Source: Leucoraja erinacea (taxonomy: Eukaryota). From it: 64,000 bases of DNA. The stretch covers positions 16,182,001 to 16,246,000 of the forward strand of contig NC_073390.1 in the NCBI RefSeq assembly GCF_028641065.1. The letters are read 5' to 3'. Position 1 is the first letter of the stretch, and each line of letters begins with the position of its first letter. The position numbers and the translations under genes are program-made. The notes under the pieces were generated by a model. The model was not told where the DNA came from and did no database searches. It saw only the letters and a list, made by a program, of their open reading frames with translations. Shown one piece after another: positions 1 through 64,000 of this stretch.

Positions 1-3000
1 TCCTAATTAGTTGTGTGGATAGTTGACTTGATTGGATAAAATTAAGTTCAGGTTGAAGGAAGTGGCCTGTTGGGAACGGCCTTGAGGTAAAGTGCGAGTC
101 TTTGGCTCAAGAGTCTTTGGTGAGGAGGCTGAGGCAAGGAAGCTGCACTTGAATTGGTTGTGTGTTTAATTTAATTTCAAACTTGTGATCGCAGGAATGT
201 TATTGCAGTGCATTTATTGCAGGATGTGGGAAGTCAAGGTGTCTGGTGTCTCCGTCACTACACCTGTGGGAACTGTGTCCAGATGCAGCTCCTCAAGGTC
301 TGAGTTAGAGAATGGAGCAGCAGCTGGATGACCTGTGGTCCATCCGGGAAGACGAAAGCTTCCTGGACAGGACCTACAGTCAGGTTGTCACTCCAAGAGA
401 GCAGGAGGTGTGACGGGTAGAGACATAAAGAAAGGGGATGAAGCAAGTGCAGGAAACCTCTGTGGCAGACGACGCTGCCAGTCTGAGCGGCGGACAGGTC
501 TGTGACTCGATTCCTAGCACTGAGACTCGACCGGTGAGACTGACGTTAGGCAGAGCCATAGTGGTGGGTGACTATTGTCCGAGGTGTGGACAGGAAATTC
601 TGTGACGCCAGGTGAGAGTCGAGGATGGTGTGTTCCCTCCCTGGTGCCAGGGTCCAAGACATCTCAGACCAACTTCAGCACATCCTCGAGAGGGAAGAGG
701 AGCAGTCAGAAGTAGTTGTGCATGCAGGCACAAATGACTTGGGTAAGAAGAGGAGGGAGGTTCTGCAACGCGAGTTTAGAGAATTAGGCAGGAGGCTGAA
801 AAGCAGGGCTTCTCGGGTGATTATCTCTGGGTTGCTCCCAGTATCTTGTGCTAGTGAGGGTAGGAACAGGGAGATAGGGGATCTGAATGTGTGGCTGAGA
901 CTTTGGTGCAGCGGGCAGGGATTTAGATTTATAGATCACTGGAATCTCTTCTGGGGCAGGGGTGACCTGTACAAAAGGGACGGGTTGCACCTTAATTAGA
1001 AGGAGACCGACATTCTGGCAGGCAGGTTTGCAAGTGCTACACGGGTGGGTTTAAATTAAAAAGTGGGGAGGTGGAGTCAACAACGTGGACGCGTATCCGT
1101 GCAGCTAACGGGAAAGAGAGTGTAGGAAAGGTCACGTTTAAATGAACAGGGCAGGGAGATGGGACCCAATGCATGGAGACAAAGGGCCATAAGAGGAGGA
1201 CAGAAGCTAAAGGCAGAAGGGAGATAAGAAAAACTAACCTGAAAGCGTTGTGCCTTAATGCGAGGAGCATTTGAAATAAGGTGGATGAATTGAAGGCGCA
1301 GTTAGTAGTTAGGGGATATGATATTGTTTGAATTACGGAGACATGGCTCCAGGGTGACCAAGGCTGGGAGTTAAACATGCAGGGATATTCAATATTCAGG
1401 AACGATAGACAGAAAGGAAAAGGAGGTGGGGTGGCATTGTAGGTTAAAGAGGAGATTAATGCAATTAATGGAGAGACTTTAGCTTGGATGCTGTAGAATT
1501 GGTATGGGTGGAACTGTGAAGTAGCCAAGGGCAGAAGACACTTGTTGGAGTTGTATACAGTCCATCAAACAGCAGTGGGGAGGTCGGGGTAGTGACAAGG
1601 TTTTAAACTAATATGTAGAGGAACCAACTAGAGGGCAGGCCATCCTAGACTGGGTATTGTGTAATGAGGAAGGATTAGTTAGCAATCTTGTTGTGCAAGG
1701 CCCCTTGGGCAACAGTGACCAGAATATGGTGGAATTCTGCATTAGGATGGAGTGACATGGCTAATTCAGAGACTAGGGTCCTGAACTTGAATAAAGGAGA
1801 CTTTGAAGATATGAGATGGGAAGTGGCTAGGATAGACTGGCAAATTATATTTAAAGGGTTGACAGTGTAGATGCAATGGCAAAGATTTAAAGACCGCAGG
1901 GATGAACTCCAGAAAAAATAAAACTGGGAAGGCGGCTCAACTGTGGCTGACGAGGGAAGTCAAGGACAGTATTAAATCCAAGGATGAGGCATATGAATTA
2001 GCAAGAAGAAGTGGCAAACCAGAAAACTGGGAGAAATCTAGAACTAAACAGAGGAGGACAAAGGGGTTAAACAATCTCCTGGAAATACAAGGGGACCGAG
2101 GATCTAGTGGGAGGAAGGAACTCAAGGGAATCCACATTAATCAGAAAATGGTGTTAGGTAAACTGTTGGGACTGAAGGCAGATAAATCCTCAGGGCCTGA
2201 TGGTCTGCATCCCGGAGTACCCAAGGAGTACAATAGGCCCTCGAAATCGTGCATGCATTGGTGATCATTTTCCAATGTTCTCTTGACTCTGGATTAGTTC
2301 CTGTGGACTTGAGGGTAGCCAATGTAGCTACTTTTTAAGAAAGGAAGAAGAGAGAAAACGGGGAATTATAGACCAGTTAGCCTTACATCGGTAGTGGAGA
2401 AGATGCTGGAGTCAGTTATTAAAGATGTTATAGCAGCGCATTTGGAAAGCCGTGACTCAATCGGTCAAAGTCAGCATGGATTTAAGAAGGGGAAATCATG
2501 CTTGACTAATCTTCTGGAATTTTTTGAGAATGTAACAAGTAGAATGGATAAGGGAGAGCCAGTGGATGTGGTGTATCTGGACTTTCAAAAAGCCTTTGAC
2601 AAGGTCCCATACAAGAGATTAGTGTGCAAAATTAGAGCACATGGTATTAGAGGTAGGGTATTGACATGGATAGTGAACTGGTTGGCAGACATGAAGCAAA
2701 GAGTAGGAATGAATGCATCCTTTTCAGAATGGCATGCAGTGACGAGTGGGATGTTTACAATATATACTGTATTAACAATATAGACGAGGGAATTAAATAT
2801 AACATCTCTAAATTTGTGGATGACACAAACCTGGGTGACAGTGTGCGCTGCGAGGAGAATGCTGTGAGGCTGCAGGGTGACTTGGATAGGTTGGGTGAGT
2901 GGGTAGAAGTATGGCAGATGCAGTATAATGTGGATAAATATAAGGTTATCCACCATGATGGCAAGATCAGGAAGGCAGAATATCTGAATGGTGTCATATT

Positions 3001-3696
3001 AGGAGAAGGCGAGGTGTGACGTGACATGGGTGTGCTTGTGCATCTGTCACCGAAAGTAAGCATGCAGTACAACAGGCAGTGAAGAAAGCTAATGCATGTT
3101 GGCCTTCATTGCAAGAGGATTTGAGTTTAGGAGCAAGGAGGCCCTACTGCAATTGTACAGGGCCCAGGTGAGATCACACCTGGAGTATTGTGTGCAATTG
3201 TAGTCTCCTAACCTGAGGAAGGGCATTATTGCTATTAAGGGAGTGCAGTGTAGGTTCACCAGGTTATAATTCCCGGGATGGAGGGACTGATGTATGATGA
3301 AAGAATAGGTCGACTAGGCTTGTATTTGCGGGATTTTAGAAGGATGAGAGGGTATCTAATAGAAACATGAAAAATTCTTGGAGGATTGGACTGGGTAGAT
3401 GCAGGAAAAATGTTTCTAATGTTGGGGGGTCACAGTTTAGGAATAAGGGGGAGGCCATTTAGGACTGAGATGAGGAAAAACGTTTTCACCCAGAGAGTTG
3501 TGAATCTGTGGAATTCTCTGCCACAGAAGGCATTGGAGGCCAATTCACTGGATGCTTTCAAGAGAAAGATTTAGCTCTTAGGGCTAACGGAATCAAGGGA
3601 TATGGGGAAAAAGCCGGAACGGGGCACTGATTTTAGATGATCAGCCATCATCCTATTGAATGGCCTTTTCCCACACCTATTTTCTATGTTTCTATG
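1..3696 (+). mobile_element. Degenerate near-full-length CR1 LINE (ORF1 esterase and ORF2 APE-RT remnants, internal deletions)
   Basis: ORF 625-999 has SGNH-esterase blocks (CSLPGARV, VVVHAGTND, DGLHLN). ORF 2394-2783 has RT motifs (QHGF, SCLTNL, YLDFQKAFDKVP), and FVDDT occurs in ORF 2666-3019. The 3' end is TTTCTATGTTTCTATG at about 3681-3696. Many stops and frameshifts. Confidence 0.93.
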
Positions 3697-4143
3697 ACCT
3701 TATGTATTTTGACAATTCTCCCTGAATGTATGCTTTAACCAATAACGACAAGTGTGCTTTCTTAAATGTCTTATTTACCCATCCAGCTAACTCCAAGTCT
3801 TCATTTCTCAGTATCCAACCATTTATTGTCCAGTTCCTTGTATTTTTTGTGACCCTTCTCCCTAAAACCCATTCATTAGATGCCTTACTTTACACTTCCC
3901 TTGACTGAATTCCAGTTGTCACTTTTGTGTGCACCTAACCACTCCATTGCTCCTATCAAGACACTGGCATCTGGAAATGTGTTATTCATGGCACCTATAC
4001 AGGAATATATCGATCATTTAATGTGCCAAAAACCTTGTACTCTCTGCAGAACTTCACTGGAGACAGCCTTCCAGTCACCATCATGCCTGTCATTTGTAAT
4101 GCTTTGGTTACACCGATGAATTTGGAATCTGACACCAGTTCTT

Positions 4144-4469
4144 TTAGTTTAGTTTAGTTTAGTTTAATTTTGTTTGGTTTAGAGATACAGTGCGGACACA
4201 TTCCCTTCAGACCACGCCGACCAGCGATGTCCGCAGCCTAACACTACCCTACACACACTAGGGATAATTTACAATGATACCAAGCCATTTAACCTACAAA
4301 CCTGTATATCTTTGGAGTGTGGGAGGAAACCGGAGATCCTGGAGAGAACCCACGCAGGTCATAGGAAGAACATACAAACTCCGTACAGAGAGCACCCGTA
4401 GTCAGGATCAAACCCAGGTCTCTGGTGCTGTAGGGTAGCAACTCTACCGCTGCACCACTGTGCTGCCCA
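4144..4469 (-). mobile_element. tRNA-derived V-SINE (HE1-like)
   Basis: The minus strand begins with a tRNA-like head GGGCAGCACAGTGGTGCAGCGGTAGAG, has a V-domain-like centre (GGAGTTTGTATGTTCTTCC...TTTCCTCCCACA) and ends in a (CTAAA)n tail. Matches five other copies in the window. Confidence 0.85.
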
Positions 4470-4737
4470 GTCCATCTTCCTTAGGATCCCAACAGATTTC
4501 AATGTTTTTGTGCAGGAATCATTAAACACTCACAGCCAGTGCAGAGATGCTATAGAATAAGCTAAAATTAGGATGTATAGTTGGGATTATCCATAATAGA
4601 AGACCCTGATTAGGGCATATCTGGAAAATCCCAACCAGTTCTAGTTTATAGAAACATAGAAATTAGGTGCAGGAGTAGGCCATTCGGCCCTTCGAGCCTG
4701 CACCGCCATTCAATATGATCATGGCTGATCATCCAAC

Positions 4738-7621
4738 TCAGTATCCCGTACCTTCCTTCTCTCCATACCCTCTGATCCCCTTAGCCACAAGGGCCACATC
4801 TAACTCCCTCTTAAATCTAGCCAATGAACTGGCCTCGACTACCCTCTGCGGCAGAGAGTTCCAGAGATTCACCACTCTCTGTGTGAAAAAAGTTCTTCTC
4901 ATCTAGGTTTTAAAGGATTTCCCCCTCATCCTTAAGCTGTGACCCCTTGTCCTGGACTTCCCCAACATCGGGAACAATCTTCCTGCATCTAGCCTGTCCA
5001 ACCCCTTAAGAATTTTGTAAGTTTCTATAAGATCCCCTCTCAATCTCCTAAATTCTAGAGAGTATGAACCTTTCTTCATAAGACTGTCCTGACATCCCAG
5101 GAATCAGTCTGGTGAACCTTCTCTGCACTCCCTCTATGGCATTAATGTCCTTCCTCAGATTTGGAGACCAAAACTGTACGCTATACTCCAGGTGTGGTCT
5201 CACCAAGACCCTGTACAACTGCAGTAGAACCTCCCTGCTCCTATACTCAAATCCTTTTGCTATGAAAGCTAACATACCATTCGCTTTCTTCACTGCCTGC
5301 TGCACCTGCATGCCTACTTTCAATGACTGGTGTACCATGACACCTAGGTCTCGCTGCATCTCCCCTTTTCCTAGTCGGCCACCATTTAGATAATAGTCTG
5401 CTTTCCTGTTTATGCCACCAAAATGGATAACCTCACATTTATCCACATTATACTGCATCTGCCAAACATTTGCCCACTCACCCAGCCTATCCAAGTCACC
5501 TTGCAGTCTCCTAGCATCCTCCTCACAGCTAACACTGCCCCCCAGCTTAGTGTCATCCGCAAACTTGGAGATATTGCCTTCAATTCCCTCATCCAGATCA
5601 TTAATATATATTGTAAATAGCTGGGGTCCCAGCATTGAGCCTTGCGGTACCCCACTAGTCACTGCCTGCCATTGTGAAAAGGACCTGTTTATTCCTACTC
5701 TTTGCTTCCTGTTTGCCAGCCAGTTCTCTATCCACATCAATACTGAACCCCCAATGCCGTGTACTTTAAGTTAGTATACTAATCTCTTATGTGGGACCTT
5801 GTCGAAAGCCTTCTGAAAGTCCAGATACACCACATCCACTGGTTCTCCCCTATCCACGCTACTAGTTACATCCTCGAAAAATTCTATAAGATTCGTCAGA
5901 CATGATTTACCTTTCGTAAATCCATGCTGACTTTGTCCAATGATTTCACCACTTTCCAAATGTGCTGCTATCCCATCTTTAATAACTGACTCTAGCAGTT
6001 TCCCCACTACCGATGTTAGACTAACTGGTCTGTAATTCCCCGTTTTCTCTCTCTCCCTCCCCTTCTTAAAAAGTGGGGTTACGTTTGCTACCCGCCAATC
6101 CTCAGGATCTACTCCAGAATCTAAAGAGTTTTGAAAGATTATTACTAATGCATCCACTATTTCTGGAGCTACTTCCTTAAGTACTCTGGGATGCAGCCTA
6201 TCTGGCCCTGGGGATTTATCGGCCTTTAATCCATTCAATTTACCCAACACCACTTCCCGGCTAACCTGGATTTCACTCAATTCCTCCAACTTCTTTGACC
6301 CGCGGTCCCCTGCTATTTCCGGCAAATTATTTATGTCTTCCTTAGTGAAGACGGAACCAAAGTAGTTATTCAATTGGTCCGCCATATCCTTGTTCCCCAT
6401 GAGCAACTCGCCTGTTTCTGACTGCAAGGGACCTACATTTGTTTTAACTAATCTCTTTCTTTTCACATATCTATAAAAACTTTTGCAGTCAGTTTTTATG
6501 TTCCCTGCCAGTTTTCTTTCATAATCTATTTTTCCTTTCCTAATTAAGCCCTTTGTCCTCCTCTGCTGGTCTCTGAATTTCTCCCAGTCCTCAGGTATGC
6601 TGCTTTTTCTGGCTAATTTGTACGCATCATCCTTCGCTTTGATACTATCCCTGATTTCCCTTGTCATCCACGGATGTACTACCTTCCCTGATTTATTATT
6701 TTGCCAAACTGGGATGAACAATTTTTGTAGTTCATCCATGCAGTCTTTAAATGTCTTCCATTGCATATCCACCGTCAACCCTTTTAGAATTAATTGCCAG
6801 TCAATCTTGGCCAATTCACGTCTCATACCCTCAAAGTTACCTTTCTTTAAGTTCAGAACCATTGTTTCTGAATTAACAATGTCACTCTCCATCCTAATGA
6901 AGAACTCAACCATATTATGGTCACTCTTGCCCAAGGGGGCACGTACAACAAGATTGCTAACTAACCCTTCCTCATTACTCAATACCCAGTCTAAAATAGC
7001 CTGCTCTCTTGTTGGTTCCTCTACATGTTGATTTAGATAACTATCCCGCATACATTCCAAGAAATCCTCTTCCTCAGCACCCCTGCCAATTTGATTCACC
7101 CAATCTATATGTAGATTGAAGTCACCCATTATAACAGTTTTGCCTTTGTCGCACGCATTTCTAATTTCCTGTTTGATACCATCTCCAACTTCACTACTAC
7201 TGTTAGGTGGCCTGTACACAACACCCACCAGCGTTTTCTGCCCCTTAGTGTTTCACAGCTCTACCCATACCGATTCCACATCCTCCAAACTAATGTCCTT
7301 CCTTTCCATTGCATTAATCTCCTCTCTAATCAGTAACGCTACCCCACCTCCTTTTCCTTTCTCTCTATCCCTCCTGAATATTGAATATCCCTGGATGTTC
7401 AGCTCCCAGCCTTGGTCACCCTGGAGCCATGTCTCCGTGATCCCAACTATATCATGGTCATTAATAGCTATCTGCACATTCAACTCACCCACCTTATTAC
7501 AAATGCTCCTTGCATTGAGACACAAAGCCTTCAGGCTTGTTTTTACAACACTCTTACCCCTGATAATTATGTTGAAAAGTGGCCCTTTTTGATTTTTGCC
7601 CTGGTTTTGTCTGCCTGCCAC
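4738..7621 (-). pseudogene. CR1 ORF2 (apurinic endonuclease + reverse transcriptase), inactivated
   Basis: Motifs NARSI, GITETW, YRPP, GDFN, SDH (APE) and QHGF, GVPQGS, FADD (RT). In-frame stops at 7253-7255 (TGA) and 5771-5773 (TAA). About 14 nt is deleted near 5070 relative to the sister copy at about 48410. Natural end ...GYGEKEGTGY-TGA at 4738-4740. The true start codon is uncertain. Confidence 0.92.
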
Positions 7622-7756
7622 TTTTACTTTTCACCTTGCTACCTATTGTTTCTATCCTCATTTTACACCCCTCAGTCTCTACGCTCATACATTTAAGAAA
7701 CCCTTTCCCTTTAACTCCATCCTCCACTATCCCATTCGACACCCCACCCCCCTTAT

Positions 7757-8683
7757 TCAGTTTAAAGCCACCCGTGTAGCAGTGGCAAACCTGCCTGCCA
7801 GAATGCTGGTCCCACACCTGTTAAGATGCAATCCGTCCCTTTTGTACAGTTCCCCCTTACCCCAAAACAGATCCCAGTGATCTAAGAATCTAAATCCCTG
7901 CCCCGTGCACCAGTTCCTCAGCCACACGTTCAGGTCCCGTATCTCCCTGTTCCTGCTCTCGCCAGCACGGGGAGCTGGAAGCAAACCGGAGATAACAACC
8001 CTGAAGGTCCTGCTTTTCAACAATTTTCCGAGCTCTCTAAAGTCACGCTGCAGAATATTCATCCCCTTCTTTCCGACATCGTTTGTGCCGACATGCACTA
8101 CCACTTCCAGATGTTCACCTTCGCCCTTGAGGATTTTCTGCACTCTATCCGTGACATCCTGGATCCTGGCACCGGGAAGGCAGCACACCATCCTTGCATC
8201 CCGTCTGTTGCTGCAGAAACCCCTGTCCGTACCTCTCACAATGGAGTCTCCCACTACAATGGCCTTGCCTGCCTTAGGCCTTTTTGGTTTTGGCTCAACA
8301 GCCCTATTCGCATCGCAAGCCAGTCCGCCACTCAGTGTAAATACGTCTTCTGTCCCAACAGCTTCTAAGCGGGTGAACCTGTTTACAAGAGGTACACCAC
8401 CCGGGGACGTTGGCATTCCATGCTTCCCTCCATTTCTCACTGTCTCCCACCTTCTCTCTTCCAGTACCTTAGGTGTAACAATTGTACTGTAGGACTTGTC
8501 GAGGAACGACTCCGTTTCTCGTACAAACCGGAGGTCATCCACTTGCTTCTCCAGTTCCCCAACACGGCCCTTCAGGAGCTCTACCTGGATGCACTTTTCG
8601 CATTTGTAGCAGCCAGAGGCACCAGCGGTGTCCTTGACCTCCCACATACTGCAAGCATCGCACTGAATCAGCTTGCCTGACAT
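7757..8683 (-). CDS. CR1 ORF1p: Cys-rich zinc finger-like N-terminus + coiled coil + SGNH/GDSL esterase domain (308 aa, uninterrupted)
   Basis: CDACSMW...CYKCEKC, then a heptad region (LLKGRVGELEKQVDDLR), then GDSIVRG, CLPGA, HVGTND and DGLHLN. This is the known ZF/leucine-zipper/esterase architecture of vertebrate CR1 ORF1. Confidence 0.93.
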   Translation of the reverse strand: MSGKLIQCDACSMWEVKDTAGASGCYKCEKCIQVELLKGRVGELEKQVDDLRFVRETESFLDKSYSTIVTPKVLEERRWETVRNGGKHGMPTSPGGVPLVNRFTRLEAVGTEDVFTLSGGLACDANRAVEPKPKRPKAGKAIVVGDSIVRGTDRGFCSNRRDARMVCCLPGARIQDVTDRVQKILKGEGEHLEVVVHVGTNDVGKKGMNILQRDFRELGKLLKSRTFRVVISGLLPAPRAGESRNREIRDLNVWLRNWCTGQGFRFLDHWDLFWGKGELYKRDGLHLNRCGTSILAGRFATATRVALN

Positions 8684-8902
8684 CTCCTTCTTTCGTCTCT
8701 ACCTCTCAAGCGTATTGCGTGGTCTCCTCTCCTCAGCCTCCTCGCCGAAGACTCTCGAGCCAAAGACTCACACTTTACTCACAGGACACTTCCCTCACAA
8801 GGCCACTCACTCACTCACTGCCGCTCGCTAAGAGCCGTCTTGCTTAAATTGACTGATAAATTGCCTGATTTACCAATTTACAAAGCAAATTCCTCTGTTT
8901 TC

Positions 8903-9157
8903 AACTGTTTTCCCACACTGACTCACTTCTCTCCTCCCACTTGGGTTAGAGCCAATCAGTCGTATCTCTTGCTAATCTGCTGCTGCTGTTCCTCCCAAAT
9001 CTACAGCAGTTCTGAACAAAGACTGCCTGTCCTTGGCCTTTACTTAAACTGTTTTCACCCCTCTGACTCACTTCTCTCCTCCTCCCACTTGGGCTAGAGC
9101 CAATCAGTCGTATCTCTTGCTAATCTGCTGCTGCTGTTCCTCCCAATCTACAGCAGT
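8903..9157. repeat. Two copies of an about 110-bp unit (period about 144 bp) at the CR1 5' end
   Basis: 8903-9010 and 9047-9157 both read AACTGTTTT...CTGACTCACTTCTCTCCTCC...AGAGCCAATCAGTCGTATCTCTTGCTAATCTGCTGCTGCTGTTCCTCCCAA(A)TCTACAGCAGT. Confidence 0.9.
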
Positions 9158-9825
9158 CTAATGCGGGATATGTTAGGTGACAGAAAGGCTTTGACTGACC
9201 TGTACATTAATCCCCCTTAGCTATTCTTAATAACTAACTTTCTTCCCCGAGAGGATGGTACTTAAAATAATGAAGGGATTAAACTTCAAAACCTGTATAG
9301 ATTATTTCAATTAGTCAAAGCAGGGAGACCAAGAGTACAAATCTAACAACACTAACAAGATCTAGTACAGAAGCCAGGAGGCTTTTCAAACCCCTGGGGA
9401 TCAATGATCTTTGGCATAAGCTGGTCGCCCAACCAGTGACTACAGATTCATTGCAATCATTTAAAAGGAAATTGTAAGTTCCTGAAGGAAGCTGATATTT
9501 CTATGTGCAGAAGATAGATGGATTTTAGAGTGCTTTATCTCATGGTTGTTTCCTGGAGCTCATATTTCATGGGCCGTGAATTTCCCAATTTATCTTTTTA
9601 TCAGATTGGCAAAGGTTGTTTTGACTTTTGTTTTCATTTCTCCCAAGCTCCTAAAATACACAAATATTTCCATATTATATGCAAACTTGCAACTGTCATT
9701 GACTTGCATCAATCACCTTGTTTCCTGCAACCTGGTATTTAAGACAAGCTCATGTTTTTTAGGAACATGTCCTTTATTACCTTCTTCTATGAGAGTAGCA
9801 AGTTTGCACATAATACTAATATGTT

Positions 9826-10026
9826 TACGAAGGAACTGCAGATGCTGGATAATCGAAGGTAGACAAAAAAGCTGGAGAAACACAGCGGGTGAGGCAGCAT
9901 CTATGGAGCGAAGGATATATGCAACTTTTCGGGTCGAAACCGAAGGGTTTTGACCTGAAACTTTGCCTATTTCCTTTGATCCATAGATGCTGCCTTACCC
10001 GCTGAGTTTCTCCAGCATTCTTGTCC
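9826..10026. mobile_element. Short palindromic Penelope-derived unit (inverted terminal-repeat pair)
   Basis: The arm GCTGGAGAAACACAGCGGGTGAGGCAGCATCTATGGA and its reverse complement are separated by a GAAGGGTTTTGACCTGAAAC core. Flanked by the direct repeat AATATGTTT. Same sequence family as the 3' end of the Penelope at 39242-39905. Confidence 0.75.
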
Positions 10027-10644
10027 AATATGTTTGTTCTATTAGGATCTTAAATGGTCATGAAATGGCTTTGGCAAGTCAGATTAAAGAAAATCCCCAA
10101 GCTTTTTATGCATATTATAAAACAAGAGGGTAATCAAGGTGGAGTTCGGTCTAGTTTTATTTGAGGGAAATATCAGTTATTAAGGAATATCATTCAGATA
10201 GCCTTTAAGCAATTTGAAATAAACTAGCGAGCATATAGTTCATGGTGAGGAACAAATTCATTATAAATGTAAAAACAATTATAATGGTGAAAATGATGAT
10301 GTAAAAAGTCTGACAAAAATGCATCAACAAGGTACAAGATATGCAAAGAAGTTGAATTGCACTCCAAAATCTATTCAATCTATCTAAATTAATGTTATTA
10401 AGAGGCACTAATGTCTATGGTACTGCAATGTCAATTACACAGTACAGAAGTAAATGGTATGATTTGCATCACTAAAAATGTGTTTAATTTTTGCAGCCCA
10501 TTGAACATTGAATTTTCTCTCATGCGCTCAGCACCATAGTCCTAATGTTGCTACATTCATCTTTCCTTAATCCATCCCAGGCAATACTAATTGGTATCTG
10601 CATGTACAATACACACAGTAATGCTCCTTGCATTGAAATCTTAC

Positions 10645-10847
10645 CTTCCGAAGTATCTCACTTCCTTGCCGGCTGTTCATATTGTGCTTGGCAACCTCCC
10701 TCTTGTATGTATACTCGTACACCTGGTCGGTAATGTTGAGTAGCAAAAAGCCGGGGCTACTAGTCATATCCTCACAATTATGCACAATACTGTTTTCAGT
10801 ATCAGAAGGTGGAATGGTGTAGCGGAGGATCAGTCCCATTATCAGGC
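10645..10847 (-). CDS. SLC9A9: Sodium/hydrogen exchanger 9 (NHE9), coding exon 2 (203 bp)
   Basis: Acceptor ttctgcttag|GC and donor AAG|gtaag. Encodes (G)LIMGLILRYTIPPSDTENSIVHNCEDMTSSPGFLLLNITDQVYEYTYKREVAKHNMNSRQGSEILRK, matching the NHE9-type GLIMGLILRY...NITDQVYEYxYKRE segment. Phase-compatible with exon 1 (G|GC). Confidence 0.95.
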
Positions 10848-12334
10848 CTAAGCAGAACAAAAATACATTTGGTTTGCACATTTCCACAATTTGACCTGTG
10901 AACTCTTTAGTTACCACTTAAAAATACGTACACATAATCTGCTAATCAGTGCATATGGGTTATAATTATCATAAGCAGGAATCACCAATCCTTTCTTTTA
11001 TGTACTTCATCAATACAAACAAGGATCCCAACCCAAAATGTCACCGATCCATGTTCTCCAGAGATGCTGCCTGAACCAATGTTACTCCAGCACTTATTGT
11101 CTTTTTATTTCAATAGTCTTTTTGTTTGTTTATTGATTATCTTATGCCATTTATTCAGAAAGCTATTACTTTGTTAGATTCATGACATTTCCAATTTCCC
11201 TCACAACACAGAGGAGACTGTTTTAACCCTTTTGCCTACTCACAAAGCAATCCTATTCCCCAACTCATTGCTTGCAAATTAACTAAACATATGACCTGTT
11301 TACACAAGTTTGGTGAGCCAAGAGGCACAAGCTGGTTTGCTACTGTGCTAGTGATCTTTTTACTCATTCAGAGCACAAGGCAGGGCTGGCACCAGAAGAA
11401 AATGGTGGAGATCTGGCGACCTGAACCGTCGCAGTTGGTCTAATGAACATCCTCCAGAGATGGGAAGGGAATTCCAGGATTTTGACCTTGTGATAATGAA
11501 GGAACACCAGTATATTTCAAAACATATTAGACAAACTTGCAGATGGCAGTATTTCCATATTAACTACTCTGCCAACAGGCTTCTCAGCCTCGCGATGCAT
11601 AGAGCTAAGGTGCTTCACTACTGCAATCCAACTGTCGTTTTAAACTGAAATGTCTCAAACCCTTTGCAACTCTTATTCCATACTGTGAAATAAGTTTGAA
11701 ATAAATCACCTAACTTAAAACATAGCATTAAAATGAAAATTGGGATAAAAGAACAACAGATATTTTTGAATATAACTTTAAACAAGGAATGCTTAGCCAC
11801 AGTATTTTGTTCCATTCTTTAACATTTCTTGGATATGCTAAGCTGGAACAATGGAGACTAAAAAGAGATTTAAATGAGATATGTAAAATTATGGGAGGTC
11901 CAGTTTGGTTTGAAAGATTGAGCCTCAGCAGAGAGGTCACTAACTAGAGGCAGAAAAAATAATATTAATGGATAGAGAATCAATTGGGAGTTCAAGAGTT
12001 TTTAATTGTCATAGACTGGAACCTGAGCAATTAAATTATCACTGGCTTCAGCTTTGCAGGCACATTTGCAACTGTGGGGTTTATTCTAATATTGAGAAAA
12101 TTAAAAAAAAATTCTAGGCAGCCAAAAATATATATATTTTTCAAATGTTTACTTAATTGCTTAGAATTCTAAGATAAAAACAGAAAATGCCGGAATTACT
12201 CAGAAGGTCATGCGCCAACTGAAACAGAATCAACATTTCAGGTCAATAACCTTCCATCTACATCACAAAATCACAATCAAACATGTCTTAAATTGTAGTT
12301 AAAGGTGAGTTGTGGAGAGAAGAAATATAATGTA

Positions 12335-13259
12335 CTAGACCAAGTGCAGACCCGTTGGGTCTGTTCCCCCAACGTGCGGTTGTGGGGGGGGAGGCGGCAT
12401 GCAGCGTCACACACACTAACCCCCCCCCCCCCCCCCCGCACTCACGCGAATTACCCCCCTTGATATTAAATCAACATTATTAATTTGCTCACTTTACCCC
12501 ATAACCACCCTATCTACTGACGCATAGCCCCCAACTTGCAGTCACACCTAGAGGGGGGGGGGGCGGGGGTAGAGAGTGAGGGCAGAGAGAGAAGGGGCAG
12601 AGACAGAGAGAGAGACAGAGACACAGAGAGAGGGGCAAGAAGGAGAGGAGAAGAGGGAGGGTGGGTGAGGGGGGAAAGGAGGGAAAGAGAGAGAGGGTGA
12701 GGGGGAGAGAGAGGGAGGGGGTGATGTGGGGACCAGGGAGGAGGAGGTAGAGGGGAAGGAAGAGGGTAGGGGTAGGGGTGTGTGGAGGGGAGGGGGTTTA
12801 GGGGAGGGGAGGGAGGGAGGGTGGGGGAGGGGGAGGAGGGGAGAGAGAGAGGGGGAGGGGAGAGGAGAGGGGGTGAAGAGGGGGGGTGAAGAGAGTGTTT
12901 TAGAACCACTAAGGGCACTTACATTTGAGTAGACATGTGTTCAGTGTTATTCACAGCTCAGAGAAACGTGACCCTCTGCCTTCCTCCATCTTGAAGAGAC
13001 TGATTGGGGCACACCACTTCCTGGTTTTATAGACCCTCCCCCCTGCCGCCAGCGGGGGCAGTAGAGAGAATGGGGAATTTTTTTTAAATCATTAATATCT
13101 GTCATTTTTCATCGATGGGAAAAATCCTCGGCACACATACGGCGGAGGGGGGTTCTGAGCAAGGTGGCTAAAAATGACGGCCGTAGGTGGCGGCGTTCTC
13201 TCGGAAATTACAGCACAGAATGCCAAAACCGGTCAAGAACAGACTTTTAGTAATATAGA
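12335..13259 (-). mobile_element. Non-autonomous Helitron
   Basis: On the minus strand: host A | TCTATATTACTAAAAGTCT... ; subterminal hairpin CAGACCC-AAC-GGGTCTG (12347-12363); ...CTTGGTCTAG | host T. No TSD. Internal purine/pyrimidine-skewed low-complexity tract at 12550-12890. Confidence 0.85.
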
Positions 13260-13329
13260 TATGACAGAGTGGAGACCAATATAAAGTGAATGTGACAAAT
13301 GGTGTTAGTTCTGGCCAAAATCAGACTCA

Positions 13330-13925
13330 TCTGTCCACCCTTCCTTTAGAATTCTGTAGTTCTTGTTTTCTCCAGGACTACCTAGTTCACTCTTCTATCT
13401 CCATCAATGCTTACCTCCCTTCTCATGGCACTTTCTCATGCAACTATCTACAGGAAATATATTGCCCGTCATTTTACATCTTCCTTCCACACTGCCCAAA
13501 GACCTAAATATTACATTTGCATGATCCACAGCTATCCACTGGTATTTAGTACACCAATTTACTACATTCAGTGCTCACAATGTGATTACTTCTACATTGA
13601 AGAAAGCAAATGCAGATCAATGGAATGTTTTGAAGAACACCTCAGTTTAGTCTGCAGGGGTGTCTCTAAGATTCCAAGTTAATTTCTTCATCTGAGTCAT
13701 ACTCTGAGTCTCGACCTCTGGTGCCTTGTAAACCCAAGGAACAGGGGCTCATCTTCTGATGAAGCCCTCGGGCCCAAAGATCAAAGTAAAACATTCAGAT
13801 AACCAGCCTTTCAGTTTTTGTCAGAACTGACCTCTTCTGATAAAAAAGTATTCAAACTGAATGATACTGCCTGACCTGATGAGCATTTTCTGCATTTACT
13901 TCTGATCTTTAGCATCTGCAGAATC
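13330..13925 (+). mobile_element. Old degenerate Penelope-like element (GIY-YIG remnant)
   Basis: ORF 13407-13682 contains PIYYIQCSQCDYFYIEESKCRSMECFEEHL, which aligns with NLIYCIRCSRCQQIYIGETKRRLGDRFAEHL at 39373-39699. Followed by a decayed terminal repeat. Confidence 0.75.
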
Positions 13926-14569
13926 TACATTTTCTAGCTTTATGGTTACCCTTATTTCTAATTTGAAGTAACCCTTTCCAGTTGAAGCCTGCAATTGGAA
14001 ATTCCGGTAAAGGTCACCAAGAATATATGTAATCCAAAAACAAATTAAACCTGGATTTAAACAAATTCTGGGTATAAGCAAGCAATTATGATTGCACTCT
14101 CTGAAACCTGGGTAAGGAAGACTATTCTAGGTTAGTCAAAAGTGGGAAGAAGAGTAGGCGATTGAGCACCTCGAGCCTCTCTAAGATCCAAACTAATCAT
14201 GGCTAATCTGATATTCTTCATGGCCAGTTCCCTGCCCTTTCCCTACAATCCTTGATTCTCCAATTGAAGATTGATAATACTCTTGACCATAGCTTCTCCA
14301 CCATCAAATATGTGCTTCATTCAATCCCTCTTCCTCATTTTGGCAAATCAGACCACATGTATACAGATTGACTGAAGAGCACAGCTCCAAGGTGAGGTTT
14401 GCACAGAGCTGGTCAGGCGAAGCAAAGGAACATTGTTGTAACTGCTTGGTGTTGATAGATTGAGTGATGTTCAAGAACTGCTACAAATTTGAATCACTGT
14501 ATGTCATTGTCACTTGCGGGCAGAGCACCAAGGCAAATTCCTTGTTAGTGAATACTTGGCCAATAAACT

Positions 14570-14657
14570 CATTAATTAATTAATTATTCATTCATTCATT
14601 CGTTCATTCATATTCATTCATTCATATTCATTCATTCATATTCATTCATTCATTCAA
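14570..14657. repeat. (ATTC)n microsatellite within Rex1/Babar-like debris
   Basis: Visible imperfect ATTC runs. The adjacent ORF 14724-14945 has a KPWMNQEV motif of the kind seen in Rex1-type ORFs. Confidence 0.8.
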
Positions 14658-14935
14658 ATATGTCACAGTTGTAACTGAGTTAATCAGAAAATGTTTGGAG
14701 GCGTGTGATCCCACCAAGACAATATGAGTGTTCCCCAACAGAAGCCTTGGATGAACCAGGAGGTCGGCAATGTACTGAGCACGAGATCTAGGGCATTCTG
14801 GCAACACAAGAAGTCATTTAAGAAGTCCAGGTACAACCTTGACAAGGCCATCAAGGAAGTGAAGAGACACATTCAGTCTAAAGTAGAGGATCAATTGGAC
14901 TTTGGGCAGCTATGGCAGGACTTGCATGCCATTAA

Positions 14936-15238
14936 TTTAGTTTAGTTTAGTTTAGAGATACAGAGCGGAAACAGGCCCTTCTAGTCCATGCCGACTAGCG
15001 ACCCCCACACATTAACACTATCCTACACACACTAGGGACAATTTACACTTTAAACAAGCCAATGAACCTACAAACTTGTACGTCTTTGGAGTGTGGGAGG
15101 AACCCAAAGATCTTGGAGAAAACCCACACAGGTCACGGGGAGAAAGTACAATCTCCGTACAGACAGCTCCCGTAGTCGGGATTGAACCCGGGTCTTCGAC
15201 GCTGCAAGCGCTGTAAGGCAGAAGCTGTACTGCTGTGC
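14936..15238 (-). mobile_element. V-SINE (HE1-like)
   Basis: (TTTAG)n tail on the plus strand, V-domain-like centre, and a B-box-like GGTTCAATCCC on the minus strand. Confidence 0.85.
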
Positions 15239-16802
15239 ACAAGAGTGGAACTCACTATCAAAACATGGAGGGGGCGGGGGACACAATTTTTTGGAGACAC
15301 AAGAGACTGTAGATGCTGGAATGGTGAGCAAAAGGCAAACTACTGAAGGAACTCAGAGGATCAGGCAGCATTGTGATAGGTAATAGACAGACAATGTTTC
15401 AGTCTGATGAAGGTTCCTGACCTGAAACATCATCTGTTTATTCCTCCAGCAGTTTGTTTCTGCTCAAGATGAACAAATGGGGCAGTCAAGATAAGATTAG
15501 AAGGCACAAATGCTGGAGTAACTCAGCGTGTCAGGCAACATCTCTGGAGACCATGGATAGGCAAGGCTTCGGGTTAAGATCTTTCCTTAGCCCCTTCTTG
15601 TTTGTACAAGATAAGATTAAGCTTTTTTGTCTACATTATACATTGCTGATGTGGTTGTGTTGATTTACATTTGGGCCAGAAGATATATTGGCCTTTTGTT
15701 CATTAGTTTGCAAATACTATTTTTCTAGTGATGGTAATGAAATAATATATTTCCTCTTCTCCAACTTCCTGAATGGTCAGCCATGATCACATTGAATGGC
15801 GGTGCTGGCTCGAATGACTGAATGGCCTACTCCTGCACCTCTTATCTATTCCTCAATTAACATAAATGCTTTTGCAATTGAACATTCTCCAATTCACAAA
15901 GAAAGCAAGGAGACACTCTTCCCCCTGGCACACTTGCATCAGTTTGTAACCATGATTTAACTTATTCATTACTCAATAATTCTTAACATAACTTATTTAT
16001 CTCAGGCATGATATAGTGTTACTTGTTGCAGATACTGGTTCTAAACTCCAAGCAAGATAATGCTTTTCATTAGTTCCCTCACATTATCTAGCATATTATC
16101 TAGCACTGTGGGGTAACAATGAGGAAGGAGTACAATCCCACTATCAGTAGCTATTGGCAACACTGTGGGTAAATCATAAAATGGCAACATACGGTTGGAG
16201 CTCATGTCACAAAATCAACTGACACATTCTGTAGCTGCCAATGTTGCACTCAAGGAATGAGAGTGTTTATGCCACAGTATTTACACCTCTGCTTCACATA
16301 CAAACTATATATAACACAAAGTGTTGGAGTAACTCAGCAGGTCAGGAAGCATCTGTGGAGGGAATGGATAGATGACGTTTCAAGTCGGGACCCCTCGACA
16401 AAACATCCCCGCCGCAGATGCTGCCTGACCCCCTGAGTTACTCCAGCACTTGGAATTTTACTCAAGATTCCAGCATCTGCAGTGCCTTGTGTCTACAAAC
16501 TATTCATATTGTTATCACAGCCGAAGCACAACAAACTGACCACCAGAGAATAAACATTCAGCACTAAATACCTGCTCAAAAGCAGATGATGCCCATGGCC
16601 ATCACTGACCACAGCAAACAATTTTGACGTGTAAGAAAGAACTTCAGATGCTGGTTTAAATTGAAGGTAGGCACAAAATGCTAGAGGAACTCAGCTGGAT
16701 AGGTAGTATCTCTGGAGAGAAGGAATGGGTGATGAGTCGAGACCCTTCTTCAGACTTAAAACTATTTTAATGTATCTATGGACAAAGTTATTTTTGATTT
16801 CA

Positions 16803-17119
16803 GGGTGGCACCAGTGGCACAGCTGGTAGAGCTGCTGCTTCACAACGCCATGGACCAGGGTCCGATTCTGACCTTGTGTGCTGTCTGTGTGGAGTTTGCA
16901 CGTCCTCCCTGTAACCAAGTGGGTTTTCTCCAGGTGCTCCCGTTTCCCCCCACATCCCAAAGACGTGCAGGCTTGTAGGTTCATTGTCCCTCTGTAAATT
17001 GTCCCCAGTGTGTAGGGAGTGGATGAGAAAGGGGGATAACATCAAACTATTGTGAACCGAGTGATGGGTGGTCGGTGTGGCCGAAGAGGCTGGTTCTATG
17101 CTGTATCTCTAAACTAAAC
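16803..17119 (+). mobile_element. V-SINE (HE1-like)
   Basis: Head GGGTGGCACCAGTGGCACAGCTGGTAGAG, V domain GTGTGGAGTTTGCACGTCCTCCC, tail CTCTAAACTAAAC. Confidence 0.85.
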
Positions 17120-17232
17120 CAAAAATCACCAATTAATCATTTTTTTGTGTATACAGCTGAGCTGTTTTACAACTTCCCTATCTCACCTCCCCACCTCTGG
17201 AAAACCTTTTACGGCCAGATCTGAACAATTCC

Positions 17233-17634
17233 NNNNNNNNNNNNNNNNNNNNNNNNNNNNNNNNNNNNNNNNNNNNNNNNNNNNNNNNNNNNNNNNNNNN
17301 NNNNNNNNNNNNNNNNNNNNNNNNNNNNNNNNNNNNNNNNNNNNNNNNNNNNNNNNNNNNNNNNNNNNNNNNNNNNNNNNNNNNNNNNNNNNNNNNNNNN
17401 NNNNNNNNNNNNNNNNNNNNNNNNNNNNNNNNNNNNNNNNNNNNNNNNNNNNNNNNNNNNNNNNNNNNNNNNNNNNNNNNNNNNNNNNNNNNNNNNNNNN
17501 NNNNNNNNNNNNNNNNNNNNNNNNNNNNNNNNNNNNNNNNNNNNNNNNNNNNNNNNNNNNNNNNNNNNNNNNNNNNNNNNNNNNNNNNNNNNNNNNNNNN
17601 NNNNNNNNNNNNNNNNNNNNNNNNNNNNNNNNNN
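17233..17634. other. Assembly gap (402 N)
   Basis: Run of N in SLC9A9 intron 1, next to the GC-rich region. Confidence 0.99.
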
Positions 17635-17977
17635 AGCGGACAGAAGCAGCGCCTGCGAGACTCTGTGAAGCGGTGCCGAGAGCTGTTTATTTGCAGACTC
17701 CTGAGCACATCGAGAGGGAAGGAAAGGAGCTCCACTGGCTCCGTTTGGCCATTTCCTCTGTTGCAACCCGACGGCTGACAGAATGCGGGTTAGAGGAGAG
17801 CTACTTTATAACAGGGCTCCAGACTCCGCACGCTGGGAGACCACAAACACGTTTACTTCTCTCACTTGTACACCCGCTTCTTTCTACTCAGCGCGGAGAG
17901 TGGAGGCGTTTCAAGCTGCTGACATTTGACACGTTAACTTAAGACTGTCCCCCGTCCCCCCCCCCCCCCCCCCTCAC

Positions 17978-18158
17978 CGTAAAACATCGACCCTCCGGTC
18001 TCGTGCAGAAAGCGGACCCTCCGGTGTTTGAACAGAAAAATGGTCAAGATGGTGAGAATGAGTAAAAAGTTAAATATCAACAGTTGCACCGAATCCTGGC
18101 GATGACTTTCTGCGGCGCTGTGGCCCGAGGTGGACTTTGTCTCAAGGTGGAGCACCAT
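17978..18158 (-). CDS. SLC9A9: Sodium/hydrogen exchanger 9 (NHE9), coding exon 1 (181 bp coding)
   Basis: ATG in strong context (tcaagtATGG). Encodes [60 protein letters not shown]. Donor TACG|gtgag at 17977. [11 protein letters not shown] and HETGG are NHE9-type signatures. Confidence 0.93.
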
Positions 18159-18548
18159 ACTTGAACGGATGGTCCTGTCCAGGCGGGCGGGCGGATTGAG
18201 AGCTTTATCCGAGCGGGTCGGCAGCGCCGATTCCGAGCTGAATTTCGGACGATTGACAGACAGTCTCCGGGGCTGCAATTTGAGCGAAATGTCAGCGATG
18301 ACACCGGGCTGGGAATTGGCTGGGGGGGAAGATGCTTTTGGCTGACGTTCTGGCGGGGCTGCAATGGAGCAAATTGCCAGGAAGGTTTGCGGGTGAGAAA
18401 TTGGGCGGACACGCAGCTCCAGCCCCGCTGCTCCAGCCCGTCCGCGGATCCGCTCCGTTAGATCATCTGCTGGCTGGCGATCGCCGCGCTGCGCGTTGGG
18501 ATCTGCAGTCTCGCTATTCCGTCTCCTCTCGCCAACATGACAGCGGCA

Positions 18549-18573
18549 GGACTACATCTCCCAAAGTGCCCGG
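18549..18573 (+). promoter_or_regulatory. ZNF143 (SBS)/THAP11-type motif GGACTACATCTCCCAAAGTGCCCGG
   Basis: Matches the vertebrate promoter consensus ACTACAnnTCCCAnnnTGC, about 390 bp upstream of the SLC9A9 ATG. An ATF/CREB-like TCACGTCA lies at 18639-18646. Confidence 0.75.
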
Positions 18574-21424
18574 CGCCACGCCTCCCAGCCCCTTTCAGCT
18601 GCGCTTCATTACTCCATCCGCAACACCCTGGTGCCTCTTCACGTCAACTTGCTTTCCACTTCTTTCATTCTGACTGTTCCCTGGTCACTTAATCTCCGGG
18701 CAGCCGGGCACCCAACATCATTTTTGTGCCAGAGTCTACATCAGGTGTCACATCTGCCTTACAACAGAAAATGATGGAAATACTCAGCGTTGGACGACAT
18801 CTGTGGACATTTGGGAGTGGGGCACTCGGACGCACAAGACCACTCTGCGATTTAATATAATCATGTGCGATCTAAATGCACCCACATCCTGTTGAGTTGT
18901 TCTCGGTAAACTTGAATTACATTGCACGGTGGAAATGTGTCTAATGCTGCCGTAACAAGGTTCAAAGTTCCTACCTCCACCCTTTGGGAGAATAATAATA
19001 TCTCATCATTCTCTTACGCTGATGCACGTTATATTTCTCATAGAATCATAGCTTTGTACAGCATGGAAACAGGCCAATCGACCTTGTCCATGCTGAGCTT
19101 AGGGCTGCTGCTGCGCTGAGCTCAGACAGCAGTTGCAGAACAGAAGATAAGACACAAACTGCTGCAGTAACTCAGTGGGCCAGGCAGAAACTGGAGAACA
19201 AGAATATGTGACATTTCAGGTCGAGACCCTTCTTCAGACTTTTGCAGAACGGGATGTAAGACCACCTCCGCATTGCAAAGCCATTCTTTCTCAAAGCGTT
19301 CAACTCTTTGCACTTAATATGTTTGAAATATCTATGCCAGGTGCATCTAATTTCAGGGGAGCATTTTACTAGGAAGGCATCATACACATTTAGTTTTACA
19401 TGTTCAGCAACTGTAACACTGAATTCGGTAGTGACGATAAATTAAGGCAATTAACATATCGTCAAGACTGATTACAATGTATTACACTTATTAGAGTGAC
19501 CTGAGTGGACTAAATTGTCAACAAAGAAATTGACACAAAGGCATGTAATACATCAATAACAAAATAGCAACATCAACAACAAGTTCCAATTCGACATTAT
19601 AGTTGGTATATGACTGGATACCATTAACTCGGTGGTAACCATCTGTATTCAGTTGTTTTTTTGAGCTCTATCAATATGCCTTATCCTTTACAATGATAAT
19701 CCATGAGGCCCATTGTAAAGACTGGATTTCCTCTTACCCATTGTCACCATTGTACCACAAATTATCTCTTTTGACTTTCCTTTTTTCCAAGGCCTTCAAC
19801 TCAGAAGAATGATCTAGTTTGTCCTATTGCACTATTTTGTGTCCATTAAGTCATAAGAGTCTTACAGCATGGAAACTTCAGCCCAACTTGCCCACACCAA
19901 TCAATATGCCCCATTTGCACTAGTCCCACCTGCCTGCATTTGGCCCATATTCCTCTAAATCTAACCTACCCATGTACCTGTCTAAATGTTTCTTAAATGT
20001 TGCAATAGTCCCTGCCTCAACTATCTCCTCCGGCAGCTGTTGAAGTTATTAAGTTGAATGCCTGCTGTTACCTCCTCCAGAGCTTTGGAACCATCTCCCC
20101 TTTGCTATGCCATTTGTTCTTCAAAGCATCTAACTCAGTTTGCACTTAATTCTGTCGATTCAACAATTCTGTGAATTCCTGACATTGAACTTTCCCCCAG
20201 AACATGAGCAGTCTCAACTTCTCTGTCTGCGTTGACTCTGTCAGACCTTCTCAGCATGCTTGTATAGCCTACAGGTCTTTAGAACCTTTTTGCAAACTCA
20301 TGCTGCTAAGCATGTTACAGATTCTTCATCTTAAATGGCTGCACTTGAGTTTTGCGGTTAATCCTCTTGTTCTGAAACAGTCAAGTCATTGTTAAAGTGA
20401 CACACTTCACTTGGGCTGCTCATTACAGACTGTCTCCACCCAAATAGCAATTGCCATAAATCAATGACTGTCGATAAATGAAAATTTAAAAACCACAGAT
20501 GCTGGAACCTTGAAATGAGCAGAGAAAATACATAAAAATTCAGTGGGCCAGTGAGCATTTGAGGAAAGGGAAACAGAGTTACCTGTTTCAATCCATAGGC
20601 TAAATGTCTTTGACCCAAAATGTTAACTCTATTTCACTTTCCACTGATACTATCTGACTGAAGTATCTGTGCGACAAATGCTGTCTGAAGAAGGGTCCGA
20701 CCCAAAACGCGATGTTCCCCAGAGATGCTGCCTGACCTGCTGAGTTACCCCAGCACTTGGCACTATGCAAACCAGCCCTTGTACTTTCTCGTTTCTTCTA
20801 TCTGACCCGCTGAATGTTTCAGCCTGTACTGTTGAAGAATGCCTTCACGTACTTTTTATGTCTCACCAGAAATATACCCTTTGTAAATATTGAAGAGCGT
20901 GGATTGATGCCTGAGATTTTTGTTTCAATACAGGCAACAAAAGGTTTCCCACTTCCACCTATATCCTTCTCTGATTCCATCTCACTACTTTTACTTCTGA
21001 CATCGTTTGTCTCCTTTTCATCTCTAGTTTTGTCCACCTATCTGCCAATCTAACCCCCCTCAACTGTATCCACCCATCACAAGAGGCTCTCACCTCTTTA
21101 CTCAGCTTTCTTTCCCCATTACAATCAGCCTGAATAAGGGTCCCAACCTGAAACATCACTTCCACATCTCCCTCCACACTCATTGCCCGGCCTGCTGAGT
21201 TACAATAATACTTTGCGTTTCCGGATTGTTGGTTGAACCTTTTAGATTAGTGCACCTCTAATTAAACACTGTATCACCATCAAACACATTGCAGATCACA
21301 CTTTAGGAGTTTTGTTTTTATTTACTCATTGAATTAAAACATACTAATACGATTATCATATACTGTCAGTCTCTAGTTGCCTTTCAGAAGGTGGTAATGA
21401 GCCATTTCTTTGAATTTCTGCAGT

Positions 21425-21932
21425 TCTTAGAGCCATAGTCATACCTCATGGACACCGGCCCTTTAGCCTAACTTGCCCATGCCAACCAATGTGTCCATCT
21501 ACCCTAATCCCACTTGCGTGTGTTTGGCCCATATCCATCTAAATCTCTCCTATCCATGCACATGTCCAAATGTTTTTTAAACGTTATGTTAGTATCGGCC
21601 TCAATTACCTCCTACAGCAGCTCATTCATATACCTATGTGTGTAAAAATGTTGCCCCTCCGATTTCTATTAAATCTTTATCCCTCACCGTAAACCTATGT
21701 CCTCTGGTTCTTGATTCCTCTTCTCTATGTAAAAGACTGTGCATTTACCCTATCTATTCCTCGCATGATCTTATACACCTCTATAAGATCACCCTTCATC
21801 CTCCTTCAGTCCAAGTACTAAAATCCTAGCCAGCTCAACCTCTCCCTGTAATCCCACCCTCGATTCACGACGACATCATTGTTAATCTTCTCTGCACCCC
21901 TTCTAGCTTAACATCTTTCTTATAACATGGTG
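21425..21932 (-). mobile_element. 5'-truncated CR1 fragment
   Basis: 3' part of ORF2 plus 3' UTR, similar to copies at 19855-20035, 32425-33340 and 46740-47335. Confidence 0.75.
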
Positions 21933-23126
21933 ACCTTCTGGTGAAGATGCATGCACAGTGCTATTGGGCATGCATTTTCAGAATATGGACCCAGTGATAA
22001 TGAAAGGCAGTGATATATCTTTAAGTCAGGATGTTGTGTGACTTGGAGAGGGACATGCAGGCACTGGGACTGGTGATGTGGGACTTTAGTCCAACGGAGC
22101 AGCGAGAAGACAACGTGACCCAGATGGTGGAGGATCCTGGATGATAGATGCTGCCATCTTGAGGTATAATAATAATAATAATGGATGGGATTTATATAGC
22201 GCCTTTCTAGATACTCGCAGGTGCTTTTGATGGAGGAGAAGGCTGTGGCCATGATGGACTAAGCTGAGTCCTCCACTTTCTGCAGCCTCCTCTTAGGTTT
22301 CTGTGGATTGGAATTGCCATACCAGACATGATACTTTCCACAGTGCATCTGGAGAAGCTTGTTAGCTTATCCAGTGACATGCCAAATCTTTTGAAACATC
22401 TGTGAAAGTAGAGGTACTGGCGTGCTTCCTTCCTGATTATGTCAATGTGCCGGACCAGGACAGGACACCTATAAATTTGCCACTGCTCATTCCATCGGCT
22501 GCTAACCAACCAGTGAAATTAGTACGTGGTCTCCAGACATCCTATGCTCCCTTGTTTATTATATTGTTTAGAATATACTATGTTTGCATATTGTGTTGTG
22601 CTGCTGCAAGTAAGAATTTCATTGTTCTATCTGGAACATATGACAATAAAACACTCTTGACTCTCTTGACTTTCTTGGTCAACAATAGTTCTTGATGATG
22701 TTGCACGAGGGGTTGTTGTTGTGGCACTGCTCAAGCAGATGTTCCAGCTCTTTGTATGCTGACTCCTCACCACAAAGGAGAGAATTAGTCAATGGATAGA
22801 GTCAAAGAACTATGCAATGATTCAAACTGAATACCCATAGGTGCCAGATTTGGCAGAGTGCAGGAATCTCAGAGGGTTGCAGAGCTAGAAATAATTTACA
22901 AGAGAGCCAATGGTGTGATTATGAAAATAAGGATAAACATCTTAAACTCAATGTTGGAGGACGTCTCAGTGTCTATAGGCAGCCGGGTGAACAGAACTAC
23001 ACATAATGTCAACAATGACATGTAGAACTTGACATAAGTTACTATTTGAGAAGCAAAGTTCAGAATAATGCAGCAGAACACACAACGCGAGGAAGGCAAA
23101 CATGCAAATCATTTAAATATATCAAT

Positions 23127-23136
23127 TTTATTTATT
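23127..23136 (-). terminator. Polyadenylation signal (overlapping AATAAATAAA) of the 131-aa gene
   Basis: Two overlapping AATAAA on the minus strand, followed by a GT/T-rich downstream element (GCATGTTTGCCTTCCTCGCGTTGTGTGTTCTG). It ends about 1.2 kb of repeat-poor sequence after the stop at 24310. Confidence 0.6.
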
Positions 23137-24309
23137 TTAAACAATGGGAAGCTACATATAAATTATTTAGTATTTTATCAGGATCAACTGTTAGACCAAA
23201 TTTGATTTGATTGCACTTGAAGAATACAGAAACATTCAAAATTTCTTTTCAATTGAAGTTCAGGACTCATCCCTTAAAAGGAATCATTTTGCAGCAGTTC
23301 ATTCATTTTTAAAATACGATGTGACCAAAATAAAATCAGGAGATGTATCATGTTGAGGATTCATTTAAATTGATTCTGGCAGGTCATCATACTAAAGTGA
23401 GGCTATTTTCTACATTTCAATACAGTTGCAATTGTGTGAATGCTTACACCCACTGGGTTTGAAAACACCCACACATAAAAGCTTGGTCATGAAGCCCAAC
23501 CAAAAGCCTGCCAGAGAGGTGGATGAATTTCCATCAGTTTCAGGCTGCAGATTAGTTCATATAGAACAAAACAGATAGCAACTAAGCGACCATCTATAAT
23601 CCGGACTCTTCCACCTTTATAGTTGATGGAGCATGGGTGGAGAAAGGCAGCCGAGTAGAATGAACTAAAATTGTTTGCAGAGATGCCATGTTCTGTTCAC
23701 TGTGTGGAAGATACTGTGTTCATTGATAGAAGATGAATGCCATGTTTATAACAGAACACTATTCAACATTGTCTCATGAGTCTGGGACCATACTGCAAAT
23801 ATTTAAAGTGACAATTCAATATGCTTAAACTTCGTAGTTTGCATACGCCCAAATCATTCAGTTTAAATACATATCATTATCATTAATTATTGGCAGGTTT
23901 TGGAAATAGCTTAGCTGTTGATTATAGGTGGAGATTAATTTCTAATGTTTTCATTTGTCACAGGTAACAATGTCTCATTTTCTCATGTGTTTCCAACTTT
24001 AAAGTCTTTGAAGGATTCCCACGTCTCGTCAAACAAATTTGCGAGTCGATGACGACACCAACCCATCCTTACTGATGCGTAGTAGAATTAAAATAAAAAG
24101 TGATGCCATGCTGAAGCGACATTAAAAACATTCATACAATTATATATTGCACTTTTTTCCCCCTCATATGTGGCAGCAAAACCATGCTGAGGTTATTCAT
24201 GATTAAGTACAGAGCTGGCAGACCAGCTAAGGTTTCAATTTCTTTTTCCCCCAGGAGTATACATATCTATTGCAAACATACAAACTGGGCTGCCAGAGGA
24301 TCTACACTT

Positions 24310-24514
24310 TCACCATTCAATAGACCCAGGTTGTGAAGTCAGTTCGACAAAATCTTCATTGTAGTTTACTGGCACTGACAACACTATGTGGATCTTGAAG
24401 TTAACGACATTCAGTTCCTTATATTCGTCCAATTTGCTTTTCAGCTCTGATCGATCTTTCACAGCCTCTGCTCTCTCCTGTCCATCAGACGACTTGTGGC
24501 AAAAATATAAAGCC
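24310..24514 (-). CDS. Unidentified 131-aa protein, terminal coding exon
   Basis: Acceptor gtaacaatttttttactttatgcag|G, then 67 stop-free codons ALYFCHKSSDGQERAEAVKDRSELKSKLDEYKELNVVNFKIHIVLSVPVNYNEDFVELTSQPGSIEW-TGA. The leading G completes the AG left by the exon at 32003. Confidence 0.72.
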
Positions 24515-24979
24515 CTGCATAAAGTAAAAAAATTGTTACACTTCCTTCAGTTAAAGTATTCTGTTCTACATAAAAAGGACCTTTATTTGCTTCCTTGTGG
24601 AGATGGTAACAGTTCATTCCAGCTGGCAAGCCTGTTATGTTCACTTCTGGCACATCATTTAGGAATTCTGAAAATTCTGAAAATATGCACAATAATCTGC
24701 AGTAAACATTTGGTTCCATACAGCATGGTTAATGCAACAAAAACAAAAACAAATGTGTTGGAAGGAACTGCAGATACTGATTTATCCCAAAGATAGACAC
24801 AAAATGCTGGAGTAACTCAGTGGGTCAGGCAGCATCTTTGGAGAAATGGAATAGGTGATGTTTCGTGTCCGAACCATTCTTCAGACTCAATATAATATAA
24901 CACCAAAAGTATAATACTTTTCTACACTTACCAGATAGCATTGCATCAGTGGGCTGTTACAAAAAAAGAAATTGGCATA

Positions 24980-25592
24980 TCTATATAATTAAAAGTCTCA
25001 TCTTGACCAATTCCTGTCTGCGCTGTATATTGATTTTAGAAAAAAATGCTACAGTGTATCGCTGTGATTTTTGGCCATCTTACTCACGTCAATGAAAATT
25101 TAAAAAATTAAAAAATTAAAAGTTTAAAAAACCTTGAGATCAGCTGATTGGTCCTCTCGCCTGTCAATCATCTAGATGAAGGTAACACCCCTTCCGGAGG
25201 GTGGGAGGGAGGTGGGGCAGGACTATAAAACCCCGGCTGCCTGGACGTGAGTCAGTCACTCTGCAAGATCGCGAGGGAGAGGCCACGACTGTCATTTTTA
25301 GCTGTGAACTGTGAGTCTGCAATGTACTTGCAATAAATGATTTGTTTGCCCTTAATGACAATGCCATGAGTTGTTTGGCCTGCTGCCCTGTCTGTGCTTG
25401 AAAGTGCAATGCTTTATTAGGTGTTCGTGAGTGTGAGCGAATGTGTGTGTGAGTGTGAGTGTGAGTGTGAGTGTGAGCGCGCATGTGTGTGTGTGTGTGC
25501 TTATGTGGGAATTGGTGGAGGGGTGGGATATCGTGTTGGGGGACCAGCCCTCCTGTGTGAAGCTGGGACCCAACGGGTCCCACTTAGTCTAG
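24980..25592 (+). mobile_element. Non-autonomous Helitron (same terminal family as 12335-13259)
   Basis: Host A | TCTATATAATTAAAAGTCT... ; hairpin TGGGACCC-AAC-GGGTCCCA (25564-25582); ...CTTAGTCTAG | host T. Internal (TG)/(GTGTGA) microsatellite. Confidence 0.87.
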
Positions 25593-26003
25593 TAATGGAT
25601 AAATTCTGCTATCCCAATCTGGTCTTAATCTTACAGCAATGGAGTTGACTTCTGACCACACTCTGAAATGGCCTAGCAATTAGGGGTAAATGCTTGCCAG
25701 GGACCTTGTGAAATTAGGGGTAAATGCTTGCCAGGCCAGGAACACTTCCACGGGTGCTCCATCACTCAGAGGCTGCTGCTGTCCTTTTATCGGTGTGCAA
25801 TAAAATTAAGGATGCACACTTAGTAGGGTTGACAACCCAAACTCCTTAGGATGACAAAAAAATGACATCCCTACCCCGGACAAATGTGAGATTCAGATCC
25901 ACAAACAAGGAGTCGAACACTGCTATTAGGAGATACAGACTTTTAGTCAGAGCTTTGTCTGTGATTTTGTGCAGCTTTCTACCCCGATGAGCTGCTAGGA
26001 ATA

Positions 26004-26625
26004 TTCAATCAATCAATCAATCAATCAACTTTAGGAGTTTTTAGTCTTTATTGTCATCTTGCAAAGCAACAATTGTACAGTGCAAAATGAGAAGACGTTT
26101 CCCAGGGAATACCGGAGCATCGCACATAAAAAAAACATTTCACACATAATAAAAAAATGAAAACAATCCAGTCCCTGATGAAACAGTACAAATAGTTAAA
26201 AAGTGCAGGTAAAACAGCAACATTAAAATACAGTAATACAGTAAAAACAGTCATAAAATGTCCAGGGCAGCTGATTTAAGTGGCCAGTGCCAGAGTTATT
26301 AAAATGTCAGTGCAAAGCAGCAAAATCAGGTGGAGTGACTGTTTAGCAGCCTCACAGCCTGTGGCAGTTAGCTGTTTAGCAGTCTGGTAGTCCGGGCTTT
26401 GATGCTATGGTATCTCTTGCCTGATGGCAGGAGATCCAGATGTGTGTGGAGGGGGTGCAGTTTGTCCTTAGCTATTCTCTGTGCTTTTTTCAGACAGCGG
26501 CTCTGGAACAGTTCTTGTACCGAGGGTAGGGAGACGCCAATGATCCTTTCTGCTCCCCTCACTACCCTCTGCAGAGCCTTCCTGTCTGAGCAGTTACAGT
26601 TGGGGTACCACGTGTTCATGCAGTA
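26004..26625 (-). mobile_element. Rex1/Babar-type LINE 3' fragment with (ATTG)n tail
   Basis: ORF 26368-26628 has ALQRVVRGAERIIG...HPLH...LLPSGKRY...RTTRLLNS, the conserved C-terminus of this clade. Similar decayed fragments lie at about 22100-22480, 28130-28487, 43124-43520 and 53220-53990. Confidence 0.8.
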
Positions 26626-27324
26626 CATTCATTCAGTTAGGATTGACTGTTTTATTTAGATTTGGGTATCAGGCAGGAAAGTAGATTAGATATGAATCAT
26701 CTGTCATCTTTGTGCCTGAGGAGCAGTGATGTTCACTCTTGTTTCAAGTTCTTTCATCTGTGTAATGTAAACTTGATTCAGGTTAATTTGTTGAAATATC
26801 AGACAGTAATTTAAGGCTTTGTGGAAAACCCTCTCTGCAATTTGTTGATTTCTATAACCCAATTCCCCCTGCAGTGATGTTGTTATTTCAGCGGCTTTAT
26901 CAAGAGTACAAGATTAAGATAGATACTCAAAGAGGGAGATCATTGTAATTCTGTGTGGACCCTGGATAGAAGATTGAGTGCAAAACTCACACACACTGTT
27001 CCTGAAATACATTACAAGCTATTTTAACTTCTAAGCCTCATTTAAATCGCTCATCCTGGAAGGAGCTTAGAGGGAGGATTATGTGGCATGATAATTTACC
27101 TGATGGGAGGGCAGGGCCGGACAGAGGGAGTGTTGGCTCAGTCAGTCTCTCATTCAGGAAGTAGAAACAAGAAACTGCAGGTGCTGGTTCACACAAAAGG
27201 ACGCGGAGTGATGGAGTAACTCAACAGGTCATGCAGCATATCTGGAGAACACGGATAGGTGACGTTTCTGGTCGGGACTCTTCTTCAGATTCCCACCCTT
27301 GCATTACTCCTCATAACCCTCTCA

Positions 27325-27334
27325 GCCCCCCCCC

Positions 27335-27373
<39 letters not shown>
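27325..27373. repeat. Poly(C) tract
   Basis: About 48-nt C run with one A interruption. The length may be a sequencing or assembly artefact. Confidence 0.9.
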
Positions 27374-28487
27374 AGCAGTACCTCTCCTGAGCTTCCCTCC
27401 ACCTCTCTGAGCCCAGCCCTCACCCCAGTTTTGTTTTCATGATCCCCCCTGAGATTTCTCTTTCAGATGCAGAACGGTCGGTCCTCAAGAGCCCTTACCT
27501 TTGCCCCTCTACCCCTACCTCAACGAATTCCAGGCCCGCCATGATGTACAACTCTCTTTCCTCATATACATCTTCAGGCCTTTTTCGATGGAAAGGTCCT
27601 CGCCTCAGCTTTGATGACCTCTTCTGACATTCCCCCTCCTCTTTTGGACCCCCCCTCACCCCTGATGGCCTTCTACCATGTCTGGACCTTTTATAAAATA
27701 TTAATCTGAAGCAGGGACCTGACACAAAACGTTACCTCTCCATGTTTTCAGGAGATGCTGCCTGATCCATTTACTTACTCCAGCACTTGCAATCAGGAAG
27801 AACAGCGATGCCAATAGCTACATCTCATCCCGACATTGCTTGATGCTGAATAAAAGTAAAGGATTTTCAATTGTTGAAGGATGGTCGTAAGGCAAATAGC
27901 AGGGAAATCAAGTTAGAAATATAATGTACTCTCTGTTCAGCACTAGGCCAGAGATCTGTCAGGATTGATGGTCAAGTTAACTAACTGCTATTAAATGTTA
28001 TATTGGCTTCTATGGTAGTGAATACAATTTAAAAAAAAAAAAGTCAACGAGTTTTCACCACTGATGGGCTGATTTAGGTTGATTGGTTAAAATTTATTTC
28101 TAAGTTCCTAATCTAGCCTTAAACTCATACTGCCTCAGCAAGGCCACCAGCATAATCAAGGACAAGTTGTACCCTGCCACTCCCTTTTCTCCCCTCTCCC
28201 ATCGGGCAAAGGGTGTAGAAATGTGAAAACGCACAACTTCATATTCAGGGTTTCTACCCAGCTGTTATCAAGCAACTGAACCATGCTACCAACAACTAGA
28301 GAGCGGTCCTGCACTACTACCTACCTAATTGGAGACCCTTGGACTATCTTCAGCCTTTACTGGCTTCATCGTGCACTATACATTATTCACGTTATTCCCT
28401 TGATCATGTATCTGTACATTCTGGATGGCTCGATTATCATCATGTATTATCTTTCTGCTGACTAGTTAGCACGCAACTAAAGCTTTT

Positions 28488-29047
28488 GAATTGAATTGTA
28501 TACTTTATTGTCACATGGGACAAGTCACAGTGAAATTCTTTGCTTGTATACCCAAGGTATGCAAATAGTCGCCCATAAAGGGCGCTTACAACGTTACAAA
28601 TTCCCCACCCACGCCAGTTCCCTCTTTGGTCTTCCCCCTCTACCCCCTCCCTCACGGCAGTTCCCACACACTGGATCCCCATTGTCCATTGTTCTTTTGC
28701 CCTCCCCCTCGGCGGTCCTCCCACGCCAAGTCCCCGTTGCTCTCCCCCCTTCCTCATGGCGGTCCCCTCACCCCGTGTCCTACTTTGTTCCTTCCCTTGG
28801 CAGCGGCATCCTCACTTCCACGTGTCCGTCACCATCATCGACGCCGCATCGACCTCTCCATTAATGTTATCGGGGCCTGTCCGTACTCCTCTGTGACGTC
28901 CACCTAGGCACCAGCTATGGGCTTCATCGACCCGCGAGGCTCCACCACCGACTAGCTAGGTACCGGCCCGCATGGCCTGGGCTCCAGCCCGCGAGGCCAA
29001 GGCCGCGAGGCACCGGCCTTGGCTTCTCAGCGGCACCGCCGGAACTT
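28488..29047 (-). mobile_element. GC-rich non-coding interspersed element with a GTGACAATAAA...(CAATT)n-type tail, inserted in a Rex1-like 3' UTR
   Basis: It interrupts ...CTAAAGCTTT | CGGTATACGTGACAATAAACTAAAC, which is contiguous in the adjacent similar tail at 29140-29236. CpG-rich 5' part. Confidence 0.55.
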
Positions 29048-30288
29048 CGGTATACGTGACAATAAACTAAACTCATTTCAACACGCCTTGATAATTGGTG
29101 ACGTGTGGGAAGTCTGTGTGGGCTTTAGGTGGTGACAATCGATTGTAATCATGTATTGTCTTTCCGCTGACTGGTTAGCATGCAATAAAAGTTTTCACTG
29201 TACCTTGGTGCACATGACAATAATCTAAACTAAACTACCTTCAGGAAAGTATGGGAAATACTAAATTCACAGAATCAGGATAGGAGAGAGGTGTGGACTG
29301 ATTACCATGCTATATACAAAAAGCAGAAGGTATAAAAACCCATCAAAAAGCAGGAGATAACTGGTGCCAATCATTATGGCCTGGAAACAGTAGGAAACAA
29401 TAGGGTTTAAGAAGGGAAACAATGGAGTTCAGAATCAAATACGATTTGTAGTGAGTTACTGGAATCCTAAATTATATCTGTAAATTATCTCCGTAGTGTA
29501 TGTTCTGACAATGAAGTTTATTGAATTTCTAACAAGTAGTTGTAAAAAGTGCCTTTCTTTTAGTACTGAATACTGAATAAATACCGCTATTTAAATCTAC
29601 AGTATTTTATCCAAAGAAACTGGCTGAGCAAAATAATAATAGCTACATCTCATCGCTAACCCATTAACTTTGAGCTTCAATTCTAAACATTCGAATTCTA
29701 AAGGGGGAGCCTGCGTGTTTTGTAACTTTGTCAGTGCGTATACATCGTGTATTCAAGCAAAGAATCTCACTGTGCTTTGTCACATGTGACAATAAAGTAT
29801 TCCTATTCCTATAGTTCTTCGTAAACTCTGCAGTAAGCTTGCACAGATCTGCAAAGAACTAGAGTGAAAGATGCATGGTGAGGAACATAGGATATCAATT
29901 ACATTTGTTTACTTATCATATCTGAACACACTAGAATGAATAGTATATGCAATAAAATAATATACAATAAATCTTGATGCAAAAGTTGATGCCCATTAAA
30001 CACAAAAAGTGGAATACAGAACAATACAGCACAGAAACAGGCCCTTTAGACCATGATGTCCATGCCAAACTCGATGTCAAATCAGCATCTCCTCAGCATG
30101 CACATCCTTCAATTCCCTGCATTTCCTAGTGCCTCTCTAAAAGCCTCTTAAATGCCACTATCGTAGCTGCCTCTCCCACCAGTCCTGGCAGCATGTTCCA
30201 GGCACCCACCACATCCCCTGTAAAAAACTTGCCCTACACATCTCCTTTAAACTTTCCCCAACTCATCTTAAAGCTATGCCCTTTAATC

Positions 30289-30577
30289 TTTAGAGATAAA
30301 GCAGGGAAAGAGTCCCTTCGGCCCACCATGTCTGTCCCGACCTGCGTTTCCCCCGTACACTAACACTATCCTACACACTAGAGACAATTTACAATTTTAC
30401 CAACGCCAATTAATCTGCTCGTCTTTGGAGTGTGGGAGGAAACCGGAGCACCCGGAGAGAACCGACGTGGTCACAGGGAGAACCTACAGACAGAGTCCAT
30501 ACAGCCAGTACCCGTAGTCAGGATCGAGCCTGGGTCCCTGGCACTGTAAGGCAGCAACTCTACCGCTGCACCACTGC
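30289..30577 (-). mobile_element. V-SINE nested in a CR1 3' fragment (about 30015-30760)
   Basis: tRNA-like head at 30577 and a V domain. CR1 sequence continues on both sides. Confidence 0.8.
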
Positions 30578-32002
30578 AAATTTGTCTTTGACATTTTCAC
30601 CCTGCGACAGAGGTTCTGACTGTCTACCGTATCTATGTCTCTCATAATTTTATATACCGATCAGGTTACCCATCAGCCTCCAATATTCAGAGAAAACAAC
30701 CCAAGTTTGTCCAACCTCTTCTTACAGCCAATACCCTCGAATGCATGCAGCATTCTGGTACTGATTTATTGATAAAGAATTGGTTCCTTTAATTAACCTC
30801 TTAAAAACATGGAATGAAATTAAAACAAAGCAATGGTTCTTACTGCAGATAAGAAAATGGAACATGGATCATAACTGGAGTGTGAAGAAGGGTCCCGACC
30901 TGAAACATCATCTTTTTCCTCCAGAGATGCTGCCTGACCTGCTGACTTACTTCAGCACTTTGTGTCTATAACTGGAACAATGTTGTGCAACCTTGTTTAT
31001 TCGTGCACAAACATTCTCAAATTCTCAAGGGAATTCACCTTACTCTCATCTCATCCATCTTACAAGCACAGGGAGCTACTGGATTTTTTGATTATTAAAT
31101 TGAGGCTAATAGGTCGGCAGCTTCTCTCTCTTCCACATACCCACTGAGCTCCACATATGCTACTATTCCTGCTTTTGCCCCTAAAGCCCTTACTCCGCTA
31201 TCTTTAAGAGCCCTATCTAACTCTCTCTTGAAAGTATCCACAGAACCGGCCTCCACTGCCCTCTGAGACTGAGAATTTTACAGACTCACAACTCTCTGTG
31301 TGAAAAGTGTTTCCTCATCTCCGTTCTAAATGAAGAGAGAGTGCCGGAGTAACTTAGCGGGCCAGGCAGCATATCTGGACAGCATGGATAAATTAGGTTT
31401 CAGGTTGGGACCCTTCTTCTGATCCACAACGTCACCTATCCATGTTCTGCAGAGAGGCTGCCTGACCGGCTGAGGCACTTTGTATCTTTTTTTGTAAATC
31501 AACATCTAAAGTTCCTTGTTTATACTAGCATCTTTTTCCAGTAGTTTTACTCCTGTCTTCTCTTTTGTCCTCGTTAACATGCCTATTAAATTAATCACAT
31601 CTCCTGTCTTCCTTCTGAGGGAAGGAACGCAGACTTCCCAGTCTAGTGCATTAGTAACCTGACACATCAACGTGGATGACTGGCAACAGTTTGTCCTCAT
31701 TGCCACTCATTAGCATTTAGGGATGGATGATAAATGCTGGACTTACTAGCTAAGTCCACCTGCCATGAATAAAGTATTGTAATACATTTGTTGTCGCCAA
31801 TCTTCTTAGAAATAACCCTATCCCTCTGCCCTTGCAAACTCAACTGAACTCTATTGTCAAAAAATTAAGTTATCGCCCGATGAACCTCAATTTTCATCAA
31901 GTTGTCAAAAGTCAGCAAATGGTCAGGTTGAGCCTGTGACAGTACAGACACTTCAGGCTTCGATAAACATTGCATGGCAATTACTCCAAATGATTCATGT
32001 AC

Positions 32003-32193
32003 CTGAACCCAGTGTTTGCGTAGCTGACCTTCTGCCATCCACGCTCCTGAAGAAAAGGCTTTATTACTTTTTTATGAATATCTTTTGGAGCTCCGCCGGG
32101 AGTGGCCACAGTCATGTAAAACAAGTTGCTGTCTTCACCATGCTTCTGAGAGGATGTGATTTCATCCATTATTTCCTGAGTGCTGATATCCAT
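32003..32193 (-). CDS. Unidentified 131-aa protein, first coding exon
   Basis: Acceptor ttgatttccag| at 32213-32214, 19 nt of UTR, Kozak context CCGCCAACATGG. 63 codons MDISTQEIMDEITSSQKHGEDSNLFYMTVATPGGAPKDIHKKVIKPFLQERGWQKVSYANTGF + AG, then donor CAG|gtacat (phase 2). Non-repeat sequence. Confidence 0.72.
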
Positions 32194-32424
32194 GTTGGCG
32201 GATTAAATTATTCTGGAAATCAACGCAACAGTTGACACTCTGTGAAGGAGAACGTGAGTCATAAGATGCCAGATTTTAGCCTTCATCAAAATAACATGTT
32301 TTACATGAATCTTAAATAAGATCTGTTTGGGAAACTAACATATTTTTGACTACACACATATTTTTACAGCAAAATATGTCTTTTTGAAATGACAATTCTG
32401 ATCACTATCGTCATAGTCATTGTG

Positions 32425-33340
32425 TAATAGAGTTATACAGTGCTGAAACAGGGCCTTCAGCCCAACGTACCCAAGCCGACCAACATGCCTCAACTACACT
32501 AGTCCCACCTGCCTGCGATTGGCCCATACCCCTCTAAACTTCTCCCATCTATGTACCTGGCCAAATGTTTTATAAACATTGTGATAGTACCTGCCTCAAA
32601 TACCTCCTCCAGCAGCTCCATATACCTACAAACCTTTGTGTAAAAAAGTTGCCACTCGGGTTCTTATTAAATCTTTCCCCCCTCACCTTAAACCTATGTC
32701 CTATAACAATAACCATATAACCATATAACAATTACAGCACGGAAACAGGCCGTCTCGGCCCTACAAGTCCGTGCCGAACACTTATTTTCCCCTAGTCCCA
32801 TCTACCTGCACTCAGACCATAACCCTCCATTCCTTTCCCATCCATATACCTATCCAATTTATTTTTAAATGATAAAATCGAACCTGCCTCCACCACTTCC
32901 ACTGGAAGCTCATTCCACACAGCTAACACTCTCCGAGTAAAGAAGTTCCCCCTCACGTTACCCCTAAACTTCTGTCCCTTAATTCTGAAGTCATGTCCTC
33001 TTGTTTGAATCTTCCCTACTCTCAATGGGAAAAGCTTATCCACGTCAACTCTGTCTATGTCTCATGCATTCTGTGTGGAACCAAGAAACCATGCTGCAGT
33101 ACCTCTATGATATGACTAAAGACATCACTGGGCAAAGGAATTTAGGCTCTCATTCTTGATTCCCTTACTCTGGGTAAAAGATCAATTTACCCTATTTATT
33201 CCTCTCATGATCTTTTCCCCCTCTATAAGATCACATCTCCTCCTCCTGCACGCCAAGGGAAAAGTTCCAGCCTGCTCAACCTCTCCTTATAGCTCAGGCT
33301 CCTGAGTCATGGCAATATCCTCTTAAGTCTTCTCTGTACA
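32425..33340 (-). mobile_element. CR1 3' fragment with a second, younger CR1 fragment (about 32703-33058) nested in it
   Basis: ORF 32792-33043 is a CR1 ORF2 C-terminus (TRGH..., FFTRRV..WNELP) with its own (ATAACCAT)n tail on the plus strand. The outer element resumes after about 33150. Confidence 0.8.
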
Positions 33341-34058
33341 TTTGTTTCTTTTGTCAGGCTATAGATTTATAATGATTTTGAAATAGTGTAAGAATAAGGA
33401 TACAGGACACATTTTGAAGACAGCAGGATCTTCAAAATCAAGGAAGTTATACTAATGTTTTTCAAATCTCTGAGTATGCAGTACTGGACACAATATTTCA
33501 AGAAGAATAATAAAGACTTGCAGGGGATACAGAGGAGGTTTACCAGGATGGTGGCAGCTTTGGGGAAACTTAGTTATGTGGAGAAATAGGAAAAGTTGAG
33601 ATTTATTACCGAGAAAGCCACATGTTAAAGCAAGATGTATTGAGGCATCCAGAATTGTACGAAGGATCATCTATTTCCGCTGACAAATAGATATAAAATA
33701 ATCAGAAGAGTTAGTGTAGAAATTTCTCCACACAATGTTGGAAGGTATGGAATATTCCTGGAAAATGGTGGTGGAATCCAATGCTTTAAAAAAAAACTTC
33801 CAAATGCGCTTGAGAAGGCAAAGTTGAAGAGTTGAAGAGTGAGAGAAGAAATGGAAATAAAATAGGTCAAAATGGAATAGCTTGTTGAAAAGTCAGTTCA
33901 GGTGTAATGAACCAAATAGCTTACTCCTGCACCATAAAATTCAATGACTCAGTACTTTCCTTCAACATTTAAAATAAACGTTTGTGTCAGTGCAACTGTG
34001 GATTTCTATAAATTTCATTATTTGTCTTCTAGTACTACAGAGAGAATACACAAGGGAC

Positions 34059-34872
34059 CTGCTGTAGGCCTCACATTGCAGCGGCCTCTGCAGTCCGTTT
34101 GTCTTTTTGTTATTTTTTGTCCCGTTTTAATGTAGTTTTTATTTTTTTTTGATGGGGTATGTGTGTGTGGGGGGCAAACTTTTAAAATCTTTCCCCTGCA
34201 CGGAGAACCCGACCTTTTCCCTGTCGGGTCTCCGTTGTCGTTGGGGCTGCAATGTGGAGCGTCCTCCAGCAGGAACGTCCTGGGGCCCCAGTCACGGAGC
34301 TGCGGAGCTACTCACCATCATGGAGCTGGCCGTGTCCGGAGCGGGTGGAGCTGTGGTGGCGCGCTGCTGTGACCCGACCCCCGGAGATTCGGAGGCTTAC
34401 CGCAGGTCTGGCAGACAATAATATTGGGAGCCCGCGGGTCCCTGGTGGGAGACCGCTTTTTAAGGCTTCTGCAATGGCGACTTCACCCGCCCGAGTCGCG
34501 CGGTTGAGGATGACCTGGAGCGGGGCCTTACATCACCGCCCGGCGCGGCTTCAACGGTTGCGGGACTTTGCTAGAGCCCGCCGGGGACTCCAACAACAAG
34601 ACCCGGAGCGTGGCCTTGTATCGCCCGGCGTGGCTTTAATGGCCGCGGGACAATTGCCATCGCCCGCCGGGAGGGGAATGGGGAGTGCAGGGGAGAGATA
34701 AGTTTTTTTGCCTTCCATCACAGCGAGGAGGAGATGCGCTGTGATGGATGTCTGTGTAAATTGTGTTGTGTCTTGGGTCTTTTTTTTTCATGTGTGTATG
34801 ACTGCAGAAACAACATTTCATTTGAGCCTCTATGAGGTTCAAGTGACAAATAAATTGTATTGTGTATTGTGT
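34059..34872 (+). mobile_element. CpG-rich non-coding interspersed repeat (SINE-like, LINE-type tail)
   Basis: Sharp GC/CpG-rich block ending in GACAAATAAATTGTATTGTGTATTGT, resembling Rex1/L2-type tails. No credible ORF. Confidence 0.5.
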
Positions 34873-37800
34873 AGGGTCTCCACTGAGTGCTTCAGTTCCC
34901 TTCCACATCCTGAAGCTGTGCTGGTATATTAATTGGCTTTTGTATATTAATTGGCCTTTGTACATTACCTAGCATGGGTAAATGGAAAAAGAATCAAAGG
35001 GTTGTTAATGGCCATGAAAGAAATAATAGGTATCAGGGGTATAGGTCCTTTGCCCGAGATGTGATGGGCTGAATGGCTTTCTGCTGTGTCATAATAAGAA
35101 TTCGGTCAACCTCAGTTGTCATTATACTCATCAAATGAATTCCCTATGGGAGAGAATATCAAACTATCATCTCAATTCTGGTCATTGGTTTAAATTGCAT
35201 TGGGCTCTCCAGAAAGATGAAACAGTCTCTCAGCATTTATTCGGTGACACAGAGTACTGTGTGATGACTTTTCATTCTTTTAATCTCTCGAATAAAGTCT
35301 TAGACCATTCAATTTCACAAGGTTATCTCCTCACCCCAAAATCAATCTATTGGAACTTATTACATAATCGCATGGGAAGGTGTATCTTTGGAGACTGTGA
35401 TTTGTGATTTGATTTGTGTAGAAGTGTCTCAAATCCCTCTGATCAACAACACAGTTTTAAGGCGAGAGGGAAACCTTTAAAGGAGATATGTGAGGTAATT
35501 TTGTTTACACAGCGAGTGGTGGGTGGCAGGAATGCACAGTCATGGGTAGCGGTAGAAACATTTCAAATGCTTTTGGATAGGCACATTAATATGCAGGGAA
35601 TGGAGGGAAATAAATTATGTGCAGCCAGTTGAGATTAGTTTAACTTGGCATCATTTACGGCATGGACATTGAGAGGTGAAGAGACTGTCCCTCTGCTGTT
35701 CTGTTCTATATACCTCACCATTATATATACCTGCACTTGAATTTGGTTGTTTGCAGCGTGGACTGCCTTCTGCGCATGCGGAGCAGCCTACCACGCATGC
35801 GCAGTCCAAGTTTCTTGGTGGGTTTTTCAAACATGGATTGTCCTTATCTTAACAGTATCTTAGGAAATCTGCCTCGCTCATGTCAGCCGCTTCCCGCAAA
35901 TCCTTTAATTCTGACAGTGCGATCAAGGGACCAAATGAGGTTGCTCGTCTGTCGGAAGTTAAGGATTTGCGGGAGGCTGAAATTAGTGAGGCCGGCGAGC
36001 GGCAGGAGAGAGGTGTTCAGCCGGAGAGTACTGCCAGAGGTGAGCTGGCCTGCAGAAGGCGCTGAGGTCCCGGCGGCCAGTTCCGCTGTCTGGTCCCGGC
36101 GGTTGCTCGCAGCGACCCGAGTTGCTTCCCTCCCCGGCCACAATGCGGTGGCTCTGCGTCCGGAGTGCCGCGGCAGTGGTGAATGAGTTGCTGGCAAAAT
36201 GAATTGTTACTTTCTATATTTTTATTTTTTTGAGTGTGAGAAATTCTATGTCCCACCAGCCATCTTTCAAAATTTAGCAACTCAAAATGGGGGTGCGTTT
36301 TCATTGACGGGAAATACTATACTTTATTAAGTGATATGGCTTTTGAGGACTTTATAAAAGCCGACTGACAGCTTATGGAGAGGAGAACAATCTGCACATG
36401 TGCGGTTTAAGATTTTTTAAAAGCCGACTGAATGCCTACCCCGAGTAATTACTCACGGCACGTGCCTGCTATTTATTCACCATGCTTTGTATTATTAGCT
36501 AACTCACATACAATATTTGGAGCAAAGAAATGTTGATGCGGCAAATCTGTAACAAGGAGAGAATGCTGGAAGCATTCACAGGTCAAGCAGCAAGAGCATT
36601 AAGGAAAAAAACTGCAGATGCTGGATTTCAGCAAGCAGCGCTATGCGTGGTCCATTAATCTAAGGCATTGATATTGATTGCTGAGGATAAGACCCAAGCA
36701 GTCATCCTTGAAACATTCCATGAGTTACCATTCTGAAAAGTATTCTCTTTTTTGTCCATTAGCCAATCTTAATCAATGGCAATATATATATATATTTTTT
36801 TTTTATAATATTTATCTTATTAGAAGCAATTGTACAAGGAGAAAGTAATCGACATAGCTATTATACAATATTCGTCCAACTTCAGTTTTAACATTTTATA
36901 AACTGATAAGTAAATCGGAAAAAAGAAAAAAGGAAAGAAGCGAACGGAAGAAGAAAGGAAAAAGAAAAGAATTTCAAAAAAGATACGGAAAAGGAAAAAG
37001 AAAAACCCTTGAATTAACAAAGGAGTGAAAAAAAAGCAGAGATATATCCCACTACCCTTACCTACGCCCGCTCACCTGACCCTAGCGTCGGTTTTGAATT
37101 TGTGTTCAACCATTATGTTGTTGAAGAAATTCAATGAAAGGAGACCATATTTTGGAAAATTGATCCGATTTGTCCGACAAAACAAGCCTTATTTTGTCTA
37201 AATGTAGTGTCTCGGTCATTTCTGTGATCCACATCTTCACTGTGGGAACTGTTATCCTTTTCCAGAATTTAAGTTTTTTCGCAGTTATTAAACCATAGTC
37301 AAGGAAGCGTCTTTGGAATTTCGTTAACTTAGGGCAGCCCTCTGACATTCCTAATATTATTAATTTTGAATCTGACTCCAATTGAATTTTGAGTGTTTTA
37401 TAAATGGTATTGAATATTCCCATCCAGAAGTTTTGTATTTTTATACAGGATGCAAAAGAATGGGTTAGGGTAGCTTCTTGGAAGTGACATTTATCACAGA
37501 GAGGGAAGACAGTTGGGAAAATCTTGTTCAGTTTGATCTTTGAGTAGTATAACCTATGCAATACTTTGAATTGTATCAGGCAATGCCTGGCATTTAAAGA
37601 ACAGTAATGTATGTATTGTAGGCTTTCCTCCCATATATCTTTTGAAATGGGTAAACCCAGCTCGTCCTCCCATGCTCGCCTATAAATCTCAGAAGGTGGG
37701 GTGTCAATATTTAGAAGAGTGTTATAAATGTAAGATATCAACTTACTTGTATCGGCATGTCTATTCAAACAATCGTCTAATATATCTGGACCCATAAGAG

Positions 37801-39241
37801 GACAGTCTTGTGTATATGTTTTCACATAATCTCGGATTTGAAGGTATCTAAAAAAATTGTTGCCGTTCAAGTGATATTTCTCCTGTAGTTCTTGAAAGAG
37901 AGAGAGAGTCCCCTTCTTATAGAGGTCTCCCACAGTATTGATTCCCAGGTTCTTCCATTGAACAAACACCATATCTAAAGTAGACGGTTTAAACGAGGGA
38001 TTGTTTGCCATAGGAAGAAGGAGGGACATGTTTCTCAATTTAAGACTGAATTTCAGCTGTTTCCAGATACGGATAGTACTATGTATTATCGGATTTTGCT
38101 CATATGTTGACTTATTCAAATGTATTGGAGATAGGAGGATCGAGCCTATACTAAAAGGCAAACAATCTTCCCTCTCCATTTTTAACCAATTTACATGTTG
38201 ACATGTATCGTCCAACCAGAAAGTTATATTTTTAATATTAGTTGCCCAGTAGTAAAAAAGAAAATTAGGTTGAGCTAATCCTCCATTTTCTTTGGATTTG
38301 CACAAATGTCTTTTGTGTATTCTATGGGTTTTGTAGTCCCAAATAAAGTTAGTGACAATAGAAAACATTTTTTTTTAAAAAGCTTTTAGGGAGATATATC
38401 GGTATTGATTGAAATAAATATAAAAGTTGTGAAGGAAGATCAACTTTATGGCATTTAATCTACCAATAAGGGAGATAGGAAGTGTTTTCCAAAATTGAAT
38501 GTAGGCATATAGTTTAGTGATTAATGGTGGGAAATTTATTTTAAACAGAAAGGAATACTTTCTAGTCACGTAAATTCCAAGATATCTGAACTTTTCAGTA
38601 ACAATTCTGAAAGGAAATTGCTGGTGTTGAGAAGGGTCTTGTTCTTTTATTGGCATGATTTCACTTTTATTCCAATTTATTTTGTATCCAGAGAAAGAAC
38701 CAAATTGTTCTATACTGTTTAGAACATTTGGAATACTAACTTGTGGATTAGTAATGTATAAAAGTACATCATCTGCATATAACGAGATTTTATTGGTGGT
38801 TTATTCGGTATTGTATCCATAAATGCCTGAATGGGACCTGATACTCTCGGCAAGAGGTTCTATGACTAAAGCAAATAACATTGGAGAAAGGGCACATTCT
38901 TGTCTGTTACCCCTAGATAAATAAAATTTAGGTGAAAGCATTTGATTTGTCAGTATTCTAGCTGTCGGATTAGTGTATAAAAGCTTCACCCATAAAGTAA
39001 AGTTTTCTCCCTATTGAAATTTTTCCAACACTGTGAAAAGATAAGACCCTTGCACTCGAAAGCTTTTTCTGCATTAATAATTGTTAGATCTTCATTTGGC
39101 ATTCTCTGCAAATATATTATGTTTAACAAACGTCTCAAATTATAAAACGAGTGTCGTTTAGGTATAAAATCAGTTTGATCTGGATGTATTAGTTTACAGA
39201 TAACCAAGCTTAATCTACGAGCCAAAGCCTTAGCTAGTATC

Positions 39242-39905
39242 ACCTCTCGTACCACCTTCCCTCTCGTACCACCCCCTCCCCGGGCACTTTCCCTTGCAAC
39301 CGCAAGAGATGCAACACTTGTCCCTTTACCTCCCCCTTCGACTCCGTTCAAGGACCCAAGCAGTCGTTCCAGGTGCGACAGAGGTTTACCTGCATCTCCT
39401 CCAACCTCATCTATTGCATCCGCTGCTCTAGATGTCAGCAGATCTATATCGGTGAGACCAAGCGGAGGTTGGGCGATCGTTTCGCCGAACACCTCCGCTC
39501 GGTCCGCAATAACCAAGCTGACCTCCCGGTGGCTCAGCACTTCAACACCCCCTCCCACTCCGTCTCCGACCTCTCTGTCCTGGGTCTCCTCCATGGCCAC
39601 AGCGAGCAGCACCGGAAATTGGAGGAACAGCACCTCATATTCCGCTTGGGGAGTCTGCATCCTGGGGGCATGAACATCGAATTCTCCCAATTTTGTTAGT
39701 CCTTGCTATCTCCTCCCCTTCCTCAGTCCCCCTGCTGTCTCCTCCCATCCCCCAGCCTTCGGGCTCCTCCTCCTTTTTCCTTTCTTGTCCCCGCCCCCCC
39801 CACCCCCGATCAGTCTGAAGAAGGGTTTCGGCCCGAAACGTTGCTTAATTCCTTCGCTCCATAGATGCTGCTGCACCCGCTGAGTTTCTCCAGCTTTTTT
39901 GGGTA
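39242..39905 (+). mobile_element. 5'-truncated Penelope-like element (GIY-YIG endonuclease + terminal repeat) inserted in the L1
   Basis: ORF to 39699 with NLIYCIRCSRCQQIYIGETKRRLGDRFAEH. 14-bp TSD CCTTAGCTAGTATC at 39228-39241 and 39906-39919. Confidence 0.93.
39811..39845 (+). ncRNA. Minimal hammerhead ribozyme-like motif in the Penelope terminal repeat
   Basis: CTGAAGA-A-GGG(TTTCGG)CCC-GAAA-CGTT contains the conserved CUGAnGA and GAAA boxes around a short stem II and a palindromic ACGT stem III. Minimal hammerheads are an established feature of PLE terminal repeats. Confidence 0.7.
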
Positions 39906-40192
39906 CCTTAGCTAGTATCTTCTGATCCGTATTTAAAAGGGCTATTGCCCTATAGGATCCAGGCTCCTCGAGATTTTTTATCTTTTTTTGGAATTAATGT
40001 AATAGTTGATTCAGCAAGAGTTTGTGGTAAAGTCTGTTCTTTAAATGCTTGAATATAAAAGGCTTGTAAGCGTGGAGAAATTAAATCATTACATTTTTTA
40101 TAAAATTCGTTACTAAACCCGATCGGGCGAGGAGTTTTTCCACTTTTCAATGATTTAATAGTCTCTACGGTGTCTTTTGTTGTTATCTCTGC

Positions 40193-40890
40193 TAATTCAT
40201 CCCGTTGTTCCTCATTAAGGAATGGGAGATTGCAATTCTTGACATGGGGTTGCTCTGGTATATGTGCCGCCGGAGCTTAAGGACTGTCTGTTTGTGTTTA
40301 TCCGCAGGGACTCGCACCGGACTCGGCTGAAAGGGTCCTTTCCGGGTGTTGTGTCCCGGCATCGTGACTTTTCGTTTGGATGTCGGGGTTCTATAGGAAA
40401 TCTTTCGGTGGCTCCCCTCAAGCCCGCCCATCTGGATATCGATAGCCCAGTGGTGGTGGCTCAACCCCGGCGTAGAGGTCGTCCGCTGGCCATTCCTGTT
40501 GCGCCTGTTTCCCCTGTAACTTTGCCCTCTGCTGGCTCCGTTCCCGCTAGTTCCTCTCCTGTACCGCCGGTTGTGTCTGTTCCGCTGGTCTCCACCCGGT
40601 CTGGTCGCCTCATTCGGCCTCCCGCCTCCTTACCTCGGGTTCTGGCGTGGGGCTCCTATAGGAGCAGCTAATGGTGGGTTGGGGAAATGCGAACCCTCGT
40701 TATTGGTTGGCGCCATCACCTGACCACGGGTGTTGGTTCGCGGGCTTTTCTCCTCAGTCGACAGCGCTCCTCCCGAGTAGCAGGAGCTATTATACGGTTA
40801 TTTGACCCGGCAAGCGGATTCTGAGTTATTTTCTTGTTTTCCATTCAACAATAGAAATTGTTTAACTTAACGTGCCTGTCTCGCTAAAGT
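40193..40890 (+). mobile_element. Gypsy-type LTR retrotransposon 3' end (integrase tail + probable LTR)
   Basis: ORF 40264-40671 has VFIRRDSHR...LKPAHLD...STRSGRLIRPP, typical of the Gypsy integrase C-terminus. A short G-rich tract at about 40647-40653 is followed by about 230 bp of LTR-like sequence. Confidence 0.7.
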
Positions 40891-41109
40891 ACAGTATAAG
40901 AATTTGCTGCTTATGATTTTACATGAGGAAAAATAACCAAATCAGCACAAAAATGCAAAATAAACAACAAATTTTGTTCAGGGTTCGTGTTATGGAAAAG
41001 TGCGATACAGACATTTTCCATGAACACAATCTTTCTGTAACACTGTACCTATTGGGATCATGTTGTTCTATACAGACTGCAATGTGTTGCATGGTCACCT
41101 GTATCTTAC

Positions 41110-41168
41110 CTGTTTTCTGGAACTAATTTCTGGAATTATTTGCAATGCATAACAATAATAAAGCTCCA
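41110..41168 (-). other. Candidate 59-nt non-coding (5' UTR) exon of the 131-aa gene
   Basis: Acceptor tattttgtcctgcag| and strong donor CAG|gtaaga in unique sequence. The exon at 32212 starts with an acceptor and so needs an upstream exon. Confidence 0.3.
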
Positions 41169-41769
41169 CTGCAGGACAAAATACTAATCCCAGAAGAAGG
41201 TGCCTGGGCCCGGCACGTCACCTGCTCATTTCATTCCACGGATGCTGCCTGACCTACTGAATTCCGCCTTTATGCTTAGGATTCCAGCATCTGCTGACCC
41301 TTGTCTCCACTCAATATTAATGTACTAGTGGAAGTTGTCAAATTAAGATATAACATTGATAAATGACCATCAACATGTCCCTTCCTCTCTATCCTAAATC
41401 GAGCAATTCTGGGAGGGGTCTCAGGAGGTGGAGTGCCAAATTGGTCATGAATGATCCCAACAACCTCTATGCTGATCATTATCATCATCGTCGCCAAGTA
41501 ATTGAACAATGCTGTTAAAAGTGTTTTCTTTTTCAACATTGGTAATGTTATGATACAATAACCAACCCCTTGGGTCCCAATCACCCAGAATTGCTAATAT
41601 CCAAATGCTACTGCAAGAACATTATTGCATACAGAATTTTTCATACTGCATGAAAAGCTCAAATTTATTTTTCAGCCTGTATTTGAGCACTGTGATTGCC
41701 AGCAGCATCATGCTGGGTTACGCCTCTGACGTCATCTGCTGTTATTCTGCACCTGCACTGCAGTCATGC

Positions 41770-43123
41770 ACCCCACCACTGGAAGAGGAATCTGCCAAAT
41801 AACTATAAATAATTCTAAGTGTGGAAAAATCACCAGGACTAGAGACCTCTATCTGAAGATGTGGCCCAATTTTGCAATCTGTTGAACGGAATAAAGGGTA
41901 GTCAAGATATTACTGTCAAAACTGCTATACTCAAACAACCAGCAACACTTAAGTTCTCAAGGACTACATTTGCTTGCTTGAACATCGCAGTGTCGTGGTT
42001 TACTGTCAAATGCATTTTTGAGCACATTCCCTGCATAGTTTATTATGAAGGCATGGAATTGAATAAAATGGCCATTTTCATTTCAGAATTTGAAATAAAT
42101 TTGGTGACCAATGTGAAATTATCCTCCATTTTGCCGAGAATATAAAGGAAAGGGAAGATGGGTGGCTAGGAAAGGAGGGGAAACAAGGGATAGTGGGCAA
42201 GCATCTGTGCCTGACTACATGGGCATTTGTGTACATGTAACTTTTGGCGAACACCTGCATACCTGTCCACCTTTGTGTGCTATGTAACAAGGAACTGCAG
42301 ATGGTGGTTTAAACCAAAGATAGATACAAAAAGCTGGAGTAACTCAGCGGGACAGGCAGCATCTCTGGAGAGAAGGAAAGGGTGACGTTTCGGGTCAATT
42401 CTCCAGTATTTTGTGTCTATCTTCACCTTTGTGTGCTAATTTCCCTGCAGTGGACCTATCTTAGATCCTTTTTCCATTGGATGAAAACCTCAAGCTGTCC
42501 GCAAAAGCTATTCAACACTGAAAGAGGCAATGTACATGCTACTTCCACTCCTCACTTGCCTGAAGTAAGTGAGGAGGTGAACACAATCCTGTCCTCATGA
42601 ATGCAGCTTCTGTAAAGATGGTCAACAGCTTCAAGTTCCTTGGCATATAGATCATCAGCAACTTTTTCTGCAGCATGTGCCCCATCATTGGATGAGGAGT
42701 CTGCCAAATTGATATAAATAATGTTGAGAGTGAAAAAATGGCCAGGGTCAGAGATCTCTATGGGAAGATATGGCCCAATCATGCAATCAACTCATGAAGT
42801 TATCGTCAATCCTGCTGTACGCAAACAGCCAGCAGCAGTTACATTCTCAAGGACCACTTTCGCTTGCATGAATATTGTAGCATTGAGGTTTACCATTGCA
42901 TTTTTGAGCACATTCCTGCATTGGTTATTGTGAAAGCATGGAATTGAATTAACTTAGGTCTCTCATGTCAGTTTTTATTTCAGAGGTTGAAATACATTTT
43001 GTCAACAAAGTGAAATTATCTTCCAGTTTGCTGAGAATGGAAGGGAAGAGAAAGGGAAGGTGGTTGGCCAGGAGAGGGGGGAAACCAGGAAAGGACAGTG
43101 GACAAGCAGTTGTGCCTGAGAGC
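41770..43123. repeat. Two diverged copies (about 41770-42213 and 42663-43123) of an unclassified element of about 460 bp
   Basis: Colinear blocks such as TCTGCCAAAT, TGGCCCAAT, TTCTCAAGGAC, TGCATTTTTGAGCACATTCC, GCATGGAATTGAAT, GTGAAATTATC and TGTGCCTGA. The second copy is flanked by AGATCA(T/C)CAGCAAC direct repeats. Confidence 0.85.
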
Positions 43124-43784
43124 AGATCACCAGCAACCTAATCTGGTCCGTTCACATTGATTCAGTGAGCAAGAAAGCACATCAAAATATTTACTTTATT
43201 AGGCACCAGCAACATATCCACAATGATTCTCTCGAACTTCAACAGATGTGCCACAGAAAATATCCTGTGGGATATGCCAACTGCTCAGTTCTTAATGGCC
43301 TGTAGTGAATCCAGCCTAGTCCATCACAGACTCGTCACTTCCTTCCATCCAGTCTGTTTTCATGGTGGGTTTGATCAGGAAGGTTGGAAGCTTCGTCAAG
43401 GATGCCTTCCTCTCTGGCTATTTCCTTTTCTCTCTCTAACCTTCTGTCAGAAGAGCTTAAAAGCTTGGGCACCCAGACTTAAGCACAACTTCTTTTCCAG
43501 TGTTATCACACACCTGAACCCATCACTTGCTGCCATGTGCTATTACTCTTAACTACCTCATTATGTAACTCTACATCACATTTTTACACTTTTTCTTACA
43601 CAACTTTAAATTGCACTACAATCAAGCACCACTGTTGTTTTGCACTCTTTGTTGCATTTTGTTGTATTTATGATTAGTGTATGTATACTATTTAATCTGT
43701 GAAGTTTATATCAACAAACAATTCCATTGTACCCTGGTGTGTATATATATACACTGCAACTGCAACAGTCATTCTGTCATCATA

Positions 43785-43974
43785 TGTGTTTAAGACGGAA
43801 CTGCAGATGCTGGAAAATCGAAGGTACACAAAAAAGCTGGAGAAACTCAGCGGGTGCAGCAGCATCTATGGAACGAAGGAAATTCAGATGAAGGGTTTCG
43901 GCCCGAAACATTGCCTATTTCCTTAGCTCCATAGATGCTGCCGCACCCGCTGAGTTTCTCCAGCTTTTTGTGTA
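43785..43974. mobile_element. Palindromic Penelope-derived unit with 15-bp TSD
   Basis: Near-perfect inverted arms. TSD CATTCTGTCATCATA at 43770-43784 and 43975-43989. Confidence 0.85.
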
Positions 43975-45465
43975 CATTCTGTCATCATAGCCTGATAACT
44001 GTAAGATCTGAACAATACACCCCAACCCTGGAATCTATGGAAGTGGCCAAAATGAACACAAGACTTCTGAGATTGGTCCTGGGCAGGTAGGAGCTCTACA
44101 AGCTTAATAACACCACAAATAGTCTTGCAAGGTAGACACAAATGCTGGAGAAACTCAGTGGGTGAGGCAGCATCTATGGAGCGAAGGAAATAGGCAATGT
44201 TTTTGGTTGAGACCCTTCTTCAGACAGGGTTTTGACCATAGTCTTGCTACAGGGGTTTATTTGTGCTTTAGGGGTGGATTTAATCTGGCTTGTCATAGGG
44301 ACATGACATTAGGGGGAAGAATCAGAAGAGAGAAAAGTCAAACTTAAAAAGCCCAATATCTAAATGTATGCTTCATCTGCCACATGATAGTTGAATTAAT
44401 GACATGAATAGTTGGAAATGGCCATAATCCACCATCACAGGAAAATTGATAATTAAAACTAGGAATTAAATATTTCAATATTTGGAAGTACGGGCAAAAT
44501 GGTAAATAAGGAAGTTTTAAGTTAGTTCGGTAGTAAGGGTGGGAAAGCAGGTTTAGGTTTTTGGACCAGTAGGATCTCTTCTGGGGTAGAGGTGACCTGT
44601 ATAAGAGAGATAGCTTGCATCTGAACTGGAGGAGGACCAATATCCCAGCAATAAAAATATGTGGGAACTACTTGAAAGGATTTATATTAATCTGGCAATG
44701 GATGGAATCCATAGCACTATGAGGCAATTGAGAAGGTTGGCACACATACTGAAGTTAAAGAGAGCACATTCAATAGACAGGACTACTGATTAAGTTGGCT
44801 GCTCTTCCAAAGCAGTTGAAGTGTAGATGAGAGTCAATTGGGGTGTGAGGAGGCTGGTTTGTGTGACAGACAAGCCTACATCCATAACTCTTGGACCAGG
44901 CCAAATTATTTTGGTACGGGATACTGAGTTGGATGATCAGCCATGATCATATTAAATGGCAGTGCAGGCTCGAAGGGCCGAATGGCCTACTCCTGCACCT
45001 AATTTCTATGTTTCTATGTTTCTATTGGTGATATTTATGCCCAGGAAATTAGAGCTCACACACATTTTCCATTTCAGCATCATAGATACTGACTAGGGTG
45101 TATACACCACCCCGTGTCCCGACATCAGTGACTAGCTCCTTCATCTTGCTGACATTGAGAGTTTGTTCTTTGGATACCATTTTAGTAAGCTCTCTATCTC
45201 CCTCCTGTACTCTATTGCCTATCCCTGCTGTTTGCGGTGTATGGGTTTGGTGATGGGTTTGATTGAGGGTTATGATGTTGAAGGCAGGGATATAGTCAAT
45301 AACTGGGAGTCTGATGTAGATGTGCTTGTTATCCAGATGTTTCAGGGATGAGTATTATGACAGGGAGATAGCGTCTGTCTTGGGCCTGGAGGAGAATTGC
45401 AGCGGATCAAGGCTGCCTTAAGAGGCTGCAGATAATGTGCTCCATGACCAGCCCACTAAGGCCTT

Positions 45466-45565
45466 CAGTCTGAAGAAGGGACTCGACCTGAAACGTCACC
45501 CATTCCTTCTCTCCAGAGATGCTGCTTGTCCCGCTGAGTTACTCCAGCACTGTGTGTCTATCTTC
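45466..45565 (+). mobile_element. Penelope-derived short unit with hammerhead-like core
   Basis: CTGAAGAAGGGACTCGACCTGAAACGTC at 45470-45497, ending in a GUC triplet. Flanked by the direct repeat AAGGCCTTCA. Confidence 0.75.
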
Positions 45566-45989
45566 AAGGCCTTCATGAGTGTGGATATCAGAGCCACTGA
45601 ATAATAGTATTTTGGGCACGCTACCTTGCATTCTTTTAGGAACTGGAACGATAGTGGTCTTCATAAAGCAGGTGGGAATCGCAGAATGGAGTTAGGGAGC
45701 AATTAAAAACGTAAGTGAATATTGCTGCCAGCTGGTCCACGCAGGTTTTGAGAACACGACCAGAGACTCCATCCAACCCAGTTGGTTTCTGTGGGTTGAC
45801 TGGAAGGCCAATCTGTCAGCTGCAGCATTGAGATCATCCTTTATAACTCTAAGGGGGGGTTGTGCAGTTTATGGAATGACATTAGTACAATGAACAGAAG
45901 AGATATTGGTTTTGCAGATCATAGAATAGAATTAGAGAAAACTTAGTAGAGGGCAAGAGTCATTGGTGTGAGTGATTTATGGCCTTCTA

Positions 45990-48900
45990 AGTAAATGAGG
46001 AAATTAGCACTGCATGTAACAGGAATAATACAGTAATGACTGGGGCTTTTAATCTTCAGGTAGGCCAGGTAAATACAATTAATATGAGCAATGTGGAAGA
46101 TTAATAATTGTGATACATATGGGGCAGATTTCTAAATCAATATGTTGAAGAACCGAGAAAGAAGCATACTAGTACGCAACAAGAAAAGATAATTAATCAT
46201 TTTGAGGTCAAGGCACTCCAGGAGAGAGTGACAGTAATATTGTAGAATTATACATTAAGATCAAAAGTGATGTCGTTCGATAAATGATGTGAAATCAGTA
46301 TTTTCAATCTTTACAAAGGAAACTATAAAGATAAAGGCAGCTTGGGAAATATAGTCGGCATGACTGAAAATGCTGGAACTTTTCAGCAGGTCAGGCCATA
46401 TATGTGGGATGAGTTAATATAAGCCAAAGCCCGTTCTGATAAGGGGTTGTTAACCTGAAATGATAAGGGGCTATTAACCTGAAACCTGTTCCTTTTCCCC
46501 ATGGGTGCGGTCTGACCTGCTGTATATTTCCAACCATTTCTTCTTCAATTTTAGATTTCTAGCATTTGAAGTTTTACTGAATTAAAATCGTGGAACTCTT
46601 GCCCCGACAGCATTGTGGGAATAATGACACTTCAAGGACTGCAAACATGACAAAAACAGCTCACTGCTGCCTTCTCATGAGCAATTAGGGCTGGACAAAT
46701 AAATGTTGGCTCTTCATGAGAAGCCCCCATCCCTTAGAATCATAGAGTCTTACAGTGTGGACAAAGGCTCGGCGGCCCAACTTTCCCACACTGACCAACA
46801 TGTCCCATCTACACTAGACCCACCTGTCTGCATTTGGCCCATATGGATCGAAACCAGTCCTATCCATGTACTTGTCTAAATGTATCTTAAACGTTGCGAC
46901 AGTACTTGCCTTAACTCTCGACTCTGATAGCTCGTTCCATACACCCACCACCCTTTGTTTGAAAATGTTACTCCTCAGGTTCCTAATAAATCTTTTCCCA
47001 TAATTTTAAACCTACGTCCTCCGGTTCTTGATTCCCCAATGCTGCGCAAGAGACTCTGTGCATTTACCCAATCTATTCCTCTCGTGATTTTGTTCACCTC
47101 TATAAGATCACCTCTCACCCCTCCTGCGCTCCAAGGAGTCCTAGACTGGTCAACCTTTCCCTAGAGCTAATGCCCTATAGCCGAGGCAATATCCTTGTAA
47201 ATCTTCTCTGCACCCTTTCCAGCTTGATAACATCTTTCCTATAACATGGTGCCAAAAACTGAACACAATACTCTAAATGCAGCTCCAACAACGTCTTATA
47301 CAACTGCAATTTGACCTCCCAACTTCTATACTCTGGAATGAATTAAAAAAAAATAGGTATAACATTGGACCGTAAGTAGAAATAATTTAAAGAAATATTG
47401 CAACAAATAAAAATCTTTGAGACACAAAAGCATGCGGAAAAATGATCTGAAAATGGAGAAATCAAGTATCTACACAAAATGTTATAAAGTTGCCAGATGC
47501 AACAGAGAATTCAGCAAACGACGACCAAGAAATCAAAATATAAAATATGACTGTTAAATGCTGAGAAACATAAAAACAAATTCAAAGTCCTTCCAAATGA
47601 ATGTAACAAAGAAAAGATCAGCACTGGCAAATGTGGGTTCTTCATTGATAGAAATGGGAGAATTAATAATGGGAATAATGATATGTTAAGAATTAAACAA
47701 ATGTTTTATGTCTGTCTGCAGGCAAGAATAAACAATATACCTCCTGGAAATATAGCAGAATCAAAGGTTTAGTGCAAATGAGGAAATAAAACCCATTGGA
47801 AAGAGAATGGTATTAAGGAGGTTAATGAGCCTGAACCTCTCATAAATCCCAAGAACTGATGATCAATATCCCAGGGGTTTGGAAGAGGTGGCTCTAGACA
47901 GAAGAAATGCTCTGATTACCACCTTCAAAAAATCTCTAAATTCTGTAATGGTTCCTGAGGATTTGCAGGGGAGCAAACATAACCCTATTATTTAATCATA
48001 GAAACATAGAAATTAGGTGCAGGAGTAGGCCATTCGGCCCTTCGAGCCTGCACCGCCATTCAATATGATCATGGCTGATCATCCAACTCAGTATCCCTTC
48101 TCTCCATACCGTCTGATCTCCTTAGCCACAAGGGCCACATCTAACTCCCTCTTAGATATAGCCAATGAACTGGCCTCGACTACCCTCTGCGGCAGAGAGT
48201 TCCAGAGATTCACCACTCTCTGTGTGAAAAAAGTTCTTCTCATCTCGTTTTTAAAGGGTTTCCCCCCTTATCCTTAAGCTGTGACCCCTTGTCCTGGACT
48301 TCCCTAACATCGGGAACAATCTTCCTGCATCTAGCCTGTCCAACCCCTTAAGAATTTTGTAAGTTTCTATAAGATCCCCTTTCAATCTCCTAAATTCTAG
48401 AGAGTATAAACCAAGTCTATCCAGTCTTTCGTCATAAGACAGTCCTGACATCCCAGGAATCAGTCTGGTGAACCTTCTCTGCACTCCCTCTATGGCAATA
48501 ATGTCCTTCCTCAGATTTGGTTAAAGATTAAAGAAGGAGGAAGAGACTGTTGACATTTTAGCCCAGGAAGATGTTGATATCTATAATGCAGGTTCATTGG
48601 TTTGGATCACTGGGATCACTTCTAGGGCAGAGTTGACCTGTACACGAGGGATAGTTTGCTCCTTAACTGGAGGGGGTCAATATCCTAGTAGGGAAATATG
48701 TAAGAAAAAATTGGAATGGTTTAAACTAGTCGGGCAGGATGTGTGAACCTTAGTAGTAATGAGGTAGATAAATGGTCGAAGCATATACGGAGGTTAAAGA
48801 GAGCAAGTTCCGTAGACAGTACTGGCAGGAGCACCGCAGAGACGAAGGAAAATCTGATGGCTAAAACTGCATTTACCTCAATGCAAGAGGCCTGACAGGT

Positions 48901-50540
48901 GAGGCAAGTGAACCCAGCCATAAATAGAAATGTGGGACTTTGATATTGTAGCTCCTACATAAATGTGGCTGAGGGATGGACAGGACTGGCCAGGTACAAA
49001 TGCTACAGGAGGGATTGAGGTGAAGGTAATAGAGGAGGAGGAGGAGATGGTGAAGATCATGGCGTGACTGAGAGAACTTTTCCTGGGGATCGCCGAGTGA
49101 GGCAAAAAGGATAGAATCGAGAAATAAGCTGGGGGGGCGATCACTTTGATAGGGTCGAAATACTGTCCATCAATAGTCAGCGGGAATTATAGGATGAAAT
49201 GGGTGGCACGGTGGTGCAGTGGTAGAGTTGTTACCTTACAGCACCAGTTCGATTCTGACCCGGGTACAGTCTGTATTGCGTTTGTACATTCTCCCTGTGA
49301 CCGCGCGGATTTTCTCCAGGTGCTCGGGTTTCCTCCCACACATCAAAGACATAGAGGTTTGTAGGTTAATTGGCTTCATTAAAAAAAAATGTAAATTGTC
49401 CTTAGTGTGTAGTATAGTGTTAGTGTACGGGGTGAGTGCTAGTCGGCGGGCTGAAGGGCATGTTTCTGTGCTGTATCTCTAAAGTGGCTAAATGGAGGTT
49501 CAACTGAGATGTACAAACCTATGGAGCAAGATTGGTCGGGGTATTGAGTACAGGAGGTGGGACGTCATTTTCAGCTGTATTGTGCAGTTCTAGTTGCTCT
49601 ACTGTATGAGTAGGTTGAAGTGTATATGTATATCATTAAACTGGAAAGAGTGCAAGAATGATTAATGAGGACATTACCAGGTCTAGAGAGTTTGAGTTAT
49701 GAGAGACTGGATATGTTGATTTTTATTCTCTGAGTGTTGCAGGCTGAGGGATGATCTTGTAGAGATATATAAAATAATGAGGGGCATAGACAAGGTGAAT
49801 AACCACAGTCTTTTTCTTAGGGCCGAAGAGTCTGAAATTAGAGGGCACAGGTTTAAGGCGAGAAGAGAAATGTTTAAAAGAGATCCAATGGACAACTTTT
49901 TGTCAAAGAAGATTAATGCATACGTAGAATGAGCTGCCAGGGGAAGTGGTAGGTACAGGTGCAACATTTAGTCGGTACTTGGGCAGGTACTTGGATAGGA
50001 AATGTTTGGAGGGATATTGACGAGGCGCAGTCAAGTGAGACTAGTTTGGTTAACCTGACTGAGTTGGCCTGTTGGCTTGTTTCAGTGCTGCACAGCTCCA
50101 TGACGCTAATAAAGTTGGCAAATAATACCACGATGGAGCAGAGTCTACATCTGGTATATTTGTTTTTCCAAAAGGGTTTCAGTAAGGTCTCATCGAGGAA
50201 GTTGTTGAACAAGGATAGAGCACATGGAATGGTAAATATATTAACATGGACTGTTGGCGAACAGATAGGAAACAATGAGCAGGATAAACAGTTTCATCAG
50301 TTTATGATTAGAGTTTACTGCAAGGATTGATGCCTGGTGCCTGATTATTCTCAATCTAACTCGAAGTTTTGGCTGAGGAAATCAAACATTATTTCCCAGC
50401 TTACTGATGATCATGAAAAGAATTGGGCATGTGAGAAGAATGGAGATGCAACGATGCTGCAAATAGATTTTGACCAGCTGATTGAATGATTAGCAACATG
50501 GCAAATGAAGTTCTATGTGGAAATCATGTGAGGTATACAC
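45990..50540 (+). mobile_element. Heavily decayed older CR1 sequence with younger insertions (CR1 46740-47335 minus, CR1 47997-48520 minus, V-SINE 49201-49483 plus)
   Basis: Scattered ORF2-like blocks are recognisable by similarity to the younger copies (e.g. GACTGGGGCTTTTAATCTTC, GGAAGAGGTGGCT, TTCCAAAAGGGTTTCAGTAAGGTC). No long ORF. Confidence 0.6.
47997..48520 (-). mobile_element. 5'-truncated copy of the same young CR1 subfamily as 4648-9157
   Basis: Near-identical to 4648-5163 over about 520 bp. A short plus-strand 3' end of the same family lies at about 44915-45023. Confidence 0.92.
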
Positions 50541-51183
50541 AGTGATATTACTTTAAGATGTTGATTACTTTTAAAAGAGAAATTTACAGGGTTTGTGACT
50601 CGTTAATACAGCAAATGATCTGGTCCAGTGACTCAAAACTTTAAAGAATGTCTCACCTGTGACTCCGTCCTAGATACAAGCGCTCAAGTCCATAATACAG
50701 CAAAAAATCAGATTCACCTTCGCTGCCTCCCTAAAAGGCGTGAGACCAACTGAAAACTCACAAAGCTTAAGGAATACTTGGTTGCTTACTTTCACAATTT
50801 CTGCTTCTTCACACAATTCATAGCAGCTAAAATCACAGTGGGTTATGTTTTAGATGCCTTTTCGTATTCTCTTTAAGCTCTAAGTATTACAATACATGTT
50901 AATATATGTCTCGGGAGTGTAGGAAGGAACTGCAGACGATGGTTTATACCAAAGATAGACACAAAAGGCTGGAGTAACTCAGCCGGTCAGGTGGCATCTC
51001 TGGAGAAAAGGATAAAGGTTCTGACCCTAAACGTCACCTATTCCTTTTCTCCAGAGATGCTGCCTGACCCGCTGGATTGCTGCAGCCTTATTTTGAGTCT
51101 ACCTTTAATGTTTGTCTTCTTCCCTATAACATATATAAAACCCTCTTCATTTCACCTGCAATCTCGCTCCCCCTGGTTATTTA

Positions 51184-51463
51184 CTTTAGTTTAGAGATAC
51201 TTGGGCCACAGAGTCCGCGCTGCCCAATGATCACCAGATCTATCCTTTTGTTTTACAGAAGCCATTTAACCTGTTTAACTGTCTTTGAAACATAGAAGGA
51301 AATTGCAGCACCCAAAGAAAATTCACGCAGTCACAGGGATAACATACAAATTCGACACAGGTAACACCTAGAGTCAGGTTCGAACCTGGGTCTCTGGCAC
51401 TGTAACCTGGGTCTCTGGCACTGTAAGGCAGCAACTCTACCGCTGCACCACTGTGCCGCCCCT
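51184..51463 (-). mobile_element. V-SINE with an internal 21-bp tandem duplication
   Basis: tRNA-like head at 51463. AACCTGGGTCTCTGGCACTGT occurs twice in tandem. Confidence 0.8.
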
Positions 51464-54400
51464 GGTTGATGATTAGTTTTTTGGAAATCAAGAACCTGCT
51501 CACATAATAAACCTTTCTATAGTCCATGTTTGGAAACTGGAGAAAGATCATAGATTTATTGGTGCATTTCACTTTCCCAAAGTACTTCAGAACAAAGTAA
51601 TTCACTTATGAAGTGCAGTTATTGTTATTATGTATATAATGCAGCAGTCAATTTGTATGCAGAGCAGTACAAACTGCAAATGAGTTAACTGGCCAGTTAA
51701 TCTGATTTATAAGTTCCCTTTGAGGAATAATTGATTGTCAGGACATTTTTAAACCTCTCCTACTCTTATTAAAATCAAGCCATTGGTTATTTTCCTGTCG
51801 ACTGGAGGATCGTGAAAAAATGTGACAATGTAGTGGTCCATATTTAATGTGCTAAAATGTTTATTCGGGTTTAAAACTATAACCTTCTCATTTACAGATT
51901 TTACATTGCGACAAGCTGCGATAATTAAATGTTTTCTGTGTGTGACAGTATTTTCACTACTGAATAAACATTCAATTTACATTTCTCTATTAAGCTCGGA
52001 CCTTTGACTCCTTTCGCACAAGTCTTCTTAGGGAACAGTGAAGTGGTTGAGGATTCCAGAATGTTGCCTCATACTGCAAACCGACAGAACATTTAGTTCA
52101 TAACATGTTATTGACATATATTTATGACATCAAATCCATTTACTGCACACGAGCAATCATCCATGAGGGTGTGCACGTATCTTTCCAAGTGAATTGTTTT
52201 GGCGATAGATACATGGATGATGTACTTCCAGCAACAATGCTCCTCTGGTAATACTAGCATTTTAAGACAACAAAATGGCTTAATTGGGGGGTGGGGAGGA
52301 AAGTCTGTTACAATGATAGCAAAACTATGAGAGTGCATGAATACCTAACATAACATTTTGGTCTTTTCTGGCTCTTATTGCAGATTAAGTGAACACTTGC
52401 TCTTATATCCTGGCACAATACTCATTCCTGAAACATTTGGAAAACCAGGACAGTTACATCAGACTCCTATTTATTGACCATATCACCACTTTTAACTCCA
52501 TAACCCCAGCCAAACTCATCTCCATACTCCTGGATCCAGGTCTCAACTCCCCACTCTGTAACTAGATCCTCAACCTTCTGAACCATACACTGCAAACAGC
52601 AAAGATACGCAACAAAGCATCCCCCACGATAATTCTCAAAACCAGTGCCCCGCCAAGATCCATTAGGACAGAAGTGAGAGGAGCAGAATTAGGCCATTTG
52701 GCCCATCAAGTCTACTCCACCATTCAATCATGACTGATCTATCTCTCCCTCCTAACTCCCATTCCCCTGCCTTCTCCCCGTAACCCTTGACACCCATAAT
52801 AATCAAGAATCTATCTATTTCTGCCTTAAAAATATCCATTGACAGCATCCACAGCCTTCTGTAGCAAAGAATTCCACTATTTCACCACCCTCTGACTAAA
52901 GAAATTCCTCCTCAAAGGAACGTCCTTAGAATGAGGCTAAAACTCAAGTCCTAGACTCCGCCACTAGTGGAAACATTCTCTCCACATCCACTCTATCCAA
53001 GCCTTTCATTATTCAGTAAGTTTCAGTGAGGTCCCGCTCATCTTTCTGAGCATTCTCAGCCCAAAGATAGGTGGGTAACAACTCAAAACGTGTCTGAAGA
53101 AGGATCTCGACCCAAATCATCACCCATTCCTTCTATCCAGAGATGCTGCCTGAGCCGCTGAGTTTCTCCAGCATTTTGAGTCTATCTTTTGTGAGAACCA
53201 GCATCTGCAGTTTCCTCCTATGCATTCTCAGCCCCTTACAACACCCACTATACATTGACCACTGTGTGGGCAATCAGCTCTAACTCCATTTATATGTTTG
53301 CAGATGAAGCCACCATATTGGGTCGAATCTCAAACAATGGAGTACAGGGAGATAGAGAGCTTTGTAAAATGGTGTCAAAAAACAAACTCTCAATGCCAGC
53401 AAGATGAAGGAGTTAGTCACTGATTTCAGGAAACACGGTTGTGTGTACACACACCCAAGTCAGTATCTATGGTGCTGAAGTGGAAATATTTGAGAGCTCC
53501 GATTTCCTGGGCATAAATGTCATCAATAGTTTGGACTGATACAAAAGTTGTAGATGCAGCCTAGTCTGTCACACAACGCAGCCTCCTCCTCCCAACCCTC
53601 AATCAACTCTGTCTACACTTCACACTGCTTCAGAAGATCGGCCAACTCAATCAAAGGCGACATACAGCATTCTCTCCGGTCCCATCACAGAGATGACACA
53701 AAAGCTTGAAAGTACCGCCAGATTCAAGAGCAGCTTCTTCCTCGCCTTTATCAGACTTCTGAACAAGCTAACGTTGTCGTCCTAATCTCACACCCAAGTT
53801 GGGTGCGGCTCTTGTGCTTTTGTCCTGCACTTCTCTGTTGCTGTAACGCTATATTCTGTACTCTGGTTATTTATATCTTTACATTTCCCATTGAACCTGT
53901 GTATAGCTTGATTGTAAGGCCTGTATGGTATGGTTTAGCTGATTACCTTGCAGACATTTTTCAATGCATCTTGGTGTATGTTTCAAGAATATAGCTATAC
54001 CAATAAAATGTTTGCAGCTGAAAGGAGTGGTTGGTCAAAATGTCTGGGAATAAATGATTAAGCATAAAACAAAGGAGAATAAAACAAAAAATGGCTTAAT
54101 CCCCCATCACCACACTCATACAGTATCTTTCTCCCATCACCCTGTTCCTTTCTACTCTTCTTTCTACTAATCTCTCACTCTTGCTTTCTCCGAGTCCTCC
54201 ATTTTTCTTTTATCCCCCCTGTTTCTCCTTCACCTTCCAACAACTATACCTCCCTTCGGCTTCACATTTTATTCCTCCTCTTCCTTTTTATCTGCACATC
54301 TGTAGTCTCCATTTCACCTCTAGCCTATGTTACTATCTCCACTCGCCTGTTATTCATCCATCTATTTATCACTTGCCAGCTTGTGCTCCACCCCTCACCA

Positions 54401-54999
54401 CTCTTTACCACCTTTCTCCCATCTACTCCATTTGTTTGAAGAAGGGCCTTGACCCAAAATATTGCCTGTCTATTTCCCTCTACAGAATTTGCCTGACCGA
54501 GTTTCAAGCACTTTGTTTTTTGTTCAAGATTCCAGCATTTGCAGTCTCTTGTGTCTCTAAATGATTAAGAGTCATAGAATTTGATGATTTAAGCTGAGAG
54601 AAGTTCCCTGTGATGTTAATTTATTTTTCCCATCTTAAATACTTTGGCAAGATAAGAGACAACAACAGGATAAAATCTAGACAATTTATAAAATCTAGCA
54701 TTTATATTCTGTCACAGTACGTTTATGATACCAAATGCTACAACGATGGTAAAGATTGATATTCCAATTGAAACCATTAATTTTATCCATTGTTATCTAT
54801 GAACAACAGAGAATTTCAATTTTCATGATTAACTGCCTAATTAATCTACTTTAGAACATCAGTAAATTGATGAAATGGATTGTCCACTGTGCTGCTTAGC
54901 AACATTTACTCACCAATAATTCCTGCTCCATGATATCATTTGGGGGATTTGGTAAGACCACAGTCCCAGAACTCATTCTGGACTTTGGTCCAAATATAG

Positions 55000-57560
55000 A
55001 ACATAGTGCACAGGAGCAGGGCCTTCGGCTCATGATGTCTGTGCCAAACATGATACCAAACTAAACTAAGTGCTTCTGCCTGATCATGATCCATACTCCT
55101 CCATTACTTGTACATTCACATGCCTATCTAAAAGCTTCCTCAACCCCAATATCGTATCTACATCCACCTTGGCTGGGCGATCCAAGGACGACAGATAGCA
55201 CAATGGGCTAAGAGTTCGGCTGGCGACCGGAAGGTAGCCGGTTCAAATCCCGCTTGGAGTGCATACTGTCGTTGTGTCCTTGGGCAAGACACTTCACCCA
55301 CCTTTGCCTGTAATGGAATGTTACGGCGGCAGGCGCGGGCACACCGCGACGCCCTGTGTCTCCCTTTCAAGGGAGATGCTAAAATGCATTTCGTTGTCTC
55401 TGTACTGTACACTGACAATGACAATAAATTGAATCATTTTTCATCTGCTACTCTCTGTGTAAAATATTGCCCCGTAATCTTTTAAGCATTTCAAATCTCA
55501 CTTTAAAGCTATGCCCTCAAGTATTTGACTTTTGTACCCTGGGGGAAATGATTCTGACCATCTATCCTATCTAGGCATCATAATTAAAAAAAAATTCTAT
55601 TAGGTCTCCCCTCAGTCTCCAATGCTCCAGGGAAAACAATCCAAGTTCGTCCAATCTCTCCGTATAGTTAATACTCTCTAATCCAGGTAAACAACTTTGG
55701 TAATCTCTCCAAAGGTTCCACATTCTTCCTATATTGGGACAACTAGAACAGCAGTCTAACCTAACTTTTATAAAGTCGTGGACAAGGATTTGCAGATGTT
55801 GGTTTACCAAAGAAGTCACTAATTACTGGAATAACTCAGCGGGTCAGGCAGCACCTCTGGAGGACAAGGATAGGCGCTGTTCCGGATCGTACCTTCCTTT
55901 TCAGACTCATTGTAGTGAGAGGAAGCCAGCACTTTGTGTCCTTCTTTCGAAGTTTTATTAAGCTGCAACGTGACTTCCTGAACCTTATATTCAATGCCCC
56001 GACTGATGATGGCAAGCATACCACAAGCCTTATTTACTGCTCTATCTTTTAGTGTTGCTACTCTGAGGAAGCTATAGATTTGAACAACAAGAACCTCTGT
56101 ACATCAATGTTGTTACGGTTCCTGACATTAACTGCATGCTTTCCCCTTACAGTTGACCTCCCAAATTTCAACACCCCCCATTTGCCCAGATTAAACTCCA
56201 TCTGCCATTTTGCCACTCATAACTGTAACTGATCGAAATTCAGCGCATCCTTTGACAGCTTCCTCGTTGACCACAAGTCCACCAATTTTTGCGTTCCCTG
56301 CAAATTTACTAACCAATCCAACTACAGTTTCATCCAAATCATTTATTATATATTGCAAGTATCGCTCTGGCAATGGAGGGGGCCCAGGATAATTTTTTTA
56401 TATGGCAATGGGAAGAGGATAAAATAGTTAGCGACGAGGATATCCTCCATTACCTGAATGAGGCCACACACAGAGTGGAGGAATAGTCCCCTATATTCCA
56501 TTTGGGTAGCTTACAACTCAACGGTATGAACACTGAAGGTACACAAAATTGCTGGAGAAACTCAGCGGGTTCAGCAGCATCTATGGAGCGAAGGAAATAG
56601 GCGACATTTCGGGCCAAAACCGTTCTTCAGACTAATGGGGGGTGGGGTAGGTATGAACACTGAATTCTCCAATTTTAAGTAACCTCCATCTACCCCCTCT
56701 CTCTTTCCTATGCCCCCACCCATCCGGGTGTTCACCCATTTCTCCCACTATCCATCTCTCCCCCTCCCCTCTGTATCCACCCTCCGCTTTTCCATTTTAC
56801 TTCACTCTACCTCCGCCAGGTGGTTGATGGTTGTGAGTAGGAGACTGCCCTCTCGGATGCACTTAACATTTTCTGCCCCTTCTAAGCTGAGGTCCCAGTC
56901 AATATTGGGGAAGTTAAAGTCACCCACTATGACAACCCTATTTGTTTTAGATCTTTCCATGATCTGTCTACATATCTGTTCCTCTATCTCCTGCTGTCTA
57001 CTGGGAGCACTGCGGTATAATCCCATCAGAGTAATTGCTCTTTCCTCCTTGTTTTTAAGATTTACTTATATTGGCTCACTGGATGAACCCTCCAGGACGT
57101 CCCTTCTAAGAGCGGCTGTGACATTATCCCTGTAATGCAACTCTTTACCATCTTAAATCTCTTACCTCCTTGTCAATAATGTCTGAAACATTGAAACCAT
57201 GGAATATTGAGCTGCCAATTCTAAACCTCACAACCAAGACTTTGTAAGGGTTCCATCATCATAATTCCATCCACTGGACCAGGAACCAAGTTCATTGTTC
57301 ATCTGCATTTCCCACAAAGCTCCTTACATTGAAATAAACAGACTTCAGCCCCTCGGAGGTGTCCTTGCCTGTCCTTTCTTTCAGACCTCTACCTTGTTAT
57401 CAATCCCCCCACTAGGTGACTTGCTGCTTGGTTTTCCATCCCCCTGCCACTCTAGTTTAAACCCTCCAGAGAAACACTAGCAAATCTCCCTATGAGGATA
57501 TTGGTTTGCCTCCAGTTTAAGTGCGACCCTTCCCTCCTGTACATGTCCCAAAATGGAAGC
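55000..57560 (-). mobile_element. Decayed, internally deleted CR1 with nested SINE and Penelope pieces
   Basis: ORF 56802-57026 (LYRSAP...GDFNFPNIDW), ORF 56191-56373 (INDLD...SKFA), ORF 57452-57634 (esterase end SHLNW). Confidence 0.75.
55186..55437 (+). mobile_element. tRNA-derived SINE of a different family (CORE-like centre)
   Basis: A-box TAGCACAATGG (55196-55206), B-box GGTTCAAATCC (55240-55250), then GTGTCCTTGGGCAAGACACTT and the tail GACAATGACAATAAATTGAATC. Confidence 0.75.
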
Positions 57561-59712
57561 AAGCCCATTGATCCAGTAGTGACCAGTTGTATTTGGGTCT
57601 GGTTTGATTTCTGACTGGATAGCATGCAAAACAAAGCTTTTCACGGTACATACTGTAGATACAGATTACAATGATAAACGAATATCAATACCAATACCAA
57701 AGCAGATGGGAAGCTGGAAATTATGTGAAAATTAAGCACTCCCCTGATAACCTAAAGCCATTTCACTGACTGCAAAGCACAAAGCAGGGGTGTGATGAGT
57801 ATTCCATCATTTGTTTGGATAGGTGCAACTTAAACAATGCTCAACACGTTTACCACTATACAGAAGATAGACACAAAATGCTGGAGTAACACAGTGGGTC
57901 AGGCAAATTCTCTGGAGAAAAGGAATGGGGGAGGAGGGAGGGTTGAAACTGGAGGTGGGAAAAGGCCAGAACAAATCAGATGATCTCAGGAGGGGTGGTG
58001 TCCATAATGGCCCATTGTTGGCTGGGGAAGATGTACTAACGAGAGGGATACAAGGACACGAACAGTGAAACTAGTAGGATGACAAGGGTGGGGGTGGGGG
58101 AGGGGGGGGGGGGGGGGGGATGGAGGGAAGGAATGCAATCCACCGTTATAAACGTTGATGAGTCTAATTTCAAGTAATTCCTTGCATTCCCACCCCCACC
58201 ACCCACCACCTTAGTTGGCTTGGAATCTGCAGACTGCCATCGGTAGGTGGCATGGGAGGTGGTGCATCACTTCCACATTTTTCACTTTGCTTCCAAATCC
58301 TTCCATGTTCGATTTTATCATTGCTAAGCCAAATAACCCATCTATCCTTTTATCAGTTTCAGGTCAGGGATTCCTTAGAGTTGATGAGGGTTTTCCTTTG
58401 AACATCTTGCCAAATAATGAAGGTGGAAGAAAGTAGCTCATCATCAACTCCTCAAGGTGTATACAGTAAATGCTGATCTTGTCAGTGAGGCTCTCATCCA
58501 TATAAACATGAGCAAACAAAAGAAATGTTTGATCTCAGTAGCTTCCTTTCCTTTATAGTTGCTTCCTTCCTTTAATGAGGCACAATGCTGCCACGTTTTT
58601 ATATTAAGGTGTCATGGTTATAATAATCTTACTAAAGTCATGGGAGTTTTAGAAGCTTTCCTACTAAAACCAACAAAAAGGAAGTTTTTTTAGAAAAAAT
58701 GAAATCAACTTCCTTTAAATTGGATGTGTTAATTGAATGAGCAGACATTTCCTGTGCATATTTCTTGTCATCCCCAAGCTTTTATACATTCTCATTTCAA
58801 ATCCACTCATGTTGATCTTTTGGAAGTAACGTGCTGTGCATATTAACTATAATTTCTATTCATTTGAAGCAGAGTCTTTTTCAGTATCACAAATGAAAAG
58901 AAGTTTATCCTCCCAGTATCAGGCAACAGAACCACTTTATCAACAACTAGAGAGCCATCCTGAGCTACTATCTACCTCATTGGAGACTCTTGGACCACCT
59001 TTAATCGGACTTTACCTTGCACTCAATGTTATTCCCTTTATCATGTATCTGTACACTGTAGATCGCTTGATTGTGATCATCTATTGGCTTTTCGCTGACT
59101 GGTTAGCACGCAACAAAAGCTTTTCAATGTACCTCAGTACATGTGACATCAAACCAAATTAAACTAAACTAAATTAAACAAAGTCTTATACATTAACTCA
59201 AAGTTTTGCAGAATAGTGGTAAAAAAAAGCTAAGCAGATTTGGTCAGAGACTATGAAACACTGTGCTCTGCTGGACTGACAGTTCACAGCTTGAGTTGGA
59301 ACTCTATTCCAACAGGAACAGGATTCTTGCAGTTTAACTGTTGTTCCAATATTGAAGCCCACTAAAAAATGCCAACAGCTGTTCATTTACCTTTGCCTAC
59401 ATTACTTTATCCACTGTCATCCAATCATTAAAATAATACTTCCAATTCTGACTTTTTTGGTCATCAGCAATTATGAAACTGATTTGAAAGAAGCAATCAA
59501 GTATTTACTGAACTGATGTATGATTCCAGCATTGTTTGTTTTATTTCACATCATTTCGCAATTTAACTCTGGTTGAGGCACCATACCAAAATTAATTACC
59601 ATTCACTACTTACAAAATTGAAGAGCAAACCTTGCCATTTATAATAATCATGTTAAAAATGGCAAGCTCAAAGGCATGGAATAGTCTACCTTCTACAGCA
59701 GGGAAATTGACA

Positions 59713-62700
59713 GTAGACAATAGGTGCAGGAGTAGGCCATTCGGCCCTTCGAGCCAGCACCGCCATTCAATGCGATCATGGTTGATCATCCACAATCAGT
59801 ACCCCGTTCCTGCCTACTCTCCATATCCCTTAACTCTGCTATCCCTAAGAGCTGTATCTAACTTTCTCTTGAAAGCATCCAGAGAACCAGCCTCCACCAC
59901 CCTCTGAGGCCCACAATTCCACACACTCACAACTCTCTGTGTGAAAAGGTTTTCACTCATCCCCGTTCTAAATGGCTTACTACTTATTCTTAAACTATGG
60001 CCCCTGGTTCTGGACTCCCCTAACATTGGGAACATGTTTCCTGCCTCTAGCGTGTCCAAACCCTTAATAATCTTAGATGTTTCAATAAGATTCACTCTCA
60101 TCCTTCTATTCCAGAGTATACTAGCCCAGCCGCTCCAATCTATCAACATATGACAGTCCCCGCCATCCCGGGAATTAACCTTGCGAACCTACGCTGCACT
60201 CCCTCAATAGCAAGAATGTCCTTCATCAAATTTGGAGACTAAAACTGAATACAGTAATCCAGGTGTGGTCTCACTAGAGCCCTATACAACTGCAGAAGGA
60301 CCTCTTTGCTCCTATACTTAATTCCTCTTGTTATGAAGGCCAACATGCCATTCGCTTTCTTCACTGCCTGCTGTACCTGCATGCTTACTTTTAGTGACTA
60401 ATGAACAAGGACCCCCCAGATCCCGTTGTACTTCCCCTTTTCCCAACTTGTCACTATTTAGATAATAATCCTCCTTCCTGCTTTTGCCACCAAAGTGGAT
60501 AACCTCACATTTATCCACATTAAACTGCATCTGCCATGCATCTGCCCACTCACCCAACCTGTACAAGTCACCCTGCATCCTCGTAGTATCCTCCACACGG
60601 TTCACACTGCCACCTAGCTTTGTGTCATCTGCAAATTTGCTAATGCTACTTTTAAATCCTTCATCCAAATCATTAATATATATTGTAAATAGCTGGGGTC
60701 CCAGCACCGAGCCTAACGGTACCCCACTAGTCACTGCCTGCCATTCTGAAATGGACCCGTTAATTCCTACCCTTTGTTTCCTGTCTGCCAACCAATTTTC
60801 TATCCATGTCAGCACCCTACCCCCAATACCATGTGCTCCAATTTTGCCCACTAATCTCCTATGTGGGACCTTATCAAATGCTTTATGAAAGTCCAGGTAC
60901 ACTACATCCACTGGCTCTCCTTTGTCCATTATCCTGGTTACATCCTCAAAAAATTCCAGAAGATTACTCAAGCATGATTTCTCCTCCTTAAATCCATGCA
61001 GTCTCGGACCGATCCTGCTACTCACTTACGATTTTCCCTTCTCCCTCTCAGATTGTAGATTAAAACATCATATTATGGTCACTACCTCCTATTGGCTCCT
61101 TTACCTTGAGTTCCCTTATCAAATGCGGTTAATTACACAACACTAAATCCAGAATTGCCTTCTCCCTGTTAGGTTTCAGTACAAGCTGTTCTAGAATCCA
61201 TCTCGGAGCGACTCCCTAAACTCCCTTTCTTGGGGTCCTGCATGTTGAAATCTCCCATAACCACCATAGCACTACATTTGCTACATGCCAATTTTGACTT
61301 GATTCAACTTGCACCCTATATTGTTTGGGGGTCCATAGATAACTCCCATTAGGATATTTTTACCCTTACAATTCCTCAGTTCTATCCAAACTGACACTAC
61401 ATCTCCTGATTCTATGTCAACCTTCGCAAGGGACTGAATTATATTCCTTACCAACAGAGCTACCCCACCCCCTCTGCCCATCTGTCTGGCTTTTCGATAG
61501 GGCGTATACCCCTACCTGAATATTCAGTTCCCAGCCCTGGTCCTCTTGCTGCCATGTCTCTGTAATTCCCACAACATCATACTTGCCAATTTCTAACTGA
61601 GCCTCATGCTCATCCACTTTATTTCTTATACTTCGCTCATCATATACAACACTTTAACTTCGGTATTTACCTCCCCCTCCCACACTTGTCACTATTGCCC
61701 CTGACACTCTCTTATCCCTTCTCGGATTTTCCTTCCCATTAATTCGGGAGTCTTTTGTAACTTTTCCTGTACTCACTTCTCCTTTAACTCCATCTTTATA
61801 CTCCCAATTTGTCCCCCCCTCCCACCTGCTATTTAGTTTAAAACCACATGTGTAGCACTAGCAAACCTGCCTGCCAGAACGTTGATTCCACTCCAGTTAA
61901 GGTGTAACCCGTCCCTTTTGTACATGTCACCCCTACCCCAGAAGAGAGCCAGTGGTTTGTAAATCCAAATTTCTGCTCCCTGCACTAGCCGCGTCACACA
62001 TTCAGATCCCCTATCTCCCTGTTCCTGCCCTCACCAGCGCAAGGTGCAGGAAGCAATCCAGAGATAACCACCCTAGAAGTCCTGCTGTTTAAGAAAGAAC
62101 TGTCGACCCGAAACGTCGCCTATTCCTTGAAGAAGGGTCTCGACCCGAAACATCGCCTATTCCTTCTCCCCATAGATGCTGCCTCACCCGTTCAGTTTCT
62201 CCAGCATTTTTGTCTATCCTAGAAGTCCTGCTTTACAGTCTTCTTCCTAACTCTCTAAACTCGCGTTGCAGAACCGCCTTCCTCCTCTTCCCAACGTCGT
62301 TTGTGCCCACAAGCACAGCTATCTCCGGCTGCTCATCTTATTTCTCGAGGATGTTCTGAAGTTGATCCGAGACATCTTGAACCCTGGCACCAGGGAGGGA
62401 ACAGACCATCCTCATGCCTCGCCTGCTGCCACAGAAACTCCTGTCCGCACCTCAGACAAAGGGGCCACCCACAACTATGGCTCTGCCCGACATTGGTCTC
62501 GCCGGTCGAGTCTCATCTCTAGGATTGAAGCCACTGACCTGTCCGCCGCTCAGACTGGAAGCGTTGTTTGCCCCGACAGCTCCCAAGAGAACTCCTGCAT
62601 TTTTACTCATGGGGTCTCCTGCACTCCACGTTTACTTCCCTTTCTCACAGTCACCCACCTTCACTTTTTCTGTATCGTTGGCGTGACAATCTCATTGTAG

Positions 62701-63170
62701 GTCCTGTCCAGGAAACTCTATTTTTCCCGGATGGCCATGAGGTCATCCAGCTGCTTTTCCAGTTCCCCAACACGTTCATTCAGGAGCTGCAACTGGACAC
62801 TATTTCTGCATGTGTCGTTTCCAGAAGCACCAGTGTCCCTGACCTCTCACATCCTGCAGGAAACGCACTGTACCAACTTGCCTGCCATTTCTTCAGTGGA
62901 CAAAAATCACAAATCACAAATTTCGATCAAGTGTAGCCTCCTTGCCGAAGACTCTCAAGCTGTTATCCCAACCCCGCAGATGCAGATAGATACAACATGC
63001 CTGAATCACCTGCTTCTAGCCAATACTCGCTCTCACTGCTTTTGGCTGCTGCTTCTCTCCGACATTCACGGGAAACATTGGAACCGGGCCTTTGGTGCTC
63101 TTTTTAAATCTTCTTTCCCTCTGACACCTACTTCCAGCCAATACCCGCTCTCGCTGCTTCTGATGAAAGA
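59713..63170 (-). mobile_element. Degenerate near-full-length CR1 (third subfamily) with a large internal ORF2 deletion
   Basis: RT ORF 60318-61025 (SCLSNL, GVPLGS, FADD), APE remnants at 61281-61617 and esterase/ZF ORF1 remnants at about 61840-62890. A Penelope-derived unit is inserted at 62087-62217 with TSD CCTAGAAGTCCTGCT. Confidence 0.9.
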
Positions 63171-64000
63171 GGTTTAGAACTGAAAGGGTTAAGGGTGTAA
63201 TGGGCAGAGGAGCAGCTCATGCAGGAAATATGTGGAAACAAGATAAGATGCCCAATTACCAACTGAAACTGCAGAGAAAAACAAGTTGGTTCTAGGCATG
63301 AGGAGATGTGCTGATGATGAAATAGGCATGTAATGTAACCACCCTACAGGTATATTGGTATGGCTTTTGTATCGAACTTTTGAGTGGGACCGCGAGGAGC
63401 AACGTGCATGTGACCATATCCGTGGTTGCTCTCCCACTCCCACATGCGAAATAAAGAGGAATTGTTTCATTCTTAAAGTGACTAATGTGGGTTGTTGTCT
63501 GATAGTGCGGATAGAACTTTAACACTGGCTGCTGCTTCACTCCGACCTTCACGGAATGCCCGTAGCAAGTACTTTCAGCCTAACTAAAGAGTTGTCTCAC
63601 AGAGTAAAGCTCTTCCCAATACTGCAATTCTGCAGCTTATCTTCAACCACAGAAGCGCATTCACCTCCATATCATTGTGATTTCAGTATTAATTAGAGAA
63701 TGTTAACCTTAAACAGGAACTTACATTGGATCAATGTGTTGAATTGATTGCCCTGCAAGGCAAACCAATTTGTTATCTCTCTAAATAGATGTCAATTGCT
63801 CCCCTTGGTAAAAAAAATACTTCCGCTGGGAGTGTTCAGCCACTAGTTAAAGAAAGGAAATGATGGGTACAAAATTAAAGGACATCTCATAAAGAAGGAC
63901 TGATTCCAACAGATAAATGACTTTGTGTGGGAAGCTGTGCTGAGTGCATCAATTTTCCACATCTGTGGTTTTTAACTTGTCACTGAGGTAGCAAATTCTG

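What the first reader, a model, noticed from the sequence alone, without database searches (positions are those of the whole stretch)
23105..32214. Hidden spliced gene for an unrecognised 131-aa protein just upstream of SLC9A9
Seen in sequence: two islands of unique DNA 7.5 kb apart on the minus strand splice in frame (TTC AG|gtacat ... ttatgcag|G GCT). The product is MDISTQEIMDEITSSQKHGEDSNLFYMTVATPGGAPKDIHKKVIKPFLQERGWQKVSYANTGF-R-ALYFCHKSSDGQERAEAVKDRSELKSKLDEYKELNVVNFKIHIVLSVPVNYNEDFVELTSQPGSIEW*. Support: Kozak GCCAACATGG, an acceptor 19 nt before the ATG, a second-exon frame that stays open for 67 codons from its acceptor, about 1.2 kb of repeat-poor 3' UTR, and a double AATAAA with a GU-rich element. 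The ORF track shows only the first half. Established knowledge: in human the gene upstream of SLC9A9 is DIPK2A on the opposite strand, and this sequence does not look like it. Inference: a lineage-restricted or unannotated gene, either lost in mammals or gained in this lineage. Caveats: the donor (+3 to +6 = ACAT) is only moderate, and I have no expression data.
Basis: partly seen in the sequence, partly recalled or inferred. Interest (0 to 1): 0.85.

Follow-up and report, generated by a model that had tools for sequence, protein, structure and literature searches.

The report
Undescribed shark–tunicate gene beside SLC9A9
This is a real spliced gene for a small protein of no described family, shared by cartilaginous fishes and sea squirts and so far not found in bony vertebrates, and its distant relatives carry motifs that suggest work at the DNA replication machinery.

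The parts
32003..32193 (-). Coding part of exon A, residues 1–64 (N-terminal helix, β1, α1, β2, start of β3)
   Evidence: tblastn to shark and tunicate proteins
32194..32239 (-). 5' UTR part of exon A; likely acceptor AG ending at 32240 (alternatives 32238 and 32213); no upstream ATG
   Evidence: shared 15-residue extension in two shark models, (inference)
32023..32031 (-). Alternative donor AAG|GTCAGC, 26 nt upstream of the main donor; gives a frameshifted transcript (64 aa from the ATG)
   Evidence: P0007 equals this splice at 71 of 71 residues after the first
24515..32002 (-). 7,488-nt GT–AG intron, phase 2, donor CAG|GTACAT; 22% repeat-covered
   Evidence: unnamed tunicate-like ORF fragments end or begin at the same residue (P0014, P0016, P0018, P0019)
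24310..24514 (-). Coding part of exon B, residues 65–131 and TGA
23115..24309 (-). About 1.2 kb 3' UTR; its end is approximate
   Evidence: predicted mRNA 1,632–1,642 nt from acceptor 32240 against a 1,651-nt contig
23127..23136 (-). Overlapping double AATAAA poly(A) signal, followed by a GU-rich stretch
35725..35803 (-). Candidate promoter and non-coding first exon: two NRF1-like GCGCATGCG palindromes followed by a donor-like CAG|GTATAT. Untested.
   Evidence: the NRF1 label is recalled; assignment to this gene is inference
17979..18158 (-). Neighbour SLC9A9 (NHE9-like) coding exon 1, about 5 kb downstream on the same strand, in a CpG island; exon 2 at about 10627–10854

Best explanation
An old chordate gene (present in tunicates and cartilaginous fishes, apparently lost in bony vertebrates) with two coding exons and at least one upstream non-coding exon. 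It encodes a single 15-kDa α/β domain with a ferredoxin/palm-like fold (α0-β1-α1-β2-β3-α2-β4-α3). Most likely it works in the nucleus as a metal-independent nucleic-acid- or chromatin-engaging module linked to DNA replication or repair. Relatives bolt targeting motifs onto the same core: PCNA-binding-like boxes in the sister subfamily, and SUMO-binding-like motifs or a C4 zinc finger with basic and CDK-type motifs in tunicates. The shark/ray form is the stripped-down core and would reach its site through a partner, perhaps by its conserved C-terminal helix. Shown: gene structure, splicing, orthology, homology to the sister subfamily, motif enrichment. Predicted: fold. Inferred only: loss in bony vertebrates, nuclear location, nucleic-acid contact and any role in replication. 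The confidence given is for the functional part; the gene call itself is about 0.97 and the loss about 0.7.
Confidence: 0.38

Rival explanations
1. Origin rival, compatible with the best explanation: the family belongs to an unrecognised mobile element or eukaryotic virus (the sister subfamily), and the chordate gene is an old domesticated copy that lost the DxD hairpin and the PIP box.
For: The 122 sister proteins are unnamed, read as continuous ORFs and are very diverse. Several share one 'longest contig' value (8 rows at 537,651 nt, 4 at 40,560 nt), which suggests many copies per contig. All 82 full-length ones have W-x-K-V-x-D-x-D, against 0 of 11 chordate proteins. The distribution is patchy: chordates plus this group.
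Against: No genomic context could be seen. No match in 50,697 phage records, plasmids or GTDB genomes, and no viral structure at E ≤ 0.001. Tandem expansion of a host gene would look the same. The window's gene is single-copy in the window and has a conserved intron.
Confidence: 0.25
2. A generic small-ligand or protein-interaction domain (ACT/PII/dimeric-barrel style) with no tie to DNA. The motifs in relatives are their own later additions.
Against: Two separate branches both acquired nuclear-type motifs. Invariant H, K, R and Y residues suggest a specific site.
Confidence: 0.22
3. A metal-independent ribonuclease or strand-transfer enzyme in the manner of Cas2/VapD/GhoS/Cas6 or Y1-HUH transposases, using H40, K55, R64, H106 and Y115.
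Against: The transposase matches have TM about 0.3 and rmsd 8–9 Å. β1 has no Asp or Glu in 0 of 11 and 0 of 82. The central β3 reads R-A-L-Y-F, not H-x-H. Profile alignments to E. coli Cas2, CasE and GhoS gave probabilities 4.5, 0.5 and 0.1 (single sequences, low power).
Confidence: 0.15
4. A catalytically dead relative of GGDEF or class III cyclases that acts as a nucleotide or cyclic-nucleotide receptor.
Confidence: 0.1
5. Not a functional gene: a chance splice, a pseudogene or a transposon ORF.
For: The main donor is only moderate (CAG|GTACAT), and an out-of-frame donor is also used.
Against: Intact 131-aa frame, transcript-sized contigs, and 44–82% identity across chordates.
Confidence: 0.02

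Closest known systems
RefSeq/UniProt uncharacterized proteins: Cetorhinus LOC144693956, Hemiscyllium LOC132821417, Chiloscyllium model; Ciona and Phallusia LOC100177587, Ciona savignyi H2ZDS5, Clavelina LOC143449293, Styela LOC120346967 and LOC144425776
   Same: Orthologues: same core, 44–82% identity.
   Different: Tunicate forms have a 30–65 aa insert between β3 and α2 (C4 finger or acidic SIM-like). Two shark models carry N-terminal extensions that are probably 5' UTR read in frame. None is described: 0 papers for six gene ids and one accession.
GGDEF diguanylate cyclase domain (6khu, 8wcn, 3pjx) and class III nucleotide cyclases (1azs, 4p2x)
   Different: No signature motif, no metal-binding aspartates, ≤16% identity, no sensory domains.
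Cas2 / VapD / GhoS ferredoxin-fold nucleases
   Different: Extra N-terminal helix; no β1 aspartate; no profile match.
IS200/IS605 TnpA (Y1-HUH)
   Same: Similar size and secondary-structure string; top Foldseek ranks.
   Different: TM about 0.3; no H-x-H on the central strand; spliced host gene.
PIP-box proteins of replication and repair
   Same: The sister subfamily ends in Q-x-x-h-x-x-aromatic motifs.
   Different: The window's protein has no such motif, and PCNA binding is untested.

Membership tests
Spliced protein-coding gene | In-frame GT–AG splice with an intact ORF | tested here: met
Spliced protein-coding gene | Independent evidence of the spliced product | tested here: met
   P0003 (1,651-nt contig) and P0007 (1,611-nt contig); seen at protein level only, contig DNA not seen
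Spliced protein-coding gene | Conservation in other species | tested here: met
   3 sharks and 5 tunicate species
GGDEF domain | Palm-like fold with leading helix | tested here: met
GGDEF domain | GG[DE]EF hairpin and β1 aspartate (definition recalled) | tested here: not met
   motif in 0 of 145 proteins; β1 D/E in 0 of 11 and 0 of 82
Class III nucleotide cyclase / palm polymerase | Two metal-binding aspartates, on β1 and the β2–β3 hairpin (recalled) | tested here: not met
   chordate group: hairpin D/E in 1 of 11, β1 in 0 of 11; sister group has hairpin DxD in 82 of 82 but β1 in 0 of 82
Class III nucleotide cyclase | Dimeric active site | not tested
Y1-HUH transposase | H-hydrophobic-H on the central strand (recalled) | tested here: not met
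   β3 is R-A-L-Y-F in all 11; H-x-H only on β4, in 2 of 11
Y1-HUH transposase | Same fold and a catalytic Tyr facing the metal site | tested here: inconclusive
   Foldseek E 6e-3 but TM 0.30 and rmsd 8–9; geometry of Y115 not inspected
Cas2 / VapD | Ferredoxin-like fold | tested here: met
Cas2 / VapD | Catalytic Asp at the end of β1 (recalled) | tested here: not met
Cas6 / GhoS | Sequence or structure kinship | tested here: inconclusive
   hhalign to single E. coli sequences gave probability ≤0.5; low power
RRM | RNP1/RNP2 motifs (recalled) | tested here: inconclusive
   β3 has G-F in an RNP1-like place but other positions differ; no Pfam RRM hit
PIP-box protein | QxxhxxAA motif in the window's protein | tested here: not met
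   0 of 21 chordate-group sequences
PIP-box protein | Motif in the sister subfamily | tested here: met
   14 of 122 canonical and 55 of 122 relaxed, in the last 20 residues
PIP-box protein | Actual PCNA binding | not testable with these tools
   needs a binding assay
Transposon ORF | Repeat copies, or RT/transposase domain | tested here: not met
   0% repeat cover of exons within the window; no Pfam family; genome-wide copy number not tested
DIPK2A | Kinase-like domain, opposite strand (recalled) | tested here: not met
   no Pfam family in P0003; same strand as SLC9A9; small ferredoxin-like model

The most novel reading that the evidence does not exclude
The family is an undescribed palm-fold enzyme family. 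The multi-copy sister subfamily, with an invariant DxD hairpin, basic runs and a PIP box, is a PCNA-tethered nucleotide- or DNA-modifying enzyme of an unrecognised mobile element or virus of marine eukaryotes. The shark–tunicate gene is its domesticated, catalytically rewired descendant, a genome-maintenance factor kept since the tunicate–vertebrate split and lost in bony vertebrates.
Probability: 0.13. Interest if true: 0.85.

Novelty: new variant of a known kind. Interest (0 to 1): 0.52.

Why it matters
It defines a protein family with no Pfam, PDB or literature entry in the searches run, conserved at about 50% between tunicates and sharks. Genes kept in cartilaginous fishes and lost in bony vertebrates are a known class (208 families in PMC8455134, passages), so the pattern alone is not surprising. 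The added value is a fold and a testable lead: a PCNA/SUMO-linked module without standard catalytic residues, and a large unnamed sister group that may mark an unknown mobile element. Ciona makes the function testable by knockout.

Tried and rejected
No family match: Pfam at E ≤ 1 gave nothing for P0003, no hit reaching a curated cut-off among 23 relatives, and at most 5 of 37 weak recurrences in the sister group. PHROGs, NCBIfam and PADLOC gave only single-member weak hits among 38. PDB sequence searches gave nothing better than E 0.027. The ESM Atlas gave no usable hit for P0003 or P0009. Foldseek gave no E ≤ 0.001 match in PDB or BFVD. GTDB genomes: 19 and 74 pattern matches, none confirmed. 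Phage and plasmid records: no match. Rfam over 18,000–40,000: none. Cas6 and GhoS resemblances, recalled from memory, found no support, and neither appeared in the top-50 structural lists, which does not exclude them. DIPK2A was not seen in 121 ORFs of ≥55 aa from 33–64 kb (repeat-rich ORFs filtered out, one added by hand); the 4 Pfam hits look retroelement-derived. P0007's odd N-terminus was first sought as an ATG exon (none) and then explained by an internal donor. Papers: none for the gene ids, none for 'PIP box + transposon + PCNA + sponge', one unrelated listing for 'slc9a9 + shark + synteny'. PMC3023760 does not mention SLC9A9. Left open: cluster members of P0003, so whether this species' gene is annotated; the homodimer prediction, which was not available; the genomic context of the sister subfamily, since metagenome and viral contigs stayed unchecked; synteny in other sharks; dN/dS; and the orthogroup supplements of PMC8455134, which I did not open and which may list this family.

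Full report
Observation. The described structure is in the sequence. The ATG is at 32193, exon A ends at 32003, a 7,488-nt GT–AG intron runs to 24515, and exon B ends with TGA at 24310, giving 131 aa. Coding exons and 3' UTR have no repeat copy within the window, against 32% cover overall. Two overlapping AATAAA lie at 23136 and 23132. The downstream neighbour is NHE9-like: exon 2 scores 80.6 bits to NHE9 and 54.8 to NHE6, while exon 1 scores 52.8 and 59.4. In human, C3orf58 (DIPK2A) lies next to SLC9A9 (PMC7441318, passages). I saw no DIPK2A-like ORF among 121 ORFs of ≥55 aa scanned upstream.

Expression and splicing. Searching with exon A alone returned 3 proteins among 7 candidates. P0003 is 131 aa, crosses the junction and differs from the window at two residues. 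Its longest contig is 1,651 nt, close to the 1,632–1,642 nt predicted from acceptor 32240 to the poly(A) site and far too short for the intron. P0007 (72 aa, contig 1,611 nt) equals, at 71 of 71 residues after the first, a splice from a second donor 26 nt upstream to the same acceptor. Both are seen only as proteins; I did not see the contig DNA. The 5' acceptor is more likely 46 nt before the ATG than 19 nt: it has the better pyrimidine tract, and two shark models share exactly 15 residues before the Met. A candidate first exon with two NRF1-like palindromes (label recalled) ends at 35731; this is untested.

Orthologues. Named hits are Chiloscyllium, Hemiscyllium and Cetorhinus (73–82%) and Ciona (two species), Clavelina, Phallusia and Styela (44–51%), all 'uncharacterized'. 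The window is therefore most likely from a cartilaginous fish (inference). Four unnamed fragments end or begin at the junction residue (P0014, P0016, P0018, P0019), which suggests the intron position is shared with tunicate-like genes. No bony vertebrate, cyclostome or amphioxus name appeared in three searches. Recall was imperfect, however: one search missed the Styela proteins, one search did not return P0003 or P0009 from its own query, and hides relatives within 50% clusters. Loss in bony vertebrates is likely but not shown. Such retained-in-shark families are a known class of 208 (PMC8455134, passages; supplements not opened).

Sister subfamily. A profile search of 1.84 billion representatives gave 34 hits at E ≤ 0.001, 22 of them from a second group; a further search brought that group to 122 proteins, fragments included. 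Homology is firm: hhalign probability 98.95 over 120 columns, and a reciprocal profile score of 55.6 bits against ≤3.4 for reversed controls. A tree of 11 chordate-group rows and 25 randomly drawn sister rows separates the two groups at 100/100. The sister proteins are unnamed, carry an acidic insert after β1, and often share a 'longest contig' value (8 rows at one value). They were not found in GTDB, phage or plasmid records. PIP-like motifs lie in the last 20 residues of 55 of 122 (shuffle mean 1.5), the canonical form in 14 of 122 (mean 0.0), and in 0 of 21 chordate-group sequences (consensus from PMC7225939, passages). All 82 full-length members have W-x-K-V-x-D-x-D, against 0 of 11 chordate proteins. 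Those 82 were picked from the 122 by β1 and C-terminal motifs, so conservation at F25, T31, L109, P112 and Y115 is partly built in; the hairpin and H40, K55, R64, R85 were not part of the filter.

Mechanism. The residues kept across both groups are His, Lys, Arg, Tyr and Ser, with no common acid, which fits a metal-free binding or catalytic surface. Relatives add nuclear-type motifs: PIP-like boxes in the sister group, and in tunicates either a C4 motif with basic and CDK-type sites (4 of 6 named proteins) or SIM-like acidic motifs (4 of 6 non-C4 sequences; pattern written after inspection, carriers related). SIMs and PIP degrons recruit or regulate DNA-damage proteins (PMC4422126, passages). 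I therefore favour a nuclear module linked to replication or repair (0.38). Against this, the window's protein carries none of these motifs and is acidic (pI 5.55). Rivals are a domesticated mobile-element gene (an origin question, compatible with the above), a generic ligand or partner domain, a metal-independent nuclease, and a dead cyclase-like receptor.

Novelty and score. The gene is already modelled, without a name, in other sharks and in tunicates, so it is not hidden in the strong sense. The family has no Pfam, PHROG, NCBIfam, PADLOC or PDB entry, and no paper names six gene ids or one accession (the library lacks most subscription journals). The mobile-element and domestication reading would deserve 0.85, at probability 0.13. 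The dimer state, this species' annotation and the sister genes' surroundings remain open.

Noticed in passing
window 32029/32028, minus strand: An internal donor 26 nt upstream of the main one is used (P0007). It shifts the frame to a 64-aa product whose stop lies in the last exon.
   Followed up: yes
window 17979–18158, minus strand: SLC9A9 exon 1 has an 'ESHRQDS' stretch that matches NHE6 better than mammalian NHE9 structures, while exon 2 is clearly NHE9-like; possibly an ancestral state.
   Followed up: partly
window 35680–36200: CpG-rich stretch with two NRF1-like palindromes, a donor-like site on the minus strand at 35731 and a GAG|GTGAGC-like site on the plus strand near 36035; it may be a bidirectional promoter.
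   Followed up: partly
window 34200–34700 and 28900–29050: CpG-rich unique-looking stretches between and inside the gene parts; they look like fragments of repeats, not tested.
   Followed up: no
window 37100–40300: A decayed L1-like element on the minus strand (RVT_1 hit) interrupted by a GIY-YIG, Penelope-like fragment on the plus strand at 39238–39696.
   Followed up: partly
window about 41550–43100: A locally duplicated segment of a few hundred bases, with plus-strand ORFs of 82 and 100 aa that read like hydrophobic protein fragments; no Pfam hit.
   Followed up: partly
window 17233–17634: A 402-nt assembly gap in SLC9A9 intron 1.
   Followed up: no
proteins P0013 and P0142 (Styela clava): Two paralogues share one contig length; Styela-type inserts are acidic and SIM-like, whereas Ciona, Clavelina and Phallusia have a C4 insert at the same loop.
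   Followed up: partly
proteins P0021–P0145 (sister subfamily): A large unnamed multi-copy group with PIP-like tails and an invariant DxD hairpin; it deserves its own study with genomic context.
   Followed up: partly

What the first reader, a model, noticed from the sequence alone, without database searches (positions are those of the whole stretch)
24310..32193. The 131-aa protein has a ferredoxin-like pattern reminiscent of Cas2/VapD/GhoS-type proteins
By-eye pattern: strand LFYMTVAT, amphipathic helix PKDIHKKVIKPFLQERG, strand WQKVSY, strand ALYFCH, charged helix GQERAEAVKDRSELKSKLDEYKEL, strand FKIHIVLSVP. This is the beta-alpha-beta-beta-alpha-beta order of the ferredoxin-like fold. The segment 'FLQERGWQKV...LYF' resembles the helix-G-aromatic-strand segment of the prokaryotic Cas2/VapD/GhoS group of small nucleases. 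The acidic residue that ends strand 1 in Cas2/VapD is not evident here (YMTVAT), so nuclease activity is not implied. If real, it would be an intron-containing vertebrate member of a mostly prokaryotic family, raising horizontal transfer or a defence role as possibilities. This is a hypothesis only; many unrelated proteins share the fold.
Basis: inference. Interest (0 to 1): 0.7.

Follow-up and report, generated by a model that had tools for sequence, protein, structure and literature searches.

The report
Freed glutamate synthase subdomain, not Cas2
This skate-type fish has a real, transcribed two-exon gene for a small protein shared with sharks and sea squirts; its predicted fold does resemble Cas2, but it lacks the Cas2 catalytic acid and is more likely a non-catalytic piece of the enzyme glutamate synthase that became a gene of its own.

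Summary
The gene is real: two minus-strand coding exons (32193-32003, 24514-24310) give a 131-aa protein identical to one from transcript-sized contigs. It is single-copy, with orthologues in skates, sharks and tunicates, and 70 unnamed relatives from environmental assemblies. AlphaFold2 (pLDDT 87.6) confirms the ferredoxin-like order, plus N- and C-terminal helices.

The Cas2/VapD/GhoS reading is not supported. No acid ends strand 1 in any of 80 members, profile comparisons are blank (P 0.25-0.5), and GhoS tops only the weaker model's fold search. Fold scores for Cas2, VapD, GGDEF and glutamate synthase are near ties.

The parts
32003..32193 (-). first coding exon (Met1 to the first two bases of Arg64): N-helix, strand 1, helix 1, strand 2
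   Evidence: GT donor follows
32194..32214 (-). short 5' UTR piece (32212-32194) behind a pyrimidine-rich AG acceptor at 32214-32213, implying an upstream non-coding exon
   Evidence: sequence; upstream exon inferred, not located by reads
24515..32002 (-). 7,488-nt GT-AG intron, phase 2, inside the Arg64 codon, with repeat fragments
   Evidence: read depth 0.07 or less in bin 24516-24599
24310..24514 (-). second coding exon (residues 64-131 and TGA): strand 3, helix 2, strand 4, C-helix
   Evidence: RNA depth about 1-6 in runs X20 and X24
23105..24309 (-). 3' UTR, about 1.2 kb, with an AATAAA signal at 23132-23127; exact end inferred
   Evidence: reads and contigs of X1, X20, X24 in bins 23088-24347 and none in 22752-23087; signal

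Best explanation
The gene encodes a conserved 131-aa protein with a predicted ferredoxin-like fold that likely descends from the non-catalytic insert inside the amidotransferase domain of glutamate synthase (GltB/GOGAT) and likely works as a small binding module rather than as a Cas2-type nuclease. Shown: gene structure, transcription, single copy, orthologues in sharks and tunicates, absence of the Cas2/VapD acid, membership with 70 unnamed relatives. Inferred (about 65%): origin by excision of the GltB insert, which leaves behind the catalytic Cys and the rest of the Ntn fold, so no glutaminase activity is expected. Inferred more weakly (about 30%): the module acts in the nucleus on DNA or replication-associated partners, because one branch added PCNA-box-like motifs to its loops and tail and tunicates added a Cys-pair insert around a basic, NLS-like patch; the skate protein is the stripped core and would reach its partner through the family-conserved T31, H40, K55, R64, Y67, S110, Y115.
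Confidence: 0.55

Rival explanations
1. An orphan animal family with a common ferredoxin-like fold; the likeness to the GltB insert is chance agreement of an amphipathic helix and strand pattern.
For: No Pfam, NCBIfam, PHROG, PADLOC or PDB sequence match; no usable ESM Atlas hit; reversed controls reach 22-24 of the observed 29; fold scores lie in the range the tool calls common.
Against: Sequence and fold searches point independently to the same 120 residues of GltB; exact motif spacing; reciprocal HMM shift; score equal to a true-homologue control.
Confidence: 0.22
2. A divergent Cas2/VapD/GhoS-type small nuclease that has replaced the strand-1 acid, as GhoS and VapW show can happen, and cuts RNA or DNA with its conserved His, Arg, Tyr and Ser/Thr residues.
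For: [quoted passage not shown]
Against: 0 of 80 acids at positions 24-32; no profile signal to 40 Cas2 or 8 GhoS sequences in either direction; GhoS not among rows shown for the better model; extra N-terminal helix aligned by GGDEF and GltB but outside the Cas2 and VapD alignments.
Confidence: 0.1
3. A degenerate nucleotide-cyclase or polymerase palm (GGDEF or class III cyclase type) that binds a nucleotide without catalysis.
Against: No acid on strand 1 and no GG(D/E)EF-like hairpin; hhalign P 0.28-0.34; 0 of 30 GGDEF domains over 5 bits; identity 4-14%.
Confidence: 0.08
4. A domesticated piece of a mobile element, related to HUH (IS200/IS605 Y1) transposases.
For: TnpA tops Foldseek for the better model (E 0.0077); invariant Tyr115 before the C-terminal helix; the unnamed subfamily is multi-copy, apparently intronless and carries PCNA-box-like motifs; hhalign P 0.018-0.024.
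Against: No His-hydrophobic-His on strand 3 (R-A-L-Y-F); TM-scores only 0.31-0.39 with rmsd 6-11; TnpA absent from the 50 VIA rows shown; single copy in this genome.
Confidence: 0.05

Closest known systems
Ferredoxin-like insert of the Ntn-amidotransferase domain of glutamate synthase large subunit (GltB/GltA; part of Pfam PF00310; B. subtilis 7mfm_G about 70-200)
   Different: Stand-alone; no catalytic Cys or Ntn sandwich; the long loop after GWRxVP is about 13 residues shorter; KG after the Tyr is not kept; about 15% identity; own conserved set (T31, H40, R64, Y67, P112).
Cas2 (PF09827) and VapD
   Different: No strand-1 Asp, no conserved Ser after strand 2, extra N-terminal helix, no profile signal, no CRISPR or antitoxin context.
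GhoS (PF11080)
   Different: No profile signal (P 0.45-0.52); no conserved Arg in helix 1; match lost with the better model.
GGDEF / class III cyclase palm
   Different: No catalytic acids or signature hairpin, no sequence signal.

Membership tests
Cas2/VapD | [quoted passage not shown] | tested here: met
Cas2/VapD | Conserved catalytic Asp at the end of strand 1 (VapD D7/D11, BPSL1038 D11; PMC11980593, PMC10491678, passages) | tested here: not met
   0 of 80 D/E at positions 24-32; Thr31 in 80 of 80
Cas2/VapD | Conserved catalytic Ser after strand 2 (VapD S46; PMC11980593, passages) | tested here: not met
   no Ser shared by both subfamilies at 57-63
Cas2/VapD | Sequence or profile match to PF09827 members | tested here: not met
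   no Pfam hit in 80 members among the 25 families shown; hhalign P 0.25-0.30 and 1 of 40 over 5 bits; the set held Bacillota Cas2-family hits, no named VapD
Cas2/VapD | Homodimer forming a two-fold catalytic cleft | not tested
Cas2/VapD | Nuclease activity | not testable with these tools
   needs purified protein
GhoS | Profile match to PF11080 | tested here: not met
   hhalign P 0.45-0.52 against 8 sequences; 0 of 8 and 0 of 80 over 5 bits; no PF11080 match in the own genome
GhoS | Catalytic Arg28 in helix 1 (PMC4010927, passages) | tested here: inconclusive
   no reliable alignment; family helix 1 keeps His40, no Arg
Glutamate synthase GATase_2 insert | Structural match to the insert | tested here: met
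Glutamate synthase GATase_2 insert | Profile match with motifs in register | tested here: inconclusive
   P 1e-4 to 7e-4, best of all sets, but chosen after the fact and weak for chordates alone
Glutamate synthase (whole enzyme) | N-terminal catalytic Cys, Ntn fold, FMN and Fe-S domains | tested here: not met
   131-aa complete ORF; no PF00310 or GltB match in the own genome with these queries
GGDEF / cyclase palm | Metal-binding acids and signature hairpin | tested here: not met
   motif definition recalled
HUH Y1 transposase | His-hydrophobic-His plus catalytic Tyr | tested here: not met
   no HUH; Tyr115 invariant; motif definition recalled

The most novel reading that the evidence does not exclude
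An early animal lineage cut the non-catalytic insert out of glutamate synthase and turned it into a stand-alone nuclear protein family. One branch expanded into tandem arrays armed with PCNA-binding boxes; the chordate branch kept one copy for over 500 million years, outliving the parent enzyme in cartilaginous fish, and was lost in bony vertebrates. It would be a metabolic subdomain reused at the replication fork, with a new binding or catalytic site built on its sheet.
Probability: 0.25. Interest if true: 0.75.

Novelty: new variant of a known kind. Interest (0 to 1): 0.5.

Why it matters
It removes a tempting claim (a vertebrate Cas2) and replaces it with a testable origin for an undescribed family. 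A subdomain with no role stated in the passages I read would have an independent life, which gives a handle on what that insert does in glutamate synthase. The gene is 73-82% identical between skates and sharks and about 51% with tunicates, yet no bony-vertebrate relative appeared in the searches, so it marks a function that cartilaginous fish kept and that bony vertebrates appear to have lost.

Tried and rejected
Family libraries: Pfam, NCBIfam, PADLOC, PHROGs gave only scattered weak or low-complexity matches. PDB sequence searches blank. ESM Atlas: no usable hit. Viral fold library: nothing at E 0.001. Context for the unnamed subfamily: no relative in viral contigs (47, 52) or GTDB contigs (53) by pattern scans; the single metagenome hit L003 (25% identity, inside a 396-aa bacterial ORF; 48, 50, 51) is judged chance, so the source organisms remain unknown. 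Bacillota scan did not ring GltB (105). No run listed as holder is on record as RNA; the evidence on expression comes from laying reads. The joint tree of 14 family, 12 GltB and 2 split-type rows (145) has a branch of about 6 changes per column between family and GltB and an unsettled bootstrap; it gives no donor. No paper names the orthologue identifiers (six identifiers); three searches on glutamate synthase loss in chordates and one on the subdomain (108) gave nothing relevant, so 'vertebrates lack glutamate synthase' is recalled, supported here only and by the phrase 'eukaryotic microorganisms and lower animals' in PMC8097209. No second copy found in the own genome with a sequence of the unnamed subfamily.

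Full report
Observation. The quoted motifs lie in one minus-strand frame of two exons. Exon 1 (32193-32003) and exon 2 (24514-24310) flank a 7,488-nt GT-AG intron and give a 131-aa product identical to P0009, a protein seen on 27 Logan contigs of at most 1,891 bases. Of 4 runs laid on 22500-25000, raw RNA runs X20 and X24 show depth of about 1-6 over exon 2 and the 3' UTR and 0.07 or less just inside the intron; X24 has first mates on the + strand only there, as expected for a minus-strand RNA; X17 shows little; X1 holds a 389-nt contig that leaves the stretch at the acceptor. Expression looks low in these samples. The genome holds one copy (2 matches, one per exon).

Relatives. Named orthologues are Rhinoraja longicauda (91% identical), Chiloscyllium punctatum (82%), Cetorhinus maximus (73%), and the tunicates Ciona, Clavelina, Phallusia (51-52%) and Styela (44-46%). 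Eleven hits belong to a second subfamily, extended by 69 hits among 8,000 scored candidates, all unnamed, from ENA, JGI and Logan assemblies, several sharing a contig length (four at 40,560 bases), which suggests tandem copies. The two subfamilies are clearly homologous (hhalign P 1e-27, 122 columns). A tree of 33 rows separates chordates from the unnamed group (100/100) and, within chordates, cartilaginous fish from tunicates and sharks from skates. Two fragments end and three begin at or next to the skate exon junction, which suggests a shared intron; their DNA was not seen. This favours vertical descent.

Test of Cas2/VapD/GhoS. VapD's site is a strand-1 Asp and a Ser in a dimer cleft (PMC11980593, passages); the Asp is conserved in Cas2 and BPSL1038 (PMC10491678, abstract and passages); GhoS depends on Arg28 (PMC4010927, passages). 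None of 80 family members has an acid at positions 24-32. Against alignments of 40 Cas2-family and 8 GhoS sequences from fetched loci, hhalign gave P 0.25-0.30 and 0.45-0.52 with 1-9 aligned columns, and reciprocal HMM scores did not differ from reversed controls. No named VapD alignment was built, and the dimer could not be tested.

The glutamate synthase lead. The family profile rang weakly in 8 of 301 Pseudomonadota genomes; 6 of the 8 were GltB, all at the same stretch. That stretch is the insert inside the amidotransferase domain, the same residues that the fold search aligned (7mfm_G 76-195). With GltB sets chosen only by PF00310 (52 inserts, 36 after removing those over 70% alike), hhalign gave scores of 28.7-31.6 over 82-85 columns, P 1e-4 to 7e-4. 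Shuffled profiles reached that score 0 of 300 and 1 of 450 times; the best of 53 other real windows scored 20.4. The GltB insert scores 31.2 against its known split-type homologue, so true homologues can sit at this level. A plain MAFFT alignment places GW-x-x-V, the helix-2 Arg and F-x3-S-x2-S-x4-Y in register. Against this: the choice was made after the fact; the six hits are near relatives; 401 Bacillota genomes gave 10 weak hits and no GltB, and one chance hit outscored every GltB per sequence; reversed profiles reach 22-24; the signal is mostly C-terminal and comes from the unnamed subfamily, the chordate profile alone being blank; the family shows nothing against the split-type insert. 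I put homology at about 65%. The own genome gave no glutamate synthase match with PF00310 or a GltB query; the enzyme is described from bacteria, plants, eukaryotic microorganisms and 'lower animals' (PMC8097209, passages; ctenophores in 10.1101/120998, one passage).

How it likely works. The insert carries none of the glutaminase chemistry (the catalytic residue is the N-terminal Cys; 10.1101/2021.04.12.439528, passages, which state no role for the insert; its supplements were not seen). The freed domain keeps the structural W, R, F, S and Y and adds its own invariant polar set (T31, H40, K55, R64, Y67, S110), which points to a binding surface; their spatial arrangement was not examined. Both sister groups added nuclear-looking parts in loops. 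In the unnamed subfamily 44 of 70 carry Q-x-x-[LIM]-x-x-[FY], mostly Q-x-T-L-D-x-Y, 40 within the last 25 residues, against 8.4 expected; the canonical PCNA box has a second aromatic (PMC3973308, passages), which most copies lack, and the sequences are related, so the count is not 44 independent cases. Eight of 10 tunicate or tunicate-like sequences carry two CxxC pairs, 7 of them around a basic patch. The skate protein has neither. I therefore commit to a non-catalytic binding module, most likely nuclear, at about 30% for the nuclear role; a new catalytic site on the sheet is not excluded.

Verdict. Real conserved gene, correct fold call, unsupported Cas2/VapD/GhoS membership, probable origin from a glutamate synthase subdomain. 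No paper naming the orthologues was found, and the scan holds no look-alike on other DNA; it noted this same stretch before. Interest 0.5.

Noticed in passing
   Followed up: partly
window 35772-35802: Two GCGCATGCG motifs facing each other (2 found, 0.02 expected) beside a GC-rich stretch; NRF1-like by recall. Candidate promoter and non-coding first exon for this gene, possibly two-way, with a donor-like site near 36040 on the + strand.
   Followed up: partly
P0018 and P0013: A 94-aa Rhinoraja isoform skips residues 28-64 and would break the fold; a 70-aa exon-1 read-through product is also on record.
   Followed up: no
P0034-P0126: Unnamed subfamily with acidic low-complexity inserts, PCNA-box-like motifs and apparent tandem copies on contigs up to 3.5 Mb; source organisms unknown. 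P0034 has a TD-type box resembling a PIP degron core.
   Followed up: partly
P0024, P0025: Styela clava has two paralogues, both without the cysteine pairs of other tunicates.
   Followed up: no
window 24768-24870 and 22576-22669: Short repeat fragments that draw thousands of RNA reads from elsewhere in the genome; SINE-like by recall.
   Followed up: no
window 5048-8698 (-), 37106-38800 (-), 39238-39699 (+), 60318-61025 (-): Broken retrotransposon frames (reverse transcriptase, endonuclease and GIY-YIG-like pieces; labels recalled translations).
   Followed up: no
L178-L180: Bacillota genomes with split, archaeal-type glutamate synthase domain-1 genes whose insert matches the large-subunit insert only at P 1e-4.
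   Followed up: partly
L012 (G002): A 306-base contig of a Bacillus assembly encodes a stretch 100% identical to E. coli GhoS 44-98; likely contamination.
   Followed up: no
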